The notes under the pieces are model-generated. The model had not been told where the DNA came from and did not search any database. It saw only the letters and a program-made list of their open reading frames with translations. Both the position numbers and the translations under genes were made by a program. From Gemmatimonadales bacterium (GTDB lineage: Bacteria; Gemmatimonadota; Gemmatimonadetes; Gemmatimonadales; GWC2-71-9): DNA of 64,000 bases. The DNA is taken from assembly GCA_036397755.1 (NCBI GenBank), contig DASWII010000035.1:43049-107048 (forward strand). The letters are read 5' to 3'. Below, one piece after another: positions 1 to 64,000 of this stretch. Positions within the stretch are counted from its first letter, which is position 1; each line of letters begins with the position of its first letter.

Positions 1-1493
1 TACACGACGCCGGGGTCGTGCGGCGACACGTGCATGGGCGAATCCCAGTTGAAGCGGTACTTGTGCCCCAGCATCGCATCGCCGACCGACCCGATGCGGT
101 TGGGATACGGGTGGATGCGCCTCGTGGCCCCGCTCCGCATGTCGGTGATCATGAACACGCCGCCCTGCAGATCGGAGTACACCAAGTGAGGCTTGTCAGG
201 CACCGGAATGGCGTAGAACCCGTCACCTCCGCTGACGCTGAACCAATCGTCGGCGATGATGCCCGCGCTGTGCGTGGTGCGGCTCGGTCCGCACCAACTC
301 CCGTTGTCTTGCAGACCGCCGCAGACGTTGTAGGGCTTCTGCAGGTCGTAGGCGATCTGGTAGAACTGCGAGAGAACGACGTTGTTGATGATGTCGAACG
401 ACTCGCCGGCGTCGCGGGACACTTGAAAGCCGCCATCGCTGCCACTGAGCAGCCGACGCGAGTCCATCGGGTCGATCCAAAGCGACTGATGGTCGCCGTG
501 CACGCCCCGACCGATGCGGTCAAACGTCCGTCCACCGTCCGTGGACTTGAACAGTCCTCCCGACAGCGAGTACACCACCTCCGGGTTCGTCGGGTCGACG
601 CGAATATCGCTGTAGTAGAACGGGCGGAAGTTGATGCTCCGCTCGTCGCTCACCATCCGCCAGGTGGATCCCGCATCGTTCGACCGGAACAGGGTGCCCT
701 GTGTGGGCGTCTCGGTCACCATGTACACGACGTCGGGGTGACTCATCGAGACCGCGACGCCGATCCGCGCCATCGGCTCGTTCGGCATCCCCGCACCGCG
801 CAGCTTGACCCATGTCACCCCACCGTCGGTCGTCTTGTAGAGGGCCGTTTCCCTCCCACCGTCATCGAACCGCCACGGGCGCCGTCGGAAGGTCCACATC
901 CCGGCGTACAGCACGCGCGGGTTGGACAGGTTCATCGAGAGGTCCGAGCAACCGGTGTCCTGGTCGATGAAGAGCACCTTCTCCCACGACGCGCCTGCAT
1001 CGGTCGTGCGAAACACGCCTCGCTCCGCGTTGGGTCCCCAGGCGTGGCCGAGTACGCACACATGGGCCACATCGGGGTCGCCGGGATGCACGGCAATCCG
1101 CTTGACCCGCTCGGTATCGTCCAGTCCAAGATGGGTCCACGACTCGCCGCCGTCCGTCGACCGGTAGACGCCATTGCCGTACGACGTGCTGTTGCGCGGG
1201 TCTCCCTCTCCGGACCCCAACCACAGGACGTTGTGATCCGACGGCGCCAACGCCAAGGCGCCGACCGAATACACCGGCTGGTCGGTGAACTGGTCGGTGA
1301 ACGTCGTCCCGCCGTTGGTGGTGCGGAACACGCCGCCGTCCGCGCCGCCGACCCAGAAGGTCAACGGATCTCCCGGCACGCCTTCGATGGCCGACACGCG
1401 ACCACCCATGTTGACGGGGCCGATCGCACGCCACTCCATCGACGCGATCGCCCCTGCGATGGCATTGGGAACGGGCCCCTGGCCAAGTGACAC
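1..1493 (-). CDS. BNR/Asp-box repeat beta-propeller protein (sortilin/VPS10-like glycosidase family). The 3' end lies beyond the window and the 5' end is apparently frameshifted.
   Basis: Hand translation of the reverse strand, codons at positions 3k..3k+2. The frame is open to the window edge, which is why it is absent from the ORF track. Repeated Asp-box motifs: YRSTDGGESW, FRTTDAGASW, YKTTDGGVTW, FRSNDAGSTW, FKSTDGGRTF. First in-frame start is GTG at 1493. A signal peptide with an SD sits in another frame at 1554 (see findings). Confidence 0.8.
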   Translation of the reverse strand, partial: MSLGQGPVPNAIAGAIASMEWRAIGPVNMGGRVSAIEGVPGDPLTFWVGGADGGVFRTTNGGTTFTDQFTDQPVYSVGALALAPSDHNVLWLGSGEGDPRNSTSYGNGVYRSTDGGESWTHLGLDDTERVKRIAVHPGDPDVAHVCVLGHAWGPNAERGVFRTTDAGASWEKVLFIDQDTGCSDLSMNLSNPRVLYAGMWTFRRRPWRFDDGGRETALYKTTDGGVTWVKLRGAGMPNEPMARIGVAVSMSHPDVVYMVTETPTQGTLFRSNDAGSTWRMVSDERSINFRPFYYSDIRVDPTNPEVVYSLSGGLFKSTDGGRTFDRIGRGVHGDHQSLWIDPMDSRRLLSGSDGGFQVSRDAGESFDIINNVVLSQFYQIAYDLQKPYNVCGGLQDNGSWCGPSRTTHSAGIIADDWFSVSGGDGFYAIPVPDKPHLVYSDLQGGVFMITDMRSGATRRIHPYPNRIGSVGDAMLGHKYRFNWDSPMHVSPHDPGVV

Positions 1494-1701
1494 GCTCGGT
1501 AGGGCGATCGCGATCCCCGCGACCACGACGATCCCTCGTTGCACGACGGACATTGGCGCACTCCTGCTCGTGATGGATGACACGCTGGCGGAGAATATTC
1601 CCGGCCGGTCGAGCCTTGGTAAGGGATCGGCGTCCGAGGGTCGCGCCGCGGACGGCGCGGCTGCGTGACTCAGCGGCAGCGGGCGAGGTATTCTTGAGTG
1701 C

Positions 1702-2343
1702 ATGCGACGCTCCGCCTACACCTTCGTCACCGCAGCGGCCACGGCAGCCACCCTGCTGCTGTCCGCGGCATGCGACACGCCGATCGACCTCGACGGACTC
1801 ACGCCACTGCCCGACGAGGCCGAACTCGACCTGGCGGTCATTGCTCTCGCCGAGCCCGTCGACTATTGGGAGTTTCGGATCGGTTCGCCAACCGCGGTGT
1901 GGCAGGTGCTGGGTGGCGCCGGCACGAAGACCCGGGACCAACTCGACTCGGCGACACTGGCGACATTCGACAGTACGATCCCCCCGACCGGCTCGTCACA
2001 TCGGTGCTTGCCGGGCGATTGCTTCTTCTACGTTGCCGCGATTCGCAACGACTCCATCTGGAGCTACAGCACGCCGGACGAGTTGCTCACCTTTCTCGGC
2101 CCTCTTGGAACGATCGAGGAAGCCGCCTTGCTCGTGACATTTCACGATTTCGACCTCGGAGGCGACCTCGATGAGTCAGGGTACCGCGCCGCCGCGGACG
2201 GGTGGGAGCTCCTCGTGCTCAAACTGGTCGCGTATTGTGATCCGATCCAAACGGACCGGTTCCTGCTGCACGTCTCATCCTCGGGCGTGGTTACGGAGCG
2301 CTCACGCGAAGTCTGGCGTCAGAGTTTCGGCGTGTGCATCTAG
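1702..2343 (+). CDS. hypothetical lipoprotein
   Basis: ORF track, 213 aa. N-terminal signal with lipobox-like LLLSAAC. I recognise no family. Confidence 0.65.
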   Translation: MRRSAYTFVTAAATAATLLLSAACDTPIDLDGLTPLPDEAELDLAVIALAEPVDYWEFRIGSPTAVWQVLGGAGTKTRDQLDSATLATFDSTIPPTGSSHRCLPGDCFFYVAAIRNDSIWSYSTPDELLTFLGPLGTIEEAALLVTFHDFDLGGDLDESGYRAAADGWELLVLKLVAYCDPIQTDRFLLHVSSSGVVTERSREVWRQSFGVCI

Positions 2344-2503
2344 TTGCGGCGTTTCAGGAGTTCGGAGTCCGCATCACCACTGACGTTCTCTAGCGGGACT
2401 CGGCACGCACCCACAACTTCTCCCGACGGGCCTCCGTGACGTCGCCGGGCGACCAGAACCCCTCCGTCACGGACTTGGCCCTTTGACGGGAAGGAGTTGT
2501 GAG

Positions 2504-3382
2504 ATGAACGATCGGCGCAACTTTCTCCGCACGGTCAGCGCGGTGACCGTGGCCGCCGCCGGCTGGCCGGCTCTTCCTGCCTGCACGCCATCCGGCGAGC
2601 TCGATCGGGCGCCGGAGGCGCCTGCGAACCCCACGGATCGATTGGAGCGGATCGGGGTGCAGCTGTACACGGTGCGCGCCGCGATGCGGGACGATGTCGG
2701 GGCTACACTCGCGCGGGTCGCGGATATCGGGTATCAGGAGGTGGAATTCGCGGGGTACTTCGACCACAAGCCGGCGGACATCCGGCGCATGCTCGACGAC
2801 AACGATCTCACCGCGCCCGCCGCCCATGTACCGTTGGAGCAACTCGAAGGCCAGACGACCGAACTCGTCGACCTCGCCAAGACCATCGGCCACGAGTATC
2901 TGATCCTGGCCTGGCTCGCCCAAACCGACTGGAACTCGGTCGCGGCGCTCCAACGCACGGCCGACCGGTTCAATCGTATCGGTGAAGCGCTCAATGCCGC
3001 GGGGTTGAAGTTCGCTTATCACAATCATGACTTCGAGTTCGCCACCGTCGGGAGCCGCACGGTGTACAGCACGCTCCTGGCGGAATGCGACCCCGCGCTC
3101 GTCCAGTTCGAGATGGACCTCTTTTGGATCACCAAGGGCGGTGGAGATCCCATGGCCGCCTTCGCGGCGCATCCCGGGCGATTCCCCTGCGTGCACGTGA
3201 AGGACATGGCGGCCGACGGGGCGATGGTGGATGTGGGCGCCGGGGAGATCGACTTTGCGAAGCTCTTCGCCCAGCGCGAATCCGCAGGCGTCCATCACTT
3301 CTTCGTGGAGCACGACGCGCCGGAGGATCCATTCGCGAGCATCACGGCTAGCCATGCCGCGCTGCGGAGTCTCCGATTCTAG
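2504..3382 (+). CDS. sugar phosphate isomerase/epimerase (xylose-isomerase-like TIM barrel), TAT-exported
   Basis: ATG at 2504 follows GGAAGGAG. N-terminus MNDRRNFLRTV resembles a twin-arginine signal. Body shows IGVQLYTVR...GYQEVEF...HNHDFEF, typical of the AP-endonuclease-2/XI-like TIM family. Confidence 0.85.
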   Translation: MNDRRNFLRTVSAVTVAAAGWPALPACTPSGELDRAPEAPANPTDRLERIGVQLYTVRAAMRDDVGATLARVADIGYQEVEFAGYFDHKPADIRRMLDDNDLTAPAAHVPLEQLEGQTTELVDLAKTIGHEYLILAWLAQTDWNSVAALQRTADRFNRIGEALNAAGLKFAYHNHDFEFATVGSRTVYSTLLAECDPALVQFEMDLFWITKGGGDPMAAFAAHPGRFPCVHVKDMAADGAMVDVGAGEIDFAKLFAQRESAGVHHFFVEHDAPEDPFASITASHAALRSLRF

Positions 3383-3472
3383 ACGGTCGGCGCATCTTCA
3401 CGGGAGGCTCAAGATCTCTTCAGGGGCCCTCGCGTAGGCTCGCTGCAACACCGCTCTGCCCGCGAGGATCGT

Positions 3473-4438
3473 ATGACGCCCACACCCGTGTCCCGCCGCG
3501 AATTCGTGGCCATGGGAGCCGCCGGAGCCACGGCGGCCCTGCTGCATCAGCCGGGATCTCCAATGCCTGAGTCACCGATGCCGGAACGCGCGCTCGGCCG
3601 GACCGGGCATCGCGTGCGCCTGTTCAGTCTCGGCGGTCAAGCGACGCTCGAGCAGAATGGGACGCGTGACGTCTCCGTCGCGATCGTCAATCGCGCGATC
3701 GACCTCGGCGTGAATTACATCGACACGGCCGCCGCCTACGGGCGAGGCATCAGCCAGACCTACATCGGCGAAGTCATGGCGAGTCGCCGCGACGAAGTGT
3801 TCCTCGCCTCCAAAACGCACGACCGGACCCGCGACGGCTCGCGGGCCCTGCTCGAGGACAGCCTCACGAGGCTCCAGACGGACCATCTCGACTTGTGGCA
3901 GCTGCACAACGTCATGACGGTCGAGCAGCTCGACCAGATCTTCGGACCCGGCGGAGCGATCGAGGCAATGCTCCAGGCGCGGGACGAGGACATCGTCCGA
4001 TTCCTCGGCATCACCGGTCACTGGGATCCGCACGTGCTGGTCGAAGGTCTCGCGCGGTTCGAGTTCGATACCATCCTGATGGCGTTGAACGCGGCAGATC
4101 GGCATGTCGACTCCTTCATCGAGACGTTACTCCCCGTGGCGGTGGACAAGGGCATTGGGATCATCGGGATGAAGATCCCCGCGCGCGGTCGCATCTTCCG
4201 CGCGGGCGGCGTCACCACCATGCGCGATGCGATGAACTACGTGCTCACGCTGCCGGTGAGCACCGTCATCGTCGGCTGCGACACGGTGGCACAGATCGAG
4301 GAGAACGTCGCGATTGCCCGCGACTTCAAACCGCTTTCACCGGAGAAGATGGCGGCCCTCGAAGCCGCCACCGGCCCTTACGCCGCCGACGCGGCATTTT
4401 TCCGCAAGAGCGGAGCGGGGTGGCGGCGCGACTCGTAG
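3473..4438 (+). CDS. aldo/keto reductase, TAT signal
   Basis: SRREFVAMGAAGA twin-arginine leader. AKR-like blocks LGRTGHRVRLFSLGG, INYIDTAAAYGRG, DLWQLHNV. Confidence 0.85.
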   Translation: MTPTPVSRREFVAMGAAGATAALLHQPGSPMPESPMPERALGRTGHRVRLFSLGGQATLEQNGTRDVSVAIVNRAIDLGVNYIDTAAAYGRGISQTYIGEVMASRRDEVFLASKTHDRTRDGSRALLEDSLTRLQTDHLDLWQLHNVMTVEQLDQIFGPGGAIEAMLQARDEDIVRFLGITGHWDPHVLVEGLARFEFDTILMALNAADRHVDSFIETLLPVAVDKGIGIIGMKIPARGRIFRAGGVTTMRDAMNYVLTLPVSTVIVGCDTVAQIEENVAIARDFKPLSPEKMAALEAATGPYAADAAFFRKSGAGWRRDS

Positions 4439-4510
4439 CCGGCGCCCGCGCCTATCGACCCCGCCACCGGCCGTCGTATACTTGAGGCACCCTCCTTGGG
4501 AGCCTCGGTG

Positions 4511-5089
4511 ATGCGACTGCTTACGTTGATCTGCACAGCCTCCATCGCCGCCACGGCGGCGGCGGCACAGGACACCCCACCGGCCGTACCGTTGGCCATC
4601 GGCGCTGTGGCACCCGACTTTGCGTTGCCCGGCGCCACGCGCTATGGCGTGCTCGGGGAACCGGTTCGCCTGAGTGACTACGCAGGGAAGACGGTGGTCC
4701 TGGCGTTCTTCTTTAGAGCAAGGACGCGTGGCTGAACGATCCAAATGCATGCGTACCGTGATCAGTACGCACAGCTGTTCCACAACGGCCGCAACGTCGT
4801 ACTCATCGCCATCAGCGCCGATTCGGTGGACGCCCTCGCGTCGTGGGCTCGCGACGACGAGTTCCCGTTCGTCATGGCCAGTGACCTCGGCGCGCTCGTC
4901 GGCCAGCAGTACGGTGCGCTCGCGAGTCGGCCCGGTCTTACCAACCGGAACCTCTTTGTGGTGGGACCGGACGGAAAGATCGCGTGGCGCGCCATTCCCT
5001 TTCGCGAGATCGATCCGACGGCCTACGAGGAACTCGGCGAGGCGCTGGATCGCATCGCGGCGCCCGTGGAGGACGGCGGCGGGCAGTAG
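4511..5089 (+). CDS. secreted peroxiredoxin (AhpC/TSA/Bcp-like) with an in-frame UGA at the peroxidatic position; candidate selenoprotein
   Basis: ORFs 4496..4735 and 4745..5089 share a frame and are separated only by TGA 4733-4735. The joined read VVLAFFFRARTRG-U-TIQMHAYRDQYAQLF matches the Prx T-x-x-C motif. Signal peptide MRLLTLICTASIAATAAAAQ. GGGAG lies 8 nt before ATG 4511. Confidence 0.7.
4750..4771 (+). promoter_or_regulatory. candidate bacterial SECIS-like hairpin
   Basis: UGCGUAC-CGUGAUCA-GUACGCA: 7 bp stem, 8 nt loop with G at loop position 2. The stem starts 14 nt after the UGA. Confidence 0.45.
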
Positions 5090-5189
5090 GCGACCGGGCG
5101 GGCGCAAGGGGGCGCCGTTGCACCCTCGGTGGCAAGGCGCCGCGGCCTATTGACACGACGTAGGCGGGCTCGAGGAGCGGCGGTTTTCC

Positions 5190-6290
5190 ATGGCAGAGCA
5201 GGATTTCGACGGTCTGCGTGAGCGCATTCGCCAACTCGATCTGGAACTGCTGGCGCGGGTGGCGGAGCGTGTGCAGCTGGCGAGGCAGGTGGGCGAGCTC
5301 AAGCGCCGACAGAACCTCTCGACAGTGGACTTCGCTCAGGAAAGGGTGGTGTTGGAGCGCGCCCGCGCCATCGCGCAGGAACGCGGCCTCGATCCGCAGG
5401 TGGCCGAAGATCTTTTCGCCGGGCTCATCCGTGCCTCGGTGACGGCTCAGGACGACGACAGGATACGCCTCGCGGCCGTGGGCGCGGGCAAGAACGCGGT
5501 CATCGTCGGTGGCGCCGGTCGGATGGGCCGATGGCTGGGCCGGTTCCTATCGGCCCAAGGGTACACCACGGGTGCTCTCGACCCGGGCTCGGCGCCCGAG
5601 GAAAGCGATTGGGCTCGCCGTTCGTTGCCGTCGGCGGACCTCATCGTGTGCTCCACGCCGCCGGCCGCCACCGCCGAGCTGTATGCGGAGTGGTCCGCGA
5701 CACCGCCGGTGGGAGTGGTGGTCGATATCGCCAGCATCAAGACGCCCCTCATCGAGCCGATCCGCGCACTTCAGCGCGCCGGCGGCCGCGTCGCCTCGAT
5801 CCACCCGATGTTCGGGCCGTCCGCTGTCTTGTTGCGCGATGCCGACGTGGTGATCTGCGACACCGGCGACTCTGAAGCCACCTCGACGGTGGAGAAGCTT
5901 TTCGAGCCGACCACCGTCAATGTCGTGCACATGCCGCTTTCCGACCACGACCGGATCATGGCCGACCTCCTGAGCGTGGCACACGCCACCGCGATCGCCT
6001 TTGCGCTCGCCCTGCCAAGGACCGACCACCCCGTTCGCAGCACCACCTTCCGGGCTCTGGAGTTGCTCGCCGCCGCGGCCGTGCGCGAGAGCCCGGACGT
6101 CTACTACGAGATTCAGGCCATGAACCCACATTCGGCGGTGGCACTCGAGCGGCTGCGCGCCGCGCTGGATCGGATCGTCGCCGCAGTCACGGCGCGGGAT
6201 TCGCGAGCGTTTCGCGCTCTGCTTGACGAGGGACGGAGTCGCACGCCGGAGGCGACGGGGGAGAGACGCGGTCTCAACGCCGGTGATTAA
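5190..6290 (+). CDS. tyrA: bifunctional chorismate mutase / prephenate dehydrogenase
   Basis: N-terminal CM_2-like helix region (LRERIRQLDLELLARVAERVQLARQVGELKR), followed by a Rossmann motif VIVGGAGRMGRW and a prephenate dehydrogenase body. Confidence 0.85.
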   Translation: MAEQDFDGLRERIRQLDLELLARVAERVQLARQVGELKRRQNLSTVDFAQERVVLERARAIAQERGLDPQVAEDLFAGLIRASVTAQDDDRIRLAAVGAGKNAVIVGGAGRMGRWLGRFLSAQGYTTGALDPGSAPEESDWARRSLPSADLIVCSTPPAATAELYAEWSATPPVGVVVDIASIKTPLIEPIRALQRAGGRVASIHPMFGPSAVLLRDADVVICDTGDSEATSTVEKLFEPTTVNVVHMPLSDHDRIMADLLSVAHATAIAFALALPRTDHPVRSTTFRALELLAAAAVRESPDVYYEIQAMNPHSAVALERLRAALDRIVAAVTARDSRAFRALLDEGRSRTPEATGERRGLNAGD

Positions 6291-6373
6291 CGCGCAAATG
6301 ACTTGAAGCACTTAGGGAAACCGACTCGCCCAGATCGACCTCCTCGGCTGCTTTACGAGGTGCATCCCGACCC

Positions 6374-6880
6374 CTACCGCCTGTTGACCACCACCGCCTC
6401 GAGTGCCCCCGCAAAGTCCTGATCGCTCCCCGCGCCGGTATATACGACAGTGCCGCTGGAATCGAGAATCACGACGTACGACGTCGTCGGAGCCATGAAG
6501 GCGCGGGTCGCCCGGCCCCGCGTATCCCACAAGACCATGAACGGCAGTGCCTCACTTTCCAGATGGCGCCGGATCGTCCGTTGCGACTGGTTCACGGCCA
6601 CGGCGACCGCGATGAACGTCACGCGGTCTCCATACTCCGCGTGCATCGCCTTCATGTACGGAAACAGACGGGTGCAATCGGGACACCAGGTTGCCCAAAA
6701 CTGCAGCAGCACGGGCGTCTTGCCGACGACTTGCCCGAGATCGAACGGCTCGCCGTCGAGGTCCTCGATCACGACTCCCGCGGCCACCGTGCCGCGCGCC
6801 AAACCAATTTGATCCTGGGCGGCGAGCGGTGTCCCGGCGACGATACTCGCGGCGGCAACGCCAAGGGTGAGATGTCTCAT
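6374..6880 (-). CDS. TlpA/ResA-like periplasmic thioredoxin (thiol:disulfide oxidoreductase)
   Basis: C-terminal 168 aa of track ORF 6374..7618, starting at MRHLTLGVAAAS (ATG 6880). Has a signal peptide and a WCPDC active site. Confidence 0.85.
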   Translation of the reverse strand: MRHLTLGVAAASIVAGTPLAAQDQIGLARGTVAAGVVIEDLDGEPFDLGQVVGKTPVLLQFWATWCPDCTRLFPYMKAMHAEYGDRVTFIAVAVAVNQSQRTIRRHLESEALPFMVLWDTRGRATRAFMAPTTSYVVILDSSGTVVYTGAGSDQDFAGALEAVVVNRR

Positions 6881-6888
6881 ACGCACGA

Positions 6889-7611
6889 TTATCCCCAATA
6901 GGACAGTCCGGCCAGCCAGAGGTAATACCCCGCCATACCAAGCATGATCGCACCGGCGCCGCGTGTCACCCATACCATCCAGCGACCCGACCGCGGCAGC
7001 AACACCAGCGTGCCGGAGAAGACTCCCACGACCGCCAGCACCGCCGTCATGCCGAGGGAGAACACGAAGAGGTAGGCGAAACCGAGGACGCCGCTGCCCG
7101 TCGTGGTCACCCACGTCAGCACGGCCGCAAACGCCGGCGCACCGCAGGGAGCAGCCACGATCCCCGAGGTGGCGCCCAAGGTGAATACCGCCGGGTAACT
7201 CCCGCCCGGCAGTGATCCGGCCCAGCTGACGACGCGAGCGGGTAGGGCCACCGCGAACACCCCGAACATACTGAGCGCAAACAGAATAAGCAGCGCGGCA
7301 ATGGCCACCCGAGCAAGCGGGTGCGACGCCACCGAGCCGAAGAGCGACCCCGAGAGCCCGGCCACCAAGCCCACGCTCGCGTACAGCAACGCGAGCCCCG
7401 CGACGTACGTGGCGGTGAGCCCGAGGCGGCGGCGGAATGACGCCCCTGCTCCCTCGGCGCCGGCGATGACGCTCGCCGTGATGGGAATCATGGGATAGAT
7501 GCAAGGCGTCAAGCTCGTGAGCAGCCCAGCGCCGAACAGCGTCACCAGGGCGATTGGTGGGCTGTCGGTCAAGGCTTCGGTCAGTCCCTGCAAAACGAGG
7601 AGCGTCACCAT
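6889..7611 (-). CDS. ccdA: cytochrome c biogenesis / thiol-reductant transporter CcdA (DsbD-family core)
   Basis: 240 aa polytopic membrane protein with the two conserved Cys motifs TPCIYPMIP and APCGAP. It ends 8 nt upstream of the thioredoxin gene. Confidence 0.85.
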   Translation of the reverse strand: MVTLLVLQGLTEALTDSPPIALVTLFGAGLLTSLTPCIYPMIPITASVIAGAEGAGASFRRRLGLTATYVAGLALLYASVGLVAGLSGSLFGSVASHPLARVAIAALLILFALSMFGVFAVALPARVVSWAGSLPGGSYPAVFTLGATSGIVAAPCGAPAFAAVLTWVTTTGSGVLGFAYLFVFSLGMTAVLAVVGVFSGTLVLLPRSGRWMVWVTRGAGAIMLGMAGYYLWLAGLSYWG

Positions 7612-7740
7612 GGCTCAAGAAGGATAGTCCACCGCCCAGGACCCGCCAGCGCTCGGTCGTCCGGCGACCCGGCCCCTTTTCTACTGTTCAGCACACGGCC
7701 TCGCGCGTACCTTCTCCGGCGGACGACAAGGAGAGCCGAT

Positions 7741-9435
7741 ATGCGTTTGCGGCGGCAGGAGACCTACGACGTGTGCATCGTGGGCTCGGGCGCCGGCGGG
7801 GGGATGGCGGCGAAGGCGCTGTGCGACGCCGGCGTCAAGGTCATCATGCTCGAGGCCGGGCCGATGTGGGACAACACGAAGGACGCCGCGATGTTCAAGT
7901 GGGCGTACGACTCGCCGCGACGTGGCGCATCGACCCCCGAACGGCAATTCGGCGAGTTCGGCGCGAACCTCGGAGGGTGGTCACTCAGCGGCGAACCCTA
8001 CACGCGGGCGACCGGCACCGAGTTCGACTGGTTCCGGTCGCGCATGCTGGGCGGCCGCACCAATCACTGGGGGCGAATCTCGCTGCGCTTCGGGCCGGAC
8101 GATTTTCGCCGTAAGACGCTCGACGGCCTCGGCGACGACTGGCCCATCACCTACGACGACATCGCGCCGTACTACGATCGCGTGGACCGCCTCATCGGCG
8201 TCTTCGGCAGTCGGGAGGGCATCCCCAACCAGCCGGACGGGATCTTCCAGCCGCCGCCACAACCGCGCTGCTGGGAACTCCTGATTCAGCAAGCATCCCG
8301 CCGCTTGGATATTCCCTGCATCCCCTCGAGACTCTCGATCATCACGCGGCCGCTACATGGACGGCCGGCATGCCATTATTGTGGCCAATGCAGTCGCGGG
8401 TGTTCCACCAACGCGAACTTTACGTCCCCGAACGTGCTCATTCTCCCCACCCTCAGCTCGGGGAACTTGACCTTGCGGGTCAACGCGATGGTTCGAGAAG
8501 TGACGCACGACCGGCGCGGGCTTGCGACCGGCGTGGTGTACATCGACAAAGACTCCGGACGGGAAGAGCAGGTGCGGGCGCGCATCGTGGTCTTGGCGGC
8601 GAGCGCGTGTGAGTCCGCGCGGATCTTGCTCAATTCCCGCTCGAGCATGTTCCCTGACGGGTTGGCCAACTCCAGTGGCACCGTCGGCAAGTACCTGACG
8701 GATACGACGGGAACGGACGTGTCCGGCTTCATTCCCGCCCTGATGAACGGTATTCCACACAACGAGGACGGCGTGGGTGGGGCGCATCTGTACATGCCGT
8801 GGTGGCTGGACAACGCCACACTGGACTTTCCGCGCGGATACCATATCGAGATCTGGGGTGGGCGCGGGATGCCCGGTTACGGCTTCATGGGCAACATTCA
8901 CAACTACCCCGGCCAGGACGGCGGGTACGGCCGGGCACTCAAGGAGGACTATCGACGCTACTATGGGTCGATCGTGGGATTCTCCGGACGGGGCGAGATG
9001 GTGCCGAATGACGACTCGTACTGCGATATCGATCCCGACACCGTCGACCGGTGGGGAATCCCGGTACTACGGTTTCACTTCAAGTGGACCGATCATGAGC
9101 GCCTTCAGGTCAAACACATGCAGCAGACCTTCCGCACGCTGATCCGGCAGATGGGTGGCGAGCCATTTGGCGACATGCCGTCGGCGGAGCGCGGCTACGG
9201 CATCGCGCCGGGCGGCCGTATCATCCACGAACTCGGCGTGACACGCATGGGCAACGACTCCGCCACGTCCGTCACCAACGCCTGGTCGCAGGCGCACGAC
9301 GTCAAGAATCTCTTCGTGGCCGACGGCGGCCCTTTCGTGTCCCAAGCGGACAAGAACCCGACGTGGACGATCCTCGCCCTGGCGTGGCGCGCGGCCGATT
9401 ACATCGTCGAGCAGCGGCGAGCGGGGGCGCTATGA
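7741..9435 (+). CDS. GMC family FAD oxidoreductase (gluconate 2-dehydrogenase flavoprotein-like large subunit)
   Basis: YDVCIVGSGAGGGMAAKAL FAD-binding motif. Has a GMC C-terminal region. AAGGAGAG lies before the ATG. Confidence 0.9.
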   Translation: MRLRRQETYDVCIVGSGAGGGMAAKALCDAGVKVIMLEAGPMWDNTKDAAMFKWAYDSPRRGASTPERQFGEFGANLGGWSLSGEPYTRATGTEFDWFRSRMLGGRTNHWGRISLRFGPDDFRRKTLDGLGDDWPITYDDIAPYYDRVDRLIGVFGSREGIPNQPDGIFQPPPQPRCWELLIQQASRRLDIPCIPSRLSIITRPLHGRPACHYCGQCSRGCSTNANFTSPNVLILPTLSSGNLTLRVNAMVREVTHDRRGLATGVVYIDKDSGREEQVRARIVVLAASACESARILLNSRSSMFPDGLANSSGTVGKYLTDTTGTDVSGFIPALMNGIPHNEDGVGGAHLYMPWWLDNATLDFPRGYHIEIWGGRGMPGYGFMGNIHNYPGQDGGYGRALKEDYRRYYGSIVGFSGRGEMVPNDDSYCDIDPDTVDRWGIPVLRFHFKWTDHERLQVKHMQQTFRTLIRQMGGEPFGDMPSAERGYGIAPGGRIIHELGVTRMGNDSATSVTNAWSQAHDVKNLFVADGGPFVSQADKNPTWTILALAWRAADYIVEQRRAGAL

Positions 9436-10088
9436 GCGACCGAGCGACGAGCGGACGCGCCAACACCCAGGCGAAGCTCCGGGGGGCGGTCTCCCGACGT
9501 GACGTCGTGCGCGCCCTCGCGGCAGCCGGCGCGGCGTCGGCGTTCACCTGGACGCCCGACGAAGTGGCCCGCGCCGCCGAGCACGCGCTGCGGCCCAATC
9601 TCGACTCGACACGCCAGGGAGCGGTCCCGCGGTTCTTTACTGCGCATGAATGGGACACCGTCCGATTGCTCGTGGACCTCGTCATTCCGCGGGACGAACG
9701 ATCCGGCAGCGCTACCGACGCGGGGGTGCCCGAGTTCATGGACTTCATCATGCTCGACGGTGACAATGAACGGCGCCAGACGGCGATGCGCGGCGGCCTC
9801 GCGTGGCTCGACATCGAGTGCCGCGAGCGGTTCGACGCCGACTTCGTTTCCTGCACCACACAGCAACGCATCGCCGTGCTCGATGACATCGCGTATCCGG
9901 ATCGGACCGCGCCGGCCTACGCGCAAGGGGCGGCGTTCTTCACAAGCTTCCGGAATCTGACGGCGAGTGGATTCTGGTCGAGCAAGATGGGGGTGATGGA
10001 CCTGCAGTACATCGGAAACACGGCGCTTGCCCAGTGGACGGGGTGTCCCGCCGATCAGTTGCGCAAGCTGGGAGTGGACGGCGGGTGA
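9432..10088 (+). CDS. gluconate 2-dehydrogenase subunit 3 family protein (TAT-signal small subunit)
   Basis: ATGA overlap with the GMC stop. SRRDVVRALAAAGAASA twin-arginine leader. This is the typical small partner of GMC dehydrogenases. Confidence 0.8.
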   Translation: MSDRATSGRANTQAKLRGAVSRRDVVRALAAAGAASAFTWTPDEVARAAEHALRPNLDSTRQGAVPRFFTAHEWDTVRLLVDLVIPRDERSGSATDAGVPEFMDFIMLDGDNERRQTAMRGGLAWLDIECRERFDADFVSCTTQQRIAVLDDIAYPDRTAPAYAQGAAFFTSFRNLTASGFWSSKMGVMDLQYIGNTALAQWTGCPADQLRKLGVDGG

Positions 10089-10111
10089 TCAGGGAGCGAT
10101 AGGAACTGCAC

Positions 10112-11353
10112 ATGGCACGGGAGCGACTTGGTATCGGATTCGTCGGGAGCGGCTTTAATGCCCGATTCCATCTGCAGGCGTTCGTGGGGGTGCGCGACGG
10201 GGACGTGCGCGGCATCTGGAGTCCCAACAGACAGCGTGCCGAAGCGACGGCGCGCATCGCGCGGGCTTTGGATGTCGGGGAGGCGAAGGCCTACACCTCC
10301 ATCACCGACATGGTCGCCGACCCGGCGATCGACGCGTTGTGGATCTGCGGCCCCAATCATGCCCGCATCGAGAACATCAAGGAAATCGTCGACGCGGTGC
10401 GGCACGGCAAGGGCGTGCTGAAGGGGATCGCCTGCGAGAAACCGCTCGCTCGCAACGTCGCGGAAGCCAAACAGGTGGCGCGGCTCGTAAAGCGCGCGGG
10501 CATCAAACACGGCTACCTCGAGAACCAGGCGTTCGCGCCCCAGGTGGTACATGGTCACGCCCTGCTGTGGGCGCGCGGCGCGTCGTTGACGGGACGGCCA
10601 TACCTCGCCAGAGCCGCGGAGGAGCACAGCGGGCCGCACATGCCGTGGTTCTGGCAGGGCAACCTGCAGGGTGGCGGAGTGCTCAACGACATGATGTGCC
10701 ACTCGGCGCTGGTGGTGTGGCACCTGCTCACACAGCCCGGATCGCCGTTGGCGTCGGTGAAGCCGGTGCGCGTGACGGGTCACATCGCGAGCCTCAAATG
10801 GACTCGCCCGGAGTACGTGCGGCAGCTGCAGAGATCGATGGGCAAAGAGGTCGACTATGCGCGAGCGCCGGCCGAGGACTTCGCCAGCATGACCATCGAG
10901 TTCAAGACCGATGACGGGCAGACCGTGCTCGGCGAAGCCACGACGTCGTGGAGCTTCGTGGGCGCCGGGCTGCGCCTTTCCGCCGAGCTTCTGGGCCCCG
11001 AATACTCCTTGTCCTGGAACACCCTCGACGCGGGGCTGAAGCTCTTCTTCAGCCGGGCGGTCAAGGGCAAGACGGGCGAGGACCTCGTCGAGAAGCAGAA
11101 CGCGGAAACGGGACTCATGCCCGTCGTCGCCAACGAACCGGTGGCGTACGGATATGAGGCGGAGGACCGCCACTTTGTCCGAGCGTTTTTGGGACTCGAG
11201 GAACCGATGCTGACGTTCGACGACGGTCTGGAGGTCGTGAAGCTGCTCATGGCGGGCTACATGAGCGCCGAGAAACGGCGCACCGTGCCGTTCCCCCCCA
11301 AGGGACTGGACAGTTTCGTCCCGGCGGTGGCACGGGGCACCTGGAAACCCTGA
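10112..11353 (+). CDS. Gfo/Idh/MocA family oxidoreductase
   Basis: N-terminal Rossmann motif LGIGFVGSGFNARFH; Gfo/Idh/MocA-like body; 413 aa. Confidence 0.85.
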   Translation: MARERLGIGFVGSGFNARFHLQAFVGVRDGDVRGIWSPNRQRAEATARIARALDVGEAKAYTSITDMVADPAIDALWICGPNHARIENIKEIVDAVRHGKGVLKGIACEKPLARNVAEAKQVARLVKRAGIKHGYLENQAFAPQVVHGHALLWARGASLTGRPYLARAAEEHSGPHMPWFWQGNLQGGGVLNDMMCHSALVVWHLLTQPGSPLASVKPVRVTGHIASLKWTRPEYVRQLQRSMGKEVDYARAPAEDFASMTIEFKTDDGQTVLGEATTSWSFVGAGLRLSAELLGPEYSLSWNTLDAGLKLFFSRAVKGKTGEDLVEKQNAETGLMPVVANEPVAYGYEAEDRHFVRAFLGLEEPMLTFDDGLEVVKLLMAGYMSAEKRRTVPFPPKGLDSFVPAVARGTWKP

Positions 11354-11488
11354 CGTGGATGAAGGGGTCGCCACGCTGGAGTCGGTTCGCATCCGCGTGT
11401 ACCGCAAGGACCGCGAACCGTGAAACCCGCATCGCAACTTCGCGGGCGGCTCAGGGTACTTCTGTCACAGCTCCTACCCAACACACAT

Positions 11489-13126
11489 ATGTCACTACAA
11501 TCTCACAGTCTCGCGCTTGTGGCCGCGCTAGCGATCGTCGCGCCGACCTCACCCGTGTACGGACAGGCGGCGAACGCGGTCAGCGCCGCGACCCTGCGGG
11601 AACATCTTTTCACCATCAGTCACGATTCCATGGGGGGCCGAAACACGGGAAGCCGTGGCAACGCCATGGCCACCGCGTATGTGGCGGCGCGCTTCAGAGC
11701 AGCCGGTCTCGATCCGGCCGGCGACGATGGGACGTTCTTCCAGAATCTTCCGTTCGTTCAGGTCACGCTGCGGGCGGATGCCTCCATCATGGCCGGAAAG
11801 GAACCCATCCCGTTCGGCGCCGGCGTCGTGCCGGGCAATCGGAGCGATTGGGATGCCACAGGCGTGCAGCCCCTGCACGGTGGTGCGATCGGTGACACCG
11901 CCAGTTGGCCCCGTGGACCGGAGGTGAAGGGGCGATTGGTGCTCTTCGCGAGCGGGGAGGTGAGCGGGAGGGCCGCGCGCGGGCTGCTGGACCAGGCGGC
12001 GGAAAGACTGCAGGCGGACGGCGCGAGCGCGGTGGGGCTGATCGTTGCCGAGCAGGGGCTGCGATTTTACGCCGCGCGGGCGCTGGGCACTTCCTTGGTG
12101 ATGGAGGGCGGTTCGGCGGGAGCGCCCCTTCCGCAAGTCATGGTGAGCGAGCACGCGGCGGCGACCATGCTGCGCGGAGATCTCGAGTCGGCAAGCCCGG
12201 GAACGACCGGTCCGGCGCTGCAGGGCGGCTATAGTTATTCCCGCAGTTCACCCGAGTGGCCGGTCCGCAACGTGGTGGGGATCCTGCGGGGCATAGATCC
12301 GGCGTTGAATCACACGTACATCGCGGTGACCGCGCACAACGATCACGTCGGAACGACCTCGACCCCCGTGGATCACGATTCGCTATTCGCACACAATCGG
12401 GTGATCCGACCGCTCGGCGCCGATTCGCGCAATCGTGACGCGACGGCGGATGAGGCGAAGAGGATTCAAGCGATACGCGACAGTCTCGGCGCGTTGCGTC
12501 CGAGCCGGCGGGACTCCGTGTTCAACGGCGCGGACGACGACGGGTCCGGTACCGTCAGTCTCATCGAGATTGCTCGGGCGCTCGCCGCGGGCGAGCGGCC
12601 GCGGCGTTCGGTACTGTTCGTTTCGCACGCCGGTGAAGAAATGGGGTTGCTGGGATCTCGGTGGTTCACGGAGCACCCGACCGTTCCGCGTGATTCCATC
12701 ATCGGCGACGTCGACCTCGACATGGTGGGCCGCGGTCCGGGGGCGGCGGACCCGGAGTACTTGGAAATCGTCGGCTCGCGGCGGCTGTCCACCCGCTTCG
12801 GCGATCTCCTCGAGGTGGCCAACGCCGGCATGGCAGCGTCCTTCCTGTTCGACTACCAGTTCGACGCACCGGGACACCCACTGCGATACTACTGTCGCGT
12901 CGACGCCTACAGCTATGCGCGGCACGGCATCCCGGTGGCGTCGCTCGGGCGCGGAGGGCATCCCGACTACCATCAGCTCACCGATGAACCGCAGTACATC
13001 GATTACGACGGGCTCGCCCGCGTCGCGACGCTCGTGCGTGACTTCGTGCGCCACGTCGCGAACCTAGATGAACGTCCGCTCGTCGATGGACCCGTGGGTG
13101 ACCCCGAGGCGCGGTGTGTCCAGTAA
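11489..13126 (+). CDS. M28 family metallopeptidase, secreted
   Basis: Start moved to ATG 11489 (MSLQSHSLALVAALAIVA signal). Zn-ligand-like blocks VTAHNDHVG, NGADDDGSGTVSLIEIARAL and SHAGEEMGLLGS. Confidence 0.8.
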   Translation: MSLQSHSLALVAALAIVAPTSPVYGQAANAVSAATLREHLFTISHDSMGGRNTGSRGNAMATAYVAARFRAAGLDPAGDDGTFFQNLPFVQVTLRADASIMAGKEPIPFGAGVVPGNRSDWDATGVQPLHGGAIGDTASWPRGPEVKGRLVLFASGEVSGRAARGLLDQAAERLQADGASAVGLIVAEQGLRFYAARALGTSLVMEGGSAGAPLPQVMVSEHAAATMLRGDLESASPGTTGPALQGGYSYSRSSPEWPVRNVVGILRGIDPALNHTYIAVTAHNDHVGTTSTPVDHDSLFAHNRVIRPLGADSRNRDATADEAKRIQAIRDSLGALRPSRRDSVFNGADDDGSGTVSLIEIARALAAGERPRRSVLFVSHAGEEMGLLGSRWFTEHPTVPRDSIIGDVDLDMVGRGPGAADPEYLEIVGSRRLSTRFGDLLEVANAGMAASFLFDYQFDAPGHPLRYYCRVDAYSYARHGIPVASLGRGGHPDYHQLTDEPQYIDYDGLARVATLVRDFVRHVANLDERPLVDGPVGDPEARCVQ

Positions 13127-13142
13127 CAACGGGCGTTAGGCG

Positions 13143-13622
13143 GTGACCCCGCCCCTCGATCCGCGGACGGATATCGGCCACGTACACCTCAAGGTGGCCG
13201 ATCTCGAGCGGGCGCTCCGCTTCTACCGTGACACGCTGGGGTTCGAGGTCACCCAGCGTATGGGCGACCACGCCGCGTTCTTGAGCGCCGGTGGGTATCA
13301 CCATCACATCGGCCTCAACACATGGGAGAGCCGGAAAGGCGCGCCGCCACCACGGGGGACGACCGGCCTCTATCATGTGGCCATTCGGTACCCGGATCGC
13401 GCGTCCCTCGCCGACGCGCTCCGCCGCGTGCGCGGCGCCGGGATACCGCTCGACGGCGCTGCCGACCATGGGGTGAGCGAGGCGCTGTATCTGCGCGACC
13501 CCGACGGGAACGGCGTGGAACTCTACCGCGATCGCCCGCCCGAAGCGTGGCCTCGGAATCCCGATGGCTCACTGGCCATGATCACCGAGGCGCTCGATGT
13601 TGAGACGCTCCTGCGAGACTAG
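13143..13622 (+). CDS. VOC (glyoxalase / extradiol dioxygenase-like) family protein
   Basis: IGHVHLKVADLERALRFYRDTLGF ... GLYHVAI ... ALYLRDPDGNGVELY, typical of the VOC fold. Confidence 0.8.
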   Translation: MTPPLDPRTDIGHVHLKVADLERALRFYRDTLGFEVTQRMGDHAAFLSAGGYHHHIGLNTWESRKGAPPPRGTTGLYHVAIRYPDRASLADALRRVRGAGIPLDGAADHGVSEALYLRDPDGNGVELYRDRPPEAWPRNPDGSLAMITEALDVETLLRD

Positions 13623-14299
13623 CGATTCTCCCGGGGCCACACTTGCCCGGCGGCACCGAAGTGTAGCGTGACGAGTCGCTGATACGACCCGTCCGCCGCG
13701 CGCACGAACCACAGGCGCAGCGTCGGCACGCCCTCGACCGCAAAGAGCCCGTTGGACAGCGGAAGGAGCGGGCTCCGCGCCACCTCCGCAGCGCGCACCG
13801 TGAGCCAACCCCTCTTAAACTCGATGTCGTAGGGCCCGTATGTACCACCGTAGGCCCGGAGTATGCTGTCCGGCACCACCATCGGCTCGCGTTGCGCGGC
13901 CAACAGCCCATCGATCCAATCGAGTCGCTTGCCGGTGTCGGGATTGTAGATGTCGATCGCCAACGATCGCCGGTAGGCCGCCGCGGCCTCCTCGAGCCGC
14001 CCCACGGCCACCAACACGTGTCCCAACGCATCGGCCGCCGCCGCCGCTTCCGGAAACTCGGTCGCGTTCAGCTCGAGCGCGGCCACCGCGGCCCCCGTGT
14101 CCCCCTGCGTCACGAGGTCCTTGGCCACGTCGATGAGGAGCGACGGCGTGACACTCCGCGGCCGGGCGCCCCGCGCGCTCGCGAAGGCGCGCATGCCGCT
14201 CTCAGGGCCCTGCATGAACGCGCGCCGCAGCACTCCGTCCAGCGTGGTGTCCTGCGGCGCACCGCTCAGGCACAGGAGCAGTGCCACACCGGCGATCAC
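13619..14299 (-). CDS. hypothetical secreted protein with a TPR-like segment
   Basis: 226 aa ORF with a hydrophobic N-terminus and an Ala-rich helical repeat region. The stop overlaps the convergent VOC stop. Confidence 0.5.
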   Translation of the reverse strand: MIAGVALLLCLSGAPQDTTLDGVLRRAFMQGPESGMRAFASARGARPRSVTPSLLIDVAKDLVTQGDTGAAVAALELNATEFPEAAAAADALGHVLVAVGRLEEAAAAYRRSLAIDIYNPDTGKRLDWIDGLLAAQREPMVVPDSILRAYGGTYGPYDIEFKRGWLTVRAAEVARSPLLPLSNGLFAVEGVPTLRLWFVRAADGSYQRLVTLHFGAAGQVWPRENR

Positions 14300-14324
14300 G
14301 TACAGCGGCCCCGCAACACTCCCG

Positions 14325-15659
14325 CTAGAGCGTCCAACCGTCGCGGTACGCCGGCCGGATCAGCTCGGGCGGGATCGGCACGTTGGTGACCTCGCCCGTC
14401 TGAGGATCCAAGTCGAGCGCGCGCCCCGTCCGCACCGCCAGGTTGCCCAGCAACACCATCTGCGTGAGGGGGCCCGCCGCGGTCGCGAAATCCGACCCGG
14501 ACTTGGTTCCGGCCTTGATCGCGCTGATCCACTCGGCGTACACGTTCTCCACGCGCGGGTACGTCTGCGGCAGTGGGTTGGCCGTGACCTCCTCGTGCTT
14601 TGCGGCATCGAGCAACCGCGGGTTCTCGCCGTACACGCCGGCCACGAGTTTGCCGTCGTCGCCGATCCACAGCTGCCCCCCGTCCCAACTTGGCGGCCAG
14701 GCTCGTGGATCGACGACCTCGGGAGGCGCGGGTGGCAGGAGACTCCCATCGCGCCACACGACCGTCACTCCCGGACGCGCGCCCTTCGGTCCGAACGCGT
14801 ACTCGATGCGCGACGATTTCGGGGCGGTCTCGGCGTACCACTCCGTCACATCAGCCTGGATGCGCTCCGGATAGCCCAAATCCAACACCCAGAAGGCGGC
14901 GTCCATCGCATGGCAGGCCATGTCGCCGAGTGCACCGGTACCGAAATCCCACCAACCTCGCCAGCGGAACGGGGCATAGGCCGGGTGATACGGGCGCTCC
15001 GCTGACGGCCCGAGCCAGAGATCCCAGTTCAAGGTAGGCGGTGCGTGATGGGCCTCGGTCGGACGATCGATCGCCTGCGGCCAGATGGGCCGGTTGGTCC
15101 AGTAGTGCACCTCGCGGACGGCGCCGATGAGGCCGGCGTCCACCCACTCGCGGATGAGGCGAACGCCCTCGCCGGCATGGCCTTGATTGCCCATCTGCGT
15201 GGTGACGCCCGCTCGGGCGGCTTCGGCCGCCACGGTACGAGCCTCGTGCAGGGTCCTTGTCAGCGGTTTCTGACAGTACACGTGCTTCTTCATCCGCAGC
15301 CCGGCCATGGTGGCCGCAGCGTGGACGTGGTCGGGCGTGGAGACCGTGATCGCGTCGATGCCGTCGCCTTCCTTGGCGAGCATCTCGCGGAAGTCGACAT
15401 ACCGCTTCGCCTTCGGGAAGGCCGCAAACGCTCGCTGTGCGCTCCGGGCGTCCACGTCGCACAGAGCAAGGACGTTTTCCCTGCCGACGCCCCGTACATC
15501 GTTCCACCCCATTCCCCCGACACCGATGCACGCGAAGTTGAGGGTGTCGCTGGGCGCCTGGTACCCGCGGCCCAATACGTGGCGGGGCACGATGGTGAAC
15601 GCCGCCGCCGCCGACATTCCCTCCATGAACTCGCGTCGCGACAACTCGCTTGCACTCAT
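14325..15659 (-). CDS. Gfo/Idh/MocA family oxidoreductase, TAT signal
   Basis: SRREFMEGMSAAAAF leader; NFACIGVGGMG Rossmann motif; 444 aa. Confidence 0.85.
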   Translation of the reverse strand: MSASELSRREFMEGMSAAAAFTIVPRHVLGRGYQAPSDTLNFACIGVGGMGWNDVRGVGRENVLALCDVDARSAQRAFAAFPKAKRYVDFREMLAKEGDGIDAITVSTPDHVHAAATMAGLRMKKHVYCQKPLTRTLHEARTVAAEAARAGVTTQMGNQGHAGEGVRLIREWVDAGLIGAVREVHYWTNRPIWPQAIDRPTEAHHAPPTLNWDLWLGPSAERPYHPAYAPFRWRGWWDFGTGALGDMACHAMDAAFWVLDLGYPERIQADVTEWYAETAPKSSRIEYAFGPKGARPGVTVVWRDGSLLPPAPPEVVDPRAWPPSWDGGQLWIGDDGKLVAGVYGENPRLLDAAKHEEVTANPLPQTYPRVENVYAEWISAIKAGTKSGSDFATAAGPLTQMVLLGNLAVRTGRALDLDPQTGEVTNVPIPPELIRPAYRDGWTL

Positions 15660-15703
15660 GATCCGACTCCCGCGAAGGGTCTTGAACTCAATTTACTGGT
15701 CCG

Positions 15704-16930
15704 TCACGCGACCACCCGTGCGGCGGCCCTGGGTGACGGACGGAATGCCACGGCAAACAGCCCCAGGACTACGGCGGCCATGACGGCTGGAACGATCCAG
15801 ACGATGCGCCAGTCATGCTCGAGCGCACCGACCGGTTGCGCGAGCTGATATACCTCCACGACCTGCCCCGCCACCCACGAGCCGATAAACCACCCTACAC
15901 CCAGGGTCACGAAGGCGATGAAGCCCTGCGCCGCCGCACGGATCCGTTCGCCCGCCTGCTGGTCCACATAAATCTGGCCAGTTACGAAGAAGAAGTCATA
16001 GCACACGCCATGAAGGAGAATGCCCCCGTAGAGCATCCAGATCCCGCTCTGCACATCCCCGTACGCGAAGAACACGTAGCGAAGCGCCCACGCGGCCATA
16101 CCGATCATCAGGATCCGCTTCACGCCCCAGCGCAGCAAAAACCATGGCAGAGCGATCATGAACACGATCTCGGACATCTGCCCGAACGTCATTTTGGCGG
16201 CGGGGGCCATCATCCCGGACTCGTTGAGGAAGAGGTTCGTGAATCCGTAGTAGAACTGCAGCGGAATCACGAGCAAGAACGATCCGATCAGAAAGATCGT
16301 GAACGAACGGTCCTGCATGAGTGCCAAGGCGTCCAGACCGAGGACGTCCCGCACGCGAACGGGACCACCGGCGGCTCTTGGTGGCGTATGCGGAAGCGAG
16401 AGGCAGTACAACCCCAGCACGATTGACGCCCCGGCGGCGATCCGCATCGGCCACGGCGTGGCCTCGATGCCCATGAGGCCGATGAACAGGCCCGCCACGA
16501 TCCAGCCGATCGTGCCGAGCACCCGAATGCTGGGGAAATCCTTCGCCGGATCGTCCACGTTGTGGAACGAGATCGAATTGGTCAGCGCCAACGTCGGCAT
16601 GTACAGCAGCGCGTATCCGATCAGCACGGGGTAGAATGTGCCGAAATCGCCGGCGGTCGAGACCCAGTACATCATCAGGCCCCCACCGATGTGGAGCGCC
16701 GCGAGCATCTTCTCGGTGGCGAAGAACCGGTCGGCCACCATCCCCACGAAGAACGGAGAGATCATCGCGGCGATAGCCGTGGTGCCGTACGCGAGACCGA
16801 TTTGTCCGCCTTCGAACCGGAGTGTCTGCCCGAGATAGGTGCTCATGGTGACTGCCCAGGCACCCCAGATGAAATACTGCAAGAACATCATCGCCGAGAG
16901 GCGCGTGCGAACTGCTCCGGCGTGGTGCAT
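15704..16930 (-). CDS. MFS nucleoside:H+ symporter (NupG/XapB family)
   Basis: The translation aligns by eye along its length to E. coli NupG. Examples: [63 protein letters not shown]. Confidence 0.8.
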
Positions 16931-17081
16931 GCCTGGATTCTCCGCGGAGGGTTCGCGCCAAAGTACCGGTCGGGCCCGAGGGGCGCCAGCGTGCTTGTCT
17001 CAAGACCTCGAGGCCCCCGCAGCGGCGGCCGACGCACCGGGACACAGAGCAGGGGTCCTCGCGGCCGCGGGCGCCCTTTCG

Positions 17082-18611
17082 CTAGGTGGTTGCCAATCGA
17101 CGCAGCGCCCCGCGATCGATCTTGCCGAGATGTGTCTGCGGCATGGTCTCGAGGAACACGAAGGCGCGCGGATGCTTGTACGCGGCCAAGCGCTCCTGGA
17201 CGAGCGCGCGGAGCTCGGTCTCCACCATTCCCCGGTCGCCATCGGTCACGACGAACGCCCGCGTCAGCGTGAGTCCGGTCGCGTCGGGCATCCCCATGAC
17301 GGCCGCATCGCGCACGGCCGGGTGTTCCAGGAGGCAACTCTCGACTTCCTGCGGCGCCAGCCACTTCCCGGAGACCTTCAACATGTCGTCCGCGCGACCG
17401 CAGTAGGTCACATACCCGTCCGCATCGATCGCAATCATGTCGCCCGACACGTACCATTCGCCGCGAAACGCGCCCGCCGTCTTGTCCATTTGCTGCCAGT
17501 AGCCCAGGGCCCGCGAATCTCCACGCACCCACAACGCCCCGATCTCACCCGCGCCCACCGCATGCCCGAACTCGTCGCACGCCCGCACCTCGAACCCGGG
17601 CACGACCGTACCCAGAGTGCCTGGACGCACAGCGCCCGGCCGGTTCGAGATGAAGATGTGCCACATCTCGGCGGTACCAAGGCCGTCGAGCAGTTCCACA
17701 CCGAACGTCTCGTTCCAGCGGGAGTGCAGCTCGCCAGGGAGCGCCTCGCCAGCCGACGTCGCGAGACGCAGGCTGCTGACATCCTGCTCGCGCGCCGTGG
17801 CATGACTTACCATTTGATGGACCATCGTCGGGACGTTGATCAGGATGGTCGGACGATGGGCGGCGATCTTGGCAAACAGCACGTCGGGTGTACAGCGGTC
17901 GGCAAACAGCACCGCTGTCCCGCCGACGGCAAACGGAAAGAAAAGATTCGATCCGGTCGCGTACCCGAAGAACAGCTTGGGCACGGCAATCGTGACGTCG
18001 TCCTCCGTGTAACCGATCACTCCCTTGGCATAGCACTCGGTGGTATTGGCAAACGCCCGGTGTGTCTGCACGACGGCCTTGGGCCTGCCAGTGGTCCCAC
18101 CGGAGAACAGCCAGATGGCCGCGTCGTCGCGATGGGACGGGAATGACACGAGTTCAGTGGGCGCGCTTGTGCGTTCGGCGTCGAACTCACGGTCCCCGAC
18201 AATCAACAACCGCTTCAGATGCGGGGAGGCGGTCGCGGCGGCCCTGAACGTGTCCAGCGCATCCCGCTGCACGAGTGCCGCGCTGGCGCGTGTGTACGCG
18301 AAGAAGTACTCCACCTCGTGTGCCCGGAGATGTGGGTTGACCATCACCACGACGGCCCCAATCTTCAACACGCCGAACAGGGCCGCCACATACTCCGGTC
18401 CGTCGGGGAGAGCGACGATCACCCGCTGCTCCGGCTCCACCCCTGCGGCGCGCAGCACCGCGCCGAACTGGTTGCTGAGGCATTGCACCTCGCGATAGGT
18501 CAGGGTGCCGTTGTCCGTAATGAGCGCGATGCGTGATCCGCGACCCTCGCGGATGCGAGCGTCCAGAAAATAGTCGGCGATGTTGAATTGCTCGGGTGGA
18601 ATGAACGTCAT
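17082..18611 (-). CDS. benzoate-CoA ligase family aryl-CoA ligase; probable 2-aminobenzoate (anthranilate)-CoA ligase
   Basis: FNIADYFLD..., the AMP-binding motif LFSGGTTGRPKAV, and KLFFGYATGSNLFFPFAVGGT, typical of the benzoate-CoA ligase subfamily. The substrate guess comes from neighbouring genes. Confidence 0.8.
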   Translation of the reverse strand: MTFIPPEQFNIADYFLDARIREGRGSRIALITDNGTLTYREVQCLSNQFGAVLRAAGVEPEQRVIVALPDGPEYVAALFGVLKIGAVVVMVNPHLRAHEVEYFFAYTRASAALVQRDALDTFRAAATASPHLKRLLIVGDREFDAERTSAPTELVSFPSHRDDAAIWLFSGGTTGRPKAVVQTHRAFANTTECYAKGVIGYTEDDVTIAVPKLFFGYATGSNLFFPFAVGGTAVLFADRCTPDVLFAKIAAHRPTILINVPTMVHQMVSHATAREQDVSSLRLATSAGEALPGELHSRWNETFGVELLDGLGTAEMWHIFISNRPGAVRPGTLGTVVPGFEVRACDEFGHAVGAGEIGALWVRGDSRALGYWQQMDKTAGAFRGEWYVSGDMIAIDADGYVTYCGRADDMLKVSGKWLAPQEVESCLLEHPAVRDAAVMGMPDATGLTLTRAFVVTDGDRGMVETELRALVQERLAAYKHPRAFVFLETMPQTHLGKIDRGALRRLATT

Positions 18612-18632
18612 CGGGGGAAATTGTCACCACGT

Positions 18633-19388
18633 ATGCCCGTACACCAGTTGGCCGACCTGACGTGGAACGACGCGAGCACGCTCTCGGCGGACGCCGTTTG
18701 CCTGCTTCCCATTGGGGCCCTGGAGGCGCATGGCCCTCATCTTCCGTTGCAGACTGATGTAATCATCGCGGAGGCCATGGCCCGAAACGCCGCCGGTCGC
18801 ATTGCGGGCGGTGGCCGTACCGTGCTCATCCTCCCTACCTTGGCCTACACCCCCGCTCCGTTCGCCGAGAGTTTCGCCGGAACCTTGTCGATCCACCCCG
18901 ATCACGTGGTCGGGCAGATCGTCGATATCGCTCGGGCGCTTACGGCGGTCGGGTGCAGCCGTCTGATGCTGATCAACGCACATTTCGACCCGACGCATCT
19001 GTCGGCGTTGTCGGAAGCCGAGGACATCTGCCGGCAGGAAGGCCTGCTGCAGGTCATATTCCCCAACGTCACACGCAAACCATGGGCGTCCCGCCTGGGC
19101 GCGGAGTTCGCGAGCGGGGCCTGTCATGCCGGACGCTACGAGGGTTCCATCGTGCTCGCGGCACGTCCCGACCTCGTTCATGAGGAGACCATGCGGTCGC
19201 TCGAACCCAACCACTTGTCCCTGTCGGATGCCGTCCGCGAGGGGAAGCAGACCTTCATGGAAGTGGGGGGGACGCAGGCATATTTTGGGTTTCCCGCGGA
19301 GGCCACCGCGGCCGAGGGTGAGATGTTGATCGCGACGCTTGGCCGCATCGTCGAGGAGTCACTCGACATGGCGCGGCCCTCCCCGTGA
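18633..19388 (+). CDS. creatininase-family metal amidohydrolase
   Basis: Start at ATG 18633 (MPVHQLADLTW). LLPIGALEAHGPHLPLQTDVIIAEA is the family signature region. Confidence 0.75.
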   Translation: MPVHQLADLTWNDASTLSADAVCLLPIGALEAHGPHLPLQTDVIIAEAMARNAAGRIAGGGRTVLILPTLAYTPAPFAESFAGTLSIHPDHVVGQIVDIARALTAVGCSRLMLINAHFDPTHLSALSEAEDICRQEGLLQVIFPNVTRKPWASRLGAEFASGACHAGRYEGSIVLAARPDLVHEETMRSLEPNHLSLSDAVREGKQTFMEVGGTQAYFGFPAEATAAEGEMLIATLGRIVEESLDMARPSP

Positions 19389-20170
19389 GCTCACCCGCCG
19401 GCAGCGCACGGACGGCCCTCGTGACGGGCGGCGGTCGGGGAATCGGAGCGGCCATTGCCAGGCGGCTGACCGCCGAAGGCATCGCCGTGGTGGTGTCCGC
19501 CCGCACGGAAGCCGAGATCGAGGCGGTCGCTGCGGAACTGGTTGCCGGAGGCGCCGAGGCGGTCGCCATCGCGTGCGATGTCACGGACGCCGCCCAGGTG
19601 GTGGAGCTGGCCGAGCGTGCAATCGCACGGTTTGGAGCGGTGGACATTCTCATCAACAACGCGGGGGTTGCGGACTCCGCTCCGGTCCATCGCATCACGT
19701 TGGAGAACTGGAACCGGCTCTTGGCGATCAACGCCACGGGTCCATTCTTGCTGACGCAGGCCATTCTTCCCACCATGCTCGCGTCGGGTTGGGGTCGGGT
19801 CGTCAACATCGCCTCGGTCGCGGGACTCACGGGAGCGAAGTACATCGCCGCATATACCGCGTCGAAGCACGCCCTGATCGGTTTCACGCGGGCGCTGGCG
19901 GCGGAGGTAGCCGGCCGTGGCGTGACCGTCAACGCTGTGTGCCCTGGTTATGTCGACACGCCGATGACCGATCAGTCGGTCGCGCGGATCGTCGAGAAGA
20001 CCGGGAGGGAGTCGGAAGCCGTGCGACAGGCCATGCGTGATCGGTCGCCGCAGGGTCGTCTCATCGCACCGGACGAGGTGGCTCACGTCGTGGCCGGACT
20101 CTGCGACGAGCGCGCCGGGGGGATCAACGGCCAGGCGATCGTCATCGATGGCGGAGCAACGCACGCATGA
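19385..20170 (+). CDS. short-chain dehydrogenase/reductase (SDR)
   Basis: GTGA overlap with the upstream stop. TGGGRGIGAAIA cofactor motif and YTASKHAL catalytic motif. Confidence 0.85.
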   Translation: MSSPAGSARTALVTGGGRGIGAAIARRLTAEGIAVVVSARTEAEIEAVAAELVAGGAEAVAIACDVTDAAQVVELAERAIARFGAVDILINNAGVADSAPVHRITLENWNRLLAINATGPFLLTQAILPTMLASGWGRVVNIASVAGLTGAKYIAAYTASKHALIGFTRALAAEVAGRGVTVNAVCPGYVDTPMTDQSVARIVEKTGRESEAVRQAMRDRSPQGRLIAPDEVAHVVAGLCDERAGGINGQAIVIDGGATHA

Positions 20171-20586
20171 CCTTCGAGATCATCAATCCGGAGGCGTTGG
20201 GAGCGCCGCGGGGGTGGAACAACGGCATGCTGGGGCCCACGGGCGGGCGGATCCTCCTTGTGGCCGGCCAGTCGGCGGCTGGGTCCGACGGTTCCATGCC
20301 GCACGGCATGGCCGCCCAGTGGGAGCGAGCCCTCGAGAAGATCGTGTCGGTCGTCCGCGCCGCCGGTGGCGCGCCGACCGATATTGGCCGGCTCACGATT
20401 TACGTCACGGACGTCGAGGCGTATCGTACCGGATTGCGGGATATCGGCGCGGCCTATCGTCGCGTCATGGGCACACACTTCCCGGCGATGGCCCTGCTAC
20501 ATGTGCGAGGACTGCTCGAGCCGGGAGCACTCGTGGAAATCGAAGCGACCGCCTGGATAACCGCCGACGCGGCGACGGAGTCTTGA
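20167..20586 (+). CDS. RidA/YjgF family reactive-intermediate (enamine/imine) deaminase-like protein
   Basis: 139 aa with ATGA overlap. The C-terminal ...LVEIEATA pattern is typical of RidA. Confidence 0.75.
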   Translation: MTFEIINPEALGAPRGWNNGMLGPTGGRILLVAGQSAAGSDGSMPHGMAAQWERALEKIVSVVRAAGGAPTDIGRLTIYVTDVEAYRTGLRDIGAAYRRVMGTHFPAMALLHVRGLLEPGALVEIEATAWITADAATES

Positions 20587-20588
20587 GC

Positions 20589-21389
20589 ATGGCCATCTCA
20601 CCAACCACGTTCCTCTACGATCTCGACGCCACCACCTCGGTCGCGACGATCACGCTCAACCGACCGGAGCGCCTGAACGCGCTCACCTTCGACGTTTATG
20701 CAGAGCTGCGCGATACGATGAAAGCGCTAGACACCGAACCCGGTGTGCGCGCCATTGTGATGACCGGCGCGGGTCGCGGATTCTGCTCCGGCGGCGACGT
20801 CGAGCACATCATCGGCGAGCTGTTCGCGCGCGATCATGTCGGCCTGCGCGAGTTCACCAGAATGACGTGCGATCTGATTTACAACATGCGCGCCTGCCGG
20901 CGTCCGATCGTCGGCGCCCTCAACGGCACGGTGGCCGGCGCCGGGGCCGTGATCGCGACCGCGTGCGACGTGCGCATCGCCGCCGAGTTCGCCAAGATCG
21001 CGTACCTCTTCACCAAGGTGGGCCTCTCGGGCGCGGACATGGGCGCCGCGTGGATGCTGCCGCGTATCGTCGGGTTCGGGCGAGCCACCGAGTTATTGAT
21101 GTCCGGCGAGTTCATCTCCGCCGAAGAGGCGCATCGCATTGGGTTGTACAATCGAGTCGTTCCGCAGGATCGGGTGCTCGTAGAAGCGCGCGGTGTTGCC
21201 GAGCGTCTTGCGCGCGGTCCGTCGCACGCGCTGGGCGTCACGAAGGCAGCCTTGAATTGCGAAGCCACGTTGGATCTCGCCACCGCGCTCGAGCTCGAGG
21301 CCCATGCGCAAGCTGACTGCATGCTGAGCCCCAACTTCCGTGAAGCCTACGAAGCCTTTCGCTCGAAGCGCGACGCCGTGTTCGTGTAG
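20589..21389 (+). CDS. enoyl-CoA hydratase/isomerase (crotonase) family
   Basis: Start at ATG 20589 inside the longer track ORF. ITLNRPERLNAL, GAGRGFCSGGD, ALNGTVAGAGAVIA. Confidence 0.85.
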   Translation: MAISPTTFLYDLDATTSVATITLNRPERLNALTFDVYAELRDTMKALDTEPGVRAIVMTGAGRGFCSGGDVEHIIGELFARDHVGLREFTRMTCDLIYNMRACRRPIVGALNGTVAGAGAVIATACDVRIAAEFAKIAYLFTKVGLSGADMGAAWMLPRIVGFGRATELLMSGEFISAEEAHRIGLYNRVVPQDRVLVEARGVAERLARGPSHALGVTKAALNCEATLDLATALELEAHAQADCMLSPNFREAYEAFRSKRDAVFV

Positions 21390-21395
21390 CGCCCG

Positions 21396-22550
21396 ATGCT
21401 CGACGTCCATCCCGTGCGCGCGTTCCTCACCAAGCGGCACATCGCCTTTGCCGCCGCGGCCGATCGGTTTGCGACGACCGACATCGCGGCGCTCCCGGGG
21501 GTCGGTGAGGATGAGGCGGCGAGGGTTCAGGCGCGCCAGGTCCTGAAGCTCCTCGGGGGTGCATGGCTACAGCCGATACGCGACCAAGATCTCCGCGCAT
21601 GCTGTCTGATGCGCGAGGCCCTGGCCGCGGCGTCTCCGTTGGCCGACGCCGTCTTCGCGCTCCAAGCGTTGGGAGCCACCCCGCTCGTCTTGGCGGGCAC
21701 CGACGAACAGCGTGCGCGATGGCTTGAACCGGCGCTGGCCGGCACCGCCCTCGCCGCCTTCGCAATGACCGAACCCGGCGCCGGCTCGGACGTCGCCTCG
21801 CTCAACACCCGCGCCGAGGAGAGTGGAGAGGGATTCGTACTGAACGGCGCCAAGAGCTTCATCTCCAACGCGGGCATCGCCGACTTCTATGTAGTGTTCG
21901 CGACGCTGGATCCGTCCCAGCGCCATCGCGGCATCGCGTGCTTTCTCGTTCCGGCCGACACCCCTGGCCTCCGTTTCGTCGGGCCCCAGGTGATGAGTGC
22001 TCCCCACCCGCTGGGGGACATCGCGTTCAACGACTGCCGGCTACCGCGCTCAGCGTTGCTCGCGCCGGCGGGGGAGGGTTTCAAGCTCGGACTTGCGACG
22101 TTGGACCGCCTGCGCGCGACGGTCGCCGCCGCCGCCTGCGGCATGGCCGCCCGCGCGCTCCGGGAAGCTCTCGATCACGCCAAGCGGCGTCACCAGTTCG
22201 GCAAGCCCCTGGGGGAGTTCCAGCTCGTGCAAGACAAAGTCGCGCGGATGGCGATCGATCTCACGGCGGCGCGTCTGCTGACGTACCGCGCGGCCTGGGA
22301 ACGCGACGAAGGCGCCGAGCGCGTCACGCTGGAATCGGCCATGGCCAAGGCCTTCGCCACGGAGGCGGCCCAGCGTGTCATCGATCACGCGGTCCAGATC
22401 TTGGGCGGAACCGGCGTGCTGGCCAGCCATCCGGTCGAGCGACTCTACCGGAGCATTCGGGCGCTCAGAATCTACGAGGGAACGACCGAGATCCAGCACC
22501 TGATAATCGCCGGCAAGCTCCTGGACGCCGTGAACGATCCGCACGCATGA
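21396..22550 (+). CDS. acyl-CoA dehydrogenase
   Basis: [11 protein letters not shown], the GxKxFISNAG region and the YEGTTEIQ C-terminal motif. Confidence 0.9.
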
Positions 22551-24802
22551 GGATCGTCGCGGTCGGCGGCGGACCAGCCGCACTTTATCTGGCCATCCTG
22601 CTCAAGCGCGATGACCCACGACACGACATCGTGGTGTACGAGCGCAATCGCCTGGACGATACGTTCGGGTTCGGGGTGGTATTCTCCGATGCTACTGCAC
22701 ACAACCTCGCCGAGGCGGAGCCCGAAGTTCATGCGGCCATCTCCCGGCAGTTCTTCCGCTGGGATGACATCCACATTCACTTCCGCGATCAGATCCTGAC
22801 GTCCACCGGACATGGATTCAGCGGGCTGGCGCGTACAACGCTCCTGGATGTGCTCGCCGCGCGCGCCCGCGAACTTGGCGTCGACCTCCGGTTTCAGGCG
22901 GAGATCACGGACGTCGACTCGTTGCGAGACTGTGACCTGCTGGTCGCCGCGGACGGCGCGAGCAGTACCGTACGCGAGCGGTACGCCGACCACTTCCAGC
23001 CGACGATCGACTGGCGTCTCAATCGCTTCGTGTGGCTGGGCACGACCAAGCCGTTTCCGGCTTTCACGTTCTACTTCAAGGAAACGCCGCATGGACTCTG
23101 GCGAGTCCACGCCTATCAATACGCCCCGGGTCATTCCACGTTCATCGTGGAGGGAACGGAACGCACGTGGTGCGCGTCGGGAATGGCGGAGGCGTCGGAG
23201 TCCGACGCCTTGGCGTATTGCGAGGATCTCTTCGGTCCGGAGCTAAACGGTCACCGGTTGCTGACCAACAAGTCCGTCTGGCGGCGTTTTCCCACGATCC
23301 GGAACGCGCGCTGGTGGCACGAAAACATGGTGCTCATCGGTGACGCCGCCCACACGGCACACTTCTCGATCGGCTCGGGCACCAAGCTCGCGATGGAGGA
23401 CGGTGTGGCGCTCGCGGCCGCCTTGCGCGCCCACCCCGGAGATGTGCGGGCGGCGCTCATGGCATATGAAGAGGAGCGACGGCCCGCCGTGGCGAGCGCC
23501 CAACGGGCCGCGCAGGTGAGTCTGCAGTGGTTCGAGGACACCGAACGCTACATGGATCTGGAGCCGATTCAGTTCGGCTTCAACCTCCTCACTCGCAGCC
23601 TGCGCGTCACGCACGAAAACCTGCGGGAGCGCGATCCCGCCTACGTGCGTGAGATCGACCGATGGTTCGCCGACAGTGCCGGGCGTCACGCCGGACCCTC
23701 GGCGCCCTCGACGCCGGTGCGGCCGCCCATGTTCACGCCGTTCGCGCTGCGCGACATGGTGCTCGAGAATCGCGTGGTCGTTTCTCCGATGTGCCAGTAC
23801 TCCGCCGAAGACGGCACGCCAAACGAATGGCACCTCGTGCATCTGGGTGCGCGCGCCATTGGCGGCGCCGGGCTCGTGTTCGCCGAAATGACCGATGTGA
23901 GCCCCGAGGCACGCATTTCTCCTTGGTGCACGGGGATGTACAAGCCAGAGCACGTGGAGGCCTGGCGGCGCATCGTGGACTTCGTCCATGAGAACTCCTA
24001 TGCCAAGATCGCCCTCCAGCTGGGGCACGCGGGCCGGAAAGCGGCAACCAAGCGCATGTGGGAGGGTGACGTGCAGCCGTTGGAGCACGGCGGCTGGCCA
24101 ATCGTCTCCGCGTCACCCATCCCCTATTTCGATCACAGTCCGGTCCCTCGGGAGATGACCCGCGAGGATATGCTCGGGGTCGTGCGGGAGTTCGAACGCG
24201 CGACCACTATGGCGAACGACGCGGGGTTTGACATGCTCGAGGTGCACTTCGCTCACGGGTACCTGCTCGCGAGCTTCGTGTCGCCCCTGACCAATCTGCG
24301 TGACGACGATTACGGTGGCACGTTGGACAATCGACTCCGGTTTCCGCTGGAGGTGTTCGACGCCGTACGCGCCAAGTGGCCCCGACACAAACCCATGTCC
24401 GTCCGCATCTCCGCGGTCGACTGGGCGCCGGGCGGGATGGAGGCGGGGGATGCCGTGGAGGTAGCCAGACGGCTTAAGGACCACGACTGTGACATCGTGG
24501 ACGTTTCAGCGGGCCAGACCGTTCCCCATCAGCAACCGGTGTATGGGCGGCTCTTCCAGACGCCTTTTGCCGATCGCATACGACGGGAAATCGGACTCGC
24601 AACCATGGCCGTCGGAAACATCTCGTCGTTCACGGACGTGAACACCATCCTCGCCGCCGGAAGAGCGGACCTGTGCATGCTCGCCCGAGCGCACCTGTGG
24701 GATCCGTATTGGACTCGCCACGCGGCGTACGAACTCGGCGTCGACCTGCCCTGGCCGGAGCAGTACGCAACGCTCAACAGCTACACCCCGCGATTCAAGT
24801 GA
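22547..24802 (+). CDS. fused FAD monooxygenase + Old-Yellow-Enzyme-like NADH:flavin reductase (2-aminobenzoyl-CoA monooxygenase/reductase-like; the salicylyl-CoA 5-hydroxylase family shares this architecture)
   Basis: ATGA overlap with the ACAD stop. N-terminus [18 protein letters not shown] (GxGxxG). C-terminal half shows [12 protein letters not shown]...QLGHAGRKA...HFAHGYLL, the OYE signature. 751 aa. Confidence 0.8.
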
Positions 24803-24873
24803 GCGGGCAACGCTCTGTGGGACCTCACGTCCACCATCTCACGTCCTCTAACGGCTAACGCGAACGCCCACTC

Positions 24874-25644
24874 ATGCCCACCTACTCCGAATACCTGAAG
24901 GTCGACGCGCTCCTGTCCCTACAGGAACCCTTGTCCGATGGGCCAGAGCATGACGAAACGCTGTTCATCGTCATTCACCAGGTGTACGAGCTGTGGTTCA
25001 AGGAAGTCCTACACGAGCTCGACTATCTCAAGCGTCTGCTTCACGCCAACGATCGTCCGCGGGCGGTCCACACGCTCAAACGCGTCCTCACGATTCTGAA
25101 GACACTCGTCGCGCAGATCGACGTGCTGGAGACCATGACACCGCTGGAGTTCCTCTCGTTCCGCGATCGCCTGGAATCCGGCAGTGGATTTCAGTCCTAC
25201 CAGTTCCGTGAGTTGGAGTTTGTACTCGGCGCGAAGCACCGCTGGGCGCTCGATCATTTTCCGGAGGGCTCGACGGCTCGGGCAAACCTACATCGGCGGT
25301 TCCAGGAACCGACGCTGTGGGACGCGCTGCTGGACCACCTCCGCCTGAGCGGCTATGCGGTCCATCGACGTGCCGATGTGACGACACCGATCGAACCCGA
25401 CGCCGCGAACAAGCAGGCACTCATCCAGGCGTACCGCACCGATCCCGGCGCTGGAGAGCTGTGCGAGCGGTTCGTGGATCTGGACGAAGGCGTGCAGGAA
25501 TGGCGTTATCGTCACGTCAAGATGGTGCAGCGCACGATTGGCACCAAACGGGGGACCGGCGGTTCCACCGGCGCCGAGTATCTCGTCACAACGCTGCTCA
25601 AACCCGTGTTCCCGGATCTGTGGGACATCCGCACCGAACTCTGA
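24874..25644 (+). CDS. kynA: tryptophan 2,3-dioxygenase
   Basis: YSEYLKVDALLSLQEP..DE.LFIVIHQVYELWFK, plus the C-terminal GTGGSTGAEYL motif typical of bacterial TDO. Confidence 0.85.
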   Translation: MPTYSEYLKVDALLSLQEPLSDGPEHDETLFIVIHQVYELWFKEVLHELDYLKRLLHANDRPRAVHTLKRVLTILKTLVAQIDVLETMTPLEFLSFRDRLESGSGFQSYQFRELEFVLGAKHRWALDHFPEGSTARANLHRRFQEPTLWDALLDHLRLSGYAVHRRADVTTPIEPDAANKQALIQAYRTDPGAGELCERFVDLDEGVQEWRYRHVKMVQRTIGTKRGTGGSTGAEYLVTTLLKPVFPDLWDIRTEL

Positions 25645-26843
25645 TGCCCCGCCCCTCGCTATCGTCGTTGCGCGCATCCAAGAACGCCCTCGCGCCACAC
25701 TACTCGCGGTTTCGTGTGGCGGAACGGCTCCTGCTGACCGGGCACTCCCACCAAGCGTGGCCCGATGTCGGGTTCGAGGCGCAGCAGGCAGCGTGGACCG
25801 ATGCGGCGGAGTTGGTCGACGACAAGTGGCAGCGCGCGTTCGCCAAGGCCGACCGCGTCCGCGAGGCCCTCGCCGCGCTACTCGGCGACACGACCGGCAC
25901 CATCGCCCTGGGCAGCAATACCCACGACCTTCTGGTACGGCTCCTGTCGGCGTTGCCCTTGCGGCAAAGGGCTCGCATCGTGACGACCGACGGAGAGTTT
26001 CACACCGTGCGGCGGCAGCTGGACCGGCTGGCGGAGGAAGGCATCGAGATCACGCGCATCTCGCACGAGCCCGCCGCTGCCGTGGCTGAGCGGCTGGCCG
26101 CCGCCGTGAACGACCGTACGACGCTGGTCGTCGTTTCCAGTGTCTTCTACCTCAATGCCCACATCGCCCCCGACCTCGACGTGGTGGCTCACGCGTGCAG
26201 TCGCGTGGGGGCCGCGCTGCTGGTCGATGCCTACCACACCCTCAATGCTGTCCCGTTCTCGCTCGCCGACCAGGCACTGGAGCAGGCGTTTGTGGTCGGG
26301 GGTGGCTACAAGTACTGCCAACTGGGTGAGGGCAACTGCTTCCTACGACTTCCTCCCGATTGCACCCTGCGACCCGTGATCACCGGTTGGTTCAGCGAGT
26401 TCGCCGATCTGGCGGAGGGGCAGCGTTCCGACGAGGTGGCATACGGCGCGGGGCCGGCGCGCTTTGCCGGGGCCACGTACGATCCAACGAGTCACTACCG
26501 AGCCGCGGCGGTGCTGGACTTCTTCGGCGAGCACGATCTCACACCGGCGTTTCTGCGTGAGGTGTCGCAACATCAGGTTGGGACGCTGGCCGCGGCGTTC
26601 GATGCGCTCGATCTTGACCCGGCGGTCGTCACGCGGGATCGGTCCGTTCCCCTGGAGCAATTGGGCGGGTTCCTTGCGCTCCGGGCTCCTAGGGCTGCGT
26701 GGCTCTCCGCCGGACTCAGGCAGCGCGGTGTGTGGACGGACTATCGCCGAGACGTGCTACGCTTTGGGCCTGCTCCGTACCTGTCGGACGCCCAACTCAC
26801 GGACGCGATGGATGCCTTGAGGGCCACGGTCAACGACAGCTGA
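25644..26843 (+). CDS. kynU: kynureninase-family class V PLP enzyme
   Basis: ATG 25644 overlaps the kynA stop. By eye it aligns to Pseudomonas KynU around GGGYKYCQLGEG (PLP-Lys region), ITGWFSEF and the C-terminal LRFGPAPYL. Confidence 0.65.
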   Translation: MPRPSLSSLRASKNALAPHYSRFRVAERLLLTGHSHQAWPDVGFEAQQAAWTDAAELVDDKWQRAFAKADRVREALAALLGDTTGTIALGSNTHDLLVRLLSALPLRQRARIVTTDGEFHTVRRQLDRLAEEGIEITRISHEPAAAVAERLAAAVNDRTTLVVVSSVFYLNAHIAPDLDVVAHACSRVGAALLVDAYHTLNAVPFSLADQALEQAFVVGGGYKYCQLGEGNCFLRLPPDCTLRPVITGWFSEFADLAEGQRSDEVAYGAGPARFAGATYDPTSHYRAAAVLDFFGEHDLTPAFLREVSQHQVGTLAAAFDALDLDPAVVTRDRSVPLEQLGGFLALRAPRAAWLSAGLRQRGVWTDYRRDVLRFGPAPYLSDAQLTDAMDALRATVNDS

Positions 26844-26846
26844 ACG

Positions 26847-26868
26847 TGGGCGTCTCACGCCTATCTTT
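26847..26868. terminator. compact hairpin between convergent genes (possible bidirectional terminator)
   Basis: UGGGCGU-CUC-ACGCCUA (7 bp including one G-U pair) followed by UCUUU on the + strand. It overlaps the DUF1080 stop codon. Confidence 0.3.
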
Positions 26869-27601
26869 CACCTAGCGGCCGGATCTTGATGTTGCGGTAG
26901 GCGACCCAGTCACCATGGTCCTGTAAGGCGATGTGCCCCCGTCTTGCGCGCCCATAGGTGGGCCACTCAACGAATTTGCTGTCCCTGACCAACTGCTCCC
27001 ACTCCGGACTCCACAACTCGTACTCGACCACCTTCACGCCGTTGAGCCAGTGCTCGACGTGCGCTCCTTGGACCACGATCCGCACGGCGTTCCACTCCCC
27101 GACCGGTTTCACCGCACCCGCAGGCGCGGCGTACAGTCCATAGTTCGACCCGGCCGCGGTCAGCCGTGACGTTCCATCCGCATGCGCGGCGTCGTCGAGC
27201 ACCTGCATTTCCGGACCGCTCTCAAACGTACGGTTCGCCTCCTCACTCACCCGATACATGATCCCTGAGTTGCCCCCGGGCGCGACCTTCCACTCGAGCA
27301 CGAGCTCGAAATCTGCGAACTCCTCGCCGGTGATGATGTCACCACCCCCACCGACCCGCGTGATTGCCCCGTCCATCACCTGCCAACCGGCCGGAACACC
27401 CTCACGGTGGAAGCCGCGCCACCCCTGCAGGGTGGCGCCATCGAACAGCAACTGCCAACCGACCTCGATCTCCGACGGCGTCAGGCTATTCATGGCCTCT
27501 TGGGCTTCGGCGCTCGGCGTGGCCGGCGCACATGCGGCAAGCTGCATGGCGCCGAGGAGCCCAGCGAGGTGGAGGATGCGGCGGCGTGTGTGGTTGGGCA
27601 T
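26861..27601 (-). CDS. DUF1080 (3-keto-disaccharide hydrolase-like) secreted protein
   Basis: WQLLFDGATLQGWRG..., GNSGIMYR, EMQVLDD, and the C-terminal HIALQDHGDWVAYRNIKIRPL signature. Carries a TAT/lipoprotein-like leader. Confidence 0.85.
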   Translation of the reverse strand: MPNHTRRRILHLAGLLGAMQLAACAPATPSAEAQEAMNSLTPSEIEVGWQLLFDGATLQGWRGFHREGVPAGWQVMDGAITRVGGGGDIITGEEFADFELVLEWKVAPGGNSGIMYRVSEEANRTFESGPEMQVLDDAAHADGTSRLTAAGSNYGLYAAPAGAVKPVGEWNAVRIVVQGAHVEHWLNGVKVVEYELWSPEWEQLVRDSKFVEWPTYGRARRGHIALQDHGDWVAYRNIKIRPLGER

Positions 27602-27660
27602 CTTTCGGCTCGCGGTTCGTCAAGAGTCAACAATACGCCACAACCCCGCGCCCCGGAAGC

Positions 27661-30426
27661 ATGGCAAATGAGCAGCCGGTGACACCGGAACCGACACACG
27701 TCACCCTCGTCCCCCACACGCACTGGGACCGCGAATGGTACCTCACCGTACAGCGATTCGGCGTGCGCCTGCTGGACATCGTGTCGGAAGTGCTCGAGCG
27801 TCTCGACCGGCCGGACGATTTGCCACACTTCCTACTCGACGGCCAGGTGATCGTCCTCGAGGATTATCTCGCTCAACGTCCGGCGGACCGGGAACGCATC
27901 CGGCGGCATGTGTCAGCCGGCCGGCTCGCGATCGGCCCGTGGTACGTCCTGCACGACGAGTTTCTGACGAGCGGTGAGAGTTCCGTCAGAAACCTGCTCG
28001 TCGGCGCTCGGGTATGTGCCGACCTGGGTGGCAGACAGGAGGTGGGGTATGTCCCGGATGCGTTCGGGCACGTTGCACAGTTGCCCCAGATCCTGCGACG
28101 GGCCGGAATCGACACCTTCGTGTTCACTCGCGGGAGTGGCGACGAGCTCTCCGCAACCGGATCGGAGTTTCGCTGGGTCGCACCGGACGGCAGTGAGGTC
28201 CTGGCAATCAAGTTGGTCGGCGGCTACTGCAACGCCGGTGCGTTGGGATTCGACTCCGACCGAGACATGTTCTCGGGGAACACCGCCGACCCTGATCGGG
28301 CCATCGACCGGGTGCGGCGCGCCCTGGATCGCATGGCTCCGCTCGCCCGCTCCGACCGCCGGCTGCTCACCAACGGCTGTGACCATCTGCCGCCTCAACA
28401 GGGCCTGACGGAGGTCATGGCCGCGGTGCGTCAGGCAAACCCCGGCAGCCACTTCGAGATAGGATCACTCACGACCTTTCTGGACGGCCTGCGCCCAGCC
28501 GGGCCCGGACTCAGCGTCTATGCCGGCGAGCTGCGGGGCGCGCGCACGGAGCATCTGCTGCCGGGCGTGCTCTCGACGCGTATGCCGATCAAGCAGGCAA
28601 ACGAGCGTTGCGAGTGCCTAGTCGCCGCGGTGCTCGAGCCGCTGGCGAGTTACCTCCATTTCGTCTGCGGCGCGCCGTACCCTGGGCACGCGATCGACGT
28701 GCTGTGGAAACAACTCCTCGCCAACCATCCCCACGACTCGATCTGCGGCTGCGGCACCGATCTCGTGCACCGGGAGATGATGACACGATTTCACGGCATC
28801 GTCGAGGTCGCCGAGGAATACATTGCGACGGGTCTGGAGCGGCTCTTCCCTCGCACGGGTTCGGACGGCGCCCACCTCGCGGTGTTCAATCCTCTACCCT
28901 TCCCACGCCGCGCGATCGTTGAACAGACCGTGGTGCTGTCGGCCGACATCGAGGTCGCGCGGATCGAGTTGGTGGACCGTGCGGGTATGCCTTTGCCCTT
29001 CACGGTCGTGCGCGCGGACCGGGTGAAACGGTTTTGGGGGCCCGAGTGGTCCAGGATCATCGACGCGGAAGCACAGCGCGAAGCGTTGGAGCTGTATGAG
29101 CGCGAGCATCCCGGTTGGTTCGAGGTGAGCGGCGATAGACATGACCTCTTTGTGACCGTGCAGTTCGATGTCACACTACCGGCGATTGGCGTCGGGGTGG
29201 TCTCGCTGCGACATCGGTCCCCCGACCGCGCGCCGACCCAGCTGCCGCACCGTCTCGCCGCAGACGAGACAACCATCGAGAACGAGTTCATCCGCGTGAC
29301 GATGAGTCCGGATGGTCGCCTCGCCATCGACGACAAGCGCAACGACGCTCGCTACGAGGGGCTCAATCGGCTCGTCGATGACGAGGACGCCGGCGATGAA
29401 TACGACTATGCGCACGCCGAGGAGCCTCTTTCGGTCTCCGCGGTCGGCCTGCACGGTCGTGTCGCGATCGTCGAGGACACGGGTTTCCGCGCGACGCTCG
29501 AGACGGCCTTCGTCTGGAACCTGCCCGAGGCCCTCACCCGCGATCGCACACGCCGTACTGAAGAGCGGATCGGCTGTCGGGTGCGGATTCGGGCGAGCGT
29601 GACGAGAGGCAGTCCTGTGGTGGAGATCGAGACGGCGTTCGACAACGACGCACGCGACCATCGCCTCCGAGCGCTCTTCCCGACGGGGCTGCGCGCAACC
29701 GAGATCGTGAGCGACGGCGCCTTTCATCTCGATCACCGACCCGTCGACGTTGCCGAACGACCTGACTGGGTCCAGCAGCCGGCGGACGCTTATCCACAAC
29801 GCGAGTTCAGTCTCGTGGAGAATGGAACGCGCGGCGTGGCCGTGCTCAATCGCGGCCTGCCAGAAGTAGCGCCGTTTCGCGCGTCCGATGAGACCGTGGG
29901 CATCGCACTCACGCTATTGCGGTGCGTCGGCTGGCTGTCACGCGACGACCTCTCGAGCCGCGATAGGGCGGTCGGCCCGATCCTACCGACGCCCGACGCG
30001 CAGTGCCAAGGCCCGCACCGGTTCCACTACGGTGTCGTTCCGTTGTGCGAGCCCCACCGTGCGGCGGACCTGAAGCGCCTCAGCGCGGCCTATCGCGTCC
30101 GCCCCGTGGCCGTCCAAGTGCAGAGCGCCCATGGGATCGCACCTGACGGAGGGCTCTTTGAAATCCGGCCCACCGGCACGCACCCCGCCGCGGCGGTTTC
30201 GGCGGTGAAGCGTCACGCGGATCGCGACACGCTTGTCGTGCGCCTGTACGATTGGAGCGGGCAGCCCTCGACCCAGCAGCTCGCTTTCGCCCAGGACCTT
30301 GCGGGGGCGTGGCGCACGAATCTGCTTGAAGAGCGAGAGGACGAGCTTCCCGTTCAGTCGAGGCGCGCGATTGCGCTCGACATGACGTCGTTTGAAGTCG
30401 TGACGCTCGAGGTCGCGTTTGCATGA
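27661..30426 (+). CDS. glycoside hydrolase family 38 alpha-mannosidase
   Basis: Start at ATG 27661. VTLVPHTHWDREWY and GYVPDAFGH are classic GH38 N-terminal motifs. 921 aa. Confidence 0.85.
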   Translation: MANEQPVTPEPTHVTLVPHTHWDREWYLTVQRFGVRLLDIVSEVLERLDRPDDLPHFLLDGQVIVLEDYLAQRPADRERIRRHVSAGRLAIGPWYVLHDEFLTSGESSVRNLLVGARVCADLGGRQEVGYVPDAFGHVAQLPQILRRAGIDTFVFTRGSGDELSATGSEFRWVAPDGSEVLAIKLVGGYCNAGALGFDSDRDMFSGNTADPDRAIDRVRRALDRMAPLARSDRRLLTNGCDHLPPQQGLTEVMAAVRQANPGSHFEIGSLTTFLDGLRPAGPGLSVYAGELRGARTEHLLPGVLSTRMPIKQANERCECLVAAVLEPLASYLHFVCGAPYPGHAIDVLWKQLLANHPHDSICGCGTDLVHREMMTRFHGIVEVAEEYIATGLERLFPRTGSDGAHLAVFNPLPFPRRAIVEQTVVLSADIEVARIELVDRAGMPLPFTVVRADRVKRFWGPEWSRIIDAEAQREALELYEREHPGWFEVSGDRHDLFVTVQFDVTLPAIGVGVVSLRHRSPDRAPTQLPHRLAADETTIENEFIRVTMSPDGRLAIDDKRNDARYEGLNRLVDDEDAGDEYDYAHAEEPLSVSAVGLHGRVAIVEDTGFRATLETAFVWNLPEALTRDRTRRTEERIGCRVRIRASVTRGSPVVEIETAFDNDARDHRLRALFPTGLRATEIVSDGAFHLDHRPVDVAERPDWVQQPADAYPQREFSLVENGTRGVAVLNRGLPEVAPFRASDETVGIALTLLRCVGWLSRDDLSSRDRAVGPILPTPDAQCQGPHRFHYGVVPLCEPHRAADLKRLSAAYRVRPVAVQVQSAHGIAPDGGLFEIRPTGTHPAAAVSAVKRHADRDTLVVRLYDWSGQPSTQQLAFAQDLAGAWRTNLLEEREDELPVQSRRAIALDMTSFEVVTLEVAFA

Positions 30427-30519
30427 ACGTGGACGCGGGTCGCGTGACGGACGTTGACCCGAGCCGTACCTTTGGGAACGCGAAGATCAGGAAAGATTCC
30501 CCCGCTTCGAGGGACGATC

Positions 30520-31575
30520 ATGACACGAGCACTCAGGCTGGCGTTGGTTGGAGTCATCACGTTGACGGGTGTAGCGGTGGCGGTGCAGTACCGCTTGGCG
30601 CCAAGGGTCACGCCACGTTCGATCGGCACCGGCGACCTCCTGCAGGCGGTGAGCATCGTCGATAACGAAACGGTCTGGCTGAGTGGTCACAGCGGCACGT
30701 TTGCCCGCACCACGGACGGTGGCAAGACGTGGGCCGTGAACAAGGTGCCCAACGCCGACTCCCTCGAGTTTCGCGACGTGCACGCGCTGAGCAGCGACAT
30801 CGCCTGGCTGATGAGCGCGGGCCCAGGCGATCGCTCGCGGATCTACCACACGCAAGACGGGGGACGCACGTGGGACCTGCAGTTTCAAAGCAACGATCCA
30901 GAGACGTTTTACGACTGCTTTGCGTTTTGGGATGGCATGCACGGGGTGGCGTTCAGCGACGCCGTGGGCGGGCGGTTTGTCATCCTGAGGACGACGGACG
31001 GCCGGACGTGGTCGCGCGTCCCTGCCTCGAATACCCCACCCGCGCTCGCGGCGGAAGGGAGCTTCGCCGCCAGCGGCACGTGCGTCGTGACGGCGGGCGA
31101 CCGGCATGGCTGGATCGGCACCGGGAACGCCACCATTGCACGCGTGCTCCGGACCAACGACCGCGGGGCCACCTGGAAGGTCTCGGACACGCCCGTCGCC
31201 GCGGGTGAGGCAACGGGCATCGCGTCCCTGATGTTCACCGATACGCTGTTAGGGTGGGCATTCGGGGGGAGGATTGGGGATCCGGCCAGCGTCACGAACA
31301 ACGCGGCGCGCACCTGGGACGGCGGCGCAACATGGGAACTCGTCACATCCCCACCGTTTCGCGGTGCGATCTACGGATCGGGTGTGGTCACCGGCGCGCC
31401 GGACGTGGCGCTCGTCGTGACCGGTCCCAACGGCATGGCCTTCACGATCGACGGCGGCATGAGCTGGCGTTCGCTCGACACGCTGAGCTACTGGGCCGTG
31501 GGCTTCGGATCGCCGCATGAAGGATGGGCCGTGGGCCCGGCGGGTCGCCTGGCCCACGTCTCGATGTATCAGTAG
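30520..31575 (+). CDS. BNR-like/Ycf48-like beta-propeller protein, membrane-anchored or secreted
   Basis: Start at ATG 30520 (MTRALRLALVGVITLTGVAVAV). Repeated TTDGGKTW, TQDGGRTW, TTDGRTW, TNDRGATW, WDGGATW and IDGGMSW blades. Confidence 0.7.
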   Translation: MTRALRLALVGVITLTGVAVAVQYRLAPRVTPRSIGTGDLLQAVSIVDNETVWLSGHSGTFARTTDGGKTWAVNKVPNADSLEFRDVHALSSDIAWLMSAGPGDRSRIYHTQDGGRTWDLQFQSNDPETFYDCFAFWDGMHGVAFSDAVGGRFVILRTTDGRTWSRVPASNTPPALAAEGSFAASGTCVVTAGDRHGWIGTGNATIARVLRTNDRGATWKVSDTPVAAGEATGIASLMFTDTLLGWAFGGRIGDPASVTNNAARTWDGGATWELVTSPPFRGAIYGSGVVTGAPDVALVVTGPNGMAFTIDGGMSWRSLDTLSYWAVGFGSPHEGWAVGPAGRLAHVSMYQ

Positions 31576-31589
31576 AGGGCGGCTCGTCG

Positions 31590-32336
31590 ATGCGGATCTC
31601 CGACCATCGCATACTGATTACCGGCGGCGGCACCGGCATAGGTCTCGCCTTTGCGCGCGCGTTGGCTGGCCGCGGCAACCGGATTCTCATCGCCGGCCGA
31701 CGATCCCAGCCACTCGAAGACGCGGCGCGCGACCTCGAAGGCGTCACCACGGCGACGGTAGATCTGGTCCGCGAAGATTCCATCCGAGAACTGCTTTCCG
31801 TCGTGAGAGAGCGGCTCGGTGGACTGTCGTTCCTCGTGAACAACGCCGGGATTCAATACAACGACGACTATGCCACGGCCGATGCGGACGAGATCTGCCA
31901 ACACGTGGATCGGGAGGTGGGCACCAATCTGACCGGGCTAGTGAAGCTCACCACCCTCGCCATGCCACTCCTGTTGCTGGCACCCGAGGCCGCCATCGTC
32001 AACGTTTCCTCGATCCTCGCCATCAGCCCCAAGAGGAGCGCGCCCGTGTACTGCGCCACCAAAGCTGCCGTGCGCTCGTTCACCCAGGCGCTGCGATACC
32101 AGCTCGCGGAGCAGGCCCCGCACATTCGGGTCGTCGAGGTGGCGCCGCCGATCGTCGACACGGCCATGACGACCGGGCGCGGCCGTCGCAAGCTCAGGCC
32201 GGAACAAGTGGCCGCCGAGGCCCTCCGGGGGATCGAGGCCGACAGGGTCGAAATCGCGGTGGGGGCGACGAAGGCCGTACGGTGGATCTACCGGCTGAGC
32301 CCGACCGTGGTCGAGTGGCCGCTGCGCAACCGGTAG
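31590..32336 (+). CDS. short-chain dehydrogenase/reductase (SDR)
   Basis: Start at ATG 31590. ILITGGGTGIGLA and YCATKAAV motifs. Confidence 0.8.
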   Translation: MRISDHRILITGGGTGIGLAFARALAGRGNRILIAGRRSQPLEDAARDLEGVTTATVDLVREDSIRELLSVVRERLGGLSFLVNNAGIQYNDDYATADADEICQHVDREVGTNLTGLVKLTTLAMPLLLLAPEAAIVNVSSILAISPKRSAPVYCATKAAVRSFTQALRYQLAEQAPHIRVVEVAPPIVDTAMTTGRGRRKLRPEQVAAEALRGIEADRVEIAVGATKAVRWIYRLSPTVVEWPLRNR

Positions 32337-32355
32337 CGTCCCGACACGACAGGGA

Positions 32356-32958
32356 GTGCTCGTGAGACAACGGAATCTCGCCGCCTTCGTGGCGCTGTGG
32401 ATCGTCGGCTGCTCCGGACAGGATGCGGCACCGGCTACGGACAGCACCTCTTCGCCACCGGTGGTCGTCTTCGAGACCAGCCTGGGAACGATTGTCGCCG
32501 AACTCGCCCCGGAGCACGCGCCACAAACGGTCAGGCATTTCCTCACGCACGTGCGCTCGCAGTTCTATGACGGAATCATCGTGCACCGGGTCGAGCCGGG
32601 ATTCGTCATTCAGGCGGGGGGATACCAGCCTGACATGCGCGAACGACGCACCAGCGCCTTCCCGGTCGCCAACGAGAACCCGACCGGCCTGCTGAATGCG
32701 CGCGGGACGCTGGCCATGGCCCGCACGGCGGACCCGCACAGCGGGCTCGTGGACTTCTTCATCAACCTCGCGGACAACGCGAGGCTGGACTATCGCGACA
32801 GTACCGCCGAGGGGTGGGGTTATGTGGTGTTCGGTCGCGTGATCGAGGGGATGGATGTCGTCGACGTGATCGCCGGGACCCCGACGCGGCCTCAAGGCCG
32901 CCTTCGCAGTCTTCCCATCGAGCCCATCATCATCAGTCACGCGTATATACGGGAGTAA
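32356..32958 (+). CDS. cyclophilin-type peptidyl-prolyl cis-trans isomerase, lipoprotein signal
   Basis: GTG start. LWIVGCSG lipobox. FHRVEPGFVIQAGG-like core (IIVHRVEPGFVIQAGGY) and GYVVFGRVIEGMDVVD. Confidence 0.9.
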   Translation: MLVRQRNLAAFVALWIVGCSGQDAAPATDSTSSPPVVVFETSLGTIVAELAPEHAPQTVRHFLTHVRSQFYDGIIVHRVEPGFVIQAGGYQPDMRERRTSAFPVANENPTGLLNARGTLAMARTADPHSGLVDFFINLADNARLDYRDSTAEGWGYVVFGRVIEGMDVVDVIAGTPTRPQGRLRSLPIEPIIISHAYIRE

Positions 32959-33039
32959 GGTCACCGGGCGAGCCGACTCCAACGCATCTCGTATCCGACA
33001 AGACGCAGGCATCCTCCCACTCTCCCGCCACTTGACGTT

Positions 33040-33069
33040 TGGTATCTATATGATATCATATCGATACCA
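33040..33069. promoter_or_regulatory. 30 bp AT-rich near-perfect palindrome overlapping the putative SPFH-operon promoter
   Basis: TGGTATCTATATGAT|ATCATATCGATACCA, 14 of 15 positions paired. TTGACG (33032-33037) sits 16 nt upstream of TATCAT (33054-33059). The element lies 19 nt upstream of the SPFH start. Confidence 0.5.
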
Positions 33070-33087
33070 GCTATTCGAGAGGGTCCT

Positions 33088-33954
33088 ATGGTTCGCGAAC
33101 ACGCGCGCCGCACGGCGTCCGGCTACGTCGCATTCGTGGTGCTGTTCTTGGTCTCGGTGGGTGTGGGGCTGTGGCTGTACGCCGCGCTGCAGGCTGAGGC
33201 AACGGCCTCGATCGTCATCGCGGCGATCGCCGCGACGCTCGTAGGCATTCTCTGGGGCGGGTTCTTCATGGTGCACCCCAACGAAGCCCGGGTACTCCAG
33301 CTGTTCGGAGCCTACGCGGGAACGGAGCGGGTGACGGGACTCCGATGGGCCAATCCGTTCTTCACCAAAGCCAAAGTCTCCGTCCGCGTGCGGAATTTCG
33401 AGACCGCCAAGCTCAAGGTGAACGACCTCAATAGCAATCCGATCGAGATCGCCGCGGTCGTCGTTTGGCGCGTCGTGGACACGGCCGAAGCCTTGTTCGA
33501 GGTGGACGACTACGTCGAATACGTACACGTGCAGAGTGAGTCGGCGCTGCGGACGACCGTGACCAACTATCCCTACGACGCGTTCGAAGAGGGACAAATG
33601 TCCCTCTCGCACAACATGTTCGAGATCGCCGATCAGTTGAAGGGCGACGTACAAGACCGCCTCGCCAAGGCGGGGGTGGAGGTCGTCGAGGCACGAATCA
33701 GCCACCTCGCGTACGCACCGGAGATTGCGAGTGCAATGCTCCAGCGACAGCAGGCGAGCGCGATCATCGCCGCGCGCCAGAAGATCGTGGAGGGGGCGGT
33801 GGGTATGGTCGAGATGGCGCTGACGATGTTGGCCCAACAAGACGTCGTGCAGCTCGACGACGAGCGCAAAGCGAACATGGTCAGCAATCTGCTGGTGGTG
33901 CTGTGCGCGGACCGTAGTCCACAGCCGATCGTGAACGCGGGCTCGCTGTACTAG
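33088..33954 (+). CDS. SPFH/band-7 (stomatin/prohibitin-like) membrane protein
   Basis: Two N-terminal TM helices followed by an SPFH body (VLQLFGAY...[23 protein letters not shown]...). Confidence 0.85.
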
Positions 33955-33957
33955 GGC

Positions 33958-34155
33958 TTGCGCGACGTGACTCCACGGAAGTCGTTTCCGTTACGCATAG
34001 ACCCCAAAGTCTATGCCGCGATCGAGCGGTGGGCAGCCGACGAATTGCGCAGCGTGAACGGACAGATCGAGTTTCTCTTGAGGCAGGTGCTCTTGCGTGC
34101 CGGCCGGCTCGGCGACAACGACGTCGAGTCATTGGGGAAAAGGGGGGAATCGTGA
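33958..34155 (+). CDS. Arc/MetJ-type ribbon-helix-helix DNA-binding protein
   Basis: [37 protein letters not shown] fits the RHH pattern (beta strand followed by two helices). Start is TTG 33958 or GTG 33967. The stop overlaps the next gene's GTG. Confidence 0.6.
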
Positions 34156-35747
34156 AAGTGCTGGGATTGGCCATTATCGGGCTGTGCTGCTGGAACGCAT
34201 CGGCCGTGGCGCAGGTCGGCCAGGACGCCGCCATGATGCGGATGTACCAGGCTGAGAGTGAAGTCGGGCGGGAGTCGTTCACGCGCGACGCACGGCACTT
34301 CGAGAGTACCGTGGAGATCCCCGTGCTCCAGGCGCGTTTGATCCACCGTACGGAATTCGGCCCGGACGGGCGCTGGACCGCCTTCGAGAGTCGAGTGTAT
34401 CTGCTCGCGAACGACAGTCTGGTGGCCGAGTACTGGGCCACCGCGGCGGGGGATTCGGTGCGCTGGCGCCAGCTTCGCGGCGGGCAGGACACCTCCGGCG
34501 TGGCAGCGGGCCGGCCATCCGCCGTCGTGCCCAGCCAGACCACCGCGGTGTTCGCGGACATCGCCTATCGTGTCGCCGGACGAGATACGATCTGGGAGCT
34601 GTGGTCGCCGGAGAGCGGTGCGGTGGTGCAGGCCACGATCCGGCATGGCACGAATACGGTCGAGTTCACGCTGGGGCCGTTGCCTCTCACCGTAAAGCTC
34701 CGGCCGGACGGGCGCGTGGGGGAGATCGAGGTTCTCCCGCAACGCCTGCGGGTCGAACGGGTCGAGCCCAACTTGCCGCTCGATCCGCTCCCCGGATTGG
34801 AACGCCCGAAACCGGACTACGCGCCGCCTCCGGGCGCTCCGTACACGGCCACCGAAGTGCGCATCCCGGTCACTTCCGAGAGCGGCGACGCGTTTGAGCT
34901 GGCCGGTACGCTCACCGTGCCCACCACTGGGCGACCGCCGTTTCCTGCAGCCGTGACCATCACGGGTTCGGGCGGGCAAGACCGCGACGAGAACTTGTGG
35001 CCGCTGGTGCCGGACTACAGACCGTACGCGGAGATCGCCGACCGGCTGGCGCACGCGCGGATCGCGGTGCTGCGCGTGGACGACCGCGGTGTCGGCGCGT
35101 CCGGGGGCGGGAACAGCGCGCCGACGACGCGTGATTTCGCCGGTGACGTCAGAGCGCAGTTGGCGTGGCTTCGCGCGCGCCCGGAGATCAACGGGAAGCT
35201 GCTGGCGCTGATCGGGCACAGCGAGGGAGGCGTGATCGGTCCGATCGTGGCGGCGGAAGATCGGGAGCTTGCCGCCTTGGTCATCATGGCTGGATCATCA
35301 CAAACCGGCGAAGAGATCATCCACTACCAGGTGACGAGACCGATCGAGACCGCCCCCGGGCTCACCGACGCGCAGCGCGCGGAGCTGCGCGACTCGATCT
35401 TGGCCGAGGCGATGACGACCCTTGCAGCCGCCAACCCATGGATGCGGTACTTCTGGACCTACGATCCCCTCGTTGCCGCCCGCCAAGTGACTCAGCCGGT
35501 GCTGGTGCTGCACGGTGAGTACGACCGGCAGGTCACCGTGGAACAGGCGACGGAACTCGCGGATGCGATCCGCGAGGGTGGCAACCGGGATGTCACTGTC
35601 CGCATCTTCCCGAAGCTCAACCACCTGTTCCTCATGAGCCTCGAGGACGGGTCTCCCCACGAGTACATGGCCATCGAGGATGCGTCGCTACCGAGCGAAG
35701 TACTGGACACGATCGTCACGTGGCTGTCGACCAAACTGCGTCCGTGA
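34152..35747 (+). CDS. secreted alpha/beta hydrolase with an N-terminal non-catalytic domain
   Basis: GTGA overlap with the RHH stop. Signal [21 protein letters not shown]; GHSEGG nucleophile elbow; LHGEYDRQV and NHLF near the C-terminus. Confidence 0.75.
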
Positions 35748-35804
35748 TGCCCGACGTGACACGGACGGCGCCGGAAACGACCCGCGCCGCCCGTGTCACG
35801 TGTC

Positions 35805-36350
35805 CTACTTGCCGATGGCTTCCAACTCTCCGAGCGCTGATTCCAGCACCTCGCGCAATCGGGTACGCTTCGTCTCGTCGTCCCGATAGCGCCAGGCAAC
35901 GCGATAGGCCTGTGGCACCAGTTTCCCTACCAGTCGCGTGACCTCGGGCATCGGATCGGCAAGGAACGCATCGATTGTGTCCTCGACGCGCTCGAAGATG
36001 TCCTCCACGGTCGACCGGTGCTGGTCCAGGAACGCCTGGCCCTCCGTGGTGATCTCGTAGACCTTCTTCCCTTCGACGTCCTTCGACGCCACCAGCCCTT
36101 CGTCCTCGAGCCACTGCAGGGTTGGATACACCGACCCAGGCGAAGGCTTGTAACACCCGTGCGTGTGCTCCTCGAGCGCCTTCATCACCTCATAGCCGTG
36201 CATCGGTTTCTCTTTGAGCAGCTTGAGGATCACGTACTTGAGGTCCCCCGACTCGAACCATACCCGACGCCGTGTTCCTCTCCTGGCCCCGCGCCCGCTC
36301 CACCACCATGCGCCCGGCCCGAATCCGAAGTTCCATTCTTCCTTTTGCAT
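35805..36350 (-). CDS. PadR family transcriptional regulator (long form with C-terminal domain)
   Basis: Start at ATG 36350 after GGGGAGGTGG. Winged-helix block LKYVILKLLKEKPMHGYEVMKALEE...GSVYPTLQWLEDEGLV. Confidence 0.85.
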   Translation of the reverse strand: MQKEEWNFGFGPGAWWWSGRGARRGTRRRVWFESGDLKYVILKLLKEKPMHGYEVMKALEEHTHGCYKPSPGSVYPTLQWLEDEGLVASKDVEGKKVYEITTEGQAFLDQHRSTVEDIFERVEDTIDAFLADPMPEVTRLVGKLVPQAYRVAWRYRDDETKRTRLREVLESALGELEAIGK

Positions 36351-36365
36351 GACGCCACCTCCCCA

Positions 36366-36409
36366 GATATATCGTGCGATATTACGTACGTAATATCGCA
36401 CGATATATC
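36366..36409. promoter_or_regulatory. perfect 44 bp AT-rich palindrome (putative operator) at the padR promoter/5' UTR
   Basis: GATATATCGTGCGATATTACGT|ACGTAATATCGCACGATATATC, verified base by base. It abuts the padR SD. TTGCAC (36419-36414, minus strand) lies just upstream. Confidence 0.6.
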
Positions 36410-36445
36410 GAGAGTGCAACCCCCTCTCACCTGGGGCCCTACAAC

Positions 36446-36489
36446 GACAAATGCGGGAGGCCGGCTTCCTCCGGCCCCCCGCATTTGTC
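36446..36489 (-). terminator. long GC-rich hairpin after the PDZ gene (probable terminator of the sigma / anti-sigma / PDZ operon)
   Basis: GACAAATGCGGG-A-GGCCGG-CTTCCT-CCGGCC-C-CCCGCATTTGTC: 18 bp of stem with one mismatch. It starts 18 nt after the stop at 36507. There is no strong U-tract. Confidence 0.45.
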
Positions 36490-36506
36490 GCGGTGCCTCT
36501 CCGGAG

Positions 36507-37601
36507 CTACCGATCCCCGTCCGGCATCGCGACCGCAATCGTTTGTCGGCGTTTGTCCCGCATTATCTCCAGCGTGATCTTGTCGCCGCGTTCGTACGAC
36601 TGGAGAATCCGCATGGCGTGCGCCGGATTCCGCGGTTCGCGGCCGTCAATGCTGATGATGACGTCGCCACCCTTGAGCGGAATGTCCTCGTTCGTCGACG
36701 CCTTCACCACGAGCACACCCTTGTCGGTCCCGAAGTAGCTCGCCAGGTCCGGATTCACGATCACGAGTTGCAGATCGAGGAACGCCCCTCCGCGAAGGCG
36801 AGAGACGATGGCTGTAGCCATGTCGCCCTCTCCACCGAACCCGCGAAGAGACTCCACCACTCCGGGCTCCACTAGCTCCCACCTACGTCCTGAATCCGCC
36901 CGGCTCAGGAGTCGCCCCTCTAAACGCTCGCCGATCCCCTCGAGGCCCCGCGCGAACTCGCCAAACGCATATGCCGAGGTGCTCACATCGTCGAGCTTGC
37001 GCGGAGCGACGAGCGCCACGCGCCGGCCGCCTTCCCGGCGGTACTCGAGGCGAAGTGTGTCACCTTCTTCCGCGTTACGTACGAGGTCGACGAAGCGGCT
37101 GCCACCGTCGCGCCCGAGAACCGACGTACCGTTGACCGCCACAATGACGTCGCCCGCCTTGAGCCCCGCCTCCGCGGCCGGACCACCCGGCGTTACCGCC
37201 GCCAAAACGGCCCCGTCGCGGGCCTCCTCGCCCTCACGCGTCTCCACGATCACGCCGATCCGCGGACGATCCGAGTCGAACATCACGACCCCGGGCAGAT
37301 CTTCCGGCTCGAGGATCTCGAAGCGTCCAGGGCCGCTGCGATAGCGGAACACGGATACTCGGTCCACACCTCGAAACGCGCGCTCGGCTTCCCGCAGTCG
37401 CTCCATCGCCCGCTCGAGGTTCCTGCGCGCCTCCGGCACGTCGCTTTCGCGCAGTTGGCGTAACGCGTGGTCCAGCTCGTCGCGGGCCTCTTCCAACCGA
37501 TCGAGCGCCGCCGCGCGCTCGGCGTCGCGCTCCTGGGCGGCCACCGGAGCGGCGAGCCCGAGCGCGCAGAGTGTCAGTAACATCAATCGCCGTATCTTCA
37601 T
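36507..37601 (-). CDS. secreted tandem-PDZ domain protein (no protease domain seen)
   Basis: Start at MKIRRLMLLTLCALGLAAPVAAQ (37601). Two PDZ-like blocks: GGPAAEAGLKAGDVIVAVNG and LKGGDVIISIDG. Confidence 0.7.
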   Translation of the reverse strand: MKIRRLMLLTLCALGLAAPVAAQERDAERAAALDRLEEARDELDHALRQLRESDVPEARRNLERAMERLREAERAFRGVDRVSVFRYRSGPGRFEILEPEDLPGVVMFDSDRPRIGVIVETREGEEARDGAVLAAVTPGGPAAEAGLKAGDVIVAVNGTSVLGRDGGSRFVDLVRNAEEGDTLRLEYRREGGRRVALVAPRKLDDVSTSAYAFGEFARGLEGIGERLEGRLLSRADSGRRWELVEPGVVESLRGFGGEGDMATAIVSRLRGGAFLDLQLVIVNPDLASYFGTDKGVLVVKASTNEDIPLKGGDVIISIDGREPRNPAHAMRILQSYERGDKITLEIMRDKRRQTIAVAMPDGDR

Positions 37602-37651
37602 GGTCACTCCCCGAATGTCTTCCAACATCCGTTGATTGCAGTCCAAGAGCG

Positions 37652-38251
37652 TCAGTAGCCTACGTAGGCCACGTTGCGTACATGTGTGTTGACGAGCGTC
37701 CCCATCAGCGCGACACGCTCACGCCACAGCGCGCCCACCTGATCCGGCGCGTACCGTGCGGCCGTGGCCCGGGCAATCCCCTCATCCACGAAGGCAATCC
37801 GGTCTTCGAGATCCGCGATCGTTGCCGCCGTCATTCCCGTCATCACCCGAGGCTCTCGATCCACCGCGTGCAACAGACTCTCGAGCCGTCGTGACTCCGC
37901 CATCCACTGGGCCAATGCCTGCTGCAGATCGGCTTCGGCTCGAACCGCATCCGTAGTGAATGACTGCACCCCCACGAACACCGCCAACATCGCCGCTGCC
38001 GCCATGCCCATGATGCCGGCAGCCCGCCACGCGCCGCGCCGTCGGCCGGCAACGTGCTGCTGCCGAACTACTTCCCAGCGATCGCGTGGCGACTGCAGCG
38101 CCGGCAGTGCGCGAAGCGCGGCAACGCGCTGATGGATAAGCTCGAACTCGAACGCGCACGCTTCACACGTGTCCACGTGCTGGCGTGCCGCCACCTTCCC
38201 TTCTCTGTCGCGCAGCTCCAGGAGCTCCGCCATCGTGAGATGCCTGTACAT
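37652..38251 (-). CDS. anti-sigma factor (zf-HC2 type), single-pass membrane protein
   Basis: HVDTCEACAFEF zinc-finger motif and a central TM segment (AAGIMGMAAAAMLAVFVGV). The start shares one base with the sigma-factor stop. Confidence 0.7.
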   Translation of the reverse strand: MYRHLTMAELLELRDREGKVAARQHVDTCEACAFEFELIHQRVAALRALPALQSPRDRWEVVRQQHVAGRRRGAWRAAGIMGMAAAAMLAVFVGVQSFTTDAVRAEADLQQALAQWMAESRRLESLLHAVDREPRVMTGMTAATIADLEDRIAFVDEGIARATAARYAPDQVGALWRERVALMGTLVNTHVRNVAYVGY

Positions 38252-38787
38252 CAGGCCTCCTCGCCAAGCATGCGTCGCAACCGCACGTGTGCCCGTGAGA
38301 GTTGCGATTTGGAAAAGCTCACCGTCTTCCCCATGAGCCCGGCTATCTCCTCGTGTGTGTATCCCTCGACGTCATGCAGCCAGACCACCGCACGTGCCGT
38401 CGCGGACAACTGACTCAAGACCGTTTCCAGATCCATCGACAGTCCGGTATCAACTCCTGCCGTCCCCCACCCATCGTCACGCCACTCGTCCGTTTCGCGG
38501 TACTTCTCGTGGCGCACGCGAATCAAGGCCTTGCTCGCCGCGATCCGCTTCACCCACGCCGTCAGGCTCCCTGGAACCGACCCCCGAAACCGGCGTATGC
38601 TCTTGCAGATTTCGAGGAAGGTCTCCTGCAACGCTTCTTCGGCATCCTCCGGTGTCGGACAGATGCGTCGGGCGAGCGTGTACACCATCGACTGATAGGC
38701 GCGGTACACCGCCTCGAGCGCATCGAGATCGCCCGTCTTCGCCCGGCGGATCGCGAGCTCGTCTACCGCAACGGCAAGTTCTGGCAT
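38251..38787 (-). CDS. ECF-type RNA polymerase sigma-70 factor
   Basis: Region 2 (AEEALQETFLEICKSIRRF) and region 4 (YTHEEIAGLMGKTVSFSKSQLSRA). Confidence 0.85.
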   Translation of the reverse strand: MPELAVAVDELAIRRAKTGDLDALEAVYRAYQSMVYTLARRICPTPEDAEEALQETFLEICKSIRRFRGSVPGSLTAWVKRIAASKALIRVRHEKYRETDEWRDDGWGTAGVDTGLSMDLETVLSQLSATARAVVWLHDVEGYTHEEIAGLMGKTVSFSKSQLSRAHVRLRRMLGEEA

Positions 38788-39120
38788 GCCCGATAGGATA
38801 GATGCAGTGGGAACAGAAAGGGTCGCATGAGGAGACCTCGAGGTCGAGCACCGACGTGGGGGCGTGCTTGCAAGTCGTGTGCTAACAATTGGTTACAACA
38901 GCGTACTGTCGCGAGGCGACTCGTCGGGCGTCGCCCAGGGAAGCACGAGCCTGTCGACCGTGTTCAGCAGTTCAGCAAGCCGTTCGATGTGATCGTGGGC
39001 CAAACCGAGCACAGCGCGCGAATGGGTTCGTCGACTCGCCGCGAGTAGTGTATCGCGGAGGGCCAGTCGGTTGGGGTTCTCACGTCATAGTCCTGCAGAC
39101 CGCTCAGGTTCCGACGTGAT

Positions 39121-41574
39121 TCAACCGACCACGAGACTGACCAGGCGGTCCTGCACGTACACGACCTTGCGCACGGGCTTGCCGCCCACGAATCGCCGCA
39201 CGCGTTCGTCCGCCGAGGCCAGTCGCACGGCATCGTCTTCCGCGAGGCCTGCCGGGGCAACCACTCGCCCCCGGACCTTGCCATTGACTTGCACGACCAA
39301 CTCCACCGTGTCTTCCCTCGAGAGCTCCGGGTCGGACGTCGGCCAGGACTGCCCGAACACCGAGGCTCCACCGCCCAGACACTCCCAGCACTCTTCGGCA
39401 AAGTGCGGAGCAAACGGCGACAGCATGATCACCAGCGGCCGGAGCAGGTCCGTGGCGACGACGCGATCCCCGGCCTCGTCCTCCCCCCGTCCCCGCAAGA
39501 CGTTGACGTACTCCATGAGCTTCGAGATCGCCGTGTTGTAGCGCAGCGCTTCGCAATCCTCGGCGACGCCGGCGATGGTCTGGTGGAGCTTCCGCACGGC
39601 GGCGTCGGGCACCTCTCCGCCGCCGCCGGCGGTCACCGCACGCACGATCAGATCCCAGACGCGATCCAGGAATCGTCGCAGCCCAGCGATCCCCTCGTCG
39701 CGGAAGTCACCGCCCTCTTGATACGGACCCAGGAACATCAGGTACATCCGAAACGTGTCCGCTCCCCACTTCGTGATGTACTCGTCCGGAATGACCACGT
39801 TGCCCCGAGACTTGGACATCTTCGCGCCATCCTTCACGATCATGCCGTGCGCTCGGAAGCGGACGAACGGTTCCTCGAACGACAGATGGCCAAGGTCGTG
39901 CAGCGCCATGGTGATGAACCGCGCATACATGAGATGCAACACCGCGTGCTCGTTTCCTCCGATGTACGAGTTCACGGGGAGCCACCGCGCCGTGAGATCC
40001 TGGTCGAAGGGACGATCGTCGAACGCGGTGGATGGATAGCGCAGGAAGTACCAGGCAGAGTCCAAAAACGTATCCGAAACATCCGTCTCACGGCGCGCGA
40101 GCTTGCCGCACGTTGGACACGCCACGCGGTACCACTCCTCGTTGCGGGCGAGCGGTGAGACGCCGCTCTCGTCGGGGCGAAAGTCCTCCAGCGGGGGCAG
40201 AATCACGGGCAAGTCACGGTCCGGGACGGGCACGGTACCGCACCGTTCGCAGTAGATGATCGGAATCGGTGGTCCCCAGTACCGCTGGCGCGAGATGCAC
40301 CAGTCATGCAGGCGATACTGCACCGTCGCGGAACCCGCACCTCGCGCCGCAAGCCAACTCGTGATCGCCCGCGCGGCCGCCCGGCACTCCATCGCGTCAA
40401 AGGCACCACTGTTGGTGAGCACGCCGTCCCACCCCGTGAACGGCCGCTCGGCATCCGGGGCGTTGGGCACCACGACCTCCCTGATCTCCAGGCCGTACCG
40501 CGTGGCAAACTCGTGATCGCGCGCATCGTGCGCCGGCACGGCCATGATGGCGCCCGTCCCGTACTCCATGAGCACGTAGTCGGCAATCCAGATCGGAATC
40601 GATTCATTGGTCGCCGGGTTCCGCGCATAGGAGCCTGTGAACACACCGCTCTTTTCGCGCTCGCCGACGCGGCGCGCGACGATATCTTTGGTCGCCGCCT
40701 CTCTGCGATAGTCGCGTACCGCACTGCGCTGCTCGGACGTCGTGAACCGATCCACGAGCGGGTGCTCGGGCGCAAGCACCATGTAGGTCGCGCCGAATAC
40801 CGTGTCCGGCCGCGTGGTAAAGACGCGAATCTCATGTTCCCCTGGTGTCGTGAACACCAACTCCGCACCATCCGAGCGCCCGATCCAGTTCCGCTGCATC
40901 GTGCGGGTCGATTCCGACCAGTCGATCGCGGCGAGGTTGTCCAGGAGCCGCTGTGCGAACCGCGTGATGCGGAAGAACCATTGCTCGAGGAAGCGCTGGT
41001 GGACCTGCGTATCGGGATGGCGTTCGCAGAATCCGTCGATCACCTGCTCGTTCGCGAGCACCGTCTTGCATTCCGGGCACCAGTTCACCGGCGCTTTCTG
41101 CTTCACCGCCAGGCCGGCTTCGTACAGCCGGAGGAAGATCCACTGCGTCCAATGGTAGTACCGTGGATCGGTGGTGCGGACCTCATGGGTCCAATCGAGC
41201 ATCAGCCCGATGCGCCGAAGCTGCTCGCGGAACCGCTGAATGTTGGCCGGAATCAGGTCCGCCGGGTGCGTGTTGACCTTCAGCGCATAATTCTCCGAGT
41301 GGATACCGAAGGCATCGAACCCTATCGGCTCGAAGACATCCCACCCCTGGAGCCGCCGGAATCTGCCGTGCACGTCGGCGCCGATGAACGCGAACACATT
41401 TCCGACGTGCAGCCCTTCGGCCGAAGGGTAGGGGAACATCATGAGGTTGTAGTACGGCCGCACGGAGCCGGCGAGGTCCACGAGGTTCGTGCCGTACTGC
41501 TCCCACAGCGCCTGCCACTTGGCTTCGGTCGCCGTGGGATCGTAGCGATCTGGCATCGGAGGGTGCTCGGTCAT
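39121..41574 (-). CDS. leuS: leucine--tRNA ligase
   Basis: 817 aa. PYPSAEGLHVGN (HIGH region), KMSKSRGN (KMSKS) and a CP1 editing-domain region. Confidence 0.95.
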   Translation of the reverse strand: MTEHPPMPDRYDPTATEAKWQALWEQYGTNLVDLAGSVRPYYNLMMFPYPSAEGLHVGNVFAFIGADVHGRFRRLQGWDVFEPIGFDAFGIHSENYALKVNTHPADLIPANIQRFREQLRRIGLMLDWTHEVRTTDPRYYHWTQWIFLRLYEAGLAVKQKAPVNWCPECKTVLANEQVIDGFCERHPDTQVHQRFLEQWFFRITRFAQRLLDNLAAIDWSESTRTMQRNWIGRSDGAELVFTTPGEHEIRVFTTRPDTVFGATYMVLAPEHPLVDRFTTSEQRSAVRDYRREAATKDIVARRVGEREKSGVFTGSYARNPATNESIPIWIADYVLMEYGTGAIMAVPAHDARDHEFATRYGLEIREVVVPNAPDAERPFTGWDGVLTNSGAFDAMECRAAARAITSWLAARGAGSATVQYRLHDWCISRQRYWGPPIPIIYCERCGTVPVPDRDLPVILPPLEDFRPDESGVSPLARNEEWYRVACPTCGKLARRETDVSDTFLDSAWYFLRYPSTAFDDRPFDQDLTARWLPVNSYIGGNEHAVLHLMYARFITMALHDLGHLSFEEPFVRFRAHGMIVKDGAKMSKSRGNVVIPDEYITKWGADTFRMYLMFLGPYQEGGDFRDEGIAGLRRFLDRVWDLIVRAVTAGGGGEVPDAAVRKLHQTIAGVAEDCEALRYNTAISKLMEYVNVLRGRGEDEAGDRVVATDLLRPLVIMLSPFAPHFAEECWECLGGGASVFGQSWPTSDPELSREDTVELVVQVNGKVRGRVVAPAGLAEDDAVRLASADERVRRFVGGKPVRKVVYVQDRLVSLVVG

Positions 41575-41622
41575 CGTGCCCCTAATCTAGCCACACACGC
41601 TGAACACTCTCGTCCTCTGGGC

Positions 41623-43245
41623 TCACGCGGTGCGCGCGTTGCCCGGAAGGCGTTGTCCCGACAGATCCGCGATTCTGACCTCCAGGACGTCCGAGAGCTG
41701 CGCGAGTTCCGTCAGCACTGCCGGCGCCGGCACATTGTCCACCACGATCGCGGCCAGGACATCCACAGCTTCGTGGTTGCGGCGGGACTGATGATAGGAC
41801 GCGATGTTGATATCAGCCCCGCCCAGAATCGTGCCCACGCGACCGATCACACCCGGGACGTCACGGTTCCGAATGACCAACACGTGTCCCTCCACCGGTA
41901 TGTCGACGATGAAGTCGTCCACGCGAATCACTCTTCCGAGCCGATCGCCGATGAATGCCCCGACGACCGTCGTGCGCCGGTCCGTGGTCTCGACCGTCAC
42001 CCCCACAGTGGTTTCGAATCCGGCAACGGGATTGCCCACGCGGCGTGAGACGGCCATGCCGCGCTCCGCCGCCAGCGCCGCCACGTTCACCAGACTGACT
42101 GGACCGACCCCGATGGCCGTCAGCACTCCTTCCACCGCTGCCAGCATGACCGGCTTCGGGGCCTCGTCGTCCGCCCCGCCATACGCCACTTCCACCGCCT
42201 GCGTGCGACCGTGCGCGATGCTGGCAGCGAGGCAACCCACCCGCCGTGCCAGTTCGAGGACTCCCGCCAGACGCCCCAAAACCTTCCCACTCACGCCGGG
42301 CAGGTTGACGGCTCCGGCAATCGATCCGGACAAGAGCGCATCCCGAACCGCCTGGCAGATCTCGCGCGCAACGCGGTCCTGCGCCTCCGTGGTCGAGCCC
42401 GCCAGATGGGGGGTGAGAATCACGCCCTCCAGGGTGCGGAGCCGGGAATCCGCCGGGAGCGGTTCGGGATCGAACACATCGAGTGCCGCGCCGGCCAGGG
42501 CGCCCGAGGCAACCGCGTCAGCCAGGGCGTCGTCGTCGATCAACCCGCCCCGCGCCGTGTTGACGACCACCGCGGTGGGACGCAGTAGCCTCAGACGTCG
42601 TGCGTCGAGCAGGTGCTTCGTTTCCTCGTTGAGCGGGAGATGAAGCGACACGACGTCCGCCCGCGGCAGCAAGTCGTCGATGGACAGGAGTTCCGCACCG
42701 AGTGAGCGCGCGCGGGGCTCCGGCAAGTACGGGTCGTGCGCCAGGATTTCCATGCCGAACGCCCGGGCGATCTGCGCGACGTGTTGGCCGATCCGGCCCA
42801 GTCCGACGATCCCGATCGTCTTCCCCCGCAATTCGCGGCCCGGAAACGCTTTGCGATCCCATTTTCCCTCGCGCATGCTGTTGACCGCCCATGGGATCTT
42901 GCGTTGGAGCGAGAGCAAAAGGGCGAAGGCATGCTCCGCCGCGCTGACCGTGTTGGCCCCGGGAGCGTTGAGCACGACGATCCCCCGGCGTGTCGCCGCA
43001 TGCACATCAACGTTGTCGACACCGGTCCCGGCGCGCGCGATCACATGCAGATCATGCGCGGCCGCCATCATGGCGTCCGTGACCGTCGTCTCCGATCGCA
43101 CGATGAGCGCGTGCGCCCGTGCGAGGGCCGCCGGCAGTTCCGCGGGAGCCCCCGCGGTGGAGACCAAGTCGAAAGACGGTTCGGCCCGGAGGATGTGATA
43201 CCCGCTCTCGGCGATGCGGTCCGCCACCACAACCACGTACTTCAC
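41623..43245 (-). CDS. serA: D-3-phosphoglycerate dehydrogenase (long form with ACT domain)
   Basis: GTG 43245 overlaps the upstream stop (GTGA). GIVGLGRIGQHVA NAD motif and a C-terminal ACT-like region. Confidence 0.9.
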   Translation of the reverse strand: MKYVVVVADRIAESGYHILRAEPSFDLVSTAGAPAELPAALARAHALIVRSETTVTDAMMAAAHDLHVIARAGTGVDNVDVHAATRRGIVVLNAPGANTVSAAEHAFALLLSLQRKIPWAVNSMREGKWDRKAFPGRELRGKTIGIVGLGRIGQHVAQIARAFGMEILAHDPYLPEPRARSLGAELLSIDDLLPRADVVSLHLPLNEETKHLLDARRLRLLRPTAVVVNTARGGLIDDDALADAVASGALAGAALDVFDPEPLPADSRLRTLEGVILTPHLAGSTTEAQDRVAREICQAVRDALLSGSIAGAVNLPGVSGKVLGRLAGVLELARRVGCLAASIAHGRTQAVEVAYGGADDEAPKPVMLAAVEGVLTAIGVGPVSLVNVAALAAERGMAVSRRVGNPVAGFETTVGVTVETTDRRTTVVGAFIGDRLGRVIRVDDFIVDIPVEGHVLVIRNRDVPGVIGRVGTILGGADINIASYHQSRRNHEAVDVLAAIVVDNVPAPAVLTELAQLSDVLEVRIADLSGQRLPGNARTA

Positions 43246-44330
43246 GCCATCACCTCCTCGACAACGCCGAGCAACGCTTGCAGTCGTTCCGGGGAATGAT
43301 CGCCCATGTGACCAATCCGGAACGTCGTCGTTTTGAGCTTGCCGTATCCCGTGCCGACGATCCACCCCTTATCACGGATCGCGTAGGCACAATCGCGCGC
43401 GTTGCGTCCTGCGGGAACGGTGAGACATGACACCGTCCAGGATCGGCGGCCTTCCGCTGGCAGCAACCCTACCCCCAACTCCGCCCCGCGGTTCTGCGTC
43501 CAAGCTTCCACCATCTCGCGCATGCGCTGGTGTCGCTCCCACCGTGCCGTGACTCCGCCCGTCTCTTCAATGCGCTGCATCTGCGCGTCCAGTGCGTACA
43601 GCAATGAAAGCGCCGGTGTGTTCGTCGGCTGGTAGTCGGCCGCGGCCTGATCGAACGCCAGCACGTCGAGATACGCCCCCCGCTCGGGGACGGTCTTGGC
43701 GCGTTCGATCATCCGTTCCGACGCCACGCCCACCGAGAGACCCGGAGGCAGGGCCAGGGCCTTCTGACTCCCCGTGAAGACGAAATCCAGTTTCAAGGCG
43801 TCCGTTTCGACCGGCGAGCCGCCAAGCGAGGTGACGGCGTCCACGAGCAAGAGCACGTCGTCACGCTCGTGCACCACCTGCGCTAGCTGCTCCAGGGGCG
43901 CCAACGCGCCCGTCGACGTCTCGGAGTGTACCAGCGTCACCGCGTCCACCTCCGTCCGTCGCAGGGCGTCGCGTAGCATGTCCGGCTCCACCGTGCGCCC
44001 GTAGGGGACCTCGAGGCGCATGACTTCCCGGCCTGTCGCGGCCACGATGGCGGCAAACCGCTCGCCGAACGCCCCGCCGACCAGTGAAAGCGCACGCTGA
44101 CGCACACCCGAACGGACCGCCATCTCCATGAACCCCGTTGCCGCACAGGTGCCGACGAGCACTCGCCGTTTGGTGCGGCAGAGACGTTGCAGGGGGCCTT
44201 CGAGCCGCCGCATGAGGTCGACCATTTCCCGACCGCGGTGCGCGATCATCGGCCGCGTCATCGCGGCCAGTACATCGGGATGGACTTCCGTGGGGCCCGG
44301 GAGGAAGAACTGTCCGAACTCCGGCGTCAT
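43242..44330 (-). CDS. class V aminotransferase (phosphoserine / serine-glyoxylate aminotransferase-like)
   Basis: FLPGPTEVHPDVLAAM N-terminus and the FTGSQKAL PLP-Lys motif. Sits directly upstream of serA. Confidence 0.8.
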   Translation of the reverse strand: MTPEFGQFFLPGPTEVHPDVLAAMTRPMIAHRGREMVDLMRRLEGPLQRLCRTKRRVLVGTCAATGFMEMAVRSGVRQRALSLVGGAFGERFAAIVAATGREVMRLEVPYGRTVEPDMLRDALRRTEVDAVTLVHSETSTGALAPLEQLAQVVHERDDVLLLVDAVTSLGGSPVETDALKLDFVFTGSQKALALPPGLSVGVASERMIERAKTVPERGAYLDVLAFDQAAADYQPTNTPALSLLYALDAQMQRIEETGGVTARWERHQRMREMVEAWTQNRGAELGVGLLPAEGRRSWTVSCLTVPAGRNARDCAYAIRDKGWIVGTGYGKLKTTTFRIGHMGDHSPERLQALLGVVEEVMA

Positions 44331-44342
44331 GGCATCAGTTCC

Positions 44343-45416
44343 TCACTCGACGAGGCGCAGGCGCGGGTTCGGCCGGTACTGGCGACCCACCTTGGCGCAA
44401 GGTTCGCCGTCCACCATGACGATGTCGGCCGTGAAATCGAACTTCCCTTCGTTGGCGAACAGTGAGGACCCGACACCGTACGCGTCGCACGGAACCTTCA
44501 GCTCCTCGAACTCACGGATCTTTTCGGCGGTGAATCCACCCGACACCACGATCTTCACCTCGTGGAATCCTTCGGCGTCGAGTGCCCGTCGGACATTGGC
44601 GACCAACTGCGGATTCACTCCGCGGGGATCGAACGCCCCCATCAGCGGAACGACGGACTTGTCGACGAGCGTGCGTGACGTGTCGAGACGGACCGCATAC
44701 AGGCGGTCTCCGAGTGCACGCGCAACCGCGAGCGACGTGCCGACACTGTCGTTCTCGAAGTCGACCAAGCTGATCAGCTTGACGTGCACAGGCATGTGTT
44801 CCGCGAATTTTTCACTGGCCAGCACCGTGTCCCCACCGTACGCCGCAATCAGTCCATGGGGCACCGTGCCAACCCCTTCCGATCCCCACCACGACGCCTG
44901 CGCGTCCGTGGACACCCCGATCGCCCCAGCAATGTGCGCCGCGTAACCATCGCCGGTTTGCACGAGCCAGTGATCGTGTCGCGCCGGGAAGAACATCACT
45001 TCTTTCGGCTTCGCCGCATCCACCACGCGCCGCGTGTTGGTCGCGACGCGCGTGCGCCGCGCCAGCACGCCAAGGTACAGCGTCTCCAAATGTGCGAACG
45101 CGTCATACGGCCCCTCGACCGTCAACACCGATTCCCACGGCTTGACGCGGTCACCGTCGAACAGCGCCTTGACGACGAGATCACCCCACGAGAACGCACA
45201 GAGCTTGAGGATCGCGATCGCCTCGTCCATGCCGCCAAGCACGCCCTCCGACTTGGTGAACACTTGCATCGTGACATGCGGGTGGTGATCGTCCGCCACC
45301 AAGATGTCGCGCGCTCGCTGAAAGTACTTGTCGCTGTAATACCCGGCGCGCATCTTGTCGACCGGGAGATGGAAGATCGCGGAGTCGAGCCGCTCACGCC
45401 TTGCGGCCACGAGCAC
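44343..45416 (-). CDS. nicotinate/quinolinate phosphoribosyltransferase family protein
   Basis: YYSDKYFQRARDIL..., RLDTS and VSGGF blocks typical of type II PRTases. Start uncertain: GTG 45416 chosen; track ORF extends to 45572, overlapping the GT2 gene. Confidence 0.65.
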   Translation of the reverse strand: MLVAARRERLDSAIFHLPVDKMRAGYYSDKYFQRARDILVADDHHPHVTMQVFTKSEGVLGGMDEAIAILKLCAFSWGDLVVKALFDGDRVKPWESVLTVEGPYDAFAHLETLYLGVLARRTRVATNTRRVVDAAKPKEVMFFPARHDHWLVQTGDGYAAHIAGAIGVSTDAQASWWGSEGVGTVPHGLIAAYGGDTVLASEKFAEHMPVHVKLISLVDFENDSVGTSLAVARALGDRLYAVRLDTSRTLVDKSVVPLMGAFDPRGVNPQLVANVRRALDAEGFHEVKIVVSGGFTAEKIREFEELKVPCDAYGVGSSLFANEGKFDFTADIVMVDGEPCAKVGRQYRPNPRLRLVE

Positions 45417-46122
45417 TCCCGTTCCTGGTGACGGTGTACCGCAGGGCGCGGCGCCCCATCCAGCGCACGCCGAACGCATCATGTACTCCCCGGACCGCGC
45501 GCCGCCACATGCCGTACTTGCTGCGGCCTGCGAGGCGGGGCCGATGGCGTACCGGATGTTCCCGCACGACACCGCCGTGATATTGAATGAGCGCCGGCAA
45601 AAAGCGGTGCATGCCGTCGAACCGAGGTAACCGCCGCACGGCGTCGGCCCGCATGGCTTTGAGCGAGCATCCGGTGTCGCGAATGCCGTCGGCCGTAATC
45701 CAGCTCCGGACGGTGTTCGCCACCCTGCTTTGTACCCGCTTCCAGCGCGAATCGCGCCGCTCGGTGCGAAAGCCCACCACCGCGGTCAGCCGCGCGTCCG
45801 CTTCCAGCGCGGTCAACATCGCCGGAATGTCCGCCGGGTCGTTTTGGCCGTCCGCATCCATCGTGACGATCACTCCTCCCCCGGCCGCGTCAAAGCCAGC
45901 CGCAATGGCGGCACTTTGGCCGGTGTGGGTTTGCAGCACCACGGTGCGCAGGTTCGGGAACGCGCGGGTCAGATCGCGCAGCCGCTCGAGGGATCCATCG
46001 GTCGAGCCGTCGTCCACCGCAATGACCTCGTGCCGCACCGATCGCAGGGCTTCCGTAAGCTCGGCGATGACCGGCTCGAGGTTGTCGCGCTCGTTGAACA
46101 CGGGCAGTACGAGAGAAACCAC
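45394..46122 (-). CDS. family 2 glycosyltransferase (polyprenyl-phosphate sugar synthase-like)
   Basis: SLVLPVFNE, AVDDGSTDGS and VTMDADGQNDP (DxD). GTG 46122 is preceded by GGGAGGTGGAGGAG. The longest ORF starts at TTG 46185. Confidence 0.8.
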   Translation of the reverse strand: MVSLVLPVFNERDNLEPVIAELTEALRSVRHEVIAVDDGSTDGSLERLRDLTRAFPNLRTVVLQTHTGQSAAIAAGFDAAGGGVIVTMDADGQNDPADIPAMLTALEADARLTAVVGFRTERRDSRWKRVQSRVANTVRSWITADGIRDTGCSLKAMRADAVRRLPRFDGMHRFLPALIQYHGGVVREHPVRHRPRLAGRSKYGMWRRAVRGVHDAFGVRWMGRRALRYTVTRNGSARGRKA

Positions 46123-46253
46123 CCGCTCCTCCACCTCCCGTGAGGTCGAGCCGAGGAACGTATCCCCGGCCGGTATGGGAATCAAGTTGACAAGCTCGCG
46201 CGGATTTCGGTTAATTCGCGTGCCAGTAACCTACTCACAGCAAGGCGAAGATC

Positions 46254-47294
46254 ATGACAGAGAATCTGAGTCGGCGATCGTTCGTGGGCGCCGTGTCTGC
46301 GGTCGCGGGAGGTATTGGACTTGGAGTCGAACCCGCGCTGGCTGCTCCGGCCGTCCGGCGCTCGAAGCAGGGGCGCGCCGCCGCCGTCGCCTCCAGTAAT
46401 GGACTCCGGGCTGTCCAGCGGGCCGGGGAACTCCTCGCCGAAGGGATCGATACGCTGGATGCCGCCATCGAGGGAGTGAAGATCCAGGAGCTGGATCCGA
46501 ACGACCAATCGGTAGGGTACGGTGGGCTGCCCAACGAGGAGGGGGTGGTGCAGCTGGACGCCTCGTGCATGCACGGACCGTCCAAGCGCGCCGGGGCCGT
46601 CGCGGCACTCGAGGGGATCAAGACTCCGAGCGTCGTCGCCAAGTACGTCTTGCTGTACACCGATCACGTGATGCTGGTCGGAGAAGGCGCGAAACGTTTC
46701 GCGCTGTCCTACGGATTCAAGGAAGAAGACCTGCTGACGGAAGCCTCGCGCGAACGGTGGCTTCGATGGCGCGCCAACCGTGGCGCCGCGGACGACTGGC
46801 TCGACGTGCCCGACGATGCCCCCGACATGGGGCGCGTCACGGGCACGATCAACTGCAACGTGGTGAACGCCGACGGTGACTTGTCGTCGGTCACCACGAC
46901 CAGCGGCCTGTCCTGGAAGATCCCCGGCCGGGTCGGTGATTCTCCGATCATCGGCGCCGGCCAGTACACGGACAACGACGTGGGAGCGGCGGGCTCCACC
47001 GGGCGAGGCGAATCGGCGATTCAGACCTGTGGGTCGTTTCTGGTTGTCGAGTTCATGCGACGAGGCATGGCTCCAACGGATGCGTGCCTCGAGACGCTGC
47101 GGAGAGTGCTCACGATGTCGGAGCCACGTCTCATCGGCGACGATGGGCGTCCGACGTTCGGCTTGAGCTTTTATGCCGTCAATAAGCGCGGCGAGTTCGG
47201 TGCGGCGACGTTTACTCCGTCACGCTATGCCGCGTGGAATGGCGAAACCGCCGCCCGCTACGACACGGCGTACCTCTTTGAGCAGTCGCGGTGA
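46254..47294 (+). CDS. N4-(beta-N-acetylglucosaminyl)-L-asparaginase / Ntn-hydrolase asparaginase-2 family, TAT signal
   Basis: SRRSFVGAVSAVAGG leader. TTSGLSWKIPGRVGDSPIIGAG and GSTGRGE blocks. Confidence 0.85.
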   Translation: MTENLSRRSFVGAVSAVAGGIGLGVEPALAAPAVRRSKQGRAAAVASSNGLRAVQRAGELLAEGIDTLDAAIEGVKIQELDPNDQSVGYGGLPNEEGVVQLDASCMHGPSKRAGAVAALEGIKTPSVVAKYVLLYTDHVMLVGEGAKRFALSYGFKEEDLLTEASRERWLRWRANRGAADDWLDVPDDAPDMGRVTGTINCNVVNADGDLSSVTTTSGLSWKIPGRVGDSPIIGAGQYTDNDVGAAGSTGRGESAIQTCGSFLVVEFMRRGMAPTDACLETLRRVLTMSEPRLIGDDGRPTFGLSFYAVNKRGEFGAATFTPSRYAAWNGETAARYDTAYLFEQSR

Positions 47295-48463
47295 GGAACT
47301 GGCTCGCATCGCTGCTGCTTGTCGGCGCGATCACCGGGGAGGTGCGTGCTCAGATTCCGGACCTTCCCAAGATCGGCAGGAACTGGACGGACGTTTCCTA
47401 CCCCAAGCTGTTCTGGACGTCCAAGGACGGGTTTACCGCGGGTCTGTATTACGCGCAGATCCGCCCCATGGGGTTCCTCAATTTCTTCGAACCCCAGCCT
47501 TATGGCGGATCGCTCGAGATCGACGGCCAAGTCTCGACATCGGGGAGCAAGCTCCTCGTGCTCGAGGCGCGGCTCCCCCGGCTCGTGGAGGGGTGGAGGT
47601 TTGCCGCCACGGCGAAAGTGAGCCGGGAGGCGCGCGCGTACTACTTCGGCCTCGGCAATCAAACCGCCTATGACGGCACCCTCGAGAACGACCAGCAGCC
47701 ACTCTACTATCGATGGAACCACAAGTCGGCCTTCCTCCGCGCCGAGGCGCAGCGCCAGATCGTCGGCGGGCTGCGGGCGCTGGTCGGCGTTCATCTCGAG
47801 CGCTCGCGCACCGACACCGTGGCCGGACTCAGCCTCCTCGCCCAGAACTTCGCCGCGGACCCCAGCCTCGAGGTAGAGCGCGCCGTCGCCCAGCTCGGTG
47901 TACGAATCGGGCTCGTGTTCGACACCCGAAACGACGAGGTGGCGCCCGCGCGAGGGGTCCTGCTCGAAGGCATCCACTCTCGGTTTGGTGGGGAAAGCCG
48001 CTTTCACCGAACGACGCTTTCCGGTGCGGCGTACGTTACCCCGTTCGGTCGCGTCACCTTTGCCGGCAGAGTGGTGGCCCAGATCGCGGGCGGAGATCCG
48101 CCCCTGCAGGCGCTCGACGTCGTCGAAGTGAGTGAGAACGTCTATGCAGGAGTCGGGGGTGAGCGGTCGCATCGCGCGTTCCTCGAGCGCCGTTTTCTCG
48201 GGGCAGACAAGCTGCTGTTCAACGCGGATATCCGTTGGGAAGCGATCACGACTCCCACGCTGTATCGCGTCACCCTGCTCACGTTCCTCGACGCGGGGCG
48301 GGTGTTCGACCAGGATGGTCTTCGACTCACCGCCGAGGGACTCCACGTGGGCGCTGGCGGCGGCATCATGCTGCACTTCTTCCGTGCGGCGGTGATGGGA
48401 GCAACGGTGGGGTTCGGTGAGGACGGTGGAACCCTCACGATCCACACCCAATGGTCCTATTGA
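47291..48463 (+). CDS. outer-membrane beta-barrel protein (Omp85/surface-antigen-like)
   Basis: GTGA overlap, signal peptide, alternating beta-strand pattern and a terminal aromatic ...TQWSY. Confidence 0.6.
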   Translation: MRNWLASLLLVGAITGEVRAQIPDLPKIGRNWTDVSYPKLFWTSKDGFTAGLYYAQIRPMGFLNFFEPQPYGGSLEIDGQVSTSGSKLLVLEARLPRLVEGWRFAATAKVSREARAYYFGLGNQTAYDGTLENDQQPLYYRWNHKSAFLRAEAQRQIVGGLRALVGVHLERSRTDTVAGLSLLAQNFAADPSLEVERAVAQLGVRIGLVFDTRNDEVAPARGVLLEGIHSRFGGESRFHRTTLSGAAYVTPFGRVTFAGRVVAQIAGGDPPLQALDVVEVSENVYAGVGGERSHRAFLERRFLGADKLLFNADIRWEAITTPTLYRVTLLTFLDAGRVFDQDGLRLTAEGLHVGAGGGIMLHFFRAAVMGATVGFGEDGGTLTIHTQWSY

Positions 48464-48467
48464 GGAC

Positions 48468-49607
48468 CTACTCCTCGACGACTTCGATGCCGCGGCGGGC
48501 GAGTGCATCCACGTACGGCTGGAACGGCACGGCCTGGAACGCGGGCTGGACGCCCGGCGCGATCTCCCCCGCGACCTGCATCTGACCCGTGATCGACAAC
48601 GAGTACCCGGTCGTCCGCTCCATGGCGGTGATCGCGACTTTCCGGTCGTAGCGGTCTAAAACGCGGAACGCCGCGCGCACCGGTTGTCCGTCGTGCTCCC
48701 CCTCACCCACGACCCGGAGCGCCACCAGATCCTCCGCGTCAGGGTGGCGCAGGTGCGGCTCGACCACGGCGACGAACACGTCCCGGGGCCGCACGGACAC
48801 TTTCCCGACGACGACGGGATCGAGGTCCACCAACCCCAGATCGCGGATTGCCTTCATGATGTGTGCATGCCCCGGATAGCGCAGCGTCTTGTACTCCATG
48901 TTCTGCACGATCCCTTTAAACGCCCACGGCATCGTGGAGAGACCTCCTCCGGTGTGGAACGCCTCGAGCGTGCCGAGCGGCGCGGGAAAGCACACGTCCT
49001 CAAGCTCGGTGAGCGGCTCGACCTGCATGCGCTCACCCTCGCGGATGATCCAGGAGGGCGTCGTGTAATAATCCAACGCCCCCTCGAGCGAGTACACGAC
49101 TTGGTAGTTCAGGGGAGGCTTCGGGTGCTGCGGCAACCCACCTACAAAGAGCTTCACTGAATGCGCGCGACCTCCCACTCGGCGAACACATTCGGCCGCA
49201 AGAATATTTGCCAGGCCGGGAGCCAGTCCACAGTCCGGAACCACCGAGATGCGGCGGTCATTAGCCGATCCGTGCAGGGCCTCCTGGTCATGCACGATCT
49301 GCGTGTTGCCACCGAGGTCGCAGTAGTGGACGCCAGCTTCGATCGCCGCCTGCGTGACCGGGAGATTGAAGTAGTACGGCAGGGCACACATCACGGCGTC
49401 ACAGCTGCGCAGCGTGCTGACCACCGCCTCCTGCTCACGAGCGTCGAGCTCGAGCGCCGTCAGGCGATGGCCCAGATACGGGCGCAGGAAGGCCGGAAGG
49501 TCGCCGATCTGCTTGTCGGCAAGTGTGACCTGGGCGTCGGACGTCTGCAGCAGATCATATGCACACGCGGATCCCTGAAGGCCCGCGCCTAACACCAGCA
49601 TCTTCAT
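48468..49607 (-). CDS. saccharopine dehydrogenase family protein
   Basis: MKMLVLGAGLQGSACAYDL Rossmann motif and a saccharopine dehydrogenase-like C-terminal region. Confidence 0.8.
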   Translation of the reverse strand: MKMLVLGAGLQGSACAYDLLQTSDAQVTLADKQIGDLPAFLRPYLGHRLTALELDAREQEAVVSTLRSCDAVMCALPYYFNLPVTQAAIEAGVHYCDLGGNTQIVHDQEALHGSANDRRISVVPDCGLAPGLANILAAECVRRVGGRAHSVKLFVGGLPQHPKPPLNYQVVYSLEGALDYYTTPSWIIREGERMQVEPLTELEDVCFPAPLGTLEAFHTGGGLSTMPWAFKGIVQNMEYKTLRYPGHAHIMKAIRDLGLVDLDPVVVGKVSVRPRDVFVAVVEPHLRHPDAEDLVALRVVGEGEHDGQPVRAAFRVLDRYDRKVAITAMERTTGYSLSITGQMQVAGEIAPGVQPAFQAVPFQPYVDALARRGIEVVEE

Positions 49608-49736
49608 TCGACCCCACCTCCATCCACAGTGAGTCCGGCCCCCCGGGGCCCAAGTTCGGGCGCTAAAGATAACCGGAGCACGACCTCGTCAGGACGCAGT
49701 GACTTCCGCTCCACGGTGCGGCTGAGTAAGATGTGA

Positions 49737-50351
49737 GTGATGACTCACCCACAGACCATGGCTACCGTCAAGACCGGTCCAAGAAACGCCCAGGCAACGC
49801 GCGATCGCCTGGTACGATCCGCGGTCAGCCTGATGACCGAACGGGGATACCACGCGACGACCACCCCGCAGATTGCCCGTGCGGCTAACGTCGCCGAAGG
49901 CACGATGTACCGGCATTTCAGCAGCAAGCAGGCCATGCTCAACGAGATCTACCGGGCCGGGGCACGCATCTTCCTGGACCGCGCCAGGACTTCCCCGCCC
50001 GGCGACTGCCGCGCCCGGTTGCGGGACCTCGCCGAGCACTGGCGCACGATGGCGCTACGCGACGGTCCGCTCGTGAGGTGTGTCATGCTCACTGACTGGA
50101 AGGACCTGCTCGACGCACGCAGCCTTGAAATGCGTGGGAACCTCCGATTCGCGATCGAGGCTATCGTGGCCGCCGGAAAGGCCGATGGCATGGTGCGGGC
50201 GGGCCCGGCCGCGGTCCTGGCCGACTGCTGGCTGGCGATCGTTCGGAGGGTGTTGGAGGAAACGGCCGCCGGACGCTGGCCACCGGATCACCCATCCGCC
50301 GCCCTGGCGCTCGACGCCGCGTGGGACGCGATTGCGGCTCCCACCCGCTAG
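49737..50351 (+). CDS. TetR family transcriptional regulator
   Basis: TRDRLVRSAVSLMTERGYHATTTPQIARAANVAEGTMYRHF HTH. GTG 49737 / ATG 49740 sits within a GTGAGT-GATG-ACTCAC palindrome. Confidence 0.85.
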   Translation: MMTHPQTMATVKTGPRNAQATRDRLVRSAVSLMTERGYHATTTPQIARAANVAEGTMYRHFSSKQAMLNEIYRAGARIFLDRARTSPPGDCRARLRDLAEHWRTMALRDGPLVRCVMLTDWKDLLDARSLEMRGNLRFAIEAIVAAGKADGMVRAGPAAVLADCWLAIVRRVLEETAAGRWPPDHPSAALALDAAWDAIAAPTR

Positions 50352-50443
50352 ACATCTGACCTGCGCCCGGTAATTTCGAGAGTTTTCATAACCCGAAGGC
50401 TCTCGCCCAGATTCGCCTTTCGCATGGAAAGGAAGACGGTTTC

Positions 50444-51820
50444 ATGAACTCGAATGCACCGCGCGACACGTGGGGCTCGAAAGCCGCGTTCATCCTGGCT
50501 GCGGCCGGGAGCGCGGTGGGGCTCGGGAATATCTGGGGCTTCCCGACCATGGCCGCGGCCAATGGTGGCGGCGCGTTCTTGCTGGTCTACCTGCTGTGCG
50601 TGGCGCTCATCGGCGCTCCGGTCATGCTGGCGGAGCTCACCATCGGACGGAATACTCAGAAGAACCCGGTGGGCGCGTTCCGAGCCCTGGCGCCGCGTTC
50701 GGCATGGATCGTCGTCGGTGGGCTCGGCGTTGTCGCTGGCGTGGTGATTCTGAGTTTCTACTCGGTCATCGCTGGTTGGACCCTGGCGTACATCTGGAAG
50801 AGCGCGACCGGCGCATTCCCGCCTGGCGCCGACACGGCCACGATCTTCGCCGGCGTGGCCGCCAGTCCGGTGCCCGCCATCGGATACCATCTGCTCTTCA
50901 TGGCAATCACGGTCTCCGTCGTGATCGGTGGCGTGCGCGACGGTATCGAGCGCTGGACAAAGGTGCTGATGCCGGGTCTCGCGATCGTGTTGTTGCTACT
51001 GGTTGCGCGTGCGGTCACCCTCTCGGGTGCGGGAGCCGGCCTGGAGTTCTACCTTAAACCTGACTTTGGCAGCATCACGGGCGGCACCGTCCTCGCCGCG
51101 GCCGGCCAGGCCTTCTTCAGCCTGAGTCTCGGCATGGGCGCCATGATTACGTACGGCTCCTACATCTCGAAGAAGGACGACCTCGTCTCATCCGCACTGT
51201 GGGTGGTCGGGCTCGATACGTTCGTCGCCGTCCTGGCGGGTCTCCTGATCTTCCCAACGCTATTTCACGCCGGGCTGGACGCTGGAGCTGGTGGACCGGG
51301 CATGGTGTTCGTCGTACTCACGTCGTTACTCAGCACGATCCCGCCGGCACCCATCGGCGGCATCATCTTTGGCACGCTTTTCTTCGTGCTTCTCTTCATT
51401 GCCGCGCTCACGTCGAGCATCTCGCTTCTCGAGGTCGGTACGGCGTACTTCGTCGACGAGAAGAACATTTCGCGCAAGAAGGCCGTGATTCTTCTCGGAG
51501 CGTTGGCGTTCGTGCTCGGTATCCCGAGCGCGCTGGCGAACGGCGCGGTACCCTTCCTGACTTCGTTGCCGGGCATCGGCATGGATTTCCTGAGTTTCTT
51601 GTTCACCGTCTTCGGCCAGTACGCGCTCGTCGTCGGTGCATTGCTGATCAGCGTGTTCACGGCGTGGATCTGGGGTACGAAGCGAGCAGGCGACGAAGTG
51701 CGGGCCAATGACGGTCAGTTCCCATTCGAGGGAACCTGGAATCTCCTGATCCGCTACGTGTGCCCGATTGCCATCACCGCGATCCTGGCAAACCTCGTGT
51801 GGGGTCTTGTCGTTTCGTGA
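50444..51820 (+). CDS. sodium-dependent transporter (neurotransmitter:sodium symporter / SNF family)
   Basis: WGSKAAFILAAAGSAVGLGNIWGFP is the NSS signature. About 12 TM helices. Confidence 0.9.
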   Translation: MNSNAPRDTWGSKAAFILAAAGSAVGLGNIWGFPTMAAANGGGAFLLVYLLCVALIGAPVMLAELTIGRNTQKNPVGAFRALAPRSAWIVVGGLGVVAGVVILSFYSVIAGWTLAYIWKSATGAFPPGADTATIFAGVAASPVPAIGYHLLFMAITVSVVIGGVRDGIERWTKVLMPGLAIVLLLLVARAVTLSGAGAGLEFYLKPDFGSITGGTVLAAAGQAFFSLSLGMGAMITYGSYISKKDDLVSSALWVVGLDTFVAVLAGLLIFPTLFHAGLDAGAGGPGMVFVVLTSLLSTIPPAPIGGIIFGTLFFVLLFIAALTSSISLLEVGTAYFVDEKNISRKKAVILLGALAFVLGIPSALANGAVPFLTSLPGIGMDFLSFLFTVFGQYALVVGALLISVFTAWIWGTKRAGDEVRANDGQFPFEGTWNLLIRYVCPIAITAILANLVWGLVVS

Positions 51821-51929
51821 GCCGAGGTAACGGCGACCGGCCGGTCACCGGGCGAGGCAAGGCACCGATCGTCGGCCGCGCGGGCGGGAGGCCGCCCACG
51901 AGACTCGAGCGGCGGTCATGCCGCGGCGG

Positions 51930-53030
51930 TCACGCCGCGCTGGTTGGTGCATACACGTCGAACACGGCGGACTCCGGCTGCGGCGTCCGCGCATCGCGAC
52001 TGCCCAGGGCGACCTCGATTGCATCGTCGACTTCCTCGATCACCTGTCGCTCGGCCTGGTCCAATTGCTCCTGCGGAACGCCGAACCGCTTGAGTTGCTC
52101 CTCATAGAGACCGATAGGATCACGCGCACCCCAATACGCATAGGTCTCCGCGGGAATCATGCGCCGCGCGTCCTGCTCGTCGTGCGTGGCGTGACCGCCC
52201 ATCCGAAACGTCGCCGCCGAGAGGATTACCGGGCCTTCGCCGGCGCGACATCGATCGACGGCGAGCTTCGTCGCCGCAAACGCGTCAAGCACGTTGTTGC
52301 CGTCGAAGGCCCAGCCGGCGCATCCGTACGCTTCATGGAGCTCATCGAAGTGCCCCGTCGGGTGATGTTCGTTCACGGGCGTGCCCAGCGCGATCTGGTT
52401 GTTCTGGATGATAAAGATGGCCGGCAAGCGAAGCACGGCCGCAAAGTTAAGCGCCTCATGGGTTGCCCCCGCGTTCACCGAACCGTCACCAATCCACGTC
52501 AGTGCGACTCGCCGCTCCGAGCGCAGGACGAACGCCAAGGCGATCCCGCAGATGACGGGGGGCATACTCCCGATATGCGATACGGGCTGGAGTACCCGGC
52601 GCGAGAAATCTCCAACGTGGCCGTCCCGACCCCGCGAGGGCGAGTCGGCGGTTCCGAGATACCCCCGCAGCATGTCGGCAACAGGCATCCCCATCTCGCA
52701 GGAGGCGGCGGCGTTACGGATCATCGGGGCGACGACGTCCTCCGCGCGATTCAGGGCGTGCACGGGTCCGATCGTCGTCGCCTCCTCTCCCGTACCGAGC
52801 CAGGCCTTCGAGATCACTCCCTGCCACACCCAACGCTTGAGCGCGACGTCGTGCAGGCGCGCCCGCACCAACCCTCGGTACAATCCAAGCAGCGCATCGC
52901 GGGATAGCGCCAGAACGGTCTCGGCGCGGTGCTCATCGCGGCGCCATGTGGCCTCGAACTCCTCGATCAAGCTTGGATCCCCGTGCCACGAGACGTACTC
53001 CGGCGGATCGAAGGCGGGATACCGCTGCAC
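51930..53030 (-). CDS. thiamine-diphosphate-dependent 2-oxoacid dehydrogenase E1 alpha subunit
   Basis: TPP motif IGDGSVNAGATHEALNFAAVLRLPAIFIIQNN. 366 aa. No adjacent E1-beta, E2 or E3. Confidence 0.8.
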   Translation of the reverse strand: MQRYPAFDPPEYVSWHGDPSLIEEFEATWRRDEHRAETVLALSRDALLGLYRGLVRARLHDVALKRWVWQGVISKAWLGTGEEATTIGPVHALNRAEDVVAPMIRNAAASCEMGMPVADMLRGYLGTADSPSRGRDGHVGDFSRRVLQPVSHIGSMPPVICGIALAFVLRSERRVALTWIGDGSVNAGATHEALNFAAVLRLPAIFIIQNNQIALGTPVNEHHPTGHFDELHEAYGCAGWAFDGNNVLDAFAATKLAVDRCRAGEGPVILSAATFRMGGHATHDEQDARRMIPAETYAYWGARDPIGLYEEQLKRFGVPQEQLDQAERQVIEEVDDAIEVALGSRDARTPQPESAVFDVYAPTSAA

Positions 53031-53041
53031 GCCAAAGGCGC

Positions 53042-54127
53042 CTAGCGAAGAAACGCGCGCAACCGGTCGCGCTCCGCAACGGCAACTGCCTCCACGAGCG
53101 CGCGTCCGAACTCGAGCGTCGTGGGAAAACGCCGGTCCGGCTCGGAGTCCATGGACTTCGTCAGAGCCGCCTCGAGCGCTTCCGGGAACGCTGGCCGCAA
53201 CTGCCGCAGCGGCGTGGGCCGCCCGCGGAGACGCGCAATCATCATCTCCTGCGGGGTGCGTCCCTGGAACGGGAGTTTGCCGGTGAACAACTCGAACGCC
53301 ACGATCCCGAGTGCATACACGTCACTACGCGCGTCGAGGTCCTTCCCGCGGATTTGTTCGGGACTCATGAACTCGGGTGTCCCGAGTATGATGCCCGTCG
53401 CCGTCAGCTTGGCAGCTCCACTCCCGGAACGACTCTCTTTCGCGAGCCCGAAGTCCATGACCACAGCCTGGTCGGAGCCGTCATCATGCTTGACGAGCAT
53501 GATGTTCTCAGGCTTGAGATCCCGGTGCACGATATTGAATTGGTGGGCGTGATGGAGGCCAGCGCAGCACTGCACCATGATCTCCACGCCGGGATGCACC
53601 TCCATCGGTCCGACTTGGGCCTCGCGATCGGACAGCAGCTCTCCCTTGAGGAAGGGCATCACGAGATAGATGAGGCCGTCCTCGGTCTCCCCCAGGCGCA
53701 GGATGCGACACGCGTTCGGGTGGTCGAGACGCATGGCCAGACCGGCCTCGCGGCGCAAGCGCTCGACGGAGCTCTGATCCTTGCTGAGCTTCGGGGTCAG
53801 CACCTTGATGGCGACGAACTCGCCGGAATGCACATCCCGAGCTTCGTACACGTACGCCATTCCTCCTTCACCCAGCTTGCTCAGCACCTGGTACCGCCGA
53901 TCCAACATCTGATCCACCAGCGAGCCAGCGCGGTCCAGTCCTGCTCCCTGCTTCTTCGGCACCGCGGCACGCACCTGCGTCCCTACCAACTTCTTGGCCT
54001 CCGGATCCCTCGGTTTCACCGCGGGCGGCGCCCCACCGCTCACGTCGACGAGCGGAGTGCCATCCTTCGGGCAGAACCGTGCCTCACCGGCATAGACAGT
54101 CTTGCAGCGCGGACAGCGTCGGCTCAT
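53042..54127 (-). CDS. Ser/Thr protein kinase with N-terminal zinc ribbon
   Basis: CPRCKTVYAGEARFCPKDG zinc ribbon. Hanks motifs GEGGMAYVY, VAIK, HRDLKPEN, DFG and GTPEFMSPE. Confidence 0.9.
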   Translation of the reverse strand: MSRRCPRCKTVYAGEARFCPKDGTPLVDVSGGAPPAVKPRDPEAKKLVGTQVRAAVPKKQGAGLDRAGSLVDQMLDRRYQVLSKLGEGGMAYVYEARDVHSGEFVAIKVLTPKLSKDQSSVERLRREAGLAMRLDHPNACRILRLGETEDGLIYLVMPFLKGELLSDREAQVGPMEVHPGVEIMVQCCAGLHHAHQFNIVHRDLKPENIMLVKHDDGSDQAVVMDFGLAKESRSGSGAAKLTATGIILGTPEFMSPEQIRGKDLDARSDVYALGIVAFELFTGKLPFQGRTPQEMMIARLRGRPTPLRQLRPAFPEALEAALTKSMDSEPDRRFPTTLEFGRALVEAVAVAERDRLRAFLR

Positions 54128-55578
54128 ATCCGTACCAAGTTGCGGCCGTCCCGCTTCGCGCGGTAGAGGGCCTCGTCAGCCTGCTTGATCAATGTATCGG
54201 GGTGCCGGAGATCCGTGGCCAACGTGCTGGCCACGCCAACCGATACCGTCGCGTGGAGCGGCGTTTGCCCATCGGAAAAGTCGTGCCGCTCCACGGAGAC
54301 CCGAATCCGCTCGGCAAACTGCGCCGCTCCGTCTCGATCTGTTTCCGGCAAGAGGACGACGAACTCCTCTCCACCATACCGTGCCACCGCGTCCACTTCT
54401 CGCACCTCGTCTCGCAAGAGCTTGCCCACCTGCTGAAGCACACGGTCGCCGACGAGGTGCCCCAGTGTATCGTTGATGGTTTTGAACCGATCGACGTCGA
54501 TCATCAAGATGGACAACGCCAGTCCATACCGGCGCAGGCGTTTCAACTCGGATTCGAGCCGCTCCGTGAGCGCCCGTCGATTGAGACATCCGGTCAGCAC
54601 GTCGGTCGTCGCGAGCCAGCGATACCGGAGCTTGTCGGACTCCGCGGACTGCAGTTGATAGGCCTTTTCGACGGCATTGATCGCCGTCTCGACTGCACGT
54701 GACGCGAACTGCACGTCGCGCTCGGTGAGCGGGGCCTCACTCTGCAGCGTGCGCACGAAGAACACGCCGGTCTGTTGCTCCTGCAGGCCAAACGGCACGG
54801 TGATGGCCGACCGCGTGGCAACTGTTACGCCCTCTCGTGCCCACTCCTGGCGAACATCGTTGTACAGCGGGTCCGTCGCCACGTCTCTGACCAGCACGGG
54901 GTGGTTGGTCTCGAGCGCGCGACCGATTTCGGGATAGCGATCCAACCGCACGTCCAGGTTGCGCAGCATGGGGTTCTCGGAGGCGGTGACCACCGTTCCA
55001 ACGCTGTCTCCCGACTTGGCGAGGACCACCGAGCACCGCCCAACCCGTAGCACATTCGCTACGCGCCGCGTCAGAATGTGATAGATCTCCTCGGGCGCGA
55101 GCGCATCCGTGACCTCATGGAGGATGTCGAGCATCTCGGCATGGGTTGCCGCTTCCTTGGCCTGCTGCTCGGCCTCCCGCCGCACGGCACGCAGGGCCGC
55201 GCCCACCCGAAGATGCGCCTCCACGCGCGCAAGCAGCTCCTTGACGCGGAACGGTTTACTAATGAAGTCGTTGGCGCCGAGACCCAGCGAGCGAACCGTG
55301 GCTTCCTCCGGCAACATTGACGAGATCATCAGCACCGGGAGGTCTGCGTAGCGACGGTCGGCTTTTACCTGCGCCAGCAGCTGGAGCCCGTCGACTTTTG
55401 GCATCATGATGTCCAACATCAGGAGGTCGGGTCGCTCCAGTTCCAGAATCGCCAGGAGATTCTCCCCGCTCTCCAAGGGCTCCACCTGATACCCTTTGGA
55501 CGTGAGTATGGTCGTCAGCGTCTTGAGCAACGCTCGGTCGTCGTCGGCGACCAAGATCTTCTGAGGACTGTCGCTCAT
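54124..55578 (-). CDS. response regulator receiver - GAF - GGDEF diguanylate cyclase
   Basis: The REC domain (ILVADDD...DIMMP...K) precedes a GAF-like middle region. GGDEF domain has an intact GGEEF and an RxxD I-site (REVD, 5 residues upstream). ATGA overlap with the kinase gene. Confidence 0.9.
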   Translation of the reverse strand: MSDSPQKILVADDDRALLKTLTTILTSKGYQVEPLESGENLLAILELERPDLLMLDIMMPKVDGLQLLAQVKADRRYADLPVLMISSMLPEEATVRSLGLGANDFISKPFRVKELLARVEAHLRVGAALRAVRREAEQQAKEAATHAEMLDILHEVTDALAPEEIYHILTRRVANVLRVGRCSVVLAKSGDSVGTVVTASENPMLRNLDVRLDRYPEIGRALETNHPVLVRDVATDPLYNDVRQEWAREGVTVATRSAITVPFGLQEQQTGVFFVRTLQSEAPLTERDVQFASRAVETAINAVEKAYQLQSAESDKLRYRWLATTDVLTGCLNRRALTERLESELKRLRRYGLALSILMIDVDRFKTINDTLGHLVGDRVLQQVGKLLRDEVREVDAVARYGGEEFVVLLPETDRDGAAQFAERIRVSVERHDFSDGQTPLHATVSVGVASTLATDLRHPDTLIKQADEALYRAKRDGRNLVRI

Positions 55579-55582
55579 GAAG

Positions 55583-56494
55583 TCACGTAGTGCGGTCCAA
55601 TGCTGTCACCCATTCCGGATCGACGTTCCCGCCGCTCACGATCAGCACGACCGGCCCGTCCGGCGCGAGTCGCCCCGCCCGGGCCGCGGCCGTCGTCGCT
55701 GCACCCGATGGCTCCGCCAACACCCGCATCGTGCGATACAGCCAGGCGGTCGCGGACGCAATCTCCTCATCGCTCACCGCGCAGGCCAGCACGCGTCCAG
55801 CGACGAGGGCGAAATTCAACTCGCCGACCGCCAGAGGCAGCAAGCCGTCCGCGATGCTGTGCGAGCGGTCGAGGCGCACGGGATGGCCTGCCTCCAGCGC
55901 GGCGCCGAGGGCACGGGCACCATCGGGCTCCACCGCACAAATCTTCACTTTGGGACGCAGGGCCGCCACAGCCGTGACGACTCCGGCGACCAGCCCTCCA
56001 CCACCAACCGGCACGGCGATCATCGCCACGTCCGGCACGTCCTCGACGATCTCGAGGCCGACGGTGCCTTGGCCCGCAATGATATCGCAGTGGTCATACG
56101 GAGGCGCCACGGTCAGCCCCTCCGCCGCCGCGAGCTCTAACGCCCGGCGGCGGCGATCATCCGATGTGCTACCAGCAAACACCACCTCGCCACCCCACCG
56201 CCGTACCCCCTCGACCTTGATCGCCGGCGCTGACTCCGGCATGACGACGACGGCGCGAACCTCGGCCCGCTGGGCGGCGTAGGCCAACGCCTGCCCGTGG
56301 TTCCCGCTGGAGTAGGTGACCACGCCGCGCGCGCGGACTTGCGGGGCGAGCCGACGAATGAAGGTCCAGGCGCCCCGGAGCTTGAAAGCCCCGGTGGGTT
56401 GGCGGTTCTCCAACTTGAGATACGTCGGCACGCCCAGTGCGTTGGACAATGGAGAGCACGGGAGGGCGGGCGTGCGCACGACCACTTCGTACAA
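55583..56494 (-). CDS. PLP-dependent serine/threonine dehydratase family (fold type II)
   Basis: YLKLENRQPTGAFKLRGA (PLP Lys) and VPVGGGGL. The listed start is TTG 56494. Homology-like sequence continues upstream (see findings). Confidence 0.8.
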   Translation of the reverse strand: MYEVVVRTPALPCSPLSNALGVPTYLKLENRQPTGAFKLRGAWTFIRRLAPQVRARGVVTYSSGNHGQALAYAAQRAEVRAVVVMPESAPAIKVEGVRRWGGEVVFAGSTSDDRRRRALELAAAEGLTVAPPYDHCDIIAGQGTVGLEIVEDVPDVAMIAVPVGGGGLVAGVVTAVAALRPKVKICAVEPDGARALGAALEAGHPVRLDRSHSIADGLLPLAVGELNFALVAGRVLACAVSDEEIASATAWLYRTMRVLAEPSGAATTAAARAGRLAPDGPVVLIVSGGNVDPEWVTALDRTT

Positions 56495-56550
56495 CCCGGC
56501 TGCCGCCTCTTCGACGTCCGCCAGCGTGACTGGTAATCCGAGTGACCCCG

Positions 56551-59049
56551 CTACAGCGTCATCTCCCGTTGGTCACGCCCCTCCGCCACAACCTCGGCGT
56601 CGGTTCCTTCCACCGTGTCATCACTGATGACGCGCGCAACGTCAACGAGCGTATCGCCGGAGTCGAGATTCATGACCCTCACACCCTGAGTGTTGCGTCC
56701 GATCACGCGTATGCCGGACGCGGGGACCCGGATGATGACACCGTGGCGGGTAACCATCATCAATTCGTCGTCCTGGAGAACTTCCTTGAGCGCGACCACC
56801 GCACCCGTCTTCTCGCTCTGCCGGACCGTGATAATGCCCTTCCCGCCCCGCCGCTGCACGCGATAGTCCGCAATGGAGGAGCGCTTCCCCAAACCTTTCT
56901 CCGTGACGACGAGCAACGTCGCGTCTCGGCGGATGACCACCATGCCGATCACCCGATCGGCCGTGGCAAGCTGGATACCACGTACCCCGGACGTCGCGCG
57001 TCCCATTTCGCGCGCGTCCTTTTCGCTGAACCGGATGCTCATGCCGTTACGAGTGGCCAGTACGATGTCGTTGGTACCGTCCGTCACCTGCACGTCGATC
57101 AACTCGTCACCGTCATCCACGTTGATGGCATTGATACCCGAGGAGCGTGGGTTCCCGTACGCCGAGAGAACCGTCTTCTTTACCATGCCCTTGGCGGTCG
57201 CGAACATCAGATACTGGGTGTCGCCGAACTCCCGCACGGAGACGAACGCAGCTATGCGCTGCTCCCCGCTGATCTGAATCAGATTAACGATCGGCCTACC
57301 CCGAGCCGCGCGACCACCCTGCGGGATGTCATACACTTTCAACCAATAGACCTGACCACGGTCGGTGAAGAACAGCACGTACTCGTGGGTCGATGCGATG
57401 AAGAGATGCTCGACCCAGTCGTCGTCGCGTGTTCCCATGCCGTTGAGCCCGCGCCCACCTCGTCGTTGGCGCCGGTAGGTGGTCACCGGTATGCGCTTGA
57501 TGTATCCCGCATGCGAGATCGTGACCACCATATCCTCTTCGGCGATCAGATCCTCGACGGAGAAGTCGCCCTCATCGGCGACGATTTCGCTCCGCCGCCG
57601 ATCCCCAAAACGCCCGGCAAGCTCCGCTAGCTCGTCCGTGAGCACCCGCATCCGCTTCGGGCGAGAGCCCAGGAGCGCCTTCAACGACGTGATGAGTGTA
57701 CGGACCTCGCCAAGCTCTTCTTCCAGTTTGCCGATCTCCAGAGACGTGAGCCGGGCGAGGCGCATGTTGAGGATCGCTTCGCTCTGCTTTTCGGACAGAT
57801 CGAACCGCGCACGAAGCGCGGCATCTGCGTCCGGAACGTCTTTCGCCTTCCGGATGATCCGCACAACCTCGTCGATGTTGTCGACGGCGATCTTGAGACC
57901 CTCGAGAATGTGCTCGCGGGCCAACGACTGATCCAGCTCGTATTGCGTCCGGCGGGTGATGACGTCGTGACGATGCTCGATGAAATGCTCGAGCAGCTCC
58001 TTGAGCGACATCACACGCGGCTGACCGTTCGCCAGCGCCAGCATGATGGCACCGAACGTGGTCTGCATCTGGGTCCGTTTGTACAGCTGATTGAGGACGA
58101 CCGTGGGATTCGCGTCTCGCTTCAGTTCGATCACGATCCGCATCCCGTCGCGATCCGACTCGTCGCGCATGTCGGAGATGTCCGTGATCTTCTTTTCGTG
58201 CACGAGACCAGCGATCTGCTCGATCAGGCGCGACTTATTGACTTGGAATGGAATCTCCGTGACCACGATCTGTTCCCTGCCCGACGATTCCCTTTCCTCG
58301 ACCTGCGCCCGCGCCCGCATCACGATCCGCCCCCGGCCGGTTTCGTAGCACTCCTTGAGGCCCTCGGTGCCGTAGATGAACCCGCCGGTCGGAAAGTCAG
58401 GACCGGTGATATGCTGGCGGAGATCATCCACGCTGCAATCCGGATGCTCCACCAGGTGTTTTACCGCCGCGGCGACTTCGCCGAGATTGTGTGGGGGAAT
58501 GTTCGTTGCCATGCCGACCGCGATGCCCGACGATCCGTTGACCAGGAGATTGGGGAGCTTGCCGGGCAGAACCGTGGGCTCTTCCAGCCGATCGTCGAAG
58601 TTCGGAGTGAACTCCACGGTGCCCTTGTCGATGTCCTCCAACATCGTGACCGCGAGCGCCGTGAGCCGCGCCTCGGTGTATCGATAGGCCGCCGCGCTGT
58701 CGCCATCGACCGACCCGAAGTTCCCCTGTCCGTCCACCAGCGGGTACCGCAACGAGAATGTCTGGACCATGCGCACCAGAGAGTCGTAGACCGCGGTGTC
58801 CCCATGTGGGTGGTACTTGCCCAGCACGTCGCCCACCACGGTCGCACTCTTCTTGTACGGTCGACCCGGCTGAAGCCCGAGCTCGTTCATCGCATAGAGA
58901 ATGCGACGGTGGACCGGCTTGAGACCGTCTCGCACGTCGGGCAGTGCGCGCTGCACGATCACGCTCATTGAATAGTCGATGAACGACTCGCGCATTTCGT
59001 CTTCGATGAGCCTGGGGAGGATTCGCTCCCGCTGATTCGGTGCCGACAT
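56551..59049 (-). CDS. gyrA: DNA gyrase subunit A
   Basis: Start at ATG 59049 ([49 protein letters not shown]). Active-site [10 protein letters not shown] and C-terminal beta-pinwheel repeats. Confidence 0.95.
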
Positions 59050-59061
59050 GGTGCTCCCTGG

Positions 59062-59091
59062 AAAACGAAAAATGGGGTCGGATTCGACCCC
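59062..59091 (-). terminator. intrinsic-terminator-like hairpin + U-tract inside the gyrA leader
   Basis: Minus-strand GGGGUCG-AAUC-CGACCCC followed by AUUUUUCGUUUU. It ends 12 nt before the gyrA ATG. Confidence 0.4.
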
Positions 59092-59106
59092 GTCGGAGGT
59101 CCCTGT

Positions 59107-59135
59107 AATATACCCCGATCGAAGACGCCAATCAA
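59107..59135 (-). promoter_or_regulatory. putative sigma-70 promoter of gyrA
   Basis: Minus-strand TTGATT - 17 nt - TATATT, about 58 nt upstream of the ATG. Confidence 0.35.
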
Positions 59136-59318
59136 CTCGGCGGAACATTCCTAACCGGTTGATTGGCAATCACTTAGAGTTGACCGCAGTCACCATGACC
59201 GCGGGTGGGTCCGCAGGAGGTCGTCGGTCGTTTTGCAACCATCCCGAATCCCGGAGCATCTAAGCCAGTGAGATGGTAACCGGGCTCCCGCAGGGGCCGC
59301 GCAAAGAGGTGACGTTCA

Positions 59319-59549
59319 ATGACCGCTCGACCGCTCGCAGTGCACGGGATCGACACCACGGGGCAGCGCGCCGTTCACCCACCTGTGTTTGACCGAGTCG
59401 TGCGGTCCGCTGCCGGCGCACGACTCATCCGTACGCGCCGGGGGCTCGCGCTGTTCGATGATGTCGGGCGGTTCGTTGGGATCGTGCGCCGCCCAGATCC
59501 AGGCGCGCGCTTCGGTCCCGCTGGCTCCACGGTGTTGCTACATCGCTGA
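59319..59549 (+). CDS. hypothetical small protein (76 aa)
   Basis: AAAGAGGTGA SD 6 nt before the ATG and high third-position GC. I recognise no family. The 3' end overlaps the convergent dehydrogenase stop. Confidence 0.35.
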   Translation: MTARPLAVHGIDTTGQRAVHPPVFDRVVRSAAGARLIRTRRGLALFDDVGRFVGIVRRPDPGARFGPAGSTVLLHR

Positions 59550-60614
59550 GGACTGAGCCTCCGCGTGGATGGCGATCGCGATCTTCCCCATCTGGTCGCC
59601 GCTCGCGAGTCGCGCGACGGCTTCCACGCTGCGCTCCAGGGAAAACACCGAGTCGATCGCAGGGCGCAGGCGGTCCTCCGCGAGTAGCCGGACCGCCTCG
59701 TCGAAGTCTTCCCGTCCCCCCATCGTCGACCCCAGGATGTCCCACTGGTACCAGAACAGTCGCCGGACATCGATCGTCACTGTCGGTCCGGTCGTCGCGC
59801 CACACGTCACGAGACGCCCACCGCGACTGAGTGCCCGCAGCGACCGGTCCCACGTTGCCTCCCCGACGTTCTCCACCACCACATCGACCCCGCGACGGCC
59901 CGTGATCTCGCGCACCCTCGCCACCACGTCCTCGGTCGCGTGATTGATCGTGTGGTCGGCCCCCCACGACTCCGCCACACGGAGCTTGGCATCGCTCGAC
60001 GACGTGACGACGACGGTGGCGCCCATGAGCTTGGCAATCTTCAGCGCCATGCCTGAGACCCCGCCGCCAACGCCCCAGACGAGGACGGTCTCGCCCGCCC
60101 GCACCTTTGCGCGGTGGGCCAGCATCCGCCAGGCGGTGAGACCAACCAGTCCGTAGGAACCCGCCTCGACCCACGAGAGGGGTGGGTGCCCCTCCGGGAT
60201 GAACGGAATCGGTACGGCGTTCGCAGCGGGCACGACAATCTGCTCCGCCGCGGTCCCGTTGACATGCTCTCCCAACAACCTGTATGAGCGGCAGAGCGGG
60301 TCCTTCCCTGCGGCGCAGTACTCGCAGCGCGCACAGGACAGACCCGGGTTGAGCAACACCCGATCACCAACCGTGAGAGACTCGACGCCACTTCCGACCT
60401 CTTCCACCACGCCGGCACCATCCCCGCCCAGGGTGTGCGGAAACCGGAGCGAGACTCCAGGAAGTCCTTTGAGCGTCCAGAGATCCAGGTGATTCAGCGC
60501 CGCCGAATAGACCCGCACCCGCACATGGTCGGGTTGCTGCACGACCGGCTGCTCCACCTCGGAGACTTCGAGCTGAGAGAGGTCACCATGACCGGTGAGG
60601 ACGAGAGCCCGCAT
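59538..60614 (-). CDS. zinc-type medium-chain dehydrogenase/reductase (alcohol dehydrogenase / quinone oxidoreductase family)
   Basis: MRALVL..., GGDGAGVVEEVG, CxxCxxC (CARCEYC) structural-zinc region and VWGVGGGVSG cofactor motif. Confidence 0.85.
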   Translation of the reverse strand: MRALVLTGHGDLSQLEVSEVEQPVVQQPDHVRVRVYSAALNHLDLWTLKGLPGVSLRFPHTLGGDGAGVVEEVGSGVESLTVGDRVLLNPGLSCARCEYCAAGKDPLCRSYRLLGEHVNGTAAEQIVVPAANAVPIPFIPEGHPPLSWVEAGSYGLVGLTAWRMLAHRAKVRAGETVLVWGVGGGVSGMALKIAKLMGATVVVTSSSDAKLRVAESWGADHTINHATEDVVARVREITGRRGVDVVVENVGEATWDRSLRALSRGGRLVTCGATTGPTVTIDVRRLFWYQWDILGSTMGGREDFDEAVRLLAEDRLRPAIDSVFSLERSVEAVARLASGDQMGKIAIAIHAEAQSSAM

Positions 60615-60822
60615 CGACCTACTGTCGTGTCCCAGGAGTTCCTTGCAGAAGACGAGTCCCGGCGGACCCCTCCGGTCGCTGGCGTATCGGCGGACTCAAC
60701 GCCCCATCCAGCCGGGATTCGAAGTCTGTTGGCCAGCTGCGACGCCGAGACCGCTGGTCCGCATGCTCCCCTGGGAGCATCCGGGCCTCGGGATCCAGAC
60801 GACGAACTCCGGGGACACGACG

Positions 60823-63030
60823 CTAGCGCCGGAACGCGGGATAGGCCAGCTGGTCGAACTCGTCCGCTGGGCTGATTTCCACCGCCACGCCGTCGATGCC
60901 CTCGGGCGGCAGCACGAATAGCCGCCGTACGTGGTCGCCGCTGGGACCCGCGAGCGACAGGATCACCGCGAGCAAGTCCCCGCCTGGTCGCACGTCGAAC
61001 GCCAGCACCGGGCGCGGCGGTGAAAGGATGCGCTCCTCGCCCTGCCTCAAGCCGAGGCTCACGATCTCGACTTGCTCCGTCAGGTGCCGCCGCTCACCCC
61101 TGAGGAACGCAACGGTCTGTTCGTCGATCCACTTCGGCATGAACTCTTCCAACCGCGACGCGGTGATGTTCCGCTGGTTGGAACCGTCGATGCCCATCAA
61201 ATAGACCTCCGCGTTGCCGTCGCGAAACGACGTCATGGCGATCATCCGCCCGTCGGGCGAGACCGCTGGATGGCGGTTGTCACGATCCCCAGCCGTCAGG
61301 GCCGTCGCATTGGCCCCGGTGACATCCACGATCCAAATCTGTGCGCTGCCGCTCAGATCCGACTCGTAGACGAGCCGCTGTCCGTCCGGGGTCCACGCCG
61401 GCAGGTGTTCGGACTCCGGACTGTCCGTCACGCGCTGAAGATTGGAGCCGTCCGCATCCGCGACGAAGAGATCGAATTGACCGCCACGATCGGAAGCGAA
61501 CGCGAACCGCGTACCGTCGGGCGAGTACGCCGCCTCCAACTCGGCTGAAGTCTCCGCCGTTAACCGACCAGCGATGCCGGGCGCGCTCAGGCTCGCGGCA
61601 AAGACATCCGCGGATCCCGTACGCATGGACGTGAACATCAAGTCGCCCACGACGAAGACGGGGACGGTATCGCCACGACCCCAAGCGGAGCCCGCGATCA
61701 ATTGTGTCCCGCCAAACTCCACTCCTTGAATGGTGCCGTCACCGCTGACCCCCAGCACGGCGGCGTTCGCCGTGGACCATTGCAGCCCCTCGGCGGGCGC
61801 CACGCGTTCTCCGACGTCGTTGGTGAACCAGGCGCGCACCTGCCGACTGGATCCGAACGAAAGGGCGATCCGGCGATCCTCGATCATGACCCGGGCGGGA
61901 ACGACATTGAGCGTCCACGATCGGACTGTCTCCGAGCGATAGCGCGCCTCGAGCGTGGTGACACCCACCTTCAGCCCCCGCGCAACCGAATCTGTCGCCT
62001 GATAGGACGCCACCGTGGGGTCTCCCACGATCCACGTGATCGGCGCATCCGGAATCGGGGTGTCGTCCGCCGCCACCGGTACCACGCGGAACCCCGCGGT
62101 CCCACCCACCGGCAGCAAGATCGTGTCGCCACCGATCGCCGCCACCGTGAACCCATCCACCTCCTGGTGTACGCGCACTTCGACCGACGCCTCCTGGCCG
62201 AACCCGAAGCCGGTGACGTTGGTCCGCCCCGCACTAATGGCGGTGACGACTCCACCCGCCGAGACCGTCACGACGTCTCGATTGGCGGAACTCCACGACA
62301 CCCACTTGGGGTCAAGCAACCGATTCCCCTGCCTCGGGACACGCAGTTCCAGGGTGTCCGACTCCGCCGGCGCCAGGGACACCACGGGCACGCCGAAGCT
62401 CCACGGAACCACCCCCACCTGGACCTGCACCCGCTGTCGCAGGCCGCTCTCGGACGTCGCCTCAACCAGGCCCGTCCCTTCCTGAATCCCCACTAACATG
62501 CCCGACTGATCGATGCTCGCGACGTCAGGGCGGAACGAGTGCCACGACAAAGGAACCGGAGCGGCAGGCGTGCCGTCGTCCTTGAGGAACCGCGGCAGGA
62601 GCTGTACGTCCTCGCTCGGGAGCAGCAGCGCGGTCGGGGGCTCAATCTCGATTCGCGTTGGCGTCCCCTCACCAATCGGGCCCGCGTACGTGAACCCCTG
62701 CACCTCCACGCTGATCGTCGCCGTGCGCGAGCCGACGGCAACCTCCACCTGGGCCGACCCGGGGGTGAGACCCACCAGCTTTGCGATGCCGTCAGGTTCA
62801 GCTTCGATCGCGACCACCGCGGGCTGTCGCGAGGTCCAGCGAAACTCCACACCCAGCAGGACGTTGTTCGACCGATCGAGCGCGGTGGCCAGCACCTCGA
62901 AGCGCTGGCCCACGCTTAAGGTCACCTGGTTCGGGTCCACCTGAAGCTGCGCAACCTGCGCCTCGGCATTCGTCGCCATCAACGCCGCACAAAGCCCAGC
63001 CAGCCGGACCGCCTGGAGTACCACCCGCAT
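60823..63030 (-). CDS. secreted protein with multiple Big_2 Ig-like domains and a C-terminal TolB-like (PD40) beta-propeller
   Basis: Start at ATG 63030 (MRVVLQAVRLAGLCAALMATNAEAQ). Repeated Ig-like segments. C-terminal PD40-type repeats (AYSPDGTRFAFASDRGG, AWTPDGQRLVYESD, AVSPDGRMIAMTS). Confidence 0.8.
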   Translation of the reverse strand: MRVVLQAVRLAGLCAALMATNAEAQVAQLQVDPNQVTLSVGQRFEVLATALDRSNNVLLGVEFRWTSRQPAVVAIEAEPDGIAKLVGLTPGSAQVEVAVGSRTATISVEVQGFTYAGPIGEGTPTRIEIEPPTALLLPSEDVQLLPRFLKDDGTPAAPVPLSWHSFRPDVASIDQSGMLVGIQEGTGLVEATSESGLRQRVQVQVGVVPWSFGVPVVSLAPAESDTLELRVPRQGNRLLDPKWVSWSSANRDVVTVSAGGVVTAISAGRTNVTGFGFGQEASVEVRVHQEVDGFTVAAIGGDTILLPVGGTAGFRVVPVAADDTPIPDAPITWIVGDPTVASYQATDSVARGLKVGVTTLEARYRSETVRSWTLNVVPARVMIEDRRIALSFGSSRQVRAWFTNDVGERVAPAEGLQWSTANAAVLGVSGDGTIQGVEFGGTQLIAGSAWGRGDTVPVFVVGDLMFTSMRTGSADVFAASLSAPGIAGRLTAETSAELEAAYSPDGTRFAFASDRGGQFDLFVADADGSNLQRVTDSPESEHLPAWTPDGQRLVYESDLSGSAQIWIVDVTGANATALTAGDRDNRHPAVSPDGRMIAMTSFRDGNAEVYLMGIDGSNQRNITASRLEEFMPKWIDEQTVAFLRGERRHLTEQVEIVSLGLRQGEERILSPPRPVLAFDVRPGGDLLAVILSLAGPSGDHVRRLFVLPPEGIDGVAVEISPADEFDQLAYPAFRR

Positions 63031-63231
63031 CGTCACAAACCGACTCCCTGAGATCGCGTAACTCGCAGTCAGTACAAAAGATATGCGCGAACGTAAGGTT
63101 CGTTCAGCGGCCGTGTCAAGCAAGCCGCCGCTCCCGCCCACCTGTCGCGCGCTCGCGTACCCCTTGCGCCGGCCCGCACCATTCGGAAATCTAAGGGACA
63201 CTGGCGAACCCATAGCGGCAGGGAGGTGTTG

Positions 63232-63561
63232 ATGATCGGCTCCGATCCGTTCGGCGGGCCGGGCGGCCCGGGAATGTGGGACCCGATGCCTGGGGTACCG
63301 CCGCGATCGCCGGCTGAGGAAGTCGACGAGACCAAGTTGATTTGGTCGCGACCACCTCAGGAGGAGTCGCCCGGGGCGGGGGATCGGAGTACGCCAGGCG
63401 CCACGACCCGTCGCGTCAAGAAGGCCGCGTCGAGGCGGGGGAAAGCTGCCCGACCGCGGAGCAGGGCTAAGAAGGCGCCGAAGAAGACGGCGAAGGCCGC
63501 GAAGGGAGGGAAGAAGACCACGAAGAAGGCCACCAAGACGCTGCGCAAGAAGCGTCGTTGA
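63232..63561 (+). CDS. histone-H1-like lysine/alanine-rich basic protein
   Basis: GGGAGG 5 nt before ATG 63232. C-terminal tail KKAASRRGKAARPRSRAKKAPKKTAKAAKGGKKTTKKATKTLRKKRR. Confidence 0.6.
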   Translation: MIGSDPFGGPGGPGMWDPMPGVPPRSPAEEVDETKLIWSRPPQEESPGAGDRSTPGATTRRVKKAASRRGKAARPRSRAKKAPKKTAKAAKGGKKTTKKATKTLRKKRR

Positions 63562-63580
63562 ACGTCGGTCGTGCCGGCCC

Positions 63581-64000
63581 CTAGCCCCGGTCGGTACCGG
63601 CACTCCAGATTTCCAGGCACTCATCACACGACGGGACCGCATGACCCGCCCACACTCGCCAACTGCCCCACCACGGCTCGAAGCCCCGAATCCGGTACGA
63701 ACGGGCAATCTCGAGACGAGTGATACTCAGCGGGCGCTCGCGCGGGCTGTGGAGTGGTTTGCCGGGCGCGAATCCCGCCAGGCCATTCTCGCCCGCCAGC
63801 TCACGGGCCTTCACCGCGCCGAGGACCACGCAGCCGCCGGATTCGCGATTCGCGAGACCCGGCGTCAGACCCGCATGGATGGCAGCGTGGAGGGGTCTCT
63901 CGTGCGCACTGCGTGGGCAACCGGCGAATTGCTCGACCTCGGCTGTCGACCGGATGACGCCCCTGTGGTTCGCACCCTTGGGTTCGTGCTGTCTCGTCAG
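63581..64000 (-). CDS. hypothetical protein, 5' end beyond window
   Basis: Hand translation shows this frame is open from the right window edge to TAG 63581, with high GC3. The track shows only its last 82 aa. No family recognised. Confidence 0.35.
   Translation of the reverse strand: MTRQHEPKGANHRGVIRSTAEVEQFAGCPRSAHERPLHAAIHAGLTPGLANRESGGCVVLGAVKARELAGENGLAGFAPGKPLHSPRERPLSITRLEIARSYRIRGFEPWWGSWRVWAGHAVPSCDECLEIWSAGTDRG

What the first reader, a model, noticed from the sequence alone, without database searches (positions are those of the whole stretch)
36366..36409. Perfect 44 bp AT-rich palindrome abutting the padR ribosome-binding site
GATATATCGTGCGATATTACGT|ACGTAATATCGCACGATATATC is perfectly self-complementary over 44 bp. 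Its G+C is about 36%, in a genome of about two-thirds G+C. It is built of nested CGATAT/ATATCG units around an ACGTACGT core. It lies between a TTGCAC -35-like hexamer and the padR SD, so it should cover the -10 and the transcript start. It is much longer than the typical roughly 20 bp PadR operator, which suggests either two stacked dimer sites or a cruciform or RNA-hairpin element.
Basis: seen in the sequence. Interest (0 to 1): 0.55.

Follow-up and report, generated by a model that had tools for sequence, protein, structure and literature searches.

The report
PadR autoregulatory operator array
The perfect 44-bp AT-rich palindrome is real, and it is most likely the repressor-binding site through which a PadR-family regulator of a Gemmatimonadota bacterium shuts off its own promoter: an ordinary function, with a binding-site design and consensus not found in the literature searched.

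Summary
The palindrome at 36366-36409 is confirmed: 22-nt arms, no spacer, 100% complementary. The next-longest perfect palindrome in the window has 9-nt arms.

It lies on the minus strand between a TTGCAC -35-like hexamer and the ribosome-binding site of a 181-aa PadR-family gene.

It is best read as four octamers at an exact 12-bp period: GATATATC-gtgc-GATATTAC-gtac-GTAATATC-gcac-GATATATC.

At least 79 of 80 orthologous Gemmatimonadota loci carry 2-5 such units (12-mer consensus aCGATATATCGt) at 12-13-bp steps, between a TTGAC -35 and the start codon. The units are about 370-fold enriched there.

An exact two-unit pattern searched across metagenomes lands directly upstream of diverse PadR-family genes in 51 of 71 high-GC hits.

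The 12-bp step equals the half-site spacing of the solved B. subtilis PadR-DNA complex. A paralogous family shows a pair-gap-pair layout.

Best explanation: two PadR dimers bind side by side over the -10 element, the transcript start and the early leader, giving autorepression.

Perfect symmetry is lineage-specific: 97%-identical relatives already break it. No conserved hairpin or Rfam family was found.

Binding itself is inferred, not shown. Verdict: a new member of a known kind, of moderate to low interest.

The parts
36366..36409 (-). Operator array: the perfect 44-bp palindrome, made of four octamer units at a 12-bp period
   Evidence: Units are conserved upstream of orthologues.
36402..36409 (-). 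Unit 1 (GATATATC), nearest the -35. It lies in the -35/-10 spacer.
   Evidence: PWM 20.0 bits. GATATATC is the first unit in nearly all orthologues.
36390..36397 (-). Unit 2 (reads GATATTAC on the gene strand). Its first six bases, GATATT (36392-36397), are the probable -10.
   Evidence: In 28 orthologues the distance from TTG to unit 1 is 10-12 nt, which puts TTGACx, a 16-18-nt spacer and GATATT in sigma-70 geometry. This is an inference; no transcript-start data exist.
36378..36385 (-). Unit 3 (reads GTAATATC on the gene strand). It lies at or just after the inferred transcript start.
   Evidence: It is the most variable unit in orthologues (GATACAAC, GTAACATC).
36366..36373 (-). Unit 4 (GATATATC), abutting the Shine-Dalgarno
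   Evidence: It is GATATATC in most class-A orthologues.
36414..36419 (-). -35-like hexamer TTGCAC
   Evidence: Read from the sequence. Orthologues have TTGACA/TTGACT at the same offset. It is TTGCGC in the 97% relative.
36355..36362 (-). Shine-Dalgarno GGAGGTGG of padR
   Evidence: Read from the sequence. GGAGG is conserved before the ATG in orthologues.
35805..36350 (-). padR gene: 181 aa, winged helix-turn-helix plus a three-helix C-terminal domain and a disordered Gly/Trp/Arg-rich N-terminal tail
   Evidence: Pfam PF03551, E=5.6e-22. 2735 homologues at E<=1e-10. Gene callers agree on the 181-aa product. Structure model pLDDT 79.5, with residues 1-28 disordered.
36445..36490 (-). G+C-rich hairpin, terminator-like, ending the upstream sigma/anti-sigma/PDZ operon. 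It sets padR apart as its own transcription unit.
   Evidence: I2: 20-nt arms, 95% complementary, 6-nt loop. It is conserved in L081/L082. It has no clear U-tract, so the terminator function is inferred.

Best explanation
The 44-bp palindrome is the autoregulatory operator of the adjacent PadR-family repressor.

Anatomy. It is a tandem array of four near-palindromic 8-bp recognition units (consensus GATATATC; with flanks aCGATATATCGt) spaced exactly 12 bp apart.

Proposed mechanism (inferred). Each winged-helix domain of a PadR dimer contacts one unit, so one dimer covers two adjacent units, as in the 6+6+6-bp site of B. subtilis PadR. Two dimers then sit side by side: units 1+2 over the -35/-10 spacer and the -10 element, and units 3+4 over the transcript start and early leader up to the Shine-Dalgarno. 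Occupancy blocks RNA polymerase, which is autorepression. An unknown signal that lowers DNA affinity would derepress padR and any other targets.

The perfection of the palindrome in this genome is incidental. It arises because every unit approaches the same palindromic consensus, and it is not itself the selected feature.

Shown versus inferred. Shown: the sequence anatomy, its conservation, its specificity for PadR promoters, and the geometric match to a solved PadR-DNA complex. Inferred: binding by this PadR, the stoichiometry, the promoter elements and transcript start, and the direction of regulation.
For: (1) Adjacency. The array ends 3 nt before the Shine-Dalgarno of a bona fide PadR gene.

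(2) Phylogenetic footprint. 79 of 80 Gemmatimonadota orthologues (57-77% aa identity) carry 2-5 units upstream; the 80th (L068) has units displaced by a mis-called start. Successive units are 12 nt (58 cases) or 13 nt (59 cases) apart.

(3) Specificity. There are 262 units of at least 10 bits in the 170 nt upstream of padR in 80 loci. Only 26 isolated singles occur in the remaining ~466 kb, two of which are the L068 mis-call. In the 64-kb window only the four palindrome units reach 10 bits.

(4) Independent association with PadR genes. A pattern-only scan of metagenomes (CGATATATCG-N3-4-GWWATWWC) gave 120 hits. 56 lie directly upstream of a PadR-family ORF, and 51 of the 71 hits in contigs with G+C of at least 0.55 do so. 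These PadRs are only 30-60% identical to the window protein.

(5) Geometry. The B. subtilis PadR dimer recognises two 6-bp half-sites separated by 6 bp, i.e. 12 bp centre to centre, at 1 dimer per site (PMC5728393).

(6) Two units equal one site. Rv0047c-like PadRs carry exactly two units, CGATATATCG-N3-CGATATATCG. A paralogous family chosen by protein similarity alone has steps of 12, 20 and 12, i.e. pair-gap-pair.

(7) Promoter overlap. TTGACx lies at a fixed offset so that the -10 falls in unit 2 (class A, 28 loci), or TAAGAT overlaps unit 1 (class B).

(8) Purifying selection. Between the window and a relative with 97% protein identity, the 44 bp differ at 1 position, while the ~45 nt upstream differ at several positions and carry indels.

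(9) Precedent. Several PadR dimers or sites on the regulator's own promoter are documented for LmrR (PMC4534193) and cdPadR1 (PMC5050560).
Against: No binding, footprint, transcript-start or expression data exist for this protein or any close relative.

The generic promoter scan found no sigma-70-type site in 35700-36700 under its criteria. The promoter call therefore rests on TTGCAC plus the orthologue pattern.

All steps in the window family are 12-13 bp, so nothing distinguishes within-dimer from between-dimer spacing.

About a third of orthologues show three units, and some show five. A strict two-dimer model does not explain these.

Each unit is itself palindromic, which is unusual for a half-site. 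The binding register is therefore ambiguous: a dimer could be centred on a junction or on a unit.

The sequence does not resemble the classical ATGT-N8-ACAT PadR box.

No further target site was found in the 64-kb window, so the regulon is unknown.
Confidence: 0.8

Rival explanations
1. RNA or DNA hairpin element. The palindrome acts as a stem-loop in the padR leader or in read-through transcripts from the upstream operon. There it would attenuate, terminate or mask the ribosome-binding site. Alternatively it acts as a supercoiling-dependent cruciform.
For: Transcribed in full, the 81-nt region folds at -41.1 kcal/mol (z = -8.6). The extended stem pairs the -35 region with part of the Shine-Dalgarno. 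Perfect zero-spacer symmetry is what a hairpin would need. The single change in L081/L082 (A to G) would still allow a G-U pair.
Against: The long dyad is not conserved. Among 19 four-unit orthologues, 77.4% of cells pair against 75.6% after shuffling. The U2:U3 and spacer pairs fail in 10-12 of 19 sequences. Only one other of 80 loci (L067) has a long perfect palindrome. Arrays with 12/13-nt step asymmetry and with three or five units cannot form the same stem. There is no U-tract and no Rfam family. The inferred -10 lies inside the element, so the padR mRNA would carry only one arm. Any array of palindromic units folds well by construction.
Confidence: 0.06
2. The array is the operator of a different DNA-binding protein that controls padR, for example a global regulator or the paralogous PadR, rather than of the adjacent PadR.
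For: A paralogous PadR family in Gemmatimonadota carries the same GATATATC units in its own promoters, so cross-regulation is possible. Binding was not tested. The neighbouring SPFH promoter carries another conserved AT-rich palindrome, so other regulators with AT-rich sites exist in this region.
Against: The motif travels with PadR-family genes of at least three distinct subfamilies and several lineages: 51 of 71 high-GC pattern hits. That is the classic signature of autoregulation. The unit spacing fits PadR dimer geometry. The SPFH element scores below threshold with the unit matrix.
Confidence: 0.1
3. One continuous higher-order PadR assembly (a tetramer or short filament), rather than two independent dimers, reads the 12-13-bp periodic array. 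Each palindromic unit can be used in either orientation or register.
For: The steps are uniformly 12-13 bp, with no distinct inter-dimer gap in the window family. Odd unit numbers (3, 5) are common. Full-length relatives sharing the C-terminal helices have 3-5 units, whereas Rv0047c-like PadRs have 2. LmrR and cdPadR1 show multi-dimer or higher-order complexes on their own promoters.
Against: The paralogous family shows a discrete pair-gap-pair layout, which argues for dimer-sized sites. There are no oligomerisation data. The structure model is a monomer only.
Confidence: 0.25
4. A neutral or accidental palindrome, for example a recent inverted duplication, a fragment of a mobile-element end, or part of a longer coding sequence (the 204-aa TTG-start ORF 35805-36419).
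For: the ORF listing reports an ORF that runs through the palindrome. Perfect symmetry is confined to this lineage.
Against: Chance is excluded. There is a single copy in the window. The units are conserved across a phylum while their flanks diverge. Orthologues and gene callers start at the ATG after GGAGG. Array length varies by non-multiples of 3, so it is not coding.
Confidence: 0.02

Closest known systems
B. subtilis PadR and its padC operator (crystal structure of the dimer-DNA complex; PMC5728393)
   Same: The protein is a winged-helix PadR-family dimer with a C-terminal helical domain. The operator is dyad-symmetric, with half-sites 12 bp apart centre to centre, which equals the 12-bp unit step here. 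The site overlaps the promoter and acts in repression. Residues at positions expected to correspond to the canonical DNA-binding Tyr/Tyr/basic residues are invariant in the family alignment (Y53, Y75, K95). That correspondence is by homology and was not tested.
   Different: The recognition sequence differs: CNTGNA-N6-TNCANG there, GATATATC-type octamers here. That operator is one dimer site on a target gene. This one has four contiguous units on the regulator's own promoter. Sequence similarity is confined to the winged-helix domain (PDB 5x11, E=8.6e-5).
L. lactis LmrR on its own promoter (PMC4534193)
   Same: It is an autoregulated PadR-family repressor. Its own promoter is proposed to be occupied by several dimers, with a higher Hill coefficient than at the target promoter.
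   Different: LmrR is a short PadR-s2 protein. Its own-promoter motif is an incomplete ATGT/ACAT box bound weakly. No regular 12-bp array of strong units is described.
C. difficile cdPadR1 (PMC5050560)
   Same: It binds its own promoter at two inverted-repeat sites with AT-rich cores, and EMSA shows multiple stoichiometries. This is the same logic of two sites for autorepression.
   Different: The motif is TACT-N11-12-AGTA. The two sites are separated rather than contiguous. [quoted passage not shown]
M. tuberculosis Rv0047c-like PadR proteins (PDB 8jxk)
   Same: Rv0047c is the closest solved full-length fold to the window protein (Foldseek E=2e-5, 27% identity). Metagenomic Rv0047c homologues (E=2e-37) carry the same GATATATC units upstream of their genes.
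   Different: They have two units at a 13-bp step (CGATATATCG-N3-CGATATATCG) rather than 3-5. They carry a Vir_act_alpha_C C-terminal domain, which Pfam does not detect in the window protein. They lack the Gly/Trp-rich N-terminal tail. No paper found describes their operator.
C. glutamicum VanR (PadR-like; Morabbi Heravi et al. 2015, J Bacteriol 197:959). Recalled from memory: the paper could not be opened.
   Same: As I recall, the operator lies downstream of the -10 and is proposed to bind more than one dimer. PMC8358305 confirms only that the operator lies downstream of the -10 region.
   Different: The motif is different, it sits on a target operon (vanABK), and the effector (vanillate) is known.

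Membership tests
PadR-family autoregulatory operator | Lies in the promoter or 5' region of a gene encoding a PadR-family protein | tested here: met
   Pfam PF03551, E=5.6e-22, residues 41-109. The array ends 3 nt from the Shine-Dalgarno.
PadR-family autoregulatory operator | Dyad-symmetric half-sites spaced to fit a PadR dimer (about 12 bp centre to centre in the solved complex) | tested here: met
   Unit starts are 36366, 36378, 36390 and 36402, i.e. 12-bp steps. Orthologue steps are 12 or 13 nt in 117 of 168 successive pairs, and most of the rest are multiples. The reference geometry is from PMC5728393.
PadR-family autoregulatory operator | Conserved upstream of orthologous regulators (phylogenetic footprint) and rare elsewhere | tested here: met
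   79 of 80 loci carry at least 2 units. There are 262 units in 13.6 kb of upstream DNA against 26 in ~466 kb. 51 of 71 high-GC metagenome pattern hits lie next to PadR ORFs.
PadR-family autoregulatory operator | Overlaps core promoter elements or the transcript start | tested here: inconclusive
   TTGCAC, a 16-nt spacer and GATATT can be read here, and TTGACx with a 16-18-nt spacer and GATATT in 28 orthologues. The generic scan found no promoter, and no transcript-start data exist.
PadR-family autoregulatory operator | Classical PadR box ATGT-N8-ACAT | tested here: not met
   The sequence has no ATGT/ACAT pair at that spacing. The consensus here is aCGATATATCGt. The classical box is not universal in the family: the cdPadR1 motif also differs.
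PadR-family autoregulatory operator | Direct, sequence-specific binding by the cognate PadR, and repression in vivo | not testable with these tools
   Needs EMSA or footprinting and reporter assays.
Structured RNA leader / intrinsic terminator / attenuator | Stem conserved through compensatory changes | tested here: not met
   The count of structure pairs on A2 gives 77.4% paired against 75.6% shuffled, and 8 of 20 pairs fail in 10 or more of 19 sequences.
Structured RNA leader / intrinsic terminator / attenuator | U-tract after the stem, or a match to a curated RNA family | tested here: not met
   No terminator was called at the site. The best Rfam hits are miRNA-like, at 17-28 bits against gathering scores of 53-81.
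Dispersed repeat / mobile-element inverted repeat (REP, MITE, IS end) | Multiple copies in the genome, or flanking transposase or target-site duplication | tested here: not met
   There is a single occurrence in 64 kb, even with 2-3 mismatches. The neighbours are syntenic housekeeping-type genes.

The most novel reading that the evidence does not exclude
GATATATC-type 12-mers may define a previously undescribed and widespread 'PadR box', shared by at least three PadR subfamilies: the window family, a Gemmatimonadota paralogue, and actinobacterial-type Rv0047c-like proteins. In the window subfamily the protein would not bind as independent dimers. It would assemble as a phased higher-order complex along a 12-13-bp periodic array of individually palindromic units, perhaps through its distinctive C-terminal helices or its Gly/Trp/Arg-rich tail. 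In this genome the perfect AT-rich 44-bp palindrome could additionally extrude a cruciform, making padR expression sensitive to supercoiling.
Probability: 0.12. Interest if true: 0.6.

Novelty: new member of a known kind. Interest (0 to 1): 0.33.

Why it matters
The result gives a concrete, testable operator for an uncharacterised PadR subfamily that is conserved across Gemmatimonadota, a phylum with almost no experimentally studied transcription factors.

The unit matrix can now be used to scan complete genomes for the regulon.

The same GATATATC units precede Rv0047c-like PadR genes. That suggests a candidate operator for the M. tuberculosis regulator co-transcribed with ino1, which the papers found describe as uncharacterised.

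The contiguous four-unit array is also a clean natural substrate for studying how several PadR dimers cooperate on DNA.

As biology, an autorepressed repressor with two adjacent dimer sites is ordinary.

Tried and rejected
(1) Coding reading. The 204-aa TTG-start ORF through the palindrome is rejected. Orthologues and gene callers start at the ATG after GGAGG, and array length is not a multiple of 3.

(2) RNA hairpin. There is a strong fold in isolation. There is no conserved pairing, no Rfam hit and no U-tract.

(3) Further copies in the window. None were found with the 22-mer at 3 mismatches, the 14-mer at 2 mismatches, or the unit matrix. No regulon member could be named.

(4) Extra arrays within 3 kb of padR in 80 loci. 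Only isolated single units were found.

(5) Generic promoter scan. It found no hit. The promoter was inferred from orthologue alignment instead.

(6) Literature. No paper combines PadR with CGATATATCG, and the five GATATATC hits are irrelevant. The Rv0047c papers do not describe an operator. The VanR paper is not held.

(7) Curated families. NCBIfam has no equivalog; only sub-threshold generic PadR hits were returned. Pfam sees nothing in the C-terminal 70 residues.

(8) Conserved co-transcribed gene. None was found. padR is monocistronic; only loose synteny with the sigma/anti-sigma/PDZ genes and SPFH exists.

(9) Non-PadR pattern hits in metagenomes. Several are coincidental G+C-rich terminator hairpins (GGGAACCCCCGATATATC...), low-GC AT repeats, or lie at contig ends.

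Full report
OBSERVATION.

Window 36366-36409 reads GATATATCGTGCGATATTACGT|ACGTAATATCGCACGATATATC. The repeat finder reports 22-nt arms, 100% complementary, with no spacer.
- G+C is 36%, in a window whose 2-kb bins are 63-68%.
- It is by far the longest perfect palindrome in the 64 kb. The next has 9-nt arms, and 50 shuffles never exceeded 12.
- The central 22-mer has no second match even with 3 mismatches.
- The same sequence is present in independently assembled contigs from four separate metagenome samples, so it is a real genomic feature.

CONTEXT.

The neighbouring gene is on the minus strand: ATG at 36350, 181 aa, Pfam PadR, E=5.6e-22. In gene orientation the order is:
- a G+C-rich terminator-like hairpin (36445-36490) ending an upstream operon of ECF sigma factor, putative anti-sigma factor and PDZ protein;
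- TTGCAC (36414-36419);
- 4 nt;
- the palindrome;
- 3 nt;
- GGAGGTGG;
- 4 nt;
- ATG.

The gene is followed by a convergent hydrolase gene, so padR is monocistronic. A mechanically listed 204-aa ORF with a TTG start runs through the palindrome. It is not supported by the orthologues or by the gene callers.

ANATOMY.

The palindrome is four octamers at an exact 12-bp period. On the gene strand these are GATATATC, GATATTAC, GTAATATC and GATATATC, separated by GTGC, GTAC and GCAC.

COMPARATIVE EVIDENCE.

The protein belongs to a large, well-conserved Gemmatimonadota family: 2735 homologues at E<=1e-10. Eighty orthologous loci from species-level genomes were fetched, at 57-77% identity.

Almost all have a TTGAC-type -35 followed by an array of octamers that ends near the Shine-Dalgarno.
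- A position matrix built from 246 units gives the 12-mer consensus aCGATATATCGt, which is itself palindromic.
- Steps between successive units are 12 nt (58 cases) or 13 nt (59 cases), with secondary peaks at 24-26 and 37.
- 79 of 80 loci have at least 2 units, mostly 3-5. The exception, L068, is a mis-called start codon.
- There are 262 units of at least 10 bits in the 170 nt upstream of padR. Only 26 isolated singles occur in the other ~466 kb of these loci. That is about 370-fold enrichment.
- In the window itself, only the four palindrome units reach 10 bits.

A scan of metagenome contigs with a pure DNA pattern (CGATATATCG-N3-4-GWWATWWC) returned 120 hits.
- 56 lie immediately upstream of a PadR-family ORF.
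- 51 of the 71 hits in contigs with G+C of at least 0.55 do so.
- These PadRs are only 30-60% identical to the window protein.

Proteins matching only the winged-helix domain are homologues of M. tuberculosis Rv0047c (E=2e-37; they carry a Vir_act_alpha_C domain). They have exactly two units, CGATATATCG-N3-CGATATATCG.

Full-length relatives share the Gly/Trp-rich N-terminal tail and the C-terminal helices, and they have 3-5 units.

A paralogous family, also found in Gemmatimonadaceae, was retrieved by protein similarity alone. It shows steps of 12, 20 and 12 nt, which is two discrete two-unit sites.

MECHANISM.

In the crystal structure of B. subtilis PadR on DNA, one dimer recognises two 6-bp half-sites separated by 6 bp. 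That is 12 bp centre to centre (PMC5728393), and it equals the unit step here.

Together with the two-unit sites and the pair-gap-pair paralogue layout, this supports the following model: one unit per winged-helix domain, two units per dimer, and two dimers on the 44 bp.

Promoter geometry also fits.
- In 28 orthologues the TTG of the -35 lies 10-12 nt before unit 1. This gives TTGACx, a 16-18-nt spacer and GATATT, the first six bases of unit 2.
- In a second class, TTGACx, a 17-nt spacer and TAAGAT overlap the left edge of unit 1.
- In the window the reading is TTGCAC, a 16-nt spacer and GATATT. The transcript start would then fall near the palindrome centre.

Bound PadR would therefore cover the spacer, the -10, the start site and the early leader, which is the classical arrangement for autorepression. 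LmrR and cdPadR1 provide precedents for several PadR dimers or sites on the regulator's own promoter.

All of this is inference from sequence. No binding or transcript-start data exist, and the generic promoter scan found nothing by its own criteria.

IS THE PERFECT SYMMETRY FUNCTIONAL?

Probably not in itself.
- Relatives with 97% protein identity have GCGC instead of GCAC in one spacer, with no mirror change.
- Only one other locus of the 80 (L067) has a long perfect palindrome.
- On an alignment of 19 four-unit arrays, the window's hairpin is 77.4% paired, against 75.6% after shuffling partners. The outer pairs (unit 1 with unit 4) hold because both units are consensus. The unit 2:unit 3 pairs and the spacer pairs fail in about half of the sequences.
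- There is no Rfam match.
- The strong predicted RNA fold (-41 kcal/mol) is what any array of palindromic units gives, and the padR transcript probably begins inside the element.

THE PROTEIN.

The AlphaFold model has pLDDT 79.5. It shows a disordered tail (residues 1-28), a winged helix-turn-helix, and three C-terminal helices.
- The closest solved full-length fold is Rv0047c (8jxk, 27% identity). Other hits cover only the winged-helix domain.
- No NCBIfam equivalog exists.
- Y53, Y75 and K95 are invariant in the family alignment. By position in the winged-helix domain I take these to be the counterparts of the canonical PadR DNA-binding Tyr/Tyr/basic residues. This is an inference and was not tested.

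OPEN POINTS.
- Arrays with three or five units do not fit a strict two-dimer model.
- Uniform 12-13-bp steps and palindromic units leave the binding register ambiguous. They also leave room for a higher-order assembly.
- The effector and the regulon are unknown. No second site lies in the 64 kb.
- Synteny with an ECF sigma/anti-sigma/PDZ operon and an SPFH gene hints at an envelope-related role, but that is speculation.

COMPARISON AND NOVELTY.

Functionally this is a PadR autoregulatory operator with two adjacent dimer sites, which is a known kind. The new points are:
- the recognition consensus, which was not found together with PadR in the searchable literature;
- the contiguous 12-13-bp periodic architecture;
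- its conservation across a poorly studied phylum, and its sharing with Rv0047c-like regulators.

I rate it a new member of a known kind, with interest about 0.33.

Noticed in passing
window 33033-33070 (+), upstream of the SPFH/Band_7 gene 33088-33954: A second conserved AT-rich palindrome, GTATCtATATGATATCATATcGATAC, sits inside a TTGACG-N17-TATCAT promoter-like context. The element, with consensus CTATCAATATGATATCATATTGATAG, recurs through the 33 loci where an SPFH orthologue lies near padR (30 of 33 carry the GATATC core). Its period is about 10-11 bp and it scores below threshold with the padR unit matrix, so it is a different operator.
   Followed up: partly
window 33958-34155 (+): A 65-aa ORF directly after SPFH has weak ribbon-helix-helix hits (RHH_5 E=6.5e-4; ParD_like E=6e-3). 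It is a candidate binder of the SPFH-promoter palindrome. It is conserved as a 54-65-aa gene in L084, L086 and L210.
   Followed up: partly
window 36507-38787 (-): The operon of ECF sigma factor (38254-38787), putative anti-sigma factor (37655-38251, no Pfam hit) and a two-PDZ protein (36510-37646) lies upstream of padR in at least 17-24 of the 80 loci. The two are sometimes separated by an inserted M14 peptidase or DoxX gene. A functional link to padR is unknown.
   Followed up: partly
PadR protein residues 1-30 and C66 (window 35808-36350, minus strand): The N-terminal tail is disordered and rich in Gly, Trp, Phe and Arg (xFGFGPGxWxW...RRRR). It is conserved in the family and in distant full-length relatives. 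A nearly invariant Cys sits in HGCYKPSPG in the window family but is absent from the paralogue (FGGMYSPSPG). Possible roles in sensing or oligomerisation were not examined.
   Followed up: no
L211 3890-3950, L213 3930-3990 (upstream of paralogous PadR genes): A paralogous PadR family (about 39% identity to the window protein, also annotated in Gemmatimonadaceae) carries the same GATATATC units in a 12-20-12 pair-gap-pair layout. Two paralogues sharing one recognition unit raises the possibility of cross-regulation.
   Followed up: partly
L143 ~1445-1470 and L154 ~1611-1636; L106 ~466 and L155 ~541: In high-GC metagenome contigs (not Gemmatimonadota orthologues), the two-unit CGATATATCG-N3-CGATATATC(G) site also lies upstream of homologous P-loop kinase-like genes (two contigs) and homologous SAM-methyltransferase genes (two contigs). 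These are candidate regulon members of Rv0047c-like PadRs.
   Followed up: partly
L067, 100 to 47 nt upstream of padR: There is an independent long perfect palindrome (24-nt arms, 5-nt gap) built from four GATATATC units at 14/13/14-nt steps. Perfect array symmetry has therefore arisen more than once.
   Followed up: no
L108, L146, L185, L191 (metagenome contigs, G+C about 0.6): Hairpins of the form GGGAACCCCCGATATATC-n5-GATATATCGGGGGTTCCC recur between genes in one unidentified organism group. They look like terminator hairpins that match the search pattern by coincidence and are unrelated to PadR.
   Followed up: no
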